From contig NC_086097.1 in assembly GCF_963921235.1 (NCBI RefSeq), positions 74,464,001 through 74,528,000 on the forward strand: a DNA stretch of 64,000 nucleotides. The letters are read 5' to 3'. Source of the stretch: Mobula hypostoma (taxonomy: Eukaryota). The position numbers were made by a program, and so were the translations under genes. Below the pieces are notes generated by a model that worked only from the letters and a program-made list of their open reading frames with translations, was not told where the DNA came from and did no database searches. Positions 1 to 64,000 of the stretch are shown piece after piece (the first letter of the stretch is position 1; each line of letters starts with the position of its first letter).

Positions 1-300
1 ATCCAAGTCCATAGTTTCCTCAAAGTGGCTGCACAATTCAATAGCATATTAACTAATGCATATGGTTTGCTGACCTTACATCTGGAATACTGCAATCAAT
101 TCTTTTTACCCCATTATAGGAAGGATGTGGAGGCTATGAAGAGGATGCACAAAGGTTTTACCAGGATGTTACCTGGATTCGAGGGCTTGAGCTTTAAAGA
201 GGTTTTGGACAAACTAGAATTGTTTCCTTAGTGATTGCTGAGACAAAACCTAATAGAAGTCTTTTTTTAAATTATGATAGACGAAGATAGAATAGGTGGC
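1..300 (+). mobile_element. Degraded CR1 LINE ORF2 C-terminal remnant
   Basis: ORF 25-231 contains HLEYCNQFFLPHYRKDVEAMKRMHKGFTRMLPG, matching the CR1 C-terminal motif seen intact in ORF2 at 59-62 kb (HLEYCVQFWSP..KD..RFTRLIPG). Confidence 0.75.
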
Positions 301-379
301 TGGTATCATTTTAGCAGGATTGAAATGTACAGTACATGCATTTATGCAGAAAGTTCAAAGAAGATTTGTGGGGCAAGTT

Positions 380-478
380 GTTGATGAAGAGTCTCGGCCC
401 CAAATATTGACTGTTTACTCTTTTCCATAGATGCTGCCTGTCCTGCTGAGTTCCTCCAGCACTGTGTATTTTGCATGT
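380..478 (+). mobile_element. Penelope-like element terminal repeat remnant
   Basis: ttgatgaagagtctcggcccc...gactgtttac...atagatgctgcctgtcctgctgagttcctccagc; same family as the termini at 5.5 kb, 27.9 kb, 32.5 kb, 41 kb and 46.6 kb. Confidence 0.7.
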
Positions 479-764
479 GATGAGGGTTGTTGTCTTAGTC
501 AAAGTGTGGCTTTTTCTTCACACTTCATCACTCCTACAAATGCTGGCATGGACAAATGCATTTGCAAATGGTGATAAATAGCTTAAGTTAGTTACTGCCT
601 TCACCTCATCACAGAAACCAGTTGTCAGGTAATTTGGTTCACTCTGACATGATATGAAGAAAGCACTAAAAACTCCAGTTACGGCAAAGTCTGTGGGACC
701 ATGCCACATCTGCATGTAGGACTGAAGACTTGTACTCCAAAATTAACTGCACCTCTACCAATGA

Positions 765-1415
765 TCATAAGACCATAAGACATAGGAGCAGAATTAGGCC
801 ATCTGGCCCATTGAATCTACTCCGCCATTCAATCATAGCTGATCCTTTTTCTTTATCTCCTCCTCAACCCCATTTCCTGGCCTTCTTCCTGAAACCTTTG
901 ATGCCATGTCCAATCAAGAGCCTATCAATCTCTGCCTTAAATACACCCAACAACCTGGCCACCACAGCTGCATGTGGCAATAAATTCCACAAATTTACCA
1001 CCCTTTGGCTGAAGAAATTTCTCCATATCTCTGTTTTGAAAGGGTGCCCCTCTATCCTGAGGCTGTGCCCTCTTGTCCTAGACTCTCCCACCATGAGAAA
1101 CATCCTTTCTACATCTACTCTCTCTAGGCCTTTCAACATTTGAAAGGTTTCAATGAGATCCTCCCTTATCCTTCTGAATTCCAGCGAGTACAGATCCAGA
1201 TCCATCAAACATTCCTCGTACGATAACTCTTTCATTCCTGGAATCATCTTTGTGAACCTCCTCTGGACCCTCTCCAATGCCAGCACATCTTTTCTAAGAT
1301 GAGGAGTCCAGAACTGTTCACAATATTCAAGGTGAGTCCTCACTAGTGCCTTATTAAGCCTCAGTATCACATCCTTGCTCTTGTATTCCAGAGCTCTTGA
1401 AATGAATGCTAATGT
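765..1415 (-). mobile_element. 5'-truncated CR1 LINE (ORF2 C-terminus and 3' UTR)
   Basis: ORF 864-1436 encodes LVRTHLEYCEQFWTPHLRKDVLALERVQRRFTKMIPG...RNFFSQRVVNLWN; cataaga tail repeats at ~766-785. Confidence 0.9.
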
Positions 1416-1489
1416 GGCTCCTTCTGTGTAGTACAATGTTAGTAATAACTCAACAATGTGAAAAATTGACCAGGTACATCTACTGACTT

Positions 1490-2100
1490 AAAGGAGGACA
1501 AGCCCGATCTGGCCATAGCAATCCATTCTCAATCATCATCAAAGTAATGGGAGGCTTCACTGATGATCATCAGTATGTGACTGGTGCTTATCAATGACCT
1601 GCCTACACTTTGGAGATTTTGTTTTGGACAACTTCACCCCAGACCTCATCACAAGTTTTAACAATCATAAACCATAGAGCTGAATTCCTTAGGTGAAGCG
1701 AGGGTGACTGCCCTTGACATTTGATTGAGAAGGGTCATCTAGAACCCAGAAATAAGTGGATACTGAGGGGAAACCCCTCCAACAAGTGATAGTCTAAACT
1801 CTTCCCTTGGCACTAAAATCAATATCACCAAGTCCCTCACCTTTGACCAAAAACATAATTGGAGTGTTTAGCTACAAAACAAAATCAAGTCAGATGCTGG
1901 GTGCAATGCAACATGTGACACTCGTAAACCTTTTGATCATCTACAAGGCATGTCAAGAGTATTATAGAACTCTGTCCACTTGCAGCCCCAACAACACTCA
2001 AGGAGCCAAACACCACCCAGCGCAAACCAACCACTTGAGTGGCCGAACCTGCTGTATTCACTCTCTCAACCAATCGGGCATCATTGCACAGTGAGTATAA
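1490..2100 (+). mobile_element. Old degraded LINE RT remnant (CR1/L2-like group)
   Basis: Scattered RT-like segments (gagggtgactgcccttgacatt; IIYKAC...; gccccaacaacactcaagg); heavily frameshifted. Confidence 0.45.
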
Positions 2101-2419
2101 TCTGCATAATATACAAGCTAACCTGTGAAATGATGCAGGAGGTAAGACACATGAAATGTAAGATCAAGTATTTAGAGTTAGTACTAAAATTCATCAGCTA
2201 TTCAACTGCATATTCCCAGCACAGATGGATTACCAATCATAACACTCACTTAATGTTTCAGTTACAATATTAATAAGAGAAAAATCTCTCTTCTGAACTC
2301 CCATTTCTTCATCTTTGCTGATTTTATAACCTGAATGAGCACAATAATTTTATTTGCTGCCATTATCTTACACCGACAGAAAATAGAATTCCTGGACAAT
2401 TGGTTTGCAAAGTTGCACA

Positions 2420-2710
2420 GTAGGTATGTTGCTGCCTCGTAACTCCATGATCCTGATCCCCAGTGCCATCTGTGTAGGGTTTGCATATGACCATGTTGTT
2501 TCTGTTAGGTGCTCTATGGATGCCTCGAAACGCATGCTGCTGGGTCAATTGTCTGTGAATTATCCCAAGTGTTGCTGGACAGCAGGTGTATCCGGAAGGA
2601 ACTGAGAGAATAGGCTACAAGGAAAATAAAGAGGGAAATGGAGTTGATGAGCTTGCTTTGTGGATAACTGGCTTGGATCCAATAGGCTGAATGGTCTCCT
2701 TCGGTGTCAA
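2420..2710 (+). mobile_element. Degraded HE1/V-SINE-like SINE
   Basis: ctgtgtagggtttgcata...gaccatg core and CR1-type tail (ggctgaatggtctccttc); similar to copies at 5.2 kb and 39.4 kb. Confidence 0.5.
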
Positions 2711-5149
2711 AGAAAGTTAATAATTCTCCCTTCCTCTGCAGCTTAAAAATGTGTCATTGTACCTGTAGGTTTCCATTGAAATAAAGAAAGTAATAAGGTC
2801 TAGATGGCATTTGAGATATTTCAACAAGAATGAAATGATATCCTTTGTTATTAACAACTGAGCTTAATCTCTTTATTTCAACCTTTTAAAATAACATATT
2901 CAATAATAATATTATCATGTTATATTCAGTAGCAGAATCTTATAAGAAATTCATTTTGATTGCAAATTTAAAATCTGAGAGCTTCTTATTCAATAGTCCA
3001 GCAATCTTTGTGGTTTCATTATCTTTGAAACCCTGTTGAACACTCAGCAACCAAGACTTATTTAAGTGGATAAGGTCAAATTATCCTAATAACAGACTAA
3101 TTCATTTAAAAAGGTCATATTTCAATGATAGTTAAACTCAAATTTTAATTTTATACAGTGTCAAAGTGATCCATCAAAATCTTAATTGTTCTATGTTCAG
3201 AAACATTTTATTCCTTTATCTTCAATAAAGAGAATTAAAATATAAACACCTAATATTTAAGTGCCATTTGTTAAACAGCACATAATTCACAATTGAAGAA
3301 GTGCTTCTGGATTCAGGATTGAATTAAACGGTCATGTTACATAAATTGCATTTTGTCATCTATATTTTTCTAATATAAATTTTAAAACTTGCTGATCAGG
3401 TCTCACTAGTGCATTTATTTTCAGTTGATCGGTGTAATATAACCTTCACAATTCCCCAATGACGTTAAATTCACTTAGATTTGCTGAATGGAGAAAGAGT
3501 TTCAAGTGAGTATAGGATGTAAAACTCTACCAGTGCATCCGATAATGCAGTAGGGACACAATATACTCATAAACTGAACCCTATAATGCACACAATTACA
3601 TTTTGGTGTGAGTATTCTTGATACAAAATGAGGTATCAGTTTTAAATTGATATTATTAACAAGAGGCTTCTGCAGATAGGTTTCTCTCTCTATAGGCAAT
3701 ATTAAAACAGGAAAATCTAGTGTATTAGTGCTCATTAATTATACACAACAAATATGAAAAACCTTCGAAAAAATGTAAAACTTGGAAGTATGTTAAAAGT
3801 GCTTCAAAAATTATTTCAATTGCTGTTCAGATCAAAAAGTTTTTATGGTAGGCCAATATGCTATTACATCTTCACTGATGTAAAGAAAAATATAGTTGGT
3901 AGCTGATGAGAAGGGTGTTCTGAATTAGATCAATATTGATGAAGATCCCGCAGCACAGAATGATTGTGAGGGGTTTGTAAAGGCTCGCAATGAAAATACT
4001 AATCTAAAAAAATCTGAAAATTGGAAGAAATTTTCAGAAGATATACAGACATTTATTAATGAACACATTATTTGTGGGAAAGAGATAACATTCATTTTAG
4101 ATATTTACATTTTTAAAATCAATTTCTCCCACAACAGGTCCTTACTAATGGCAAAGTTTCATTTTGATCACACTCTGTCCATTGTGAGACTTGGCAACCA
4201 ATTTTACCAAAGAAGACATCACAGCTAGGCACCATTTATTCTGTAGCAAAATAAGAAATGGGAAACATGAGTGACTTACTTTTAAAATTGGGAGCACAGA
4301 AGCCAATTTTTACGTTTCTGACAATATCCTAAATTGAACTCATAGATGCACAGGCATCTTCCACAGTCTTAGTAGTGCATCTTTATCTCAATCACCTGGT
4401 CAATGAACTTACAGTGTAATCAAGGGGTCTGGATACCGTGCATTTGCATCAAATTAAGATCCTCGCTGAGCAGTTTAGTGGCTAAAGTATTTTCCCCTAT
4501 TTTAAAAGGATAGTCTATTCATGAAAGTTGAAGCTGCTATCTTCCCTTAAAAGTAACCTCAATATGATTATGAGTGCTACAACACAAAGGAAGCACCCAA
4601 TGTCAGAGAGTTATCTCAATGATTCAGTAGCATAATAAACCCCACCTCATGCTAACAGAAGAAAAGTAGTAAGTATTCCAAGTTTCTTGGCCAGTGTTGC
4701 TTCCGCAAGCAGGTATAGTTTCATTAGGTAGTCATTACTGTTTGAGACATCCTGTTGCCTGCTCTGCTTATCTACCTGGTTACATTTCAACAATAACTAA
4801 TTGTTTGAAAGAGCTTTAACCTGCTTCTGCTGTGTGAATCCATGCCCTTTCTATCATCTATCAAGGGATTATTTCTATTATGGTGGAGAATGAAGAAGGT
4901 TTTACTGCAGAAGATTAAATAATTAAAAATTCATATCTTCTCTGCAAAACACAATGGTCTTTTTGAGACACTAGTCAATTGTGTTTTGTTACATTACCGA
5001 CAAAATAACATAGGTTTGGACAAAAGGTACTCTGCCGTACCTAAACCCACATATTGCATTCACAAAGTGATCCAGGTGCAAAAAACTAGTGTTTAAACAG
5101 GTTGATGAATGAGTTAATATTGCATATACATTTTTGTTAACTGTGTAAG

Positions 5150-5790
5150 GACAGCATGATAATGTAACACCCTATAATGCAAGCTGTAACTTTGGGGTTC
5201 AATTGCCTCTGCTGTCTGTAAGGAGTTTGTATATTCTCACCGTGACTGCGTGGGTTTTGTCTGGGTGCTCTAGTTTTCTCCCACATACTAAGACGTATAA
5301 TTTAGAGTTAGTAGAGTGGTGGCCATTCTATATTTCGTAGAACAGCAGGGAAGCATTGCCACAGTTGCTGACTGTCCTCAGCATATCTTGGATGCCGTTG
5401 GTCGTTGACACAAACAACACATTTCACTGTATGTTTTTTAAAAATGCAAACAACAGGAATTCTGCAGATGCTGGAAATTCAAGCAACACACATCAAAGTT
5501 GCTGGTGAACGCAGCAGGCCAGGCAGCATCTCTAGGAAGAGGTACAGTCGACGTTTCAGGCCGAGACCCTTGATGAAGGGTCTCGGCCTAAAACGTCGAC
5601 TGTACCTCTTCCTAGAGATGCTACCTGGCCTGCTGCGTTCACCAGCAACTTTGATGTCTCGGCCTAAAACGTCGACTGTACCTCTTCCTAGAGATGCTGC
5701 CTGGCCTGCTGCGTTCACCAGCAACTTTGATGTGTGTCACTGTATGTTTTGATGTTTCAATGTACATGTGATTATATAAAGTTAATCTTT
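5150..5790 (+). mobile_element. tRNA-derived SINE interrupted by a Penelope fold-back insertion
   Basis: B-box-like ggggttcaatt, core ctgtaaggagtttgtatattctcaccgtgactgcgtgggttt, and a tail that resumes after the duplicated tcactgtatgtttt. Confidence 0.7.
5438..5736. mobile_element. Fold-back (inverted plus tandem) Penelope terminal-repeat insertion with 14-bp TSD
   Basis: Arms 5490-5571 and 5576-5657 are inverted repeats with 2 mismatches; third direct copy ~5656-5736; TSD tcactgtatgtttt at 5424-5437 and 5737-5750. Confidence 0.85.
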
Positions 5791-6902
5791 TAAATTGTAT
5801 TTTAATAGTTATTTTCTCAAGAAACTAATCTACTTCAATTTGATATTTGATATTTAAACCATTTCCATTATAACTCTAGAGAAATCATATCAATGTTACT
5901 GTAAAACCTTTGATAAACCACACTCCTTCCTAGTTCCACCAACACAGAAATGGTATATTTTAATAAAAGGATATTAACTTATTTTGCTATCGCTGAAATC
6001 ATATCTGAAGTACTTAACACAGGTCTCCTTACAATAATTATTAGGAGTCCAGGATTTCTCCTGTCATGCTCAATATCAACCAGAGCAAAAACATTTTTAC
6101 AGATGATCAAATATGTATCCTTAACTACAGGAGTTCTGACACTGAGTAGCAAAAACTGTTCATTTTGTTTACTGAGACATTTTCCTTGTTGACATTTCTT
6201 TTCCTTGTTTCTAATTTTGCAAGTTTTGATGTTCCCACTTAAATTACTTCTTGCCACAGACCTCAGCTCATTTGATAAACAGCACATAAAATATATTTAA
6301 TGCCTCTGCCTGGATTCTACAATGTTGTATTAATGTTACAGAGGTTATTTAGCACTGGGTGACCTTTGGTTGTCCATTCTACCTTTGTGCTTCTCATTAC
6401 CTTTTATCTCCATGATCCTAAAGCAGACACACGTACCTTTGGAACAAAGGACGTCTATAGGATGAGTCAAATCTTCACTTTGGAACAAATCAGAAGTATA
6501 AGCCCCAGAAGGCAATTCAGCCCATCTTGCCCACAAAAGTTCTTTAAAAGAATCTTCAGTTTGTCACATTTCCCTACTTTTTTCCTGTGGCCCATAAAGT
6601 TTCTGAATTTTTCTCAAGCATATCACGAGTGCAGCTGCCTTTTATAGACAGCAGTGTACATTGCCTGCCTGTTGTCTCCATGTTTCAATCTCCCACGTTG
6701 CTTTAATCGGTGACATCAGCGAGGAATCTGGTCATCCACAGGGACACACCCAGTACAGCTGTAGATCATGGACTATGACAGGACCCCAGCTGCCTTGAAA
6801 AAGACATGAGAAGAGAAAAAATTAAACTGTTTTGCGGATGAACTGGAAGAAGTTGCCCAAGTCCACAAAAAACTCTGGCACCATTTTAGCTCCTCCCATT
6901 TC

Positions 6903-6943
6903 TGTGTGTAAATATTTGTGTGCATGTGCATTTAAATTTGTAT

Positions 6944-6984
<41 letters not shown>

Positions 6985-7668
6985 CGCGTGCGTGTGTGTG
7001 TGTCTGTGTGTGTAAATACATTTGTGTGTATACGTATGTGTAAATTATGTGTATACGTTTGAATATGTGCATGTATGCATATATATGTATATGTGTTGTG
7101 CATATATAAGTAAATGTATGTGCATATGTATATTTGTATGCATGTGTATGTATATGTATTTGTCTGAGTGTATATGTATGTGTATGCCTTTGTGTCAATG
7201 TGTTGTATATATATGTCTGTACATTCCTATGTATATGCAATGTGCATGTGTGTGAATATGTGCATGTATATGTATGTATATGCTTGTGTGTATATAGGTA
7301 TATGTGTGCATATATGTGTGTAAGTATGTATGTTGTGTATGTTTGTGTATATATGTATATGTGTGTGCATGTAAATATGTACGTGTGTGTGCAAATATTC
7401 ATGAGTATGTATGTGTGAGTGTATGTGTATGTTTGTAAATATGTATATGTGTGTGTAAATGTGTGTTTGCATGCATATATGAATAAGTATATGTGCATGC
7501 ATAAGTGTGCATAAATATGTATATGTGCATATATATGTGTATCTGTTTATGTGTATTTATATGTTTGTGTGTGTGTATGTATTAATGTGTTCCTATATGT
7601 ATGCATGTGCAATTATGTGTGTATATATTAGTGTATATTTGTGTGTGTGCATATGCGTAGGTTTGTGT
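6903..7668. repeat. Degenerate (TG/TA)n low-complexity tract with a pure (TG)n(CG)n core
   Basis: About 770 bp of mostly alternating purine-pyrimidine; core at ~6946-7002. Confidence 0.95.
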
Positions 7669-9184
7669 GGAGGATCAGAGAGATCTTGGGGTCCATGTCC
7701 CTAGGACGCTCAAAGCTGCTTGCAGGTTGACAGTGTTGTTAAGAAGGCGTATGGTGTGTTGGCTTTCATCAACCATGGGACTGGGTTCAAGAGCCGTGAG
7801 ATAACATTACAGCTATGTAAGACCTTAGTCAGACCCCACTTAGAGTATTATATTCATTTCTGGTCACCTCACTACAGGAAGGATGTGGAAACTATAGAAA
7901 GAGTGCAGAGGAGATTTACAAGGATGTTACCTGGATTGGGGAGCATGCCTTCTGGGAATAGGTTGAGTGAACTTAGCCTTTCCTCCTTGAAGCGACAGAG
8001 GATGAAAGGTGACCTGATAGAGGTGTATAAGATGATGAGAGGCATTGATCATGTGGATAGTCAGAGGCTTTTTCTCAGGGCTGAAATGTCTAACACGAGG
8101 GGGCATAGTTTTAAGGTGCTTGGAAGCAGGTACAGAGGGGATGTCAGGGAAAATTTTTAACACAGAGTGGTGGGTGTGTGGAATGCACTGCCAACAACAG
8201 TGGTGGAAATGAAGAGCAGGCGCAAGAAGGAAAGAAATACTCTTTTTCAACGGTATAGGAAACTAATGAGTGAAATACAAAAGTCCAATAGAATTATGGA
8301 TTTTAATACATAGTTAGACCATGGAACTTCTATTTTTAGATACAATAGGGTCTTTTAAGAGAGGTACATGGAGCTTAGAAAAATAGAGGGCTCTGTGGTA
8401 GAGCAATTCTAGGCAGTTTCTAGAGTAGGTTACGTGATTAGATTATTAGATTAGATTATGAGGACACGCAGTCCTCGTTTATTATCATATAGTAATGCAT
8501 GCATTAATAAATGATACAATGTTCCTCCAGTATGATATCACAGAAACACAAGACAGACCAAGACTAAAAAACCGACAAAAAACACATAATTATAACATAG
8601 CAATACCATAATTTGATAAAGAACAGACCAAGGGCACGGTAACAAAAAGTCTCAAAGTCTCAATAGTCCCATCATCTCACGCAGAAGGTAGAAGGAAGAA
8701 AACTCTCCCTGCCATGAACCTCCAGCGCCGCAAACTTGCCGATGCAGCACGCTGGAAGTACCCGACCACAGCCGACTCTTGAGTCCGTCCGAAAACTTTG
8801 AGCCTCCGACCAGCCCTCCAACACCGAGCACCGAGCACCATCTCTGCTGAGCGCTTCGACCCCGGCCCCGGCCACTAAGAAACAGGCAAAGCCAAGGATT
8901 CGGGGCCTTCCCCTCTGGAGATTCTCAATCGCACAGCAGCAGCGGCAGTGAAGCGGGCATTTCAGAAGTTTCTCCAGATGTTCCTCCGTGCTTCTCACAT
9001 CTGTCTCCATCAAATCAGAATTGTGCACGGTTGCCCTACCTAATAAATACAGATATCATTTACTGGAGAGGCCGCGCGCGCTGCATCGCCCCACCATATT
9101 CTCCTCCCCCTCTGATCGGCACAACATTGAGGGCGGCAGGGCCTGTAATGTGCTGTAGATTTCTATGTTCTATGTATGTTCTAT
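7669..9184 (+). mobile_element. 5'-truncated CR1 LINE carrying two internal insertions
   Basis: ORF 7720-8160 (QVDSVVKKAYGVLAFI...RPHLEYYIHFWSPHYRKD); 3' tail ends ttctatgttctatg at ~9160-9184; interrupted at 8208-8337 and 8439-9112. Confidence 0.9.
8439..9112 (-). mobile_element. Non-autonomous retroposon (~670 bp), copy 1
   Basis: Colinear with 50886-51576; GC-rich head and AT-rich tail ending aataaa...(taatc)n on the minus strand; flanked by tgat at 8435-8438 and 9113-9116. Confidence 0.8.
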
Positions 9185-9734
9185 ATAGTGGACTCCCTAT
9201 TAGAAGTAACAATGAACTAGCTTCCATCATCCTATCAAGCTTCACATTACAGACTGAACATCGCTACATGATCCTTTGTCCTTTGACTACAGTGTAGATG
9301 AGATCATGTTTATGGTCAGTAACATTTCGAGGTCTGACTCAGGAAAGGAAAGAAATTCCTGGTATCAGGAGTGTAAAAAGAGTTGGCTCCTTTCTTTTCA
9401 TTCACATTAGGAGTTCAGACTGCGGTCATTCCTCACAGAAACTTAATTCCAGCATTGACTATAGAAAACTTTTCTCTGCAGAGAGAATCTTCTCTCATGT
9501 TATTGGTCTGTGTTATAAAGGTAGAGAAGAGAAAGTCCTTTACGTAAAAGACTGCAACTCTTTAGAATCCTCTGTGGATGCCCATTGTAGAGCACGTTCC
9601 AGGATGTAATCAGGAAATTTTCAGGTACCTAATGCAATCGGATGATATGGAGGCTTCTTGGGCAGGCAGAATCAGCCTATGACAACAGAGTGGGTTCTAC
9701 ATGCCACCTCTTGCTTCCTTTTCTTATGTTCTTT

Positions 9735-11642
9735 TGCAAATCCCTGCAGCATCTGGTGACCCTGTGAATTCTGTCTTGGAGGCCGACTTCAGAACATCTT
9801 TCAAGTGGGTGAACCCTTTCAAGGCATCAGGCCCTGATGGCATACCTGGTACAGCACTGAAAACCTGTGCCAACCAGCTGACAGAAGTGTTCAAGGACAG
9901 CTTCAGTTGCTCACTGCTGCAGTCAGAGGGTCTCCCTGATCAAAAGGGTGACAATCATACCAGTACCCAAGATGAGCAGAGTAAGCTGTCTCAATGACTT
10001 TCGCTCAGTTGCACTCATGTCTACTGTGATGAAGTGCTTTGAGAGGTTGGTCATGGCCAGAATCAGCTCCTGCCTAAGCAAGGACGTGGACGCACTGCAA
10101 TTTGTCTATCACTGGCTCTCCACTCGGCCTTGGATTATCCAGACAATAGCAATGCCTATGGCAGGCTGCTGTTCATTGACCACATCTCACCGTTCAACAC
10201 TATCATATCCTCCAAAACCTAGGCATCTGTACCTCCCTCTGCAACTGGATCCTTGGTTTCCTCATCGGGAGACCGCAACTAGTGTGGGTTGGAAATAACA
10301 TCTCCTCCTTACTGACAATCAACACTGGTGCACTTCAAAGATGCATGCTTCGCGCACTGCTCTACTCTCTCTCACAAATATATGGCTAGCCACAGCTCAA
10401 ACACCATCCATCAATTTGCCGATGACACGAATATTGTTGGCAGAATTTCAGATGGTTACAAGGATGTGTACGGGAATGAGATAGATCAGCTGGTTGAGTG
10501 GTGCAACAGCAATAAACTTGAAATCAACATCAGTTAGACCAAGCAATTAATTGCGGACTTCAGGAAGGGGAAGTCAAGGATACACACACCAGTCCTCATT
10601 GTGGGATCAGCAGTGGAATGAGGGAGCAATTTCAATTCACATGTGTCAACACCTCTGAAGATCTATCCTAGGCCCAACATATTAATGTCACAGTCCCAAC
10701 CGTTAATTCCCCATTTTCTCCTAATTCCCTATTTTCTCCTAATTCCCTTTGATGACAGCACACCTGGTTTTCATCAAGACCTGTAGCATAAGAACCCCGG
10801 CTTTGCATCCACTAGTTGCCAGGTTGTTGGTTTTGCCTGTGTGGTAATCAACGATCCCGGCCGCTTAGGCTGCTTCAGTACCGAAAATTACCTGGAAACT
10901 CAGTCTCTTCGTGTCAAGATTAGTTTTCTAAATTCTACTCCATTTCCGAGGTTTACCCGTGAAACTCAGTCGCTCGGTGTCAAGATCAGTTCTGCCTATC
11001 TCCTGCCTTCCCGCACTCTCTCCTGTTTGCCGTTCAACGCTCACGCTCGCGTCTGCATCCTAACACATCTTCCGTGCCTGTGTCCTGCACTTGGGCTCGC
11101 CTCATTCTTTGCAACAATTTAGGCAATTACAAAGAAGGCATGACAGTAGCTATATTTCATCAAGAGTTCCCTCCCTCCTTTGAGGAGACATGATATGACA
11201 CCAAAGGCTTGCAAATTTTTACAGTTGCACTTTGGAGAGCATTCTAGCTGACTGTATCACCATTTGGTATGGAGGGACCACTGCACAGGCTTGGGAAAAG
11301 CAGCAGAAAGTTGCAAGCTGAACCAGCTCCATCAAGTGCAGCCGCCTCCCTGCCATCTAGGACACCTTGAAAATGCAGTGCCTCAGAAAAGGTGGCATCC
11401 ATCAGTCAGGACTCTTATCACCCAGATTTCCCCTCCCCCATCAGATTTCTAAATGGACAATGAACCCATGAACACTACCTCACTATTTTTCCTTCTCTTT
11501 TTGCACTAGTTGTTTGATATATTTTATACAGTATGTATTTTTATTGTAATTTATAGTTTTTATTATTTTGAATTGCAACACCAAACAACAAATTTCATCA
11601 CCTACACCAGTAATATTGAATATGATTGAGACTGTGATTCTG
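9735..11642 (+). mobile_element. Degraded Rex1/Babar LINE (RT to 3' end)
   Basis: NPFKASGPDGIPG..LKTCANQL, IIPVPK...[34 protein letters not shown]; tail caaatttc...gattctga. Confidence 0.9.
10686..11116. mobile_element. Solo LTR (Gypsy-like) inside the Rex1 LINE
   Basis: TG...CA termini (tgtcaca...tgcaaca); attaa/attta flanks; host LINE sequence resumes on both sides; internal 18-bp tandem repeat. Confidence 0.75.
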
Positions 11643-11647
11643 ACTTA

Positions 11648-11775
11648 GTGGGCCCATGGCCTCCTCTTCTGCCACAATGAGGCTACTTTCAAGTTGGAGA
11701 ACCAACACCTCATATTCCATCTGGGTAGCCTCCAACTTGCTAGCATGAATATCGATTTCTCCAACTTCTGGTTAA
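11648..11775 (+). mobile_element. Penelope-like GIY-YIG C-terminal fragment
   Basis: Encodes HGLLFCHNEATFKLENQHLIFHLGSLQLASMNIDFSNF, the same motif as at 27.5 kb. Confidence 0.8.
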
Positions 11776-11799
11776 CCCCGCCCCCCCCCCCCCCCCATG

Positions 11800-12838
11800 G
11801 TTGGATTGGCAACAAAATCTCCTCCATGATCTCCATAAACACAGGTACACCCCAGTGCTGTGTGCTCAGCCCCCTGCTCTACTCACTTTACGTCTGTGAC
11901 TGCACAGCTCCAATGCCATATTCAAGTTTGCTGATGATACCACTGTTGTGGGCCAAATTAAAGATGGTGATGAATCGGCGCACAGGAGGGAGAATGAAAA
12001 TTTGGCTGAGCGATGTCATAACAACAACCTTTCCCCCAGTGTCAGCAAGACCAAGGAACTGATTATAGACTTCAGGAGAGGGAAACCAGAGGCCCATGAG
12101 CCAGTCCTCATCAGAGGATCAGAAGTGAAGGGGGTTTGCAACCTTAAATTCTTGGGTGTTACCATTTCAAAGAATCTGTCCTGGGCCCAGCACATAAGTT
12201 CAGTTGCGAAGAAAGCATGGCAGTGCCTCTACTTCCTTAATGGTCTGTGGAGATTTGGCATGACACCTAAAATTTTGACAAAATCCTACTGATGCATAGT
12301 GAAGAGTATATTGACTGGTATGGAAACACCAATGCCGTTGAACAGAAAATCAGCCTAGTACATCATGGGTAAAGCCCTCCTAACCACTGAGCACATCTAC
12401 ATGAAGCTCTGTCAGAGGAAAACAGCATCCATCATCAGATATCCCCACCCAGGTCATGCTCTCTTCTCACTGGTGCCATCAGGTAGAAGGTAAAAGAGCC
12501 CAGAACTCACACCATCAGGTTCAAGAAAATTTACTACCCCTCAACCATCAGGCTCTTGAATGGAAGGGGATAACTACACTCACTTTCCCCATCATTGAAA
12601 TGTTCCTACAGCCAATGCTCTCACTTTAAGAACTCGTTATCTCATTATCTCTTGTTCTTGTTATCTATTGCTATTTATTTATATTTGCATTTGCACAATT
12701 TGTTGGCTTCTGCACTCTGGTTGATATTTCATTGATCCTGTTATAGTTACTATTCTGTAGATTTGCTGAGTATGCCCACAGGAAAATGAATCTCAGAGTT
12801 GCATATGGTGATAACATTTACTTTGAACTTTGAACTTT
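11800..12838 (+). mobile_element. Rex1/Babar LINE 3' fragment
   Basis: INTGTPQCCVLSPLLYSLY, FADDT-like segment, SKTKELIIDFRR, KFLGVTISKNLSW; tail (ctttgaa)n at ~12820-12838. Confidence 0.88.
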
Positions 12839-13150
12839 AGTTGGGTTGGTATTATTGCAGTTTCATACCTTCCTTTTTCTCTGCATTTACTGCCACTAAA
12901 CTGCTCTGAGTAATTAAGAAATTGGTTAACATCCAAACAGCCTAAATTTCCAGCTCTCTAGAATCATTTTAATTTGTACACTTAGGCTTAGCATCTCCTT
13001 GCAACTTGGCAGTCACATGCTGTTCAGTGGCAAAGGCCCCCATGGGATAGTTTTGAGCTTTGAAAATGTCTGCCAACTCTAAATGTATCCCATAAATCTC
13101 AATGAGATTGGATTTGAACTTGAGTCCAAGTAAGAAGTCACGGATGTCAC

Positions 13151-13170
13151 AGGACAAAGGCCAAAGGTCA
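13151..13170 (+). promoter_or_regulatory. Candidate triple nuclear-receptor half-site array (two overlapping DR1 elements)
   Basis: AGGACA-A-AGGCCA-A-AGGTCA in non-repetitive DNA. Confidence 0.35.
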
Positions 13171-13238
13171 ATAGGAATTAGTATTAAATTGTACTTAGCC
13201 TGATATCGGGGAACACGTTTTACCATGAATCCACTCAC

Positions 13239-13255
13239 CTGAAATGCTTTGGCAG
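13239..13255 (-). other. Candidate 17-nt micro-exon
   Basis: Minus strand reads tcgttctttgctctcag|CTGCCAAAGCATTTCAG|gtgagtgg: pyrimidine-rich acceptor and near-consensus donor. Confidence 0.35.
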
Positions 13256-13484
13256 CTGAGAGCAAAGAACGAGATGTAATTTTCCACTACTTTTGCTTCA
13301 CATTTACTGCAGTGTAACTGTATCTGAATGCAAAGTTTATATTGAAATGTTTCATTGCACCACCTGGGAAGCTTTCTTAAGCTTAAGTATTTTTGATTGT
13401 TTCATTTTTGGTCAAGAATCGTTGTCCCTAACAGTAAACTGTACTTGGCAATGCAGATGTGCTCAGAACAGTGGGCAGGGAATG

Positions 13485-13650
13485 ATAGAGTCACAGAGTC
13501 ATAGACAAGTACTTCACAGAAACAGGCCCATCAGCCTATCTAATCCATGCCAAACCATTTAAACTGCCTACTTCCATCGACCTGCACCGGGACCATAGCC
13601 CCCTATACCCCTACCATCCCTGTACCTATCCAAACTTCTCTTAAATGTTC
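13485..13650 (-). mobile_element. Short CR1 3' tail
   Basis: atagagtcacagagtcataga...acaggcccatcagcc...tccaaacttctcttaaatg. Confidence 0.7.
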
Positions 13651-16600
13651 ATTTATTCTGCCCAGATGTACAAAATGATTCATGCAAGATAAATATTTTA
13701 AAAACTTCTCCAGTGAGAAAATGGTATTGAAAAAAATGAGTGATGACTCAAACTAATTTGTGCAGTTCATGCAATAGGTTGATGCTTCACATAGTAACTT
13801 AAATGTATTAAGGTCATGGGTTTAATTCCCGATTCTTCGAAGTTTGCTGACTTCAATTTGTGCATTTGTAGGGGTCTGTATTTGGTATAGCTCTCCTGGG
13901 TTAGGGAAAGATACATTGCCCAAGGTTGCTGTTGCTAATCACTCCACTGTGCTTGAAAATGCAGACAGTATGGAGGTCGGATAAGTACCAGATCAGAACC
14001 TGTTATAGTATCCTTCAGTCAGAGGGTCTGAATAATACCCAAGATATTCAAGGACAACAGCTATTTATGAATCTGTAATACATCCACATACTGAGTAGAC
14101 ATCAGGAAATGAGAATACTATTGTGGGAATATCATTCTAAACGTTGCCATCAAGTTGGATGTCTGCAAACAAAGCATGCTGAACAACTTCAGCTGTTGAT
14201 TCGGAAAGGGCAAAGGGCACCTCAAAAGTAAAGTTATTCTTGCTCATTGGTACTTTCAATTCCCCCATGGAAATTCAAACGTCCTTTCCTAATGATCACT
14301 TGTATATTATGTTATAGTAGAAGTCTTCCTTTACAGCACTCACATTTTCCCTTGACCCCCAATGCCAATCACTTTTCCGAGGAGATGATAATATTGCAGT
14401 TCAGAAAAGCATCTTTTCCTGCAAATCCTAACAAGCTACAACTGGTGGGACTCTGTACTAAAGTCAGGACCTTTCAGTTTTCAGTGTTTTCTCATTCTAC
14501 ATGATGTCCATAAGGTAAACATAGCCCTGTGCTAATTTAGAAGTTGTTTCATGCCTGGGGCAACAACCAAGGGTGATGTACTGTGTAAATTCATCAAGAC
14601 AGTGCAGGGCCTTAAGATGGCAAATAAAATATGTCCCGGGAATGAGATTTCTCCATAGTGATTATATTAAAAGAACTTACAGAGACAAAGGCTGATTATG
14701 AGGAAAAAATGCTCAGGCAAACCCATGCTATTCTCTTCATTCAAAATAAAATGCAAAGAAAACCACAAAATGTGAAGTATAAAGATCCGACAAAAAGTAT
14801 TAAGGATTTGCCCACATTAATCTTAAAATCATATAGATATCTTTTATTATGTTCCATTTGTAAGACATAAAAATATCTTGTGGATATTTACATGAAATAT
14901 ATATTTCTAATGACAGCCATTGACAGCTCATGCAGCATCTTTAATAAAATACTCACATCAATTAATTTATAAAAATACTTTCCCAAAGGTATAATATCTG
15001 TTAAAATACATTCAGAGCAAATTTTTGTAGTTTTAAACTACATTCCACTTATGTCATAGATCTCCAGCTCAAATAAAATCTCTAATGTTAGAGAAGGTAC
15101 AAGAGTTAGACCAGAAAAAGATTCTAACCAGCAATAGAATGGTTGATGCACACATCGATTTCCAGCTTCATATATCTTTAATGAAGAGATTAAATACTTG
15201 TTTGGGAAGCATAGTCTGACTTAAGTGGTGCTTGTCAGTACAGCATGTAATGCTGAAGACCCTCTGATATCTCCCCAAGGTGCTGAAGTTAATTTGGGTT
15301 TCATTCTGCAGTGCAGTCAAAGAGTCACATGTTGAATTCTCCACTGCTAACCCCTCAAAAAACTTACCACACAGTAGAATTCCTGAAGCATTAACCCCTT
15401 CCAACAGTTGTCTTAGGAGAGGTAAATCAGGTTTAAAGCCTTTAGGATAAAGTAAGGCAAGCAGCTAAACTTGTTAGTGAAAGAAATGTTTTCCAGAGCA
15501 AAAAAAAATCATATCATTGCACAAATCAAAGTTACCATTTTCTGTCACACCTAGTCTGTGATGCATCAAGGCATTTCAATGTAATAACACCAGATAATTT
15601 AGATGCATTAACATGTCGAAGAACTGCAACATAAATTTCTACCATAAATTGAACTAACAAAATCTATTATATTTATATCAGTGACTATCTCTTTAAGAGC
15701 ATCTCTGCTTCCTGTTGGTAAAAGAAATAGATGATTAAGTAGATACAGAGTCTGTTCTATTTAAACTCACCCTTCGTGTGCATGATAAATTCATAAGCAA
15801 ATTAAAGCATATAAATGAGTTACATGTATTTCAAAGGATATCATTTTAAAATGGTATTCTAATTTTCCTTTGGTAATAACAGGTATTCAAATGGATGCTG
15901 AGTCACCTGTATTTAAATTTGTCTTTCGTCTAAGTGTGATTTTCATACTTTCCCATACTGATGTTTTGTATAAATAGGATGTTGGTACTACACTGAATTA
16001 CACTGCATTGTTCTAAAGTAGGGGATTTCACTCAGAAACCAGAAATCACTGCTGGGGCCATTTCAATACTAAGGAGTATCCTTACTTCATACATTCTTTC
16101 ATATTTGAGGCAGCATCATGGCAATTGCCTTGAGAGAGAAAAGAATCTTCAAATTAAGTCCCATTTCTTCATTTTTTTGGCAAAAATAACTATGTAGCTG
16201 ACTTATTATTACCCTACATGTTCACTTTAGGCTAATATAGTTGGAGGGAGGCAAAAACTCGTATTTACACAGACAAGGACATCCTGTCTCACTGGCCACA
16301 ATGTGCAGTACTCTGTGCCACAGCTATCAAATTGCCACAACAGAGATAGCTTACGATTGTGATTTAGTTGACGAGTCAATGTTGCTTGTTGGAAACAAAT
16401 GATACAGAAAAGAGAAAGTTCACCATTCTGTATTTTAAAATGGGAAAAGACTGAGGCTTTAAAATATTTAGTTCTAGCTTTTTGAGCAGTTCATTTGTTT
16501 GTCAATCAAGCACTAATTTTACTTGACCCCCACCCCCTGACAGTGACATTACAGGGAACCACAACGACTCCCCCAACATACAGACACATAGATGGAGACA

Positions 16601-18179
16601 TACAGGTGGCAACCTTATACACGTTTGCTTGAGGCCCATGGCTCAGCTCTTCTCTTGAATTCTTGAAGGTGCATATTACAAACTGAAATCAAAGAAATTT
16701 TCTGAGGCTTTTACTTAAAAATAATTGCATTTTTGAAAGTTTTTTCTATCCGTCAGTAGTCAGTGAGTTAACTCCTGAAGAACTAAGGGGAAAGATTCAC
16801 ATTTCAATTATCCATCCTACAATGCTTATTTGTGCTTTATAATGTCACTATTCTGCTTTGAACTCTAGCTAACGGCTACATATTGTTTCAATTTCTGTCA
16901 CTCCCCAGCTTCCCTTCTTCTCCCTCTCTAGTTGTTTTATCAGCACACTGAAGATGCAAGATTGGCTACATGTTTGCAATTTCCCAACAGCAAGTTCTTG
17001 ATCTTGGGCTCATCTTTAGAAACTGAAGGTCAAGATTCTTCTGCAGAGGAGAAAAGGTCAGAAGCCACATAACTTTGGACAATCATATATGTTCTATGCA
17101 TCGATATAAACACTAACTGTAGTTATCTAGGAGCACTGGGACATCTTGGCTGCACAAAATCATATTAAATTTCTTCATACATAAAATAAATAGAAATACC
17201 TCAAAAATTTGTTTATTATATGATGGAAGAACTGGAATCTGACTTTTACTTCTAATTTCTGACCTTTAATCTGTCATAATAGATCATTAGATTGCATGAA
17301 AAGGACCTAATATATTGAGGTAGAAGGTCCTATCAGGAACTTGTGTCCCAAGTGCACCCAAAATTGTAGCACTTGGGATTTAATTCAAGTTTTTAAAAAC
17401 AAATTTTAAATCTTCAATGAATTTGCTTAACCTGATTGTAAAACTGAATGATAGTAATTATTCTTACATATACATAAAAGCAGTTGTTGACATATTTATA
17501 AGTAGTAACCTGGTAAAATTCTATTAATACTTTTGAAATTACATTTATTGCAAGAATTAAGCATTTTTTAATTTTAAAAAATGCCTGTTCCTCTGTCTAT
17601 GATCATCTCAATATAAATCAGTATAAATGGAAAAATCATTCAATAGCTCCTGAGAAAATTGGATATTTGACATGGAAAAATAACTTTTAAAGTAACCAGT
17701 AAACTTAACCAACACAGTCAACTGAAACTTGTTACACTGACCCAGGAGAAAAACTTGGTATGTGGATTTCCCTGATCTTCTGCACTGATTTAGCCAGCTG
17801 AGTCATAATCTGGATAAAATAAAAATTCTTGAAACTGAGCAGCATCATTCTGAACCCCTTAGGTTTGCTGAGTTCCAAATCTGCTGACATGTGAAAAAAA
17901 AAGTTGAACTTTAAAATGAGCCAAACATGAAACGGGAAGAAAATGACCAAAAGTTGAACAAGGAATGTAAATTACATAGGCTAGACAGTAACGATTACAA
18001 ACAAAACTGTACTGAGAAAACAAAATTGATTCTTAATGTGAAAAATCATTTTTTATTATAATTCAATTTTTATTTGTCCCTGTGTGTAGGTGGGGGGTGT
18101 TACCACTTTACGCTCAGATTGGACTGATCAGTGGTTGTTTATTCTGTATTACTGAAGGCAACACATTGTGATTTTTCCA

Positions 18180-18720
18180 TGACTGTGCTACCGTTGGTGG
18201 AGAAATATGGAACAGGGAATTGGACTCTGACTGAAATATTAAAGATTGACAGCTTTGATACTAAGGACTTAAGAAGGATCTTGAGTGGTAAATAGCAGGA
18301 CTGCATCACTAACGAGATGGTGCACAAGTGGGACAAAAGAATCCCATTTTCAACTACAGTGTGTAGTAGACACATCAAATGGGCATACCATGTAGCTGGA
18401 ATGGGAGAAGATAAAATATTAAAGACAATTGACAGTTTTGATTCTAAGTACATGGGAAAGACCTTCAGCATTGAATAGCAGGACCTATCATTAATAAAAT
18501 AGTGCAAGCGTGGACTAATAGAATCCTGCTGTCAACTGTGGTGTGGTGCAGGCCTTGAAAAGACCGCGTTACCCAGCTAAAATAGGAAAAAGAAACACAG
18601 TGCAACATGGAGGTACTTATCCAAGAGGAAACTGCGCAGGGGATTGGAGTGAAGTGAATCAAAGAATGAACCCCCTGGAAGACCACCCTTTGTGGAAGAT
18701 GTGATGATGGAAAATCCAAC
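18180..18720 (+). mobile_element. Ancient RTE-clade LINE C-terminal remnant with internal ~180-bp tandem duplication
   Basis: Conceptual YG..NWTL..IDSFD..LRRIL..QD.ITNE..KWAYHVAGM; second copy begins at aatattaaagacaattgacagttttgattctaag (~18415). Confidence 0.5.
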
Positions 18721-20239
18721 TTATTTCCAATAGGAGCAAAAAGTTCTTTGCTGTTAAATCAGAGAGTAATAATCTGGTTATACTCACTTCTGCATATTTT
18801 ATTCCTTCCACTGGGATAGTCAACAAATGCGGTCCTTGCCATAGCATCATGGGAATAAATAAATCAAAATCCATATGCTTAGTCAGTGAATGCCAGCAGT
18901 ATATGGGGCTATGCGGAGTGGCAGAGCTCAAAATATAACCCTGTCCTCATGAAACATTCTCACACAAGATTTCAGCAGGAGGTACAGGATAAGAGCTGAT
19001 AGCTTAGCTTGGCTTAGTTTACCCTCCTTGCCCAGCAGCATAGGTGCTGATGGCATCAGGCCTTAAGTAAGATCAGCTAATTCAGCAATACCTTGAAAAT
19101 CAATTGTCCAATTACTTTTAGTAATGTATCACAGAAGAAATTTACCATGCATTTATTTTGTTTTAAACACAAACTTAGGAATACATAAAACTGTTTGAAT
19201 ATATTTCAACAACATATGTTAGCCTACATTAGTATGATAGGTTTAGAAATTGTACTTCAATCTGGAACTCTTAAGAAGGTATATTAACTAATGAGTGAAG
19301 AAGTATCTTTAAAATTTGAGCAGCTTAGCAATTTCAAAGAATATTAAGAACACTTTACGTTGCTCTGCAATTAACCAAACAATAAATCAACAACACAGTC
19401 AATTATATCCCACAGTTAAGATCACTTATTTTACAATGTCTATCAAAATCTGCACCACCTGCACATTTGATTGGACCGCATGCCAATTTACTTATTAGAC
19501 TTTTTTCCCACTTTTAAGAATTAATTCAAATCCTTTGCATATAAGCAACACAGCAATATGTGCAGTATCTGTGTTATGAGCCTTCCTCTGTCATCACCAT
19601 CAAGAGCTTCTCATACACACTTAAAAAATGGGTAACTTAAACCATCAAGGAAGCACCAGAAACTCAATTTGACCACACACTTCACAGTATGGCCACTTCC
19701 AAATATATGATGATCATGGCATGTTTTGTACAGATAACAACTCCATAATTGTATGCATTCAGTATTTGTTTCAAAATTATCAACACCATGTGCTTCAGCC
19801 AATCTTTAATGACAAAGTACTGATTTGACATTAGTGTAGTGATAAAGAGTTAAGGTATTCACATAAGTAATCGTGCACAAGTCTTGAGTATGAACAATTT
19901 TTAAGGAATATTCACAACAAATTAGAAAATTTCAATATACAAGAACACTTCTTGCTATTTTTCAAAATTATTGTGTTCTGGTCCCTTGCCAAGAAAACTC
20001 ATCAGTTCTGACTCCAGCTTGATCTCTGGACCAATACTTACAGGAATCATTTTCTTTCTCCACATGTTTGCCATTTGCTTAGAGTTGTTGCATTATTTTA
20101 TCATTTCTTGTTTCTACCAGTAAAATAGTCTCTAAATCTGCCAAAAGGCGTGAGATCCTCCAAGTGACTGCATTTTTCTTTAAGTCATGTTCTTGACATG
20201 CCCATCCTTAACACTATAATGCAGCACACAGCAAAATTC

Positions 20240-21460
20240 AACCTCACTGCCTCCTCTGACCAACATAAATTTGAAAAGCCAATTGAAATATCAGCAAAAC
20301 TGGGGACTGTACCCACTCCCTGCTGAATTTCTGAAACTTGGTGGAGGAACTTCTCAGAAATTCATAACCTCATTTCACATGTCTGAGACAAGGAGGATAT
20401 AGCAGGGAAACCCCGGTGATACAATGCCAGGATGATTTCCAAAATATAGAGACTGCGGTAATTACTTTGGGATGTCATTACCAGAGTCCTCCGCAACAGC
20501 CTTCTCAAGTGGCCAATGAACTCCTGCCCACATCAGTGTGGACTCCACCCGTCTTGAGGCAGTGTCAACATGATCACTACAAATGAACCCCAAGAGGAAT
20601 GGTGAGAGCAGCACCAACCACAATTCTTGGCCTTTAAACTTGTGACACTGTTAATCAAGAAAATACGTGGAGAAGCCCCCTCAAAATTGCCTCTCAGAAG
20701 AACATTTTCTCTCTTTTATGAGCTCCTTGACAGTGTATAAGCCCTGATCTTAAATAACACTCAATCTCAGGAAGGAATGTTGCCCAACAAGGCTTCTCAC
20801 AATCTTTCTCGCTGCAGTGCCGCACCTCACCTCCAGCGAGCTTCTCTTGAATTAGAGGTAACCTACAGGGCAAATGGGAAACTGTTCAACATCATTCCAG
20901 AGTCAAAGTCACCACATAGTCAGCCCAGATAGTCCGGGGGCTTCTCTCTCCGCGGTGCTAGGCAGTGAGACAGCGCCTGGCTGCTGTGCTTCGAGTCTGC
21001 AAACTTTGCGGCAATTTGGCCCACTAATATGATGACTGAACACCGAGCATTTGGGCCTACTCTAGGCTGCTCTGGGGATTTGGATCTAAGAAATTAATCT
21101 GGTTTGGAATGCTGTTGTTGGTGCTCACTTTTATTTTTTATATTATTTATTTTGTGTTTTTTTTCTCGTTCTCAGTGGGGACGGTGGGGGGTTGGTCTTT
21201 TTTTTTATTGTTTTCTTTTGGTCTCCTTGCTTTGCAACTGCCTGTAAGCAAACAAATCTCAAGGTTGTATAATTTATACATTCTTTGATAATAATGCACT
21301 TTGGCACGTTCATGCACATGCTTACAGACCAAACTTCAAGTTACCATTGATTCAGTCACTGAAGCAGATGCAATGATGATGTTGAACATGGCAAGCATTA
21401 ACTCCAGCCCCCAGACAAGCTCAAACCCCTGCAACTTGCCTACTCCAAAAACAGGTCTAC
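20240..21460 (+). mobile_element. Degraded RTE-clade LINE RT region
   Basis: PAEFLKLGG, DCGNYFGMSL and QCG/EQHQP-like segments; interrupted at ~20930-21303. Confidence 0.6.
20930..21303 (+). mobile_element. Non-autonomous element with Rex-type 3' tail
   Basis: GC-rich head followed by ...ctgtaagcaaacaaatctcaaggttgtataatttatacattctttgataataatg tail. Confidence 0.55.
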
Positions 21461-21538
21461 AGCAGGCTTAGGAGAGCCAGAAGGGGGCATGAAAAGGCTT
21501 TGGTGAATAGGATTAAGGGATACCCCAAGGCATTGCAC

Positions 21539-22179
21539 TGTCATGGTCCGGTCCGTTGACTCCTCATTCCAGTTATTTCCTTTTCCCCCTGGTCCATCCG
21601 ATGCTTTGATTAAGGCACCTGTTTCCCATCTGAGCCGGGAGCATAAAAACTCTGGCTTACAGCTCCTTGGTGCTGGACCATCACCTGAGCAAGTGCAGTT
21701 GTGCCCGATTCGAGTCCCCGTTCATTGTGAACTCTAAGTGGCTTCGGTGCCTGGGGAGCTTTGTGGATTTGGTCATTTTCGTGTCCAGCTGAGTTGGCGG
21801 CCGTTTGCCGCCACACCGAGCCAAAAGTACGAATTCTGCCGTTTCCATGGCCAGCTGAGATTTGCTAGCCGTTGCCGCTATTCCGAGCCGAGATTCAAAT
21901 GGACTGTCGTGGTTTGGATTTCATCGTCTCGTATCCAGCTGAGTAGGCAAGCCGTTTGCCGCTACTCGAATGGACTGTTGTTGTTTTGTCGTTCCATGTC
22001 CGAGTCCAAGTCAGAGTCCCAGCTCTGTGTAGTCCAAGTCAGGGCTCTGAGACCCGAGTCAAGTTCCAAGTGCCAAGTTCTGAGTCCAAGTCAAGTCCAA
22101 ATCCATCCCCGTGTCAAGTCTCCATGCCTGTGTCCTGCACTTGGGTCCACTCCTCCACTCCCTATGCCCCATTGTGACA
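21539..22179. mobile_element. Solo LTR (Gypsy-like) inside CR1
   Basis: tgtcat...tgtgaca termini; tgcac/tgtac 5-bp flanks; shares cctgtgtcctgcacttggg with the LTR at 10.7 kb. Confidence 0.8.
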
Positions 22180-23080
22180 TGTACACATATGTGAACAAAA
22201 GGAGAATGACTAGATTAAGGGTAGGCCCGCACAGAGATAGAAGAGATTTGTCTGGAGTTGGAGGAGGTAGGAGAAGTTATTAATGAATACTTTGCTTCAG
22301 AATTCACCACTGAGAGATGGTGATTGACATTTGTGAGGACAGTGTTAAACAGGCTGATAAGATAGAACATGTTGAGTTAAGAAAGTGGACGTGCTGGGAC
22401 ATATGAAAAACATTAGGATAGAAAAGTCCCTGGGGCCAGACAGGATATGCCCAGGTTATTATGGGAAATGAGGGAAGAGATTGCTGCACCTTTGCTGATG
22501 ATCTTTGCATCCTCACTGGCCACAGGAGTAGTACCAGTTAACTGAAGAGTTCAAGAAAGATAATCCGGATAACTCTGGGATTTATAGACCAATGAAGATT
22601 ATCTCAGGTGGGCAAATAATTGGAGGAGATTCTTAGAGAAAGGATTTATGAGGACTTGGAGAAGCATAGTCTGATTAGGGATAGTCAGCATAATTTTGTG
22701 AGAGGCAGATTGTGCCTCACAAGCCTGATTGAATTCTTTGAGGATGCAACAAAATACATTGATGAAGGTACAGCGGGGTGTACAGTATATAAATTTTAGT
22801 AAGGCATTTGATAAGGTTCTCTGTGGTAGGTTCATTCAGAAGGACAGGAGGGATGGGGTCCTGGGAAACTTTGCTGCATGGATTCAGAATTGGCTTGCCC
22901 ATAGAAAGAAGAGGGTAGTTGCAGATGAAATGAATTTTGTCTGGAGGCTGGTGACCAGTGGTCTTCCACAGGATCTGTTCTGGACCCCTGCTCTTTGTGA
23001 TTTTTATAATTGACTTGAATGAGGAAGTGGAAGGGTAGATTAGCAAGTTCGCAGAGAACACAAAGATTGGTGGAGTTGCC

Positions 23081-23173
23081 GTCAGGTTGGAGGCTACCCA
23101 GACAGAAGATAAGGTGTTGTTCCTGCAGCCTAAGTGTGGCCTCATCATGACAGTGGAAGAGGCCATGGATAGA
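23081..23173 (-). mobile_element. Penelope-like GIY-YIG fragment
   Basis: Encodes SIHGLFHCHDEATLRLQEQHLIFCLGSLQPDG (in ORF 22832-23296). Confidence 0.8.
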
Positions 23174-23789
23174 TATACCAGAAGACATAATTTTAAGGTG
23201 AATGGAGTTAAGTATAGGGAGGTGGGTATCAAAGGTAGGTTTTTTACACAAAGTGGTGAGTGCATAAAACCCTTGCCGGGGTGGTGGCACAGACAATTAC
23301 ATTCGGGGCGTTTAAGAACCTCTTAATAGGTACGTAGAAGATAGAAAAGTGGAGGGCTATGTAGGAGGAAAAGATTAGATTGACCTTAAAGTATGTTAAA
23401 AGGCTGGCACAACATTGTGGGCCAAAGGACCTGTACTGTGCTGTAATGTTCTATGTTTTTTTTCTCTCTAACAATTTTCTCTGTGCTGCTTTCAAGGCAG
23501 TTTTTGCTCTGTGATTTTGGATTTTCTTATTGTTCAATGACCAATCGATTCAGTAGAAGTACATTTCTTGCCCTGCCACTGCAAAGGGCTGTTAAGAGTC
23601 AAACACATTGATCTGGAATTGGAGTCAAATCTAAAACAGGTCAAATGAGGATACTAAATTTCCTTTGCTAAAGTACATAACTGAATCAGCTGAGTTTAAT
23701 AATGATCTGGCAACTTCAGAGTTGCTTTTCTTGAAGCCAGCTTTCAATGTCATGTGATTATTTCTGGATATGCTGGGGCAGAGGCGCCC

Positions 23790-24110
23790 ATAAGACTATA
23801 AGACCGTAGGTCGGAGGAGTAGAATTAGGCTATTCAGCTGATCAAGTCTGCTCCACCATTCAATCATGGATGATTTATTATCCCCATCAACCCCATCTCT
23901 CTTGCCTTCTCCTTATAACCCTTGACACCTCTACTAATCAAGAACCTATCATCCTCTGCTCTAAATAGACCCAATGACTTGGCCTCCACAGTCATCTGTG
24001 GCAATGAATTTCACAGATTCACCACCTTCTGACAAAAGAAATCTCTCCTCATCTCTGTTCAAAAGGGACGTCCTTCAATTTTGAATCTGTGCCCTCTGGT
24101 CCTAAACTCA
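23790..24110 (-). mobile_element. CR1 3' end
   Basis: Colinear with CR1 3' ends at 770-1100 and 58803-59110. Confidence 0.85.
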
Positions 24111-24159
24111 ATCGAGTGTGCTTGTGCACAGGGCTTGTTGAGGAAAAGATTAATTAAGC

Positions 24160-24750
24160 CAATGGGACCCCTTACTTTACAAACACGGGCAGAGTCTACA
24201 GTAGTAAAGAGTTTATGTTGAACCTACAAAGAGTACAGTTTAAATCACATCTAGAACACTGATCCTATTCTGCTCACTGGAAGGATGCGAGAGTCCAAGA
24301 GAGTGTGCAGAAAAGATCCGCTAAAGTGTGCCCAGCACTGGGGGACTTCAGCTTAGAGGTTAACCTGGAAAAGCTGATCTTGTACATGGAGAAGCAGACA
24401 GGAGAGGCAATTTATTGCAGGTTATAAGATCATGGCTGAGATCGAGAAGGTAAAAAGAGGAATACCTGTCTCCATGGTGAAAGTTTCGAGGAGCTCAGAT
24501 ACAGAGTTAAAGTAATTGACAAAAAAGATATACACACAAAGAACGTGAAGAAAAAGTTTTTTTTTTCATTTTATTATTAACTCTGGTCTGGAGCTTACCA
24601 TATGTAATAGGAATTGGCTAGGTATAAGGGAGAAAGTAAATTATAAGGCCACAGGAGCGAGAGGGGGAATGGGGTAGATTGGATTGCTTTATGAAGCAAG
24701 GACAAGATGGGCTGAATGTTCTTCTTCTCTTTTGAAAGGATATTATGATT
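24160..24750 (+). mobile_element. Highly degraded CR1 3' fragment
   Basis: Remnant cacatctagaacactg..., gagtgtgcagaaaagat, tail gatgggctgaatg. Confidence 0.55.
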
Positions 24751-26456
24751 CGGAGCAGTATGTTGAAAATGTAATTCACAGTTCACAATGATCTTCTAAA
24801 AGATGAATTGTATTCCTTCAGTCAGCAAGCAGTATTTTTATATTTATTCATGAAGCCTTTTCTGATTCTAATTAAGATTTAAAAATCAACTGGAGAACTG
24901 ATGAAGGATTTATAAAGACAATTAATGATCATTTTGATTCAGGATTAATATAATAGCAGCAAAGTATACAGTCCATATGAAAAAAAAACAAGGTACTAAA
25001 TGAAACAATTTAAATTCAGTTAGCTTGTTCTGCCCTTCCAAATGCTGCACATCAGGCAGTTTCTGAAGAATAGCTGCTGAATGGCAGGTTTGTTTTGTGC
25101 TCCACTCTGTGTAGCTTAATTATAAGCAACACGGAATTATGAATTAAAACACTTAATGCATCTGAAAAATTTTACAGTGGAAATGTAACTAAAATAATCC
25201 ACATTTATTCAAGATACCCAAGGGAATTTTAAAAATTTTCCACTAGGTCAGATCTTTACTGATCTCTCCACACATGATAGAGATTCTTGGCTGAGTTTTA
25301 GATATGCATTAAGCTTTTGTAATCCTGCTTCAGGCAGTAGCAGTAAAGTTAAACAATCACTGATTGACTTTTATTAGCTCTGATTTTTCAGCCTGATAGG
25401 CTCAGGAACGCAGCTTGACAGACAGATTTTTGTCACATGTCCAAGTTACAGACTTTGTAGATGGCAAACTGGCAGGGGACTGGAGTTATCCTGTTGGGCA
25501 TTTGCTTGTGTGTTTTCATAATATTTGTTGTTTATGTAATGGCATCCAGCTAACTTGAAAGATCCTGAATGGAAAAAAGATACCCATTTGCATGACTGTT
25601 TAAATTTATTTGGGACAGTTTTTTTTTCAACAGCTGACAGAAATTATTTGAATGGCAAAATTACAAATAAAACATTCAATGCAATGTCAGTCATCAGAGG
25701 CACTCACGAAACACACTAAAGTGTGTCCTCTAAATATTGCATAAGGATCATGATTTGAACCATGGATGTAGTCTCTATGCACTCTATCCCCCTTCAACAA
25801 GGGTTTAGAGCTCACTGCTTCTTTCTCGACAATAGACTCGACCAGTCCCCCTCCATCACTACCTTCCTCCATCTGATGGAACTGGTCCTCATCTTCTACA
25901 ATTTCTCTTTCAGCTCATCCCACTTCCTCCAAACTCAAGCTGTAAACATGGCACCCGCATGGTCCCCTGCCTTTTTGTTGGCTATATGGAATAGTCCATA
26001 TTCCAAGCATCCCTGACTCTTTCTGTGCTGCATTGATGATTGCCTTGGTGCTGGTTCAAGCACCCTGCCCTTAAATTCAGGTGATTCATATCAGACACAT
26101 CTCTCCCCTTTGTAGATCTCTCTGTCTCCATCTCTGGAGACAAACTGTCCACTGATACCTTTTATAAACTTACTGATTACCATGACTATCTTAACTATAC
26201 CTCTCCCCACCCTGTCTCCTGCAAAAATGCCATTCTCTTTTCTCAATTCCTACCCGACACTAATTGGGGAACCGTTTTGTCAAGCATGCTACCATCAAGG
26301 AGGTGGTACAGAAGCCTGAAGTCACATGGTCAATGTTTCAGGAACAGCTTCTACCCCTCTGCTGTCAGACTTCTGAATGGACAATGAACCTATGGACTCT
26401 ACCTCACGATTTTCCCTCTCTCTTTGCACTACTTATTTGATAAATGTTTATATATA

Positions 26457-27370
26457 TGTAACCCTCAGGCATCTTGGGCATCTCATACTTGGACCACATC
26501 ACAAACGAGCAGATCCTCAAGATCATCCAGCACCACACTGGCCCCCATGAAGACCTTCTCACAACAGTGAAGGAAAGAAAGCTGAGATGGTACAGCCATG
26601 TAACAAAATCCAGTGGCCTTGCAAAGACCGTTCCACAAGGAACTGTGGAGGGGAGAAGAAGGAGAGGTAGACAGAGGAAAAGATGGATGGACAACATTAG
26701 AGAATGGACAGGGAAAACATTTGCGGTGACCCAGGCTCTGGCGCACAACCGCGACAGATGCAACAGACTGGTGCAAAGCTTGTCATGATGGCGCCCCGAC
26801 GAATCCACCAGGAGTTAAGGGTGCAAGGAAGGAAGGAACCCTCAGGCTCGGCCAGCACGTGTTCATCTAGGGGAAGACATCTTCTGGCCCCGCCAAACTG
26901 AGAAATCTCGTTTGTGCGGATGCTGCATGATGTGTTGCCCAGTTACAAATCCGTACTGCAAGATATCAGATGGTACACCATATACAATTAACTGATTGAA
27001 CTTTATAAGTTAGTAAAAAAAAAGAAAGAAAAAGGGCCCATTTTAAAGAAAAAGTCAAACGTGCACTTTGGAGCTCACTGATACAGCCATTCATCAACCA
27101 CCGACCTCCTCCAAACGTCATTGACCTTCGAACCCTCGCTCCCAGTCCACTCCGTCTGGTGGTCTACCAGCTCTCTCCACACACGTCTTCCTTCTTCTTC
27201 TCTCCCCGAAAAAAGACCATGAAAATCTCCCTTCCAGACTCACAAGAAAGAACATTTCTCTCATTGGATAGTCCCCACTTTCCAAAGCCCCGTTTTCTCT
27301 AGTCATAACCCAAACATTGCTGCTGCAGAAAAACCATTTCATTAGCAGTGAAACCTGATAGCCTGTTACA
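26457..27370. mobile_element. Solo LTR with 4-bp TATA TSD
   Basis: tgtaac...gttaca inverted termini; tata at 26453-26456 and 27371-27374. Confidence 0.75.
26471..26836 (+). mobile_element. Young 5'-truncated RTE-clade LINE with 11-bp TSD
   Basis: Open frame ILGISYLDHITNEQIL...KERKLRWYSHVTKSSGLAKTVPQGTVEGRRRRGRQRKRWMDNI; (GGAA)n tail; TSD aaccctcaggc at 26460-26470 and 26837-26847. Confidence 0.92.
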
Positions 27371-27920
27371 TATACTTCTTATTGAAACTGATGGTTTTTA
27401 CTATTATGTATTGCAATGTACTGCTGCCACAAAACAACAAATTTCACGACATATACCAGTGATATTAATTTTGGTTATGATTTTGATTCTGGTTTTGTCA
27501 ATCCATGGCCTTCTCTTCTGCCACAATGAAGCCACTCTCAGGTGAGAGGAGCAACACCTTATATTGCGTCTAGGTAGTCTTCAACTTGATAGTATGAATA
27601 TTGATTTCTCCAACAGAGTTATTTTTCCCTTCCCCCCCTTCCCTTTTTTTCATTTCCCCAGTCAGGCTCTTGCCTCCTTTCCTCAGCTGCCTATCACTTC
27701 ACCCTGGTGCCCCTCCTCCTTCCCTTTCTCTCTTGGTCCGCTCTCCTGTCCTGTCAGATTGCTTCTTCTCCAACCCTTTACTTTTTCCACCTATCACCTC
27801 CCAGCTTCTTATTTTATTGCCTCCCTCACCTACTGAGCTTCACCAATCACCTTCTCGTTTAGCCTCCATCCCCTTCCCCCCCCCCCCAACTTCTTATTCT
27901 GACATCTTCCCCTTTCTTGT

Positions 27921-27958
27921 CAGTCCTGGTGATGGGTCTTGGCCCGAAACATCGACTG
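27921..27958 (+). ncRNA. Degenerate minimal type-I hammerhead ribozyme motif in Penelope terminal repeat
   Basis: CAGUC-CUGGUGA-U-GGGU(CUUG)GCCC-GAAAC-AUC-GACUG: stem I CAGUC/GACUG, stem II and GAAA present; core CUGAUGA mutated to CUGGUGA. Confidence 0.6.
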
Positions 27959-28869
27959 TTTATTCATCCCCATAGATGCTGCCTAGCCTGCTGAGTTTCA
28001 CCAGTATTTTGTGTGTGTTGCTTCAGATTTCCGGTATCTGAAGAATCTCTTGTGTTTTCAAAGTGTGCCCTTTGCAACTTACCTACAATTCTGCTTTTGG
28101 TAGTGTTAATGAAGACTACTGGATGAGGACAGAGCTAACTGTTGGTGGAATAAATTGGAGAGATTGTATCGCAAAATCACTTTGTAAATTGGTGCCACAT
28201 AAACGTATCTACCAACTGAAGTCAGCATAAACTTCTTTTCAGAAAAATGGTTGCCGGGCACCAATACCATTGCCCAGAATCTGGGCCACATAATGTCCAT
28301 GCTCCAATTCTTAAGCAATTAATTCTTGATATTTTGTGACTAAATCATGAAATTATTAATCATTAAGAACAGTTATTTGTAAAATTTGATGGCACCTGCC
28401 CAGATATGCAACATGTGGTGTCATTCTAATGATCTGTCTCCATATTGTGGTGGTCGGTCACCGTATCCTGCAAAGTAGAAGGGAAGTTAAGGACAAAGTG
28501 CTGCAATGACATGGTTGGCAATGAACGGAGTGATGCACGTATTTAATTGTGTGTGTTGCTGAGAGGGTTAGGCAAAGAGGAGCCAAAGAGGTTAAAAAGG
28601 TCTTTGAAACATATTTGGATTCAGGGGTGGTCCCTGAAGTTTCAAAAATTGCATATCATACATCTTGCTGAAAAAGAGTGCAGCTATAAATCAAATTATT
28701 ACAACCCAATCAATCTAACCTTGATGATAGGACAAGTTGAAGAAACAATAATCATGGAAGGAATTAGCAGGCATGAAAAGTGTAGATTAATAGGAGAAAG
28801 CCAGCATGGATTTATTGATGGCATAACATAGAGGACTGATGACAGACAAATGAAAAGTAACAACAAATT

Positions 28870-30960
28870 ACAAAGTATTCATTAAGGACCTCTCCTCCAA
28901 CTCCAGGCACATTCTTCAGCTCCTTCCTGGCTACCTTGTAACTCTCTAGAGCCCTGTCTGATCCATGCTTCCAAAGTTTTAAGTAAGCTTCCTTCTTCCT
29001 GTTGACCAGATGTTCCACATCTTTTGGCAACTGTGGTTCCTTCACCCTCTTTCCCTGCCTCTATGGGACAAACACAGCCAGAACACCATGCAAGTGTTCC
29101 CCAAACAAGCTCTGCATTTCCATTGTGCACTTCCTTCAGCATATTCCATTCCCAACCTACACTCACAAGTTCCTGCCTAATAGCATCATAAATCCTCCTC
29201 CACCAATTTCCCATACTATCTGCTCCTATCCTTGTCCAAGGCTATCATAAATGTCAGGGAGTTGTGGTCACTGTCTCCCCCCACCCACCGAGGATCTGGC
29301 ACCTGACCTGGTTCATCATCTAGCACCAGATCCAGTATAGCCTCTCATCTAGTTGGCCTGTCCATATACTGTATCGGGAACCCCTCCTGAACTCACCTAA
29401 CAAATTCCAACCTATCTAAAACATTTTCACTAAGGATGAGCAAATCAATTTTGAATCCACCCATGATAATAACCCTGTTATTTCTGCATCTTTCTAAAAT
29501 CTGCTTCCCAATCTGTTCCCCAGAATCTCTGTTGCTATTGGGAGGGGGGTCTATAGAATACACGCAATAAACTGTTCCCTTCGTGTGCCTGACTTCCAAC
29601 ACTGACATAGTAGACAATCCCTCTATGACGTCCTCCCTTTCTGTAGCTGTGACACAATCCCTGATTAAAAATACCACTCCCCCAGCTCTTTCGCTGTCCA
29701 CCTATTTTACTCCCCCACTGTCCTTTTGAAACATCCAGAATATTCAACAGCCATTCCTGCCCTTGTGACAGCCAAGTCTTCGTAATGGCCACAGCATTGT
29801 AGTTTTGTGTACTAAGCTATGACATATGTTCTTCACCCTTATTCATAATACTTCTTGCATTAAAATAGATACACTTCAAGTCATCCCACTGACTGCGAAG
29901 TTGCCCTATTAACTGCCTATCCTGCCTAACAGTTTCTCAACACACTGCATCTATCTTTAAACCAACTGCCCCATTCTCTGCCCTATCTGGTTCCCATCCC
30001 CTGCAAAGCTAGTTTAAACTCTCCCCAACAGCTCTAGCAGACCTACCCAAAAGGATATCAGTCCCCCTCAAGTTCGGATGTAACCTTTCCGTTTTGTACA
30101 GGTCATCCATACCCCTAAAGCAATCCCAATGATCCTGGAATCTGAAACCCTGCCCCTGCACCAATTCATCAATTCATCTGCCAAATCATCCTATACCTAC
30201 CCTCAATGACGTAAGGCCCAGGCAGCAATCCAGAGATTACTACCCTTGACGTCCTACTTTTCAGCTTCCTATCTAACTGTTATATTATCGCTCATGGACT
30301 TCACTTTTCTTAAATATGTTTTAAGTACCAATGTGTATCATGTCTTCCTTTAGAATGCTGTAGACCCAACCAGATGTGTCTCTGACCCTGGTACCGAGAA
30401 GACAGCACACCATCCAATAGAATGCCATAGAATCATCTGCTCCTCTAATATTGATTCCCCTATCACCTTTCTTCTTTTGTTCCTTCAACTTTTCTCCCCC
30501 CTTCCTTTCTCAGCCACAGAGCCAGTCTCAGTGCCAGAAACTTGGTCACAGTGGCTTTCCCCGGCAGGTTGTACTTCCAAATAATATCCAAAGTGGTATA
30601 ATTGTCATTGAGGAGAAAGGACACAGGGGTATTCTGCACTGTCTGTCTGTTTACTTTCCCTCTCCTGACACTCACCTGCCTCCTGCCACTTAGGGGTGAT
30701 TACAGCCCTGTAGCTCATATTTATCACTTCCTCATTCTCCCGTACAAGATGAAGTTAATCTAGCTGCACCTCCAGTTCCCTAACATAGTTTAGAAGGACT
30801 GCTACTGGATGCACTTCATGCAGATGTAGTTATCAGGGAGCCTGAAGGTATCTCAGAACTCCCACATCTGACATGAAGGACATACCACTGACCCCGGCCC
30901 CATTCTCACCACACTAGCTAGAAAGAAAGAAGGAAACATATCTTAGGCGCTGCCTCTCCT
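28870..30960 (-). mobile_element. Old, deleted CR1 LINE including ORF1 (zinc finger and esterase remnants) and APE remnants
   Basis: Minus strand CPSCQMWE...NYICMKC (~30810-30885), AITKTWLSQGQEW, FYRPP, IIMGGF; ORF1/ORF2 junction TTTAAAC-TAG at 30018-30009. Confidence 0.8.
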
Positions 30961-32489
30961 CATTGAAATTTTTGAGCCAAACCCTCAAGGCAATCTAACA
31001 CTGTTCCACTCCCAGAATGGACACCCGCTTAAACCTAAACCTCATTTCATTGAACCTTGACAAGTGCCTGATTATCCAACCATCTCAAGGCTGCTGAATA
31101 TCGCGACTAGCCCACTTCCTTTCTTTTGCAAAACTTGCATTCAAAATCCATCAGCCTCCAACTCCGCTAATCAGAATAGCACCAAATTACCCGACTGGTC
31201 CAGCTCACATTTTCAAAACACACGCTCAAAATCTGCAAGCCAACAGCTCTGCCAATTGCAAGACTGCTGAATCATCTTCCTACATTTGAAGCATGAACCT
31301 TCCCCACACGCTGTGTACTTGCCTGTTAGTATGTAATTCCTTCTTCCATTGTTTGCAGAGTTAGTGATAGTTGGTGATAGTTACTGCTAAGCATTTCCAA
31401 ACCTATTTGCTTTATCATCCCAGAGTTTCCCAAAAGCCTTGTATTTGTATCCTTCCTTGGCCTCACCTACTCTTTTGTCTACAGTCCCCTCCGGACAACA
31501 GCTCTCTGAGATCCAGCTGTGATATCCTGAACATTCCTAAAGTCATCACCTTCTGCTGAAGGTCTTGTGTTCAGCTGCTGGCTTGTGACCTCTCCCCTTT
31601 CATTTACAGAACAAATGCTAGATATTGCCACCACCGTAACTCAAAAACACAAAATCACTTTTCCTTATCTGACATGTTGTCAAATCTTGTTTGAAATCTC
31701 TCCTGCAGGACCTTGGAATATTTTACTTTGTTACAAATAGGATTGCTGGATATTTAGAATTCATTCATTCAACTTCATCTTACTTACACCTGTTAAGTTT
31801 TTGTTGTATTCTTCACCTGGGATTATGTTTCCTGCATGGGTAAGTATGGCATTCATTTGTGCTGACCTTGAGCATGGATTGGACTGATGGAAAATGTGCC
31901 ACGAATTTTCTAAGCCTTCAACACTGAATAGATAATCAATGAGTTGTATGGAATGGAGAGTCAATATAACCACAACTGCCAAGTCACATATGAATGACCA
32001 AGATTTTCATTTCAAAGGAAATGCATTTTGTTCAATTGCTCATTGCAACTCAAGAGTAAGTTAAATTATTAATTTGTTAATGATGCCAACAAGGAGAACT
32101 GTGCTAAATAGGAAGAAAAAACACAAAACAATTCAAAATCAATTTGGCTGATATAAGCAATTACAGCTATCTCATTAACATTCAATATCAAGTCCAATTT
32201 GATTTATTTAAAATTATTCTTTTTCAATGAAGATGAAATCTTATCCTAACTGTCTATGCTGCTGAGTCAGTATGTTCCATTTGTGCATGGGATCATCAGT
32301 CTTTTCTGTACTAATTCGAGTGGAGCATGCTTCCAAGATGACTGGCAAAAAAAAAGATTCCTGGAAAAAATGTGCTGGTCTGATAATTTGCCAAACAAGA
32401 TCAAAATAGAGCAAAAGGAACTGAATCTGAAGTAAAAATACATAAGAGTGCAAGTATTCAGCATACCATGCAGCGTCTGTGGAGACAGA

Positions 32490-33008
32490 CACAAGAGATT
32501 ATGCAGATGCTGGAAATCCTGAGCAACACACACAAAATGCTGGAGGAACTCAGCAAGTCAGTCAGTATCTGAAATAGTATTAGACAGTCAGTGTTTCAGG
32601 CCCAGACTCTTCAACAGGTCTGAGAAGTAAGAGGGCAGAAGCCAGAATAAGAAGATGGAGGAGGTGGTGGGGGGAGGAGAACAAGCTGGCAGGTGGTGGG
32701 TGAGGGGAAGGTTGGTGGGTGGGGGAGGAGGTTGAAATAAGAAGCTGAGAGATGATAGAAAGAGGTGAAGGACTGAAGAAGAATGAATCTGGTAGGAGAG
32801 GGCAGCTGTCCACGAAATAAAGGAAAGAAAGTGAAAGACCAGAGGAAGGTGATAGGCAGGTGAGGATAAGAGAAGGAGTGAGAGGGGAATCAGAAAGGGG
32901 AATGAAAAAATAGAGAAGGGGGCAGGGAGGAGTAATTACCAGAAGTTAGGGAAATCAATGTTCACACCATCAGGTTGGAGGCTACCCAGACGGATTATGA
33001 GGTGTTGA
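32490..33008 (-). mobile_element. Penelope-like 3' end and terminal repeat
   Basis: Reverse-complement homologue of 27.5-28.05 kb (gcagatgctggaaatcc..., caggttggaggctacccagac). Confidence 0.8.
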
Positions 33009-34494
33009 TAGAAATATGGAGATAGAAATAGCTTTTCACACTAATGACCTTTCATCATAAACAGTGAACATTAAGCAAGTTTTAAGTTACAGATAAAGTT
33101 CTGGGGATGAGGAGGAAAGAAATAACAGTGAGTGATTTTCAGGAGGTGAAATTAAGAGGCTTTAACCACAAAAAGGTCAACTTACGACAGTGCTTTGCCA
33201 ACAGTAAAAGCTTTTCTTGATTTTAATAATTATTACAGGTTAAGATGTTCAGAAACATTTAAGCACTATTAAAATTAAATGAGCAAATTAAAAATTATTA
33301 AAATATTTTTATTGAATAACACAGAATACACAGATTACCTATAAAATTTTAAACATTAAATTAAAGCATAATAATCTTGGAAGAGCAATACTTTCTCTTT
33401 TATCATCTTATTCAGAGGCCTGCAAACCCCAATTGAATTATTTGGATCTTTTAGCCTTCACTGGTCCAGGATGCAAGAAGCAATTTCCCAACCCAGATTT
33501 CCACATTTGTAACAAATATATAGTTATACTGGACTTAAAGCTCTGTATAACCATATATTGGTGATAAGAAAGGAAACTGCCGTAAAAAAAAAAATTGCAG
33601 CACACTTCAGCCTGATTGAGATTAGTACATAAGAAAGTAGGAGCTGGGGAAGACTACTTGGTTCCTCAATTTTGTCCAACTATTCAGTATGAACATGCTT
33701 ATCTACCCCAGGTCTCAACTTCTTTACTACTTCCCATTGTTCTCAATTTCCTAATCACCACCTTCTAGTATCATGAATTGATTCTGGTAGGTGCCCAGGG
33801 AAGAGTTAAGCTTCACTGGAAGCATGGCCAGGCTCAGTGCAAAAAAACTGGGCGGAGAAATAGATTAATCTATCTGGAAGCTCAATATCACAATTGAAGT
33901 TTTTTTTTAAACAGAGATACTTTGAAACCAGTAATACAATCTACATTTGATCTTTGTAGAGAGGACATTAAATGTGATTTCATGCAGAGTCAGAACTGCA
34001 ATTGTTTTCCTAGGGAGTGTCCATCAGCAACTGCATCATACAGTTTGAGTTAATATTATTGTCTATACTTTTTTTTACACCTTTGTGTTAAACCATGCGA
34101 TTGAAAAACTGCAGTCTCACAAACATAGCTATCTATGCCTAAATGCATGCGTGGAAGTATTTTCATTTCTGCAGTAATCATACAGACCGGATTCAGGCCC
34201 AGGTGTTCATCTTTCACAGGATGCTGTTGTATGCAAGCCAGATGGCACTGTAACAAGACACGATATCTGAATCATCAAACCAGCATAAACTTTGAAATAT
34301 CAGACAATGGCACTGACTCATAATTACCTTCCTCTCTGAATCTGCCATTTGCCATGAATTCTCAATAGGTCCCAATTAAACTTGCCTTGAATTCTCCCCC
34401 AATGTCTCTGATCTAGTTTCCTTTTGCTTGCCCTAATTCTGCCTTTGTTTCCCTTCATGGGTTTGCCTTGATTTTCTTTACTATGTTGTATAAC

Positions 34495-35220
34495 AAGAAC
34501 ATAGAAACATTAAAATTAGGAGCAGTAGACTATTCACTCCTTTGAATAGTCAGCTCCCCCTTTCAATGATTATGGCTGGCTGGTTATCCAAATTCAGTAA
34601 CCTGTTCCTTCTTTCTTCCTTTTGCATTTGATCATTGTGATTTCCAACTACTTTATGAACACAAGTAATGATTTGCCTTCGGTTTCTTTTTGTAGTAAAG
34701 AATTCCACAGTCTCACCACTCTTTGAATGAAAAAGTTACTTCACATCTCATTCCAAAATGGCCTTCCTTGTATCCCAATGTTGCAATTTCTGGTTCTAAA
34801 GTCACCATCAGTGGACGCATTTCTCCAGTCTAACATCTTGTTCTCTCTCGTTTTTTCAAATACGAGATTTACGTACTTCCACCACCTCCCTGATATTCTG
34901 ATTTCCCTTAATCCTTCCCTTTCACTAGTTACCCATTCCCTAACAGTTTTAGGATGCTACTGGTGATCTCTTTTTTTGAAGACAAACCCAAAGTTGTTGT
35001 TCCATTAGTCCACCATTTCTTTGTTCCCAATTATAAATTGTCTTTTTCTGACTGTAGGAACCCATATTTGTCTTCACCAACCTTTTTCTCTTTACACTAT
35101 TATTGGAAATTTTATGGTTAAGTTTCATGTTCCCTACATGTTTATTTTAGACTCCATTTCCCTCCTTCTTAATTAATCTCTTGCTCTTATTTTGTCATCT
35201 TCTAAACTGATCTAGTTCTA
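34495..35220 (-). mobile_element. Degraded CR1 fragments
   Basis: aacatagaaac tail, gaattccacag...caccactct, gaagacaaacccaaag similar to the intact CR1. Confidence 0.6.
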
Positions 35221-36469
35221 AGGTTGGGCCAATTCACACAATTTCATTTCTTCATCTATGTGCTCCTCAAATGTTTGCCATTGCCATAGTCCCAGAGCTA
35301 ATGCTCCTTAATCTACTACAGCTAGATGTTGCCTCCCAACACCGCAGTTAAGATTCAAGACCTTAGTCTCAAAATTCAATATATTACCAACTGTCTGAAT
35401 GAAGATTTATATCATATTATACTGGCTTCTACTGATCAACTGTTTCTCATAATGCAAAACACAGTCTCAGATGGCCTTCTCTCTCGATTGCTCCTCTATA
35501 TTTGGGTTCAGAAACCAACGCTTATACACTCTAGGAATTCCTCCTCCATAGTATTACTACTAATTTGACTATGCCAATCTGGTGTGTAGATTAGTAACAG
35601 CCTTCAGTGGATGTTGAAGAGGTAGGGCATGTAAAATGGGGTGAAGAGTACATCAATAAATCTCCTGAAGAAACATCAGTACTACTTCCTTCCTGTCATC
35701 CTGCAAAAGCAACTGACAACTGCGTTTTGCATCTTTAAGCATGGTACACTATGTTTCCTCTCTACATATGAGTTTATTCATATGGTGCTCCTGTTGAACA
35801 GAGCAGTCATTAGGCACATCTATTTTGCAATAATACTACACCATTACATTCTTTAAAACAACACTCTGGAGGCTGAAGGAGAAGGCATTATCCTGAGAAC
35901 CTTAAATAATGTAATACACAAATTTTTAAAAATTCCTGGATGGAAATGAATAGTAAATCTCACACCACATAAAACAAAAGACATCTTGCACCAAGATGTG
36001 CACAACTAGAAGCTCAATTTGATCCGAAGAAATAAGAAACAATTGAAAAGGTTTAAATCTGGAACAAAGAGAATCAAGCAGATGTAAGGCAAGAAATGAG
36101 CACATTGCTTCATTAAAAGCTTTATTCTTGCTTTGCAACTTCTGTGCCTTTCTGGATCATGCCTTACCCAAAAGGATTATATGATTAATAAATTTAATTG
36201 AAGTTTTAGGACATAAACCCATTCAGTTAGACCTGCATGTCTAGTTTCTGTGTTGGTGGAAAAGGCATTGGAGAAGCCTAGAATTTCATTCATCACAAGC
36301 TATTGGTATGGCCACAGACCGAAGTCAGAGAACCATAATGAAGACCAAGCTCAAACACCTGCTAGCAAAGGCAGCCATCATTGCAATAGCCATCATTTAC
36401 TTGATAGATTAACAAGAAAAACACTTAGTTGCCAAGACACATTTTGACATTCTGCATATGTCCATGAAA

Positions 36470-38530
36470 AAAGAAACAGAACTATTTGGCCTCTTAAGTC
36501 TCCTCCACCGTTCAGTAAGTGTGAGTTATTCAGCTCCTTTTTCAAATCCACTCTCCCATCCTCTTCACCAGAACTCTCAATTCCCTTACCAATAAAGAAT
36601 CTGTTTATCAAGACTTTGAATATATGCAAGTATTCAGCTCCTACTGCTGTTGAAAACTGTGGGAGAAGAAATTCTTCCCCTTAGTTTTAGTTGTCCCTAG
36701 TTGTAAGCTGTGCCCCCGATGCCCGACTTCTCAATGAAGGAAATACCCTCCCAGAATTTACTCAGAAAATCTTTAATGCAATTGTGCAATTGCCTCTCAT
36801 TCACCTCAACTTCAATAAGTATTGACACAGCATGTTCAAGTTCTCCTAACACAATCCTTCCATATCCAAGATAATCCTCATGAATCACTCTGAAATACTT
36901 TCCATTTACTTCTATAAGGGGACAAAAACTATACTAGTACTCAAGGTGTCTCACTGGTGTCTTGTACAGTGGTAGACAAACTACTTTACTTTTATATTCC
37001 AACCCTCTTGAAATTGAGGCCTAAATTCTGCTAACTCTCCAATTACCTTCTGTACTTAGGTGCGAGCTTATGGTATTTCGTGTACAAGGATCCCCAAATC
37101 CCAGTGCTTTCTGCAGTAATCTGTTTCATTATTCTCCCTTATAAAGTAAACAACTTCACATTTTCTCACAATATACCCCAATTGTCTACATGCTGATCCT
37201 TCTAATATCTCTCTATCAACTGCCTCCATATTTTCACTTTTGTATCATGAATAAGCTTGGCTGCAGTATATTTCCTCCTTTAAATCATCATATATATACA
37301 TTTCAATTGGCTGTCATCCCAGTCCTGATCCTGAAGCACCTGACTGGTTACAGGATGCCACCCTAAACAAGACCCCTTCGGAACTGGAATTGGTTTGTTT
37401 ATGCCATATGCACCAAGGTACAGTGAAAAACTTGTCTTTTGTACTGTTCATGCAGATCAATTCATTACACTGTGCACTGAGGCAATACAATAACAGAATT
37501 CAGAATAAAGTGTAACAGCTACAAAGAAAGTGCAGTGCAGGTAGATAACATGGTGTAGGGTCATAATGAGGAAGATTATAAAGTTTTCTATCCCCACTTG
37601 CTGATTTTGGCTAGTCCTCTATTCATGTTAATGTCCTATCACAAACACCATGACCTCTTATCCCCTTTGTGTAGAACCAAGTTTGAAAATCCAAATATGT
37701 TATATTTAATGATTCCTCTTTATCCAGTATGGCTGATACTTCCTCTATACGCTTTCATAAATTTGTCAACCCCTTGATGAAACTGTGCAGTCATCTCATA
37801 TTCAAGTTACAACTTTTCTAATGCTCTGCCTTTACTTCATTAATAATTGATTTTATATTTGGCATTCATCCAACTAGCCAAAGGTGCTCACTTTTTGCCT
37901 ATCATGCTTTTTTAAAATAAGTGTTTCATTTTGGCATCTTTCCAATGCCATGGTACTTCTTCAGAGTCTATGGATTGTTGGAAGTGTCTTATTGATACAT
38001 CTACCACCTCCGTAGCCAGTTCTTTTGGAATCCTAGGATATAAACCATCACATAAGGGATGGTCAGATCAGACATGCCTTTAACTTCATTTGCTTGCCTT
38101 GTACTAGTTCTCCAAATATAGTGATGGTATTTAATTACTCCCCTGTATTCTTTTGGATAAATGGCATGTCTATAGTGTTCTCTACCATGAAAATTGATAC
38201 AAGATCTGGTATATTCCCTTGTCTAAAATTATTTTACCAGCTTCACTCTCTTAGAGACCGAAGTTTACTTTGACCTGTCTTGCCTTTTATGCACTTAAGC
38301 AAGTTCTTACTGTCATTTTTATATATCTTCCATGCTAGTTTGCCTCAGTTTATTTCCCCCTTGATGTGTTTTTCATCTCCCTTTTCCAAAACCTGAATTT
38401 GTCCCAGTCTTCAAGCCTTCCTGCAACATTTACCAGCTAATGCAGTGTCCCCTTCAACCTAGTCCCCTCTTTAAATCATTCCTGTCCCCAGCCCACTCCA
38501 CACCCACCCTTTCTGCCTCAATGGGACACA
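36470..38530 (-). mobile_element. Degraded CR1 with a Rex-type tail inserted at ~37380-37580
   Basis: Colinear decayed similarity to CR1 ORF2; insert starts gaactggaattggtttgtttat. Confidence 0.55.
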
Positions 38531-39409
38531 TTTTTGTCAATTCTCACAAATTATAACATGTATGTTCTCAGGGAAATATACAACAAAACTGTGGAGGTTG
38601 CTTAGGGCACACTTGCATGGGGTTCTGAATAGGTTTGACACATTGAGGCAGGGAAAGGGTGAATCAACCACAGTCAACAAGAGAAGTAGAACATTCTGTC
38701 ACGAGAAAGAAAGAAGCGTACTTAAGGTTAAGGAAGGAAAGATCAGACAGGGCTCCTGTCAGAATATAGAGCTGAGCTGAGAAGTGGCAGGTGGAGTTGA
38801 AACTGGAAAAGTGTGAAGTGATGCACTTTCGAAGGTCAAACTTGAAGGCAGAGTACAAAGTTAATGGCAGGACTATTAACAGTGTGGAGAAAGGATCTAT
38901 CCCCTTGCTGTGCCAGATTAAATTCTCCTCAACAACAACAACAAAAATCCATACAGAGATGCAGCTTGCCTGGTTTATGTAGCTTCCACATTTTCCAGAA
39001 CATGTCTCAATGTCTCAGGAATCTAAATCCTACCCTCGTATATCATTCTATTAATCATACATTAATCTTAACTATCCCCCCATTTTATTGGTCTTGTTGT
39101 TGGTAGTAATCATCAGATTAAGATCTTTAAAGTCACGATTTTTAAATTTATCTCCTTATATTCATCTTGAAGGTTCATTTTTTTGTTATGCAAGTTGCTG
39201 GTACCACTATGTACTGCAACATCTGTCTGTTCTTCCTCATCCAGAGTGCCCTGATGTTGTTCTATGACATCATTGGCTCCGGCACTGGGAAGGGACTAAA
39301 CTGTTCCAGAGTATTGTTTGTGGCTACAGAACTGTCTGACTGTTCTCCTTATAATTGAGTCTCCAATCACAACTGCCTGCATAGAGTTTGAACGTTTTCA
39401 TTGTGACCT

Positions 39410-40492
39410 ATGGGTTTCTCCCAGATGCTCCATTTCCACCCAGAGTCCAAAGACATGAAGATTAGTAAGATAATCAGCCACTGTAAATTGCTCCTAGTAT
39501 GCAAGTGGCAAAATTAGAGAGAATTGAGGCGTATATGTGGAAAACAATATATGCTTACTGTGCACAATAGGATTACTCCTACAAAATTGGATTGGTGTAA
39601 ATACAGTGGATTTTGGTAAATTGGGACACATTGGGACCAGTACATTTTGGCCTCGTTAAGCAGCTGCCCCAATTAGCCAAAGTTTCATAGAAATAGTTAA
39701 AAATATATAAAAATAAGACAAACTACCATTTAACTAAGCACAGATTATGTATTAACTGAAATACAGAACAATTTAGAAAAGTACCAAAACTACTGCAGTC
39801 TATTAAACTCCGTATCCTTCCAACAGTTATCAATGGAGGAATTCATCTAGTGTATGCTGCCGTGGTCTTTTGATTGACTGTTAATGAACAAAATCAGCAC
39901 AGACACCTAGTGGACTGCCTTGATACAATGTTATTGATGATTGCATCCTCCAAGTCTTCATTTTCATTGTAACATTCAAGGTGATTGTTGATACCTTCAA
40001 ATTGTTTGTAGTTCCTAACTGTTGAAGTAGTGAAAACGTTTCATTTTCACTCCCAACTCTTTCCAGTATCTCCAAGCCTGAATGCTTGAAACTGCAGTGA
40101 GCAAAACAGTTTGGAATTACTGCTTATTTCTCACCAACTATCAGTGACAAAATCATTGCTTTTGAACATAAGCACACGCAACTGACACTGTTTAAAAACT
40201 GTTCACTTTAAGCAGTTTGTAATGTCTAATGTCCACATAAATGTACGTGACTAACATTAGTTAGAAACTGTGAGGCAACAGTCACCTGTCCCATTTAAGC
40301 AGCATAGTGTCCAAAATAAATAAAGGGAATTCTGACTGTTTTCCTGATTACTTTCTGTTCTTCAAGAGTTGTCCCAAGTAGGTGGTTGTCCTTATTAACT
40401 GATGGCCCAATTAATGGTACCCACTGAACATGATTGATAGTCAACGTGGATTTAGTGGGCCAAAGGACATACTTCCATGCTTATATGACTAT
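39410..40492 (+). mobile_element. HE1-like SINE split by a pogo/Tigger-like element
   Basis: gggtttctcccagatgctcc...tccaaagacatg...ctgtaaattgctcctag before the insertion; gtgggccaaaggac...tatgactata after it. Confidence 0.65.
39604..40426. mobile_element. Non-autonomous pogo/Tigger-like DNA transposon, copy 1
   Basis: TA-cagtgga...aattgggacac left end and gatggcccaattaatggtacccactg right end (imperfect TIR); colinear with 57908-58690. Confidence 0.8.
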
Positions 40493-40622
40493 AACTAGGG
40501 TCATTATTTAAAAATAGTGTGTCATTTATTTGTAACAGAAATTAGGCAAATTTGTTCTCTTAAACTAGCGTCCTCTTCTTCAAAGGGTTGTGGAAGCAGA
40601 GCTATTGAATATTTAAGAAGTA

Positions 40623-41691
40623 GAGTGGCTTAAAAAAGTATTCATCCCCCACAACTATCTGTACATTTTACTGTCTCATTTTCTAAATTTAAAATATTTT
40701 CTGAATTTAAATCATGTATTAAAATGATTTTTTGAGCTAATCATGTTAAATCAAAAGAAAAATTCCAAAATCTATTAACAATTTACTAAAAATTAAACAC
40801 CAAATTAATGAGGCTGAAAAAGTGTTCATTCCCTTTGTAACTACCACACTAATTTTCCTCAGGTGCAATACTATTTATTACTTTACCAACTCACCTGCAC
40901 ATCAGCTGTAAAGTAAGATAAGGTAGCACCATGCTGTGGGAATCACGTACATAGAAAATCTGCAGTCTCAGCCCGAAACGACGACTGTTAACTCATTTAC
41001 ATAGAAGCTGCCTGGTCTGCAGAGTTCCTCCAGCATTTTGTGTATCATGCCATGGGGATGCTTTTCAGCAGCAGGGACTGGAAATCTGGTCAGGGTTGAT
41101 GGTAAAATGAATGTTGCTAAATACAGAGAGTTCCTGGATAAAAACCTGCTAGCCTCTGCCAGAAAGCTAAAACTGGGGAGGAAGTTCATCTTTCAGCAGG
41201 ACAATGACTCAAAGTACACTGCTGGAGCAACCATGGAGTAGCTTCAAATAAAGAAAATTGACGTCCTTGAGTGGCCCAGTTAGCGTCCTTAACCCAATCG
41301 AACATCTCTGAAAAGACCTCAAGATTGCTGCCAACTAACCTGGCACTGTTTGAGCAATTTTGCAAGCAGGAATGGGCAAATCTTGTTCCATCACATTGTG
41401 CAAAGCTAATGGAGACTTTTCCAAAAAGACCACTGGCTGTACTAGCTTTGAGATGTGGTTCAACTAAGTACTGAGCAGAGGGGGATGAATATTTTTGAAC
41501 TGCTGACATTTCATTTTTTGAATTTTTAGTTTTTCATGCTTTGTAACATTCCCTGTCTTTTGGGCTCTTGTGAAAAATGGAGCATGTGATTCACAAACAA
41601 AAATTCTCAATTAGGTTGATCAAAATCCCTTGTTGTAATACTCATTTATGTGAGCAAAGGGTTGGGGGCTGAATACTTTTACAAGGCTCTG
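40623..41691 (+). mobile_element. Internally deleted Tc1 (IR/DR type) transposon
   Basis: TA-flanked TIRs (aaaagtattcatccccc / gggggctgaatactttt); inner direct repeats ~40810 and ~41480; transposase remnant [20 protein letters not shown]...FQQDND...CKQEWANL...GSTKY. Confidence 0.92.
40965..41043 (+). mobile_element. Penelope terminal-repeat fragment inside Tc1
   Basis: gtctcagcccgaaacgacgactg...gagttcctccagcattttgtgt. Confidence 0.75.
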
Positions 41692-44600
41692 TATACTGAT
41701 TCCTGTGAATGCTGAGCTGAGGTTGAAATGAAATCGGTTCTGACAATGGTGGAGCAGGCTTGATTGGCCAAATGGCCTGTGCAAGTGTCTAATTCACATG
41801 TTCATTTGCACCTATTAAAAGCAAATCAGGAGGGGATGCAAAGTAGGGCGAGGGAGGACAATCAGTAAGTCTGCAAAGCCAAAGTCTTCAAGTGGCAAGG
41901 GCAAACACAGCTGGAACAGCAAGAAACATAGCCATGAAATCCCTCATTGTTGGATTCCCGCAAAACTTGACGTGGGATCTCAATTTAAATTGGTATCTAG
42001 TCCTAACTATAGGGAAGGAGAAAGGGAAATTATAATTATGGAACAGCTTAAAGAAAGGTGTGATATTACAGATAACTCCCAAATGACTGAAAAAATTGCA
42101 TTTTTAATATAACCCAGCACATGTTGGTTTACCAAGGTACATATACTGAATATGCTTGTGCAGTAAACCAAGATGCAGTTCAATACCTAAGCTTGTTTCT
42201 AGTTATACTGACCAATCACTCTACTAAATGACAAAGTTAAAGGAATATGCCAATATTAATTCCTGCTATAGCCCAGAAAAACTCAAAAGGGCATATTTAA
42301 TCAATACATAATACATTAAGCTTCAGAAGGCTGTGAATTTGAGATTAGGGTGTAGTTTACTTTTCTTATTTACTCATCTGGTGCACGTGACATTGCTGGC
42401 ATTTATTGTCCATCCCTAGTTACCCGTTGAAATAAATGGTTTGCTGGGTCATTACAGAGGGCAGCTGAGGGTTAACCATTCTGACGGATTTGGAGTGATG
42501 CCGATGACCGGCTGGGTTAGAACAGCAGATTTCCCTTCCTGATGGAAATTAGTGAACCAGATAATGAAATAACGTTGAAATAATGCTGCCTAATGAAAGC
42601 AGGGTCAGAATTAGTGGCCAGCTTTAATGTCCCTTTACTCATGCACAGCAGAAGCTTATCTGATATGGCACAAGATCTGGTGATTTGGTAAGTGACAGCA
42701 CATGTCCATTTCCTCATACTCCCATACTATTACTCAAAATCATATTCAGTCTTTAAAGCAGAGATTGAATGTAAGCAAATGAAACATGCACTGGTTGCAA
42801 CTTTTGTGCAGGACCAAGTCACAATGAAAGTGCAGGGGCACAATTGGATGCATTAAGCCTAATCGTTTTGCAGCATATAAAAAGGGATTGAGAGGCAGCG
42901 GTTGGCTACATCCCATTTAACAGATTTAAGACAAGGTAGAAAAACTTCACCCACTATTTAGCCCGGGGCTAAGGCAAAAATCGTTTTGACAGACTGGACA
43001 TATTTTGCTTCACTCTGCATGCCTGTGGTGTATCGCTAGCTGCAGTCATTCTAGCACCAAGAGCAAACACTGAACAACTAATGAGTCAACTGAGCCTTGA
43101 TGGTTAATTTTGGGAAGAAGAGGAAACAGAAGTTTGGAGAACAGTGCACAGCCAATGCCAGTGTCCTTATCTCCCCATAGAATGCTAATCTATAAATGGA
43201 CTGTAGTCTTCTAATTTAGCACATACCACAGAGCTCCAAGTATAAAGGAGACCAAAAATAGCACTGTCCTCTCAAGTAGTTATTGTTTTAATGCCTATGG
43301 GATTCTTTTCTAAAAGGAAGAGTCCCATGGGTAACAATGACAAGACTTCCTCGATGCCCACATTTAGCCCAATGCTTTTCTAAGATATAAGAGTCAGAAC
43401 TCTGCTGTTTCCGAATAATAAAAAAGTAGCAAATGCTAAAATGAACCAAGTGTTCCCATTATTAAATGCTCACTCTGGTGTCAGAAAACTTTTTTTTCCC
43501 AAAAAAACAGATGTTCTTCTTTTATTTTTATAAAAAAACGCTCCAACTCAACTCAGGCGACTCAGCACACAGCTGCAGGTAGGCTGGAGCAGTGCCAGTT
43601 CATCAGCCTGCCCAAATAACATAATAACCCCAGGCTCCAGAAACATGATACTCCTGATTTTCATCAGGCATGGAGAGAAGGGGAGCTGCGTGGTGGGGAA
43701 GGAGGCTGTGTAGGGTGAGGAAGAGGGTGGGAGGGGCTGGTGAGAAAAAAGGTAAGTGGCCAAAGACTGCAGAAAGCTGCTCATCCAAGCCTGCAGCTCG
43801 AAATGACACAGGGTTCCCTGCTTTTTTGGAGATATGCCCATTAGATAGAATTAGAGTTCATTTGTGCTATTTATGTGAGCTTGCCCCAACCACCACTGCT
43901 TTACTAACATTAAAAAAATGTTCTCCTTTCCTGCCAAAGACCTGGCACACTTAGTGCACAGAGCAGCTCTCGGCTTTGTATGCACAACAGTCAAAGGTTT
44001 TCTTTTCCTGTTTGCAATCTGTTTGCATGAGATCATTTCTGTGATTTTTAAACTGACTTCTCCCCCATCTCCCAACACCACCTAGGATCAAACTTAAAGC
44101 AAAATAAAAACTTGAATTCACGTCCAGCCCAGCTTTTAGGAATATATCTCATAAAAGTGAAAGGGTAAGAAAAAATGAATTCTCCTCATCAAAACTATAA
44201 TAATTATCTGTCAAAGTTAATTATTGTTTGCTCAGAAAAGCATTCATGACCAAGTGACAGTGAAGGCTTGCCTTTAGGGCTTGAAATGTAGCTAAATGTA
44301 ATCAGAGACTAAAATATCCATGATTTTTGGGCAGTTTTTTTTTAGCCCCAAAAAATAATCAACAAGATCTTGTAATGAAACCAAGTAAACACCTACTCCT
44401 ACCCGAAGGAGAAATTCCTCTTTCCCCCACCTTCAGTAGTATCTAAAATGCACTGAATGAAAAGTACACTTGGAAGTAAAGAGGTCAGAATATTTAAAGC
44501 ACAACACTCCACTTCAGATTCAAACTGCTTAATGTAGGTCAGTTTCATAAACTTTGAAATGAAACTTGCAATTAATCGTTTAAAGATGCCTTTAAAAGTT

Positions 44601-46589
44601 CAGTTTTTAGAGATTCTAGTTACCCATCCTAACATTCCCTTGTTGAGTTTCCAATGTTGTGTATTTATGTTCTTTGGTATGTTTTACCATATTAAAAGCA
44701 TCATATACAGTAAATTGAAGTTGTATTAGTATAAACAGCTGGATTACCCAGAATAAACTTTTAAAATAATTAAACATATTTGGCTTTCATTTGTGAAAAT
44801 CAATTATTATCAAGTGACATCCTGCAGTAACAAACAAATTGATGTGTTATGAGTGTCAGTAATAGTTCAAAATGCAGCAACTTTGTCAGTGATAATCAGT
44901 TTCATTGTCTCCAAATCTTTTCTTTAAATGTAAAATTAAGCTGTGTGCATTTCTAATCTTTGCTCACATGCATTATATCAGCACTTATTTTCACCGATTA
45001 AACTATTATAATAGTTGCTGTGTGTGGCTGCTGCTATCCATCATTTTTCTTTACCTAAGCAGGAAAGAGTTTTCAACAGCACATTGTCCTTTTGTGACTT
45101 TCATACACCACAGTGGTGTCTCCGTGGTGCATTGGTGTCACAGAAATCATTACCTGTGTACACTTCTTTCTATATCAAGAATCTATTACCTGTACCACTC
45201 TATACATTTAGAAACATGGGCAAATGTAAAGGATTTTATTTCATCCACTTACAAAACTTGATTCATTTCATTTATCACTTTTCCTCTGTGAAGCTGAGAT
45301 CATTATCTCTATTCACTCAGCTAGGTAAAGCAAATAGTTTTAAAATTACTTTTACCTAATTTAAGGACTACAGCTGCTTAAAGCTCTCATTTTAGTCTCC
45401 AGGCACCTCATTTTAACTTTTGAGTTTTTTTTTTATGGTGGAATGTAGCCATTTATGTGACCTTTTGTTCCTCCCTTGGAGGAAGACTGGTGACAGGTAG
45501 ATTTATTAAGAGTCTGTTATTGTAAATTCCAGATCTTGCGATTATCTCAGATTGAACTTCTGGAGCTTTTTCTGACATTCTGGTATTAGTTCAAATGTAT
45601 TTTAATGTTTGTTCTCACCTCTCTTTGACCCTGTTATAAATACGTCTCATATGACAAATGCCAAGTAAATTTTCATTGAATATAGTTTTCTTAGTAATAT
45701 AAAAGTTAACTGTGGAAGCACTTCATCAGACTCATTTCTGGAATTCCAAGAAAAAGCATATTTGGTCCAACAAAGAAATTGCAGGAGAGTTAAATGTTTG
45801 CAAGTTATTGTTTGGACATAGTTAATTTTGCTTCTTTACCCGTAGTGTGATTTCTTCTGAATTCAATATTTATTTTCTTCTAACTTCAGCTCAAAGTAAA
45901 GCAGGAGATGCAAATAGTAAAACAGGAGTTGTAAGTACATTTGTACTTAAAATAGAAAATGTTTTACTATCAACATTGGCAAAATGGAAAAAAAAATATT
46001 CACTGCTATTATTTTGTTGATTATTGCTCTAGACTGGATCCTTTTTAATATTTCAAATCGAAAAATACAAACAAATCGAAAAATGGCAAACATCTGTTGA
46101 TCTTATTAGAATTAAATGAGACACGCCCTTTTGAATTGTAGCTACTGTACGTTTTAAAACTGATCCAAATAATACCGTTAACCATTTCTTGCAATTCTCC
46201 ACTAAACTTCTAATAAACATAATTAAACATTTTTTCTGAGTTAAACAGATATCAATTGACTTTCTACTGAATAAATAATATTTCAAACACATTAACTATC
46301 ATGTTACAAAGCTAAATTTACTCTGAGACTTTTTGTGGGGGCTCGTCAGTAATGCCCTTTATTTTCCTGTCATTTTTCTTACATCATCTCTTGATACACT
46401 GGCACTATCAGATTTCACCTTCATTGACAACTCTAATATCAATATTTAAACTTGTTAAATTTTAAAATGTTTCAGTATTTATCGCTTTAGATTCAATCCC
46501 ATTTCAGAAATTTGGACATAATGATCTGGGTTGAATATTTGGCAGTGTCGAGGGAAGTTTTCAATATCCGAAGTACGAATAAACCAGGG

Positions 46590-46670
46590 CCAAAGAACTT
46601 TCAACTGAAACACTGACTGTCTATTTCCCTCCATAGATGCTGCCTGACCTGCTGAGTTCCTCCAGTTCCA
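46590..46670 (+). mobile_element. Penelope terminal-repeat remnant
   Basis: ctgaaacactgactgtctatttccctccatagatgctgcctgacctgctgagttcctccag. Confidence 0.7.
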
Positions 46671-47089
46671 GTCCTGTTTCTGAGGATCTAGTGACACATT
46701 TCAAAAATTGTATCAGTACTGAGCAGAATATTGCCACCATATTGATGGGAAAAAAGCACCGGGGGCCGGGTGGGGGGGGGGGGTGCGAGATGAGGATGGG
46801 GTTGTACTGTAGAAAATTCCCTGCTCACAAACTGCTGAAAAATCTATTCTCCCAGATTCAGACAACTGATAAACACTGAACAGCATCTATAAGCTAATAA
46901 AAAAAATTAAGCAGTTGAAAACGGTGAACTGAAAGAAATAATGAGGTAGAGGTAACTTCCTGTTGTTCCTGTATCACAATAGAATCGTGTGAGTGCTGGA
47001 GGACATTTGGGGAACACTGGGAGAGCAGCCAGAAAATTAGGAATTTTCGGGTTTATTTAAGAATTCTACATCCTATGAAACCTACTTTC

Positions 47090-47272
47090 CAAGCCCTTAT
47101 CTGATCACAATTGTGAACACTTACTGAGTTCACAAATTGGTTGCCCTGTTGCAATGCTTGCACTACATTACAAAATGACTACCCCCTAAAATTCCTTTGG
47201 TGGCTGTAAATGTTTTTTTTTTCCTGAGGTTGTGATTGGTGCAACATTAATGCATGTCTGTTTTATTCCTTT
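47090..47272 (+). mobile_element. Old SINE 3' part (DeuSINE/SacSINE-like)
   Basis: aaattggttgcc...ctacattacaaaatgactac...ggctgtaaa...tcctgaggttgtga...attaatgca; recognised from memory of shark SINE tails. Confidence 0.45.
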
Positions 47273-48589
47273 CTCTGTTATAATGGTAGAATTGAATACT
47301 AGATACAACAAGGGCAATGCCAAATTTTATGTCAATACATTTGAAGAAACGTTAATTAATATGTATAAGAAATCTCTTCAAAACTCAAAAAGACAATATA
47401 CATGAATTGACATACAATTGCTGAGTTGAGTAAATTCAAATCCCATTTGATTAAGTGTAGGATTTGCCCTTTCATTCTATGAACTGCATTCATCTTTCCA
47501 GAAAGCTGGTTTCACTTATAAACAAGAGTTTTTTTTCCCTCTGCTGTGTAAGCATTTCAGTGATCTAAGGTCACCTTGCACCCTTTTTGTCCTGCAGCCT
47601 ATATCGTTAATCACCCATTAATGACCAACAGTCTATAACAAACATCTCAGAGAACACATTAGAATAAGATGATGTTTAATGCTACTTTTTTTGCACAGAT
47701 GTGTACTTCAAACATAATTATTGAATGAAAGTTTTCTTTATGTTGTAAAAATTGACTTTACTTTAGACTGTTTAAAAGAATAATGTCCCATGCTGTTTTG
47801 CATCAATCCTTAACAATTAGAAAGGAACTTGAGGTAAGAATTAATCTGATATGTATATTAAAAATACGAAAATACTAAGCTTTTAACTTCACCTGCACAA
47901 CATATCTATTCACCTTCTTCACATTTTGGACCCATAAACCAAATAAATTCAAAGGAGTGGGTATACAATGCAATCATATTTGTGTTCAAAGGTTGGATAT
48001 GTGAAAATCACCAGAACAAATTTGCTCTGTAATCTGTTTTTACAAAGAACTATGGTATCATGCTACACTCAAGTAAAGCCAAGAGATATTGCATAAAATG
48101 TTAGTAAAAAGGTACACTATTTACAATGTGGTAGATTTCACTTTGAAATTATAGATCAACATAATTGATATCTGTGTTCTTCTCTGAAACAAAATGTAGT
48201 TCAAACTATTATGATTAATGTAGTCAGGATCTTCTGTTGAACATAATGTGATTAATGGAAGGCAGCACGGTTTCAGACACGTTGGCTCAAGCCATACTGA
48301 ATTTCTGGATTTCCTTTCTTCCCCTAAGGTTGCAATGGCAAGTAGTTATTGAGTGCAGGCAATCTATTATAGATTTAGGCTTTTAAAAGGTATTTAATAA
48401 AATAGCTTCATGAGAATGGAGCATTGGTAAGGGCCCACAAAATTAAAATCTAAGTAACAAATTGCAATGCAAACTTGTCAGTATATAGCAATCAAACGTT
48501 TGGTTAAATGTTCTGTCAATTTCATGAGAGAGGGGTGAAGAGTTAGACTTCAAGGAACTGAAGTCTCTTGCACTTTATTATCATTATCC

Positions 48590-49150
48590 AATATAAAAAT
48601 GAAAGTAGTAAAGGAGGGAATGGACCATGCATTTCCTCAAGACAATTCCTCTAGTCTTTGCTTTTAAGATGATCTTTTCACCACTTTCCTGCACTAATCC
48701 TACATCCCTTGATATTAGATATCAATCACTCATTCTCCATTTTCAATATACTAGCTGATTAAGATGCCACAGACCATCTGGTTGGAGAACCCCAAAAATT
48801 CATTAACCTTTTCGTGAAGAGATCTCTGGTCATCTCTGTTCTCTGTTCTAAATGATCAACACCTTATTTTGAAATTTTGACTCCTAGTTCTTAACACTCC
48901 AGTCAAGGTCAACGTCATCCCTCCATCAGCTGTGGTACTCTGTAAGATTTTTTAGTCTTTTAATGAGATTAACTCTCTTTCTTCCAAACTACAGAGATCA
49001 TTGACCTAGTGTGTTTATTGTCTCCTCACGGGACAATGTTCCCATGCCACGAATCATGGGACCATGGAAAACTTTTGTTGGATTTCTACGGTGTGCCTTT
49101 TTTAGAGTGATGTGTACACAATATGTCAATTGCTGTCTTATCAGAACACA
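48590..49150 (-). mobile_element. Degraded CR1 3' region
   Basis: Decayed similarity to the CR1 3' end (ctctgttctaaatgatcaacaccttatttt...). Confidence 0.5.
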
Positions 49151-49734
49151 AATACTGAATTGAATGGTAGGCATGTGAAATGGAAATAAAACCATTGTGA
49201 AGAGGAAGAGGAAGTTGAAGAGGAAGAGGAAAAACTTATGCAGTAAGCAAGTGCTCATTTAGAAGCTATTTTTAAATGGATTAGAGCCTTGGTGAGTGAT
49301 AAATGGAGGGTACACATTTGCAATTAGGATTATATGTGTAAAAGACCAAAAGATTGAGTTTTATAAGAAAATTAATGGTATCTTGAAAGAGATACAAGCA
49401 AAAGGAAAACTTCAAAATGATTTTAAGTTTCCATTTGAAAGCAAGTGCAAAGTTTGAGACTGAACATGTGTGTGCTTGGACTCTAAAAGGGACAGGCCAA
49501 CAATATTATGTTGCTTTTCCCTTATATAATTGACTGGATATTGTGGCATTGCAGCTCCACCCTATTTTAGCCCTTGCTTCAATATTCATGAATAAAATGT
49601 ACAGCTGTCTTTGTCTTCATGATTTCCCAATGTGTTGGGCAGAGAGGAAGATACAAGGAGCGTTAAGGTAATGAGAGCACTAAAGAGGGAATGGTGGGAT
49701 GGCGGGATAGATCATTGTGCAAAAGAGGGCCAAG

Positions 49735-50082
49735 AATCCAGTCGTTCACTCTTCGCTCCCTTCAGTCAAGTGGAAGCTACAAAAACTTAAAAACGTGCAC
49801 CACTAGATTCAAGGACAACTTCTATCCAGCTGTGGTAAGATTCTTGAATGCACCTTTTGCATAATGAAGATAAACACTTGATCTCCCAATCCACTACATC
49901 ATGGCCCTTGCATGTTACTTGTTTGCCTAAGCTTCACCATCTCTGTAAATGTAACACTATATTTAGCATTGTTATTGTTTTTCCCTTCGTACTATTTTAA
50001 TATAATTATGTTTGGAATGATTTGTCTGTATGGCATGCAAAATATTTCACTGTTTCTCGGAACATATGACAATAATAAACAA
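49735..50082 (+). mobile_element. Rex1-type LINE 3' end
   Basis: cactagattcaaggacaacttctatccagctgtgg...tttcactgtttctcggaacatatgacaataataaac. Confidence 0.7.
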
Positions 50083-50885
50083 TTACCCAGAGGACTGGTG
50101 GAAACATTTATAAGGAGGCAGAGATGTTGAGAAGATAATAAGGTGGAAGAAGAATTCATGAAGTGGAGTGGGGGGAGTTCAGAATGGGCCAGGGAAAGGA
50201 CAGGGAGGGGGCCATAATAAGATAGATTTGAGGAGACAAGTGCAAAGATCATTGGAAGCCAGAGAGAATTTCAAGAGGACTGGGTGAGTGGAGGGAAGAT
50301 TGAGAAGGAAGGCAAGTAAAGTGGTGCAGGGGAAAGTTCAGAGAGATGGGTGGTGAGGGGTCATGGGATCAGAGAGAAGACTGAACATACCAAAGAATTG
50401 CATCAGTGGGATGGTAGAAGATGGTGGGAAGTAGCAGCAAGAGACCCAAGGAGTGATGGAAGGGCTTTTCAAGACTCAGGAGTTCATTCTTTGTGGAGTG
50501 CATGGACGCAGAAGATGTAGCACGAGAATGTTAAGAGGGAAAAGAAACTTAACTTCAGGAGGAATAAACCATCTTGAGAGGTTCTCCACCAGCAGACTCT
50601 CCACACAAGCTCATCCAAGGATGATCCTTCAGGCAGAATCTGGTCTTCACCCTCTGGTGAAGGCCTACTGTGCTGTCAAGGCCCTCACGATTTATGAACT
50701 GTGTATGTTCAGTACAATATAAACACACACCTATGACATCAGTTGTATGTTCTATGCCAATAGATGTTGCACCACAGTGGCCTCAGCACATGTACCAGAT
50801 TCATGGTGGACCTTTCTTACAAATTAGAGTAGTGTGGTACATATACACAAAGCATCTGGTCACATTTAGAATCAGATTACTGAGA

Positions 50886-51576
50886 AGATAGATTATAGGT
50901 TATGAGGACACTCAGTCCTCATTTATTGTCATTTAGAAATGCATGCATGCATTAAGAAATGATACAATGTTCCTCCAGAGTGATATCACACAAAAACAGG
51001 ACAAACCAAAGACTAATACTGACAAAACCATATAATTATAACATATAGTTACAGCAGTGCAAAACAATATCATAATTTGATAAAGAACAGACCATGGGCA
51101 CGGTTAAAAAAAAAGTCTCAAGTCCCGATCGACTCCTATAGTCTCCAATAGCAGGTGGCAAAAAGGGAGAAACTCCCCTGCCATAAGCCTCCAGGCAGTG
51201 ACAACTGACAACTGCCAATGCATTGGAAGCACCCGACCACAGCTGAGTGAGTCTGTCCAAAAACTTTAAGCCTCCAACCAGCCCCTCCGATACAGCACCC
51301 GAGCGCCATCCTCTGCCGAGCGCCTTCGACCTTGTCCCGGCCACCAAAGCAAGCAAAGCCGAGAACTCAGAGGCCTACTCCTCCGGAGATTCCGGACCAC
51401 ACAGTACCAGCAGCGGCGAAGTGGGCATTTCAGAAATTTCTCCAAATGTTCCTCCGCGCTCTCACGTCTGTCTCCATCAAATCAGAATTGTGCACGGTAC
51501 ATTACTTAACAAATACTGATATCATTGCGGAGTGACCGCGCGTGCTGCATCGCGCCGCCATCTTCTCCTCCTCCTC
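50886..51576 (-). mobile_element. Non-autonomous retroposon (~690 bp), copy 2
   Basis: Colinear with 8439-9112; minus-strand head ggaggaggagaagatggcggcgcg; candidate TSD ctgaga at 50880-50885 and 51577-51582. Confidence 0.8.
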
Positions 51577-51919
51577 CTGAGATTCAAGTGTAATTGAATT
51601 CAGCACTGCCAGTGCAACATCTACCTGAAGCTTCAAAAAGTTACATGGTGAATTAGAAAGATCTCGAAGACAACATCAGTTCCAAGTCCAAAAGGCAGGA
51701 TCAGAAAGGTATTTCAGAACTAGGGTCATGTCTAATGTGAGAAGGTGACTGGTGTTAAAAGAAATGATTGTAAGTACTTTTGTATTACAACATTATGTAC
51801 AGCCCAACTGCAAGTGGGAATAGTTGAAATTAGTTACCCATGAGAAAACCGCATTTTGGGAATATGTTTGATTTTTTTTGAATGATGAGATAAACCATGT
51901 TAAAAATCTTCATAGTTAG

Positions 51920-52228
51920 TCTACTGCTCTTGCAGTGCATTGCATACAAAGCTAGGTGTGGAGCTGAACACCTTCTCAAAAATCACCTGAGCTGAATACT
52001 TTTTTCAGGGTTTTTAAACGAGAAAACTTTGTGACAAGATATTACTGTTTCAAGGGCAAATGAAGAGTGGATGAAGATGGATGTCTTTCTACTGTGTGTG
52101 CTTCAAGTCTAAATCTAAATCAACCCACATGGGAAATGATGTAAAAAAAAGCTTACAAACAGGAAGTGGTGTTTGTATGTACAAAACAGACTACATACAA
52201 AAAGAACAGCACACCTAGAGGCAGAACA
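51920..52228 (-). repeat. BEL/Pao 3' LTR
   Basis: Diverged direct repeat of 55153-55429; starts TGTTCTG on the minus strand after a purine tract. Confidence 0.85.
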
Positions 52229-52627
52229 CTCCTGCCTGACAACCATGATGTCAAACTTAACTACTGAAAATAAAATTCAAATGATCATTTTAAGATTTTG
52301 GCAAAAGAATGGACAGTCTCAGAGACTAGTCTTTAAAAAGTCTTACTGCACAGTCTTTAACCATTCTCGCTTCAAAAATATTGTCCTTGATGACATACTT
52401 GTCATGGTAATGTCTGGTAAGAGACTGGTGACACGGTGCTCACCCAGAATGACAACTGGGTGAGATACCTATGAAGTGAGTTGTGCCTCCTTAATATGTC
52501 CTCCAACTTCCATGTAGCCCCTCAGAATCAAGAAAGGGATAGAGTTCACTGAGGTAACTTTGGATTGGAAGAGGTTCCTGCTTTGTGATGCACTGCACTT
52601 CCTCTGCATACACCTGTCTTTGAACAT

Positions 52628-52770
52628 AGTGATAGTCATACTTTATTAATCCCGGGGGAAATTGGTTTTCGTTACAGTTGCTCCACAAATAATAAATAGT
52701 AATAGAACCATAAATAGTTAAATAGTAATATGTAAATTATGCCAGTAAATTATGAAATAAGTCCAGGAAC
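52628..52770 (-). mobile_element. Rex/Babar 3' tail inside BEL
   Basis: Minus strand gcaactgtaacgaaaaccaatttcccccgggattaataaagtatgacta. Confidence 0.7.
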
Positions 52771-53583
52771 AACAAGATGGATTCTAACCTTTGCCCAATT
52801 CAGTTGCTCTGTGCTAAGAGTTTGCTTACAAATTGCCAACTAATGCAAAGGCTGTCTTTGGCTACTCTTTTCTCAAGATTCAAAGGAGGACCACATCTTC
52901 AATGCAAGATGCCAGTTTATTATCATTTTCCAAGTGACAGAAGACCAGCTTGCCTGCATCTGGTTGAGTAGAGGTAATTATGTTGGGGTGCTCGGTTTGC
53001 TTGACCACAATCTTCTCTTTCATATGGATTCTACTCTCACAGAGCTTGGATGTCCATTCTCCCAGATAAAAGTCTTGACTTTGCTGACAGTGGGTTGATG
53101 AGCTCCATCAACGTAGACTTCACTCATGATGACCCAACCCCGGTCCAATCATTGCGCATAAGGTGTGTTGTGCCAGCCATTGCACTGTTCATGTACCTTA
53201 GGTTCATCAATGGTGTCTCTGCCAACAGGAGAATCTCAGCAGAAGAGTCAAGTGGGGGAATCTTGTCATCTATGTCCTTAAGGTGCGAATGACAACATGC
53301 AGCTTCAGGGATTGGAATTTCATCCCTGCAGTTGGGAATATGGTGCACTCAATGAAGGTTGGCAGGGGTAAGCAGACCTCTCCTCCTATTGACTCCACAA
53401 CAAATCCACTGGCTCTTCTTCTAACAGAAGAAGACTTTAGAGTGTATGAGGAGACCAAACCTTGGAAATTGAATACGTCAAAAAATGTTGACTTTGCTGA
53501 TGTTTAATTGCTCTGATCATTTAATATTGTATGTCTTCATTTTTACTCAGGATGTCCCTTTGGGTAGATGCTAGCTAGACATA

Positions 53584-53914
53584 CGAGGGGTGATTGATAA
53601 ATTCGTGGCCCAGGGTAGAAGGAGTCAGTTTTAGAAAACCTAGCACATTTATTTTTCCTACATTTACACACTTAGTCCAACGGTTGTGGAGCATATGGAT
53701 CCCTTCTTTGTAGAAGTTGGCATCTTGGACCTCCATAAAGTGGTCCACAACAGGGGTGATAGATAAGTTTGTGGCCTAAGGTAGAAGGAGATGAGTTATT
53801 AACTTCAAACTTTCTGCATTTTCACTCAAAGTTTTGAACTGCGCATGCATGTAACAAGAGCAGTAGAACTCATCTCCTTCTACCTTAGGCCACGAACTTA
53901 TCAATCACCCCTAG
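53584..53914. mobile_element. Mariner-type MITE
   Basis: TA-flanked ~40-bp TIRs (cgaggggtgattgataaattcgtggcc.../...ggccacgaacttatcaatcacccctag); extra internal TIR copy at ~53752-53797. Confidence 0.88.
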
Positions 53915-55152
53915 TATTTTAGAGCAGGATTTGCCTTGAGATCCTTTCCCGCATGCCTCTGTGCGTGAGGAAGTAGTCACATCTGATGGATGCTCAACCG
54001 GGTCCCTGCCGTGCTCTGCTGTGGGTGTGCTGGAAATGGCAGTAGCTCAAGCTGCTGGCCCTGAATGTAGCACCGATATGTGTTAGTAACTAAAGGGTAG
54101 CCTTACAGTCCTTTGCTTGGTGTGCTGTTGAAGCACAACATTGAAAGCATACTGAGTGCTCCTTTAGAAAAAGTCCCCAGTTTGCTGGCAGTTATTCTCA
54201 AGTCTGCTGATAAAAGATTCTTTGACTGCCTCTGGAGAGCCATAGCATTTTTCCAGCCTCTGACACAGCATTTTCAAACCCATAGCTGCATTATCAATGT
54301 GCACTGCCCTAACGCTTGTTGCATGTTGCAACGGCTCCCCAGCAAGTCACTTACAGAGAATGTCTAGCTCTTCACTGGGTCTGAGATTTAGTCCTTCCAC
54401 AGCATTGTGAAAGCTTGACTTCCAGGATAGGTAACTGTCAGGCTGGTTGTCAAGCACTTCTAGTCTGGGTGTGATTGGGTCCCGACAAGCCAGATACCAA
54501 GCCAAATCTAATGCACCCGCAACTCCTGAATGAGGGCATTGAGGAGACAGTTTTGCCAGAAGTGTGTCCTGGGATGGATGGAGGCTCGGTCTGTGCAGAC
54601 AAGATCAGCATCAGTGGCAACTCTTGACTGAAGCCTTTGCTGTGATGAACTGCAGAAGGGGTGTTGTGGGTCTTTGCTGCTGTAGACATTGACTGTCAAT
54701 GCCTGGACTAAGTGAAAGGCATTTTGGCTGAATGGTGTGGGCAGCTTCTACCTGTAGAGCCGGAGCATTGTCTTTTTCATAGCCAAAGCATAACTGATTA
54801 TGGTTGTGGACTCAGAACTGTCTAAGTCACCTGCTGCTTCATACACCTTTGCTTCTGCTAAGGCAGTGTCAGTTTCAGGCTCTCCCCTGAGTGCACTCAA
54901 TGCAACCTTCATATAAGCTTTCCCAGCATCACATTTAGCATAAGCCGCTCGTGTTCTTGCTGCTTCGGCTCTGATGTGAGCTCATGCTGCAGCTATGCTG
55001 TTTGCAGATCTTGTTCTGCGCCGTATTCTGATCTCACTTCTAGGTCTTGGCGATTGACATTGCTCAGGTCAGAAGCTGACATTGTAGCATACAACATTCG
55101 GACATGTCTCCAGTTGGCAGGCAATGCCTTTGAAAATGAGTTATCTTTTCAC

Positions 55153-55429
55153 TCTACTGCCCTCGCAGTGTGAGGCATACAAAGCTAGGCAGGGAATTAA
55201 TCACCTTTTCAAAAATCAGACTTTCTTCAGGGTTTTTAATGAGAAAACCTTTTTGAAAAGATATTGCTGTTTCAAGGGTAAATAAAGAATGGATGGAGAT
55301 AGATGCTTTTCTACCATATGTGCTTCAAGTTAAAATCCAAATTACCCATGCTGGAAATTAAGTAAAAAACAGCTTATGAAGAGGAAATGATGCTTGTACA
55401 AAGCAAACAGCACCTCTAGTAGTAGGACA
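55153..55429 (-). repeat. BEL/Pao 5' LTR
   Basis: Direct repeat of 51920-52228, followed on the minus strand by gtgaaaag internal start. Confidence 0.85.
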
Positions 55430-56308
55430 GTTAGGCAGTCATAATAAGTATTATACCCAACCGCAAACCCACTGAAGGCACTTCTCTTTCCTGTCATTGA
55501 TACCAGGTATCAATAGGTTCAATAGTTACATATAATGCCAGAGAAATGTGTACAATATACATCCTGAAATTCTTTTTCTTTGCAAACATCCACGAAAACA
55601 GAAAACATGTACAGTGCTAAGTTAAAATTTTGTCCAAAAAGTTTGATTGCCTCTTTCATTCTCTATCTATACCCTCAACAAGTCCATTCCCTATAAAATG
55701 TATATGGTCCATGAACAAAACTCACCGTATTTTAGGGAACCTCCTTAAGAACTCACAAGAAAAAAAAATCTTACCACATGCTTGACTATCACTTTTCTTC
55801 TTCAAAACTTCTCTCTCAATGTAAAATCTTTTTGAGTAATTGAGGACAAAAACTCTTCATCCAATCTCACACATTGGAATTGTGTTTTTTTCCTTTATTT
55901 CTTAACATATGTCAAATAAAAAGTCATGCAAGGAAATTAAACTCAGCTCGGCCACAGAGCAGCAGCATGAGCTCCCATTAATTTATTTGATGGGAATTAT
56001 CACGTTTCTGGTACTGTACAGTCAGGAAAATGTTGCTGTAAAATTGGGTGTCAGTGGCCACTCCCCAGCCTACAGTTAGACATTGCCAAGAGGGCTTCAT
56101 GAAGTAAGAGGGCAATTTTGGTTAAGATGGGCCTTAAAGTTTACTAACACAGTTATCAAAAGCATTTTGCTCCTGCTTGCCTTACAAAAGAATAATGTGT
56201 CCTTCAGAGATTCTGCCTTGCCATTCTCCACTCTCTGACTTCCTTCAGACTGTCAAGAATGCCTCTCACACCAGAGCTAAAATTCACTTGACGCTCGGGA
56301 GGAAAAAC

Positions 56309-56730
56309 TTACTACTGCCCATTACGGTGCTGGCGTTCAGGGCAGCAATGAAGATCCTCCATCTCCGGTGGTGTTCAGAGCTTCCTCATTATGTCAGTAG
56401 TTTCCTCTCGCTTTTCACTACTGTTAGTCATGCAACTCCCAGGTGGAGCCTCAGGAATACTGTCGCACACAGATGGAGAATAATTCTTCATTGCTGTTTC
56501 CATAACAATTTTGTTTTACCAGTCAGGGTTGTTAGCCCTGAGCTGAGCCCCTGAACTTGGAGGACTGGTGGACCACTTTTAGTCTGACCTCTACCCTTTG
56601 ACCTGTTTGGCATGGATGACCCTACCAAGATCCAAAGCATAAAGCCCTAATTCCAGCCAATATAGATCTCCAGGTCATTGAGACACACAAGCTTCCAAAC
56701 GCAATGACAAGGTTGTGATCCTCTTGAAGG
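56309..56730 (-). mobile_element. Bipartite non-autonomous RTE derivative (5' UTR joined to 3' end)
   Basis: Minus-strand head cacaaccttgtcattgcg...ggtagggtcatccatgccaaacaggtcaaaggg resembles an RTE 5' UTR; tail encodes WRIFIAALNAS then cagtagtaa; TSD tcgggaggaaaaac / tcaggagaaaaac. Confidence 0.7.
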
Positions 56731-56904
56731 TCAGGAGAAAAACAAGCAGAAAATGATTAGATAAGACTTCCAGGTAATTTCAGCCACCCACCTTTCTGAT
56801 TTGCTTTGGATAGTGGGATTGAAATTTCCCCCTCTCAGACTCTTTTTTTAAATTAAAATCACACACCATGAAACAGCTTATTAATAACAAATTATTTTCT
56901 GCCT

Positions 56905-57120
56905 TTTAGAACATAGAACATGACAATCAAGCACAGAAAAGGGCCTCTGGCCCATGATGTTATGCTAGCCAATATAAACTCACTCCACAATCATTCTAAC
57001 CCTTCTCTCCTGCACAGCCTATTACCCTCTATTTTTGTTACATACTCCTATCTAAGAGTCTTTTAAATCTTCCCATTGTATCAGCTTCCACCACTGTCCC
57101 CGGCAGTACATTCTAGGCAC
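56905..57120 (-). mobile_element. CR1 3' tail
   Basis: agaacatagaaca...gggcctctggcccatgatgtt...taagagtcttttaaat. Confidence 0.7.
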
Positions 57121-57907
57121 ATTTTCTTTAAGTAAACTGTCTTTCCTCATTTACCCTGCCTTTTCTCCAATTTCATACACATTTTATGACTGCATATTAT
57201 TAGCAATGACCTTTACCTAGCTTTCTCAACAAAGTCATTGATAGTTTTCCATTTCCTGAAAGAGTGCTCCATTCCCAGAATCCTGACATCACTCTCAATT
57301 TGCAAATGGGACTACAGCCAACCATTCCCAACCCCAGGAAGTTAATTGTAAAGAAATATTACAGTGAAATAAATAATTTGAAACTTCCTCAGTCAGTCTT
57401 GCACCAGTTTCTGTACTAATCCCAACACAGTGAACATAATTTATTTCTTACATAGCACTTAGTTGCTTGGTTCAGCTTTGTGCTTCCCCGAGCAGTATTT
57501 CTGCAATGACAAATTAGGAGAACTGTGAAGAGTCTAGCCAAGAACCAAAATGATGTTTCCATATTAGGATATCTGACTGGTGAGAGGTCCTGAAAGAGTG
57601 GTGCAACAATTGAAGAAATACAATTCTGTGTCAGTCTTTGTTTATGTTATAACATTCCTTCATAAGCTTCATAGGAAAGCTCCAATCTATGCTTCATGCA
57701 GCTCAGAAATAGTACATTACTATTACAGTCCAGTAAGCACTGTAGGTCAACTCAAATCAGAAGAGAAAGTAGAAAAGAGCACTGACATTTTCAGATAAAA
57801 TTACTGACTAAATAAATGAAAAACTGCAGTGATTAAATAATAAATAATGGGGAAAATACTCAAAAAAATTTTAAAATACTCAAAAGGAAATATGCCAAGA
57901 GTAAATA

Positions 57908-58690
57908 TAGTGGATTCCAGTTAATTGGGACACATTGGGACTAGTACATTTTGGTCCAATTAAACAGCTGCCCCAATTAGCTGAAGTTTCATGGAAATAG
58001 TTAAAAAGGTATAAAAAGACAAACTACCCTTTAACTGAGTAACAAATTATGTATTTAAATGAAATAGAGAACAAATTAGAACACTACTAATGCTACTACA
58101 GTACTATAAAACTGAGCAATAGTTCCTAGTAGTTATCAACGGACAAATTTACACATTGTATGGTGCGTGTTCTGTAGATTGTCTGGAAATGAACAAAATC
58201 AGAGCCGACTCCTAGCATAAATAACTGACTGCCTTCATATAATTCTATTGATAATTGCATCCTCCAAATTTTATTTTCATTGTAACATTCAAGGTGAGTG
58301 CTGACACCTTCAAATTCTTTGCAGATCCTAACTTGTTGAAGTAGTGCAATTATTTCATATTCACTGCTGGTCGTTTCTTGCATCTCCAAGCCTGAATGCT
58401 TGAATCACAGTGAGCAAAATGGTTCTGAATTGTATTACTGCTCATTTCTCACCAACTACCAGTGACAAAAATCACTATTTTTTGAACACAAGCACATGCA
58501 ACTGGGGCCATTTAAAAACTGTTCGCTCTAGGCGGTTGTAATACCTAATGGCCACAAAAGTACTCACAACTGACGCTAGTTAGAAACTGTTTTGCAACAG
58601 TCCCCTGCCCAAATAAATGAAGGGAATTCCAGCTATTTTCATGGTTAGTTTCTGTCCTTTGAGAGTTGTCCCAAATAAATAGCTGCTGTT
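57908..58690. mobile_element. Non-autonomous pogo/Tigger-like element, copy 2 (right TIR lost)
   Basis: Colinear with 39604-40426; both carry a minus-strand remnant WRMQ.SI.LY.GS...DFVH. Confidence 0.8.
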
Positions 58691-59318
58691 AATGACCTGT
58701 GATATTCAACACATCAATATTGTACATCTTATTGACTTTATAGGAAATGCAAAAAACTCCTATGACTGTTCTCTCCACTGACTAAACCACGAAGAATAAA
58801 TTAAGACCATAAAATATAAAAGCAGAATTAGGCCATTCAGCCCATCGAGTCTGCTGTGTCATTCAATCATGGGCTGATCCAATTCTTCCCGTCATCCCCA
58901 CTCCCCTGCCTTCTCCCCATACCCTTTGTTACCCTGGCTAATCAAGAACCTATCTATCTCTGCCTTAAATGCACCCAATGACTTGGCCTCCACAGCCACT
59001 CATGGCTACAAATTCCACAGATTTACCACCCTCTGACTAAAGTAATTTCTCCGCATCTCTGTTCTAAACAGACGTCCTTCAGTCCTGAAGTCGTGCCTTC
59101 TTGTCCTAGACTCCCCAACCATGGGAAATAACTTTGCCATATCTAATCTGTTCAGGCCTTTTAACATTTGGAATGTTTCTATGAGATTCCCCCCTCATTC
59201 TCCTGAACTCCAGGGAATACATAGAAACATAGAAACATAGAAAATAGGTGCAGGAGTAGGCCATTCGGCCCTTCGAGCCTGCACCGCCATTTATTATGAT
59301 CATGGCTGATCATCCAAC

Positions 59319-62318
59319 TCAGAACCCAGCCTTCCCTCCATACCCCCTGACCCCTGTAGCCACAAGGGCCATATCTAACTTCCTTTTAAACATAGCTAAT
59401 GAACTGGCCTCAACAGTTTGCTGTGGCAGAGAATTCCACAGATTCACCACTCTCTGTGTGAAGAAGTTTTTCCTAACCTCGGTCCTAAAAGGCTTCCCCT
59501 CTATCCTCAAACTGTGACCCCTCGTTCTAGACCTCCCCAACATCGGGAACAATCTTCCTGCATCTAGCCTGTCCAATCCCTTTAGGATCTTATACGTTTC
59601 AATCAGATCCCCCCTCAATCTTCTAAATTCCAACGAGTACAAGCCCAGTTCATCCAGTCTTTCTTCATATGAAAGACCTGCCATCCCAGGAATCAATCTG
59701 GTGAACCTTCTTTGTACTCCCTCTATGGCAAAGATGTCTTTCCTCAGATTAGGGGACCAAAACTGCACACAATACTCCAGGTGTGGTCTCACCAAGGCCT
59801 TGTACAACTGCAGTAGTACCTCCCTGCTCCTGTACTCGAATCCTCTCGCTATAAATGCCAGCATACCGTTCGCCTTTTTCACCGCCTGCTGTACCTGCAT
59901 GCCCACTTTCAATGACTGGTGTATAATGACACCCAGGTCTCGTTGCACCTCCCCTTTTCCTAATCGGCCACCATTCAGATAATAATCTGTTTTCCTATTT
60001 TTGCCACCAAAGTGGATAACTTCACATTTATCCACATTAAATTGCATCTGCCATGAGTTTGCCCACTCACCCAACCTATCCAAGTCACCCTGCATCCTCT
60101 TAGCATCCTCCTCACTGCTAACACTGCCACCCAGCTTCGTGTCATCCGCAAACTTGGAGATGCTGCATTTAATTCCCTCATCCAAGTCATTAATATATAT
60201 TGTAAACAACTGGGGTCCCAGCACTGAGCCTTGCGGTACCCCACTAGTCACCGCCTGCCATTCTGAAAAGGTCCCGTTTATTCCCACTCTTTGCTTCCTG
60301 TCTGCTAACCAATTCTCCACCCACACCAATACCTTACCCCCAATACCGTGTGCTTTAAGTTTGCACACTAATCTCCTATGTGGGACCTTGTCAAAAGCCT
60401 TTTGAAAATCCAAATATACCACATCCACTGGTTCTCCCCTATCCACTCTACTAGTTACATCCTCAAAAAATTCTATGAGATTCGTCAGACATGATTTTCC
60501 TTTCACAAATCCATGCTGACTTTGTCCGATCATTTCACCGCTTTCCAAATGTGCTGTTATCACATCCTTGATAACTGACTCCAGCAGTTTCCCCACCACC
60601 GACGTTAGGCTAACCGGCCTATAATTCCCCGGTTTCTCTCTCCCTCCTTTTTTAAAAAGTGGGGTTACATTAGCCACCCTCCAATCCTCAGGAACTAGTC
60701 CAGAATCTAACGAGTTTTGAAAAATTATCACTAATGCATCCACTATTTCTTGGGCCACTTCCTTAAGCACTCTGGGATGCAGACCATCTGGCCCTGGGGA
60801 TTTATCTGCCTTCAATCCCTTCAATTTACCTAACACCACTTCCCTACTAACATGTATTTCGCTCAGTTCCTCCATCTCACTGGACCCTCTGTCCCTTACT
60901 ATTTCTGGAAGATTATTTATGTCCTCCTTAGTGAAGACAGAACCAAAGTAATTATTCAATTGGTCTGCCATGTCCTTGCTCCCCATAATCAATTCACCTG
61001 TTTCTGTTTGCAGGGGACCTACATTTGTCTTTATCAGTCTTTTCCTTTTTACATATCTATAAAAGCTTTTACAGTCCGTTTTTATGTTCTCTGCCAGTTT
61101 TCTCTCATAATCTTTTTTCCCCTTCCTAATTAAGCCCTTTGTCCTCCTCTGCTGAACTCTGAATTTCTCCCAGTCCTCAGGTGAGCCACTTTCTCTGGCT
61201 AATTTGTATGCTACTTCTTTGGAATTGATACTATCCCTAATTTCTCTTGTCAGCCACGGGTGCACTACCTTCCTTGATTTATTCTTTTGCCAAACTGGGA
61301 TGAACAATTGTTGTAGTTCATCCATGCAACCTTTAAATGCCTGCCATTGCATATCCACCGTCAATCCTTGAAGTGTCATTTGCCAGTCTATCTTAGCTAA
61401 TTCATGTCTCATACCTTCAAAGTTACCCCTCTTTAAGTTCAGAACCTTTGTTTCTGAATTAACTACGTCACTCTCCATGTTAATGAAGAATTCCACCATA
61501 TTATGGTCACTCTTACCCAAGGGGCCTCTCACGACAAGATCGCTAATTAACCCTTCCTCATTGCTCAAAACCCAGTCCAGAATAGCCTGCTCTCTAGTCG
61601 GTTCCTCGACATGTTGGTTCAAAAAACCATCCCGCATACATTCCAAGAAATCCTCTTCCTCAGCACCTTTACCAATTTGGTTCACCCAGTCTACATGTAG
61701 ATTGAAGTCACCCATTATAACTGCTGTTCCTTTATTGCACACATTTCTAATTTCCTGTTTAATACCATCTCCGACCTCACTACTACTGTTAGGTGGCCTG
61801 TACACAACTCCCACCAGCGTCTTCTGCCCCTTAGTGTTACGCAGCTCTACCCATATCGATTCCACATCTTCCCGGCTTATGTCCTTCCTTTCTATTGCGT
61901 TAATCTCTTTTTTAACCAGCAACGCCACCCCACCTCCCCTTCCTTCGTGTCTATCCCTCCTGAATATTGAATATCCCTGAACGTTGAGCTCCCATCCCTG
62001 ATCACCCTGGAGCCATGTCTCTGTGATCCCAACTATATCATAATCATTAATAACAATCTGCACTTTCAATTCATCCACCTTATTACGAATGCTCCTTGCA
62101 TTGACACATAAAGCCTTCAGGCACTCTTTTACAACTCTCTTAGCCCTTTTTAATGCTTGCCCTGGATTTGTCGGCCTGCCACTTTTACTTTTCCCCTTTG
62201 TACTTTTTGCTTCTACGCTCACTTTACACCCCTCTGTCTCTCTGCACTGGTTCCCATCCCTCTGTTGTGAACTAACCTCCTCACACCTAGCCGCTTTAAT
62301 TTGATTCCCACCCCCCAA
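59319..62318 (-). CDS. CR1 ORF2: APE endonuclease plus reverse transcriptase (no N-terminal AUG; frame open from 62339)
   Basis: 999 codons; APE motifs NARS, ITETW, GDFN, SDH; RT motifs YRPVSLTS, YLDFQKAFD, GVPQGSVLGP, FADD; the track start is TTG and the first Met lies in VIMGDFN. Confidence 0.97.
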   Translation of the reverse strand: MGGGNQIKAARCEEVSSQQRDGNQCRETEGCKVSVEAKSTKGKSKSGRPTNPGQALKRAKRVVKECLKALCVNARSIRNKVDELKVQIVINDYDIVGITETWLQGDQGWELNVQGYSIFRRDRHEGRGGGVALLVKKEINAIERKDISREDVESIWVELRNTKGQKTLVGVVYRPPNSSSEVGDGIKQEIRNVCNKGTAVIMGDFNLHVDWVNQIGKGAEEEDFLECMRDGFLNQHVEEPTREQAILDWVLSNEEGLISDLVVRGPLGKSDHNMVEFFINMESDVVNSETKVLNLKRGNFEGMRHELAKIDWQMTLQGLTVDMQWQAFKGCMDELQQLFIPVWQKNKSRKVVHPWLTREIRDSINSKEVAYKLARESGSPEDWEKFRVQQRRTKGLIRKGKKDYERKLAENIKTDCKSFYRYVKRKRLIKTNVGPLQTETGELIMGSKDMADQLNNYFGSVFTKEDINNLPEIVRDRGSSEMEELSEIHVSREVVLGKLKGLKADKSPGPDGLHPRVLKEVAQEIVDALVIIFQNSLDSGLVPEDWRVANVTPLFKKGGREKPGNYRPVSLTSVVGKLLESVIKDVITAHLESGEMIGQSQHGFVKGKSCLTNLIEFFEDVTSRVDRGEPVDVVYLDFQKAFDKVPHRRLVCKLKAHGIGGKVLVWVENWLADRKQRVGINGTFSEWQAVTSGVPQGSVLGPQLFTIYINDLDEGIKCSISKFADDTKLGGSVSSEEDAKRMQGDLDRLGEWANSWQMQFNVDKCEVIHFGGKNRKTDYYLNGGRLGKGEVQRDLGVIIHQSLKVGMQVQQAVKKANGMLAFIARGFEYRSREVLLQLYKALVRPHLEYCVQFWSPNLRKDIFAIEGVQRRFTRLIPGMAGLSYEERLDELGLYSLEFRRLRGDLIETYKILKGLDRLDAGRLFPMLGRSRTRGHSLRIEGKPFRTEVRKNFFTQRVVNLWNSLPQQTVEASSLAMFKRKLDMALVATGVRGYGGKAGF

Positions 62319-62323
62319 CCATT

Positions 62324-63229
62324 CTAGTTTAAAGTCACCTCAGTAGCCCCCGCTAATCTCCCTGCCAGGATATTGGTCCCCCGAGGATTTAAGTGTAACC
62401 CGTCCTTTTTGTACAGGTCACACCTGCGCCAAAAGAGGTCCCAATGATCCAAAAACTTGAATCCCTGCCCCCTGCTCCAATCCCTCAGCCACGCATTTAT
62501 CCTCCACCTCATCGCATTCCTACTCTCACTGTCGCGTGGCACAGGCAGTAATCCCGAGATTACTACCTTTGCGGTCCTTTTTCTCAACTCCCTTCCTAGC
62601 TCCCTATATTCTTCTTTCAGGACCTCATCCCTTTTCCTACCTATGTCATTGGTACCTATATGTACCAGGACCTCTGGCTCTTCACCCTCCCACTTCAGGA
62701 TATCTTGGACACGATCAGAAATATCCCGGACCCTGGCACCAGGGAGGCAAACTACCATCCGAGTCTCTGGACTGCGTCCACAGAATCGCCTATCTGACCC
62801 CCTTACTATCGAGTCCCCTATCACAACTGCCCTCCTCTTCCTTGCCCTACCCTTCTGAGCTACAGGGCCAGACTCTGTGCCGGAGGCAGGGCCACTGTCG
62901 CTTCCCCCGGGTAAGCTGTCCCCCCCAACAGTACTCAAACAGGAGTACCTGTTGTTAAGGGGCACAGCCGCCGGGGTACTCCCCATCACCTTCCTTTTCC
63001 CCTTCCCCCTCCTAACCGTGACCCACTTGTCTGCCTCCCGTGGCCCCGGCGTGACCACCTGCCTTCCACTCCTCTCAGGAGCTGCCAAACGTTCCTCATA
63101 CGGTAACACTTTATTTCCTGGAATCACTCTCATGAATCTTCTCTGAACCCTCTCCAATGTCAATATATCCTTTCTAAAATAAGGAGCCCAAAACTGCACA
63201 CAATACTCCAAGTGTGGTCTCAATATCAT
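62324..63229 (-). CDS. Chimeric ORF: 51 aa of old CR1 ORF2 fused in frame to 250 aa of young CR1 ORF1 (SGNH/GDSL esterase domain)
   Basis: ATG at 63229; RPHLEYCVQFWAP.. up to 63077, then ORF1 with VIGDS, LPGA, HIGTND, DGLH (SGNH blocks I, II, III, V). Confidence 0.85.
   Translation of the reverse strand: MILRPHLEYCVQFWAPYFRKDILTLERVQRRFMRVIPGNKVLPYEERLAAPERSGRQVVTPGPREADKWVTVRRGKGKRKVMGSTPAAVPLNNRYSCLSTVGGDSLPGGSDSGPASGTESGPVAQKGRARKRRAVVIGDSIVRGSDRRFCGRSPETRMVVCLPGARVRDISDRVQDILKWEGEEPEVLVHIGTNDIGRKRDEVLKEEYRELGRELRKRTAKVVISGLLPVPRDSESRNAMRWRINAWLRDWSRGQGFKFLDHWDLFWRRCDLYKKDGLHLNPRGTNILAGRLAGATEVTLN
62327..62333 (-). promoter_or_regulatory. Candidate -1 ribosomal frameshift slippery heptamer U_UUA_AAC at the ORF1/ORF2 overlap
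   Basis: ORF1 ...ACT TTA AAC TAG; the -1 frame TTT AAA CTA GAA TGG TTG GGG... is ORF2. Confidence 0.7.
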
Positions 63230-64000
63230 TATAGAGCCTCAACATCACATCCCTGCTCTTATATTCTATACCTCTAGAAATGAATGCCAATATTGCATTC
63301 GCCTTCTTCACCACCGACTCAACCTGGAGGATATCCCAAGTCCCTTTGCGTCTCTGCATTTTGAATTCTCTCCCCATCAAATAATAGTCTGCCCATTTAT
63401 TTCTTCCACCAAAGTGCATGACCATTCACTTTCCAACATTGTATTTCATTGTATTCCAGAAGATTCGTTTCTTACTCAAAGTAAGTTATTTCCTAAGGTA
63501 TATAGATCTACCATGTACAATTAGAATAAGATTGTTGTTTATGTTTCCATTTTCTAATCAATTGGTAATAAACTAAGATGAACAAAGATTCTTTTCTTCA
63601 TCATCATATTACTTTTCTGATATACTTAGTATGAAAGTAAAAGTCAACTGTCAAAAGCACAGTAAAACAGCAATACTGATATTTTCATGCAATTTATATG
63701 CACAAGTTTTTTTTTTAATTTATCACGGTACATCTTTGCTTAAGCATAACAAAACTATATTTTCTGTTATCAATATCAAATTACCCAAGTAAGACTTGCA
63801 ATGGGTCTCTATTTAAAAAGGAAACTACCATCACAGGTTCTAAATAGTATTGTTAAATTAATGAACAAATATAATCGACTTTTACACATCAGTGAGAAAC
63901 AAACTAAGGAAGAGTACACTAAACTGAACGACCCAAGGGGCTTTTACAAGGTCGATGTTTTATCATGCCATAGTTCTTCCTCAGTCCCTAACTCTAGTAA

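Follow-up and report, generated by a model that had tools for sequence, protein, structure and literature searches.

The CR1 elements are the dominant retrotransposon of most vertebrates (PMC13343379), and a review regards the translation of ORF2 in LINE elements as an open question (PMC3894237). Stuart et al. 2026 (PMC13343379) described vertebrate canonical CR1 LINEs with an esterase ORF1, which share with the element analysed here this ORF1, an ORF2 encoding an APE endonuclease and reverse transcriptase (RT), a microsatellite tail and the same junction between the two frames; the main text of that paper contains no mention of frameshifting, overlapping frames, start codons, translation or slippage and does not address the expression mechanism. 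According to a figure legend in a review (PMC5911963), a -1 frameshift is needed for ORF2 translation in the APE-type LINEs TRE5-A and TRE3-A of Dictyostelium, a stated precedent among LINEs, although the host kingdom and the ORF1 type differ. Retrovirus-style systems share with the CR1 junction an in-phase X_XXY_YYZ heptamer and a polymerase ORF placed in the -1 frame behind a structural-protein ORF (Atkins 2016); they use a pseudoknot or stem-loop, whereas none is predicted at the CR1 junction, and the CR1 host element is a non-LTR retrotransposon without a protease. SART1 and L1 resemble CR1 in their bicistronic LINE RNA and low ORF2 output, and the UAAUG of the SART1 type also occurs in one CR1 family (F3, see below). 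The window family, unlike SART1 with its UAAUG coupling, has no in-frame AUG, and while the ORFs of L1 are non-overlapping and separated by a spacer, those of the CR1 element overlap at the heptamer and the first Met of ORF2 is codon 209. In PRRSV, frameshifting is stimulated by a trans-acting protein (nsp1beta with poly(C)-binding protein) instead of an RNA structure (Atkins 2016); the corresponding CR1 motif is a G-run and a putative protein site. Our literature search, which did not reach key older papers, found no report of -1 frameshifting for CR1.

The window, a stretch of 64,000 nucleotides from the genome of the ray Mobula hypostoma (NC_086097.1, positions 74,464,001 to 74,528,000), contains on its minus strand a member of the young CR1 LINE family F1 that is truncated at the 5' end (59220..63076) and to which full-length copies are 99.9% identical from 63076 on. 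It carries the 3' part of ORF1 (62324..63076), an SGNH/GDSL esterase (Pfam Lipase_GDSL_2, E 1.6e-16) ending in ...EVTLN*, and in full-length F1 copies ORF1 is 311 aa long and begins with an N-terminal region that carries a CxxC zinc-finger-like motif. ORF2 (59319..62339, 1006 codons) lies in the -1 frame and encodes a basic linker, an APE endonuclease and a reverse transcriptase (Pfam Exo_endo_phos, E 3e-12; RVT_1, E 1.1e-33). The 3' tail consists of three TTTCTATG units of 8 nt each (59220..59243), a CR1-type microsatellite without poly(A). The esterase ORF1, the APE and RT ORF2 and the tandem-repeat tail are traits of vertebrate CR1 LINEs, and so is the frequent 5' truncation, 12 of 30 copies extending intact to the ORF1 start region. 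Judged by eye, the window junction resembles consensus rows labelled LINE/CR1.

The original prediction had placed a slippery heptamer directly before the ORF1 stop, and both coordinates and phase proved correct: U_UUA_AAC (T TTA AAC, 62327..62333) lies in the ORF1 phase on the minus strand and is followed at once by the stop TAG (62324..62326), which the -1 frame reads as part of CTA (Leu). The ORF2 frame, closed by a TGA at 62342-62340, is open from 62339 to 59319, i.e. from two codons before the heptamer, as had been noted. It was likewise right that ORF2 has no early AUG, since its motifs NARS (codon 80), ETW (codon 107) and YRPP (codon 180) all precede the first in-frame ATG at codon 209 (61715), and that the only nearby ATG, at 62322 (62315..62322), is in the +1 frame and opens 8 codons before a TAA; this ATG is in the ORF2 frame in 0/30 F1 copies. 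An extra G in the window copy that might have shifted it out of frame was ruled out, as the same six G are present in 30/30 F1 copies.

The string itself is not rare, since TTTAAACTAR has two matches in the window against 0.65 expected and 15 of 100 shuffles reach two. Both matches are CR1 ORF1 stops, the second (30009..30018, minus strand) belonging to an old, degraded F6 element, where heptamer and TAG again mark the ORF1/ORF2 junction. In the one full-length F1 copy checked, the heptamer is the sole strictly phased X_XXY_YYZ in the 311 codons of ORF1. The best 40 of 1341 candidate matches, one of them the window itself, were all 100% identical over 411 nt, and therefore the junction represents the master state of the family and not decay.

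Among six CR1 families of the ray genome, the exact heptamer was found at the register set from the esterase motif in 30/30 (F1), 23/30 (F2), 24/30 (F3), 14/25 (F4), 22/25 (F5) and 9/25 (F6) copies; heptamer and stop are common to the six families with differing flanks, the stop being TAG or TAA in all of them. The ORF2 frame is -1 across the heptamer in 30/30 F1 copies, and in the located copies of older families the ETW motif lies in the -1 frame in 14/21 (F2), 17/22 (F3) and 5/9 (F4). In F2, a Met is present just upstream of NARS. Across the last 125 codons, the ORF1 proteins of F1-F5 share only 50-68% identity, and in a synonymous control on these families the terminal Leu (TTA) was the only one of 14 invariant six-fold-degenerate columns at which the codon is shared, with TTA used at 9/69 of the other Leu codons. 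The preceding codon encodes five different residues, always with T as the third base. The nucleotides of the heptamer are conserved beyond the need of the protein. A natural swap of ORF1 retained the frame from heptamer to ORF2, lengthened this stretch by 54 nt (18 codons) and dropped the in-frame AUG; a new ORF1 module likely joined an F3-type ORF2 at a second, degenerate G-tract (62253..62264, minus strand), which marks the likely crossover.

The alignment of junctions suggested together with the original prediction was carried out, and heptamer, stop and -1 frame were found to be kept across CR1 families and vertebrate classes. Published CR1 consensus sequences of alligator, crocodile, frog, chimaera and coelacanth (Stuart 2026 supplement) carry heptamer and stop in their junction rows, and ORF1 proteins ending in LN* were found in sharks, rays, coelacanth, frogs, lizards, a snake and turtles. 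Among 64 such proteins, which are related and not independent, the residue preceding LN has no codon that ends in U in one, compared with 44/64 one position and 31/64 two positions earlier, although the excluded residues are also scarce at some helix-face positions (1, 4 and 3 of 64). For a distant lineage, A_AAA_AAC was predicted from protein ends before the DNA was checked and was found in 3/3 loci (L124-L126), which make up the DNA-level support for this type. In these loci A_AAA_AAC is as far from the catalytic Asp as U_UUA_AAC is elsewhere, ORF2 occupies the -1 frame and lacks a Met upstream of NARS/NTRS, and ORF1 runs 10-12 codons past the heptamer. Nine protein ends QGN* and one SGN* predict, from protein alone, G_GGA_AAC; a list of the most shifty heptamers on mammalian ribosomes is given in Atkins 2016. 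The tree used was a quick one, whose lenient labels mis-score the frameshifted rows P0208, P0234, P0276, P0295, P0300 and P0306, as well as P0236 with the true end FLN*. Searches of viral contigs with three alignments and of plasmids gave no matches, and a search of genome contigs gave eight loci without a usable junction (L094 and L098 being those inspected). A search for longer fused proteins, which is a weak test, yielded five gene models, among them one esterase-endonuclease read-through (P0336) and no full fusion.

Downstream of the heptamer, a G-rich tract (GG TT G6 T G3, 62307..62320, minus strand) is a candidate stimulator. It had been described as beginning about 6 nt past the heptamer, which is true of its first GG, but what is conserved is a run of at least four G starting 8-11 nt downstream (10 nt in the window), found in most copies of F1-F5 compared with 174/3830 background positions. 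Similar G-rich tracts occur in published CR1 consensus rows. The proposed G-quadruplex could not be established as the stimulator, although folding with the G4 option predicted a weak two-tier structure in two of six families; the four-GG pattern that it needs is common in F1-F3 and present in 4/14 (F4), 5/22 (F5) and 3/9 (F6) copies. When 12 junctions were folded for their MFE and put through a simple pseudoknot scan, no stem-loop or H-pseudoknot, such as a -1 signal would have 5-9 nt downstream, stood above shuffles in the six families and L124-L126 (z -0.7 to +2.1; in a second run 0.55 to 1.38), the G-run had no predicted canonical structure, and the one weak pseudoknot, in L102 (0/30 shuffles), was not common to its relatives. 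An Rfam search of the junction gave no match, and no specific long-range pairing partner was found for it. The C-rich 3' tail was rejected as a partner of the G-tract for want of cognate preference, since better pairing was obtained with 38-275 of about 500-560 other windows. In the PRRSV frameshift, the protein-binding motif is spaced by about 10 nt.

ORF2 has no usable start codon in the window family while the slippery site is kept, and it is therefore likely made by a -1 slip; judging from the sequence, we are highly confident that the window CR1 would produce its endonuclease and RT as an ORF1-ORF2 fusion through programmed -1 frameshifting at U_UUA_AAC. The majority of ribosomes would end at the UAG and release the 311-aa ORF1p, and a minority would slip with tRNA-Leu and tRNA-Asn on UUA AAC, take CUA as the next codon and yield a fusion of about 1,310 aa whose junction reads ...EVTLN-LEWLGGGNQ. 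Pausing would most likely come from the adjoining stop codon and the unstructured G-run 8-11 nt downstream, not from a pseudoknot, with the G-run acting perhaps as a protein-binding site or as a weak two-tier G-quadruplex; a low efficiency of slipping would fit the low ORF2p:ORF1p ratio expected of LINEs. CR1 frameshifting, if true, would answer how these elements make reverse transcriptase: CR1 ORF2p would be fused to a membrane-associating esterase in the manner of Gag-Pol, the ORF2 starts annotated for CR1 would be wrong, and CR1-based vectors or assays that give ORF2 its own AUG would work with a non-native protein. With the slippery site conserved, ORF2 translation can be tested directly with a 100-nt reporter, and the absent pseudoknot points to a type of stimulator for which no natural example was known at the time of the 2016 review (Atkins 2016). 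It is a tentative and rather doubtful extension that -1 frameshifting could be the ancestral mode of RT expression of esterase-ORF1 CR1 across animals, predating the split of sharks and bony vertebrates, repeatedly switching among the most shifty heptamers and driven in vertebrates by the stop and an unstructured G-run, as the first natural frameshift stimulated by a G-run or G-quadruplex.

We consider it improbable that ORF2 is instead restarted after termination as a separate ORF2p, at a nearby AUG (SART1-like UAAUG) or without AUG, the mode put forward for mammalian L1. According to reviews, SART1 relies on UAAUG coupling and L1 initiates independently of an AUG; the vertebrate ORF1 stop sits where the ORF2 frame begins, and near-cognate codons are present in the ORF2 linker. 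An in-frame AUG upstream of the endonuclease, which had been named in advance as speaking against frameshifting, does exist in F3, where UAAUG overlaps the stop in the ORF2 frame in 22/24 copies, and a catshark consensus likewise has an in-frame UAAUG; yet UAAUG occurs in no copies of the other five families (0/30 in the window family), and the active family inherited the F3 ORF2 without it. Reinitiation, which could act alongside frameshifting in F3, leaves unexplained the phased X_XXY_YYZ with its fixed TTA and AAC codons, and also the switch to A_AAA_AAC where ORF1 ends 10-12 codons past the heptamer.

That some other role of the junction (protein C-terminus, DNA- or RNA-binding site, packaging signal) accounts for its conservation, with ORF2 made from a spliced or internally started RNA, seems to us very unlikely. 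The lack of a canonical stimulator is in line with it, the G-run might serve as a binding site with no role in translation and the TAG of the window junction is a possible splice acceptor, but TAA in four of six families leaves no AG and the sequence upstream is purine-rich, while an internal start would meet its first in-frame AUG inside the endonuclease domain. A C-terminus under selection does not fit protein ends that vary (LN, KN, GN) while codon choice is fixed, and a binding site would not be expected to switch between U_UUA_AAC, A_AAA_AAC and the predicted G_GGA_AAC while keeping the slip rule. None of the 15 joints listed from four contig-only runs skips the heptamer, which we do not count as evidence on splicing. 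Slippage of the polymerase, adding one base at the junction in some RNAs and so joining the frames, is hardly credible: the distant lineage has an A6 run, and the single database proteins P0019 and P0336, which read through the junction, indicate that a one-base change gives a continuous protein, but the vertebrate site is T3A3 only, the 40 best-scoring copies, chosen for likeness, contain no added base although slipped RNAs would be copied back, and each read-through protein is a single copy or a gene model.

On the minus strand of the window, the young CR1 element (63076-59220; 5'-truncated, with three 8-nt repeats at its 3' end) carries an ORF1 ending in ACT TTA AAC TAG, and the coordinates and phase originally proposed for its X_XXY_YYZ heptamer, T TTA AAC (62333-62327), were borne out. 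It is the only strictly phased motif of this kind in the 311-codon ORF1, while the heptamer-stop string alone occurs in the window at a frequency within chance. The ORF2 reading frame, at -1, opens at 62339 and continues through 1006 codons; as anticipated, it lacks an AUG for about 200 codons, the first Met being codon 209, downstream of the NARS, ETW and YRPP endonuclease motifs. Pfam identified ORF1 as a GDSL/SGNH esterase and ORF2 as endonuclease plus RT, and among named ORF1 proteins the nearest belongs to the ray Mobula hypostoma (99%). Judged from sequence, CR1 ORF2 is very probably made by low-efficiency -1 frameshifting as an ORF1-ORF2 fusion: a small share of ribosomes would shift -1 at the heptamer, yielding an esterase-endonuclease-RT protein. 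The junction is real and conserved, and it is most likely a functional -1 frameshift signal.

All 40 scored genome matches (the best 40 of 1341 candidates, the window copy among them) were identical over 411 nt, and ORF2 was open across the 563 codons covered in 29 of 30 loci of the window's family (F1); a family active until recently thus carries the overlap without an AUG as its normal form. Five more families (F2-F6) were fetched from the genome, four via whole ORF1 proteins with the LN end included and one via junction-containing DNA, which introduces a mild bias, and the heptamer was located relative to a tblastn anchor whose query omitted the 12 C-terminal residues. Conservation of heptamer and frame, the comparison originally proposed, held across these families. 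The exact heptamer was present in 30/30 copies of F1, 23/30 of F2, 24/30 of F3, 14/25 of F4, 22/25 of F5 and 9/25 of F6, an old family in which indels displace the anchor. Counted from the heptamer, ETW occupied the -1 frame in 30/30 copies of F1 and, among copies with a locatable motif, in 14/21 of F2, 17/22 of F3 and 5/9 of F4 (9, 8 and 16 loci lacked one). Among 14 invariant six-fold columns, the terminal TTA alone uses the same codon throughout F1-F5. The preceding codon specifies five residues (T, C, D, A, G), always with T as third base; it is one of 4 among 15 highly variable columns whose third base is common to the families. AAC is likewise fixed, but so are 4 of 11 two-fold columns.

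Beyond this genome, 39 of 49 homologues having a short tail past the DGLH motif end in LN, with named examples from sharks, rays, coelacanth, frogs, lizards, a snake and turtles. The residue before LN lacked a U-ending codon in 1/64 rows, versus 44/64 and 31/64 at the two preceding positions, with the caveat that the rows are related and that low values occur as well at helix-face positions upstream. A string-conditional search limited to the opening 400 letters per cell in the vertebrate consensus supplement of Stuart et al. 2026 (PMC13343379) gave 23 matches, 22 of them listed, of which the majority were junctions and about six lay at unrelated places. In line with the original reading, the heptamer recurs among those listed, in alligator, crocodile, frog, chimaera, coelacanth, ray and shark junctions, many with a G-tract; none was from a bird or mammal. 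P0020, P0095, P0127 and locus L094 are animal CR1 ORF1 sequences deposited as bacteria or flatworm, probably through host contamination, and P0022, P0054, P0055, P0336 and P0337 are ORF1 or ORF1-endonuclease pieces that gene annotation has placed, probably by artefact, in ray models for isoforms of RPS24, TMEM204, HAO2 and VSIG10L2.

In a distant lineage (ORF1 identity about 33%, RT 51% to the window's), KN replaces the vertebrate LN, and A_AAA_AAC was predicted from these ends before the DNA was inspected. It was found in all three loci from a metagenome scan (L124-L126), 77 nt past the point where the catalytic Asp codon begins; counted on the window sequence, the heptamer there is 6 nt closer (71 nt). 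In these loci ORF2 occupies the -1 frame and lacks a Met ahead of the first endonuclease motif, and ORF1 continues 10-12 codons beyond the heptamer. An A-ending codon is possible for the preceding residue in all 42 KN proteins. A census of 150 representatives at 50% identity gave 99 usable tails: 34 with LN at the stop, 11 with LN further out, 8 KN, 7 FF/FL-type and 39 other. The last include 9 QGN and 1 SGN ends at the stop, from which G_GGA_AAC is predicted. When 106 esterase cores, motif excluded, were placed in a quick tree, one 20-row clade (SH-aLRT 97) unites GN, KN, LN and FF/FL ends, and a 13-row clade with named ray-finned-fish proteins lacks the motif in 12 rows; the latter is a natural negative control, in which another ORF2 mechanism is probably used. 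P0080, P0085, P0088, P0089, P0231, P0257 and P0286, of this clade, are esterase ORF1s without any slippery-compatible end.

ORF2 could instead arise by reinitiation, for which F3 (L061-L090) offers a UAAUG that overlaps the end of ORF1 and whose AUG is in frame with ORF2, in 22/24 copies. The window family shares 73-74% ORF1 identity with F3, and 92-93% in the endonuclease region with two of three F3 copies (81% with the third), the switch point lying directly past the junction with 54 nt gained in frame. This swap took away F3's UAAUG, so the AUG is dispensable for the active family. An in-frame AUG upstream of the endonuclease, originally named as contrary evidence, exists in F3 and is absent from the active family; reinitiation is improbable as the source of ORF2, and a possible addition to frameshifting in F3 and F2. 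The active family appears chimeric: a new ORF1 module, which brought its junction along, is fused in frame to an F3-type ORF2 (window 62326-62253, minus strand; L064, L084, L089) with the crossover at the G-tract. The SART1-like UAAUG of F3 is also present in a catshark consensus.

No stem-loop, pseudoknot or long-range partner rose above background at the junctions examined, and this want of a structured stimulator is the main gap in the frameshift reading. Conserved at the junction are the stop immediately 3' of the heptamer and a run of at least 4 G starting 8-11 nt on, present in most F1-F5 copies (background 174/3830 positions for an 8-13 nt window). The G-rich tract proposed as stimulator corresponds to this run, which is a candidate for that role; a two-tier G4 is possible in F1-F3 but rarely in F4-F6. 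The accessible sections of Atkins 2016 describe G-quadruplexes stimulating frameshifting in synthetic constructs, a natural case being then unknown, and cite protein-stimulated frameshifting for PRRSV. That the junction serves another function, ORF2 coming from splicing or an internal start, is less probable still than reinitiation, and polymerase slippage joining the frames is the most remote reading.

As far as searched, -1 frameshifting is new for CR1. An earlier suggestion is possible, because a 1997 turtle CR1 paper reportedly described overlapping ORFs. Full-text searches, whose coverage leaves out most subscription papers, found no frameshift report for CR1; in their accessible sections, Atkins 2016 does not mention CR1 and the Luke/Ryan review (PMC3894237) does not mention frameshifting, and parts of PMC3708506, PMC3905857, PMC4255032, PMC11835228 and Stuart et al. 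2026 were also covered. A LINE precedent for the frameshifting proposed here is found in Dictyostelium TRE5-A and TRE3-A, which need a -1 frameshift according to the sections available of PMC5911963.

The young CR1 is hosted by an older CR1 fragment, an RT-coding 3' part (63400-63077 and 59219-58850, minus strand), whose frame is broken after YEERLAA and taken up again near YSLEFRR; a clear target duplication is absent. An old degraded F6 copy at 30700-29230 (minus) retains remnants of esterase and endonuclease together with the heptamer-stop junction, and more degraded CR1-like esterase/endonuclease fragments lie at 39406-38956 and 35618-35356 (minus).
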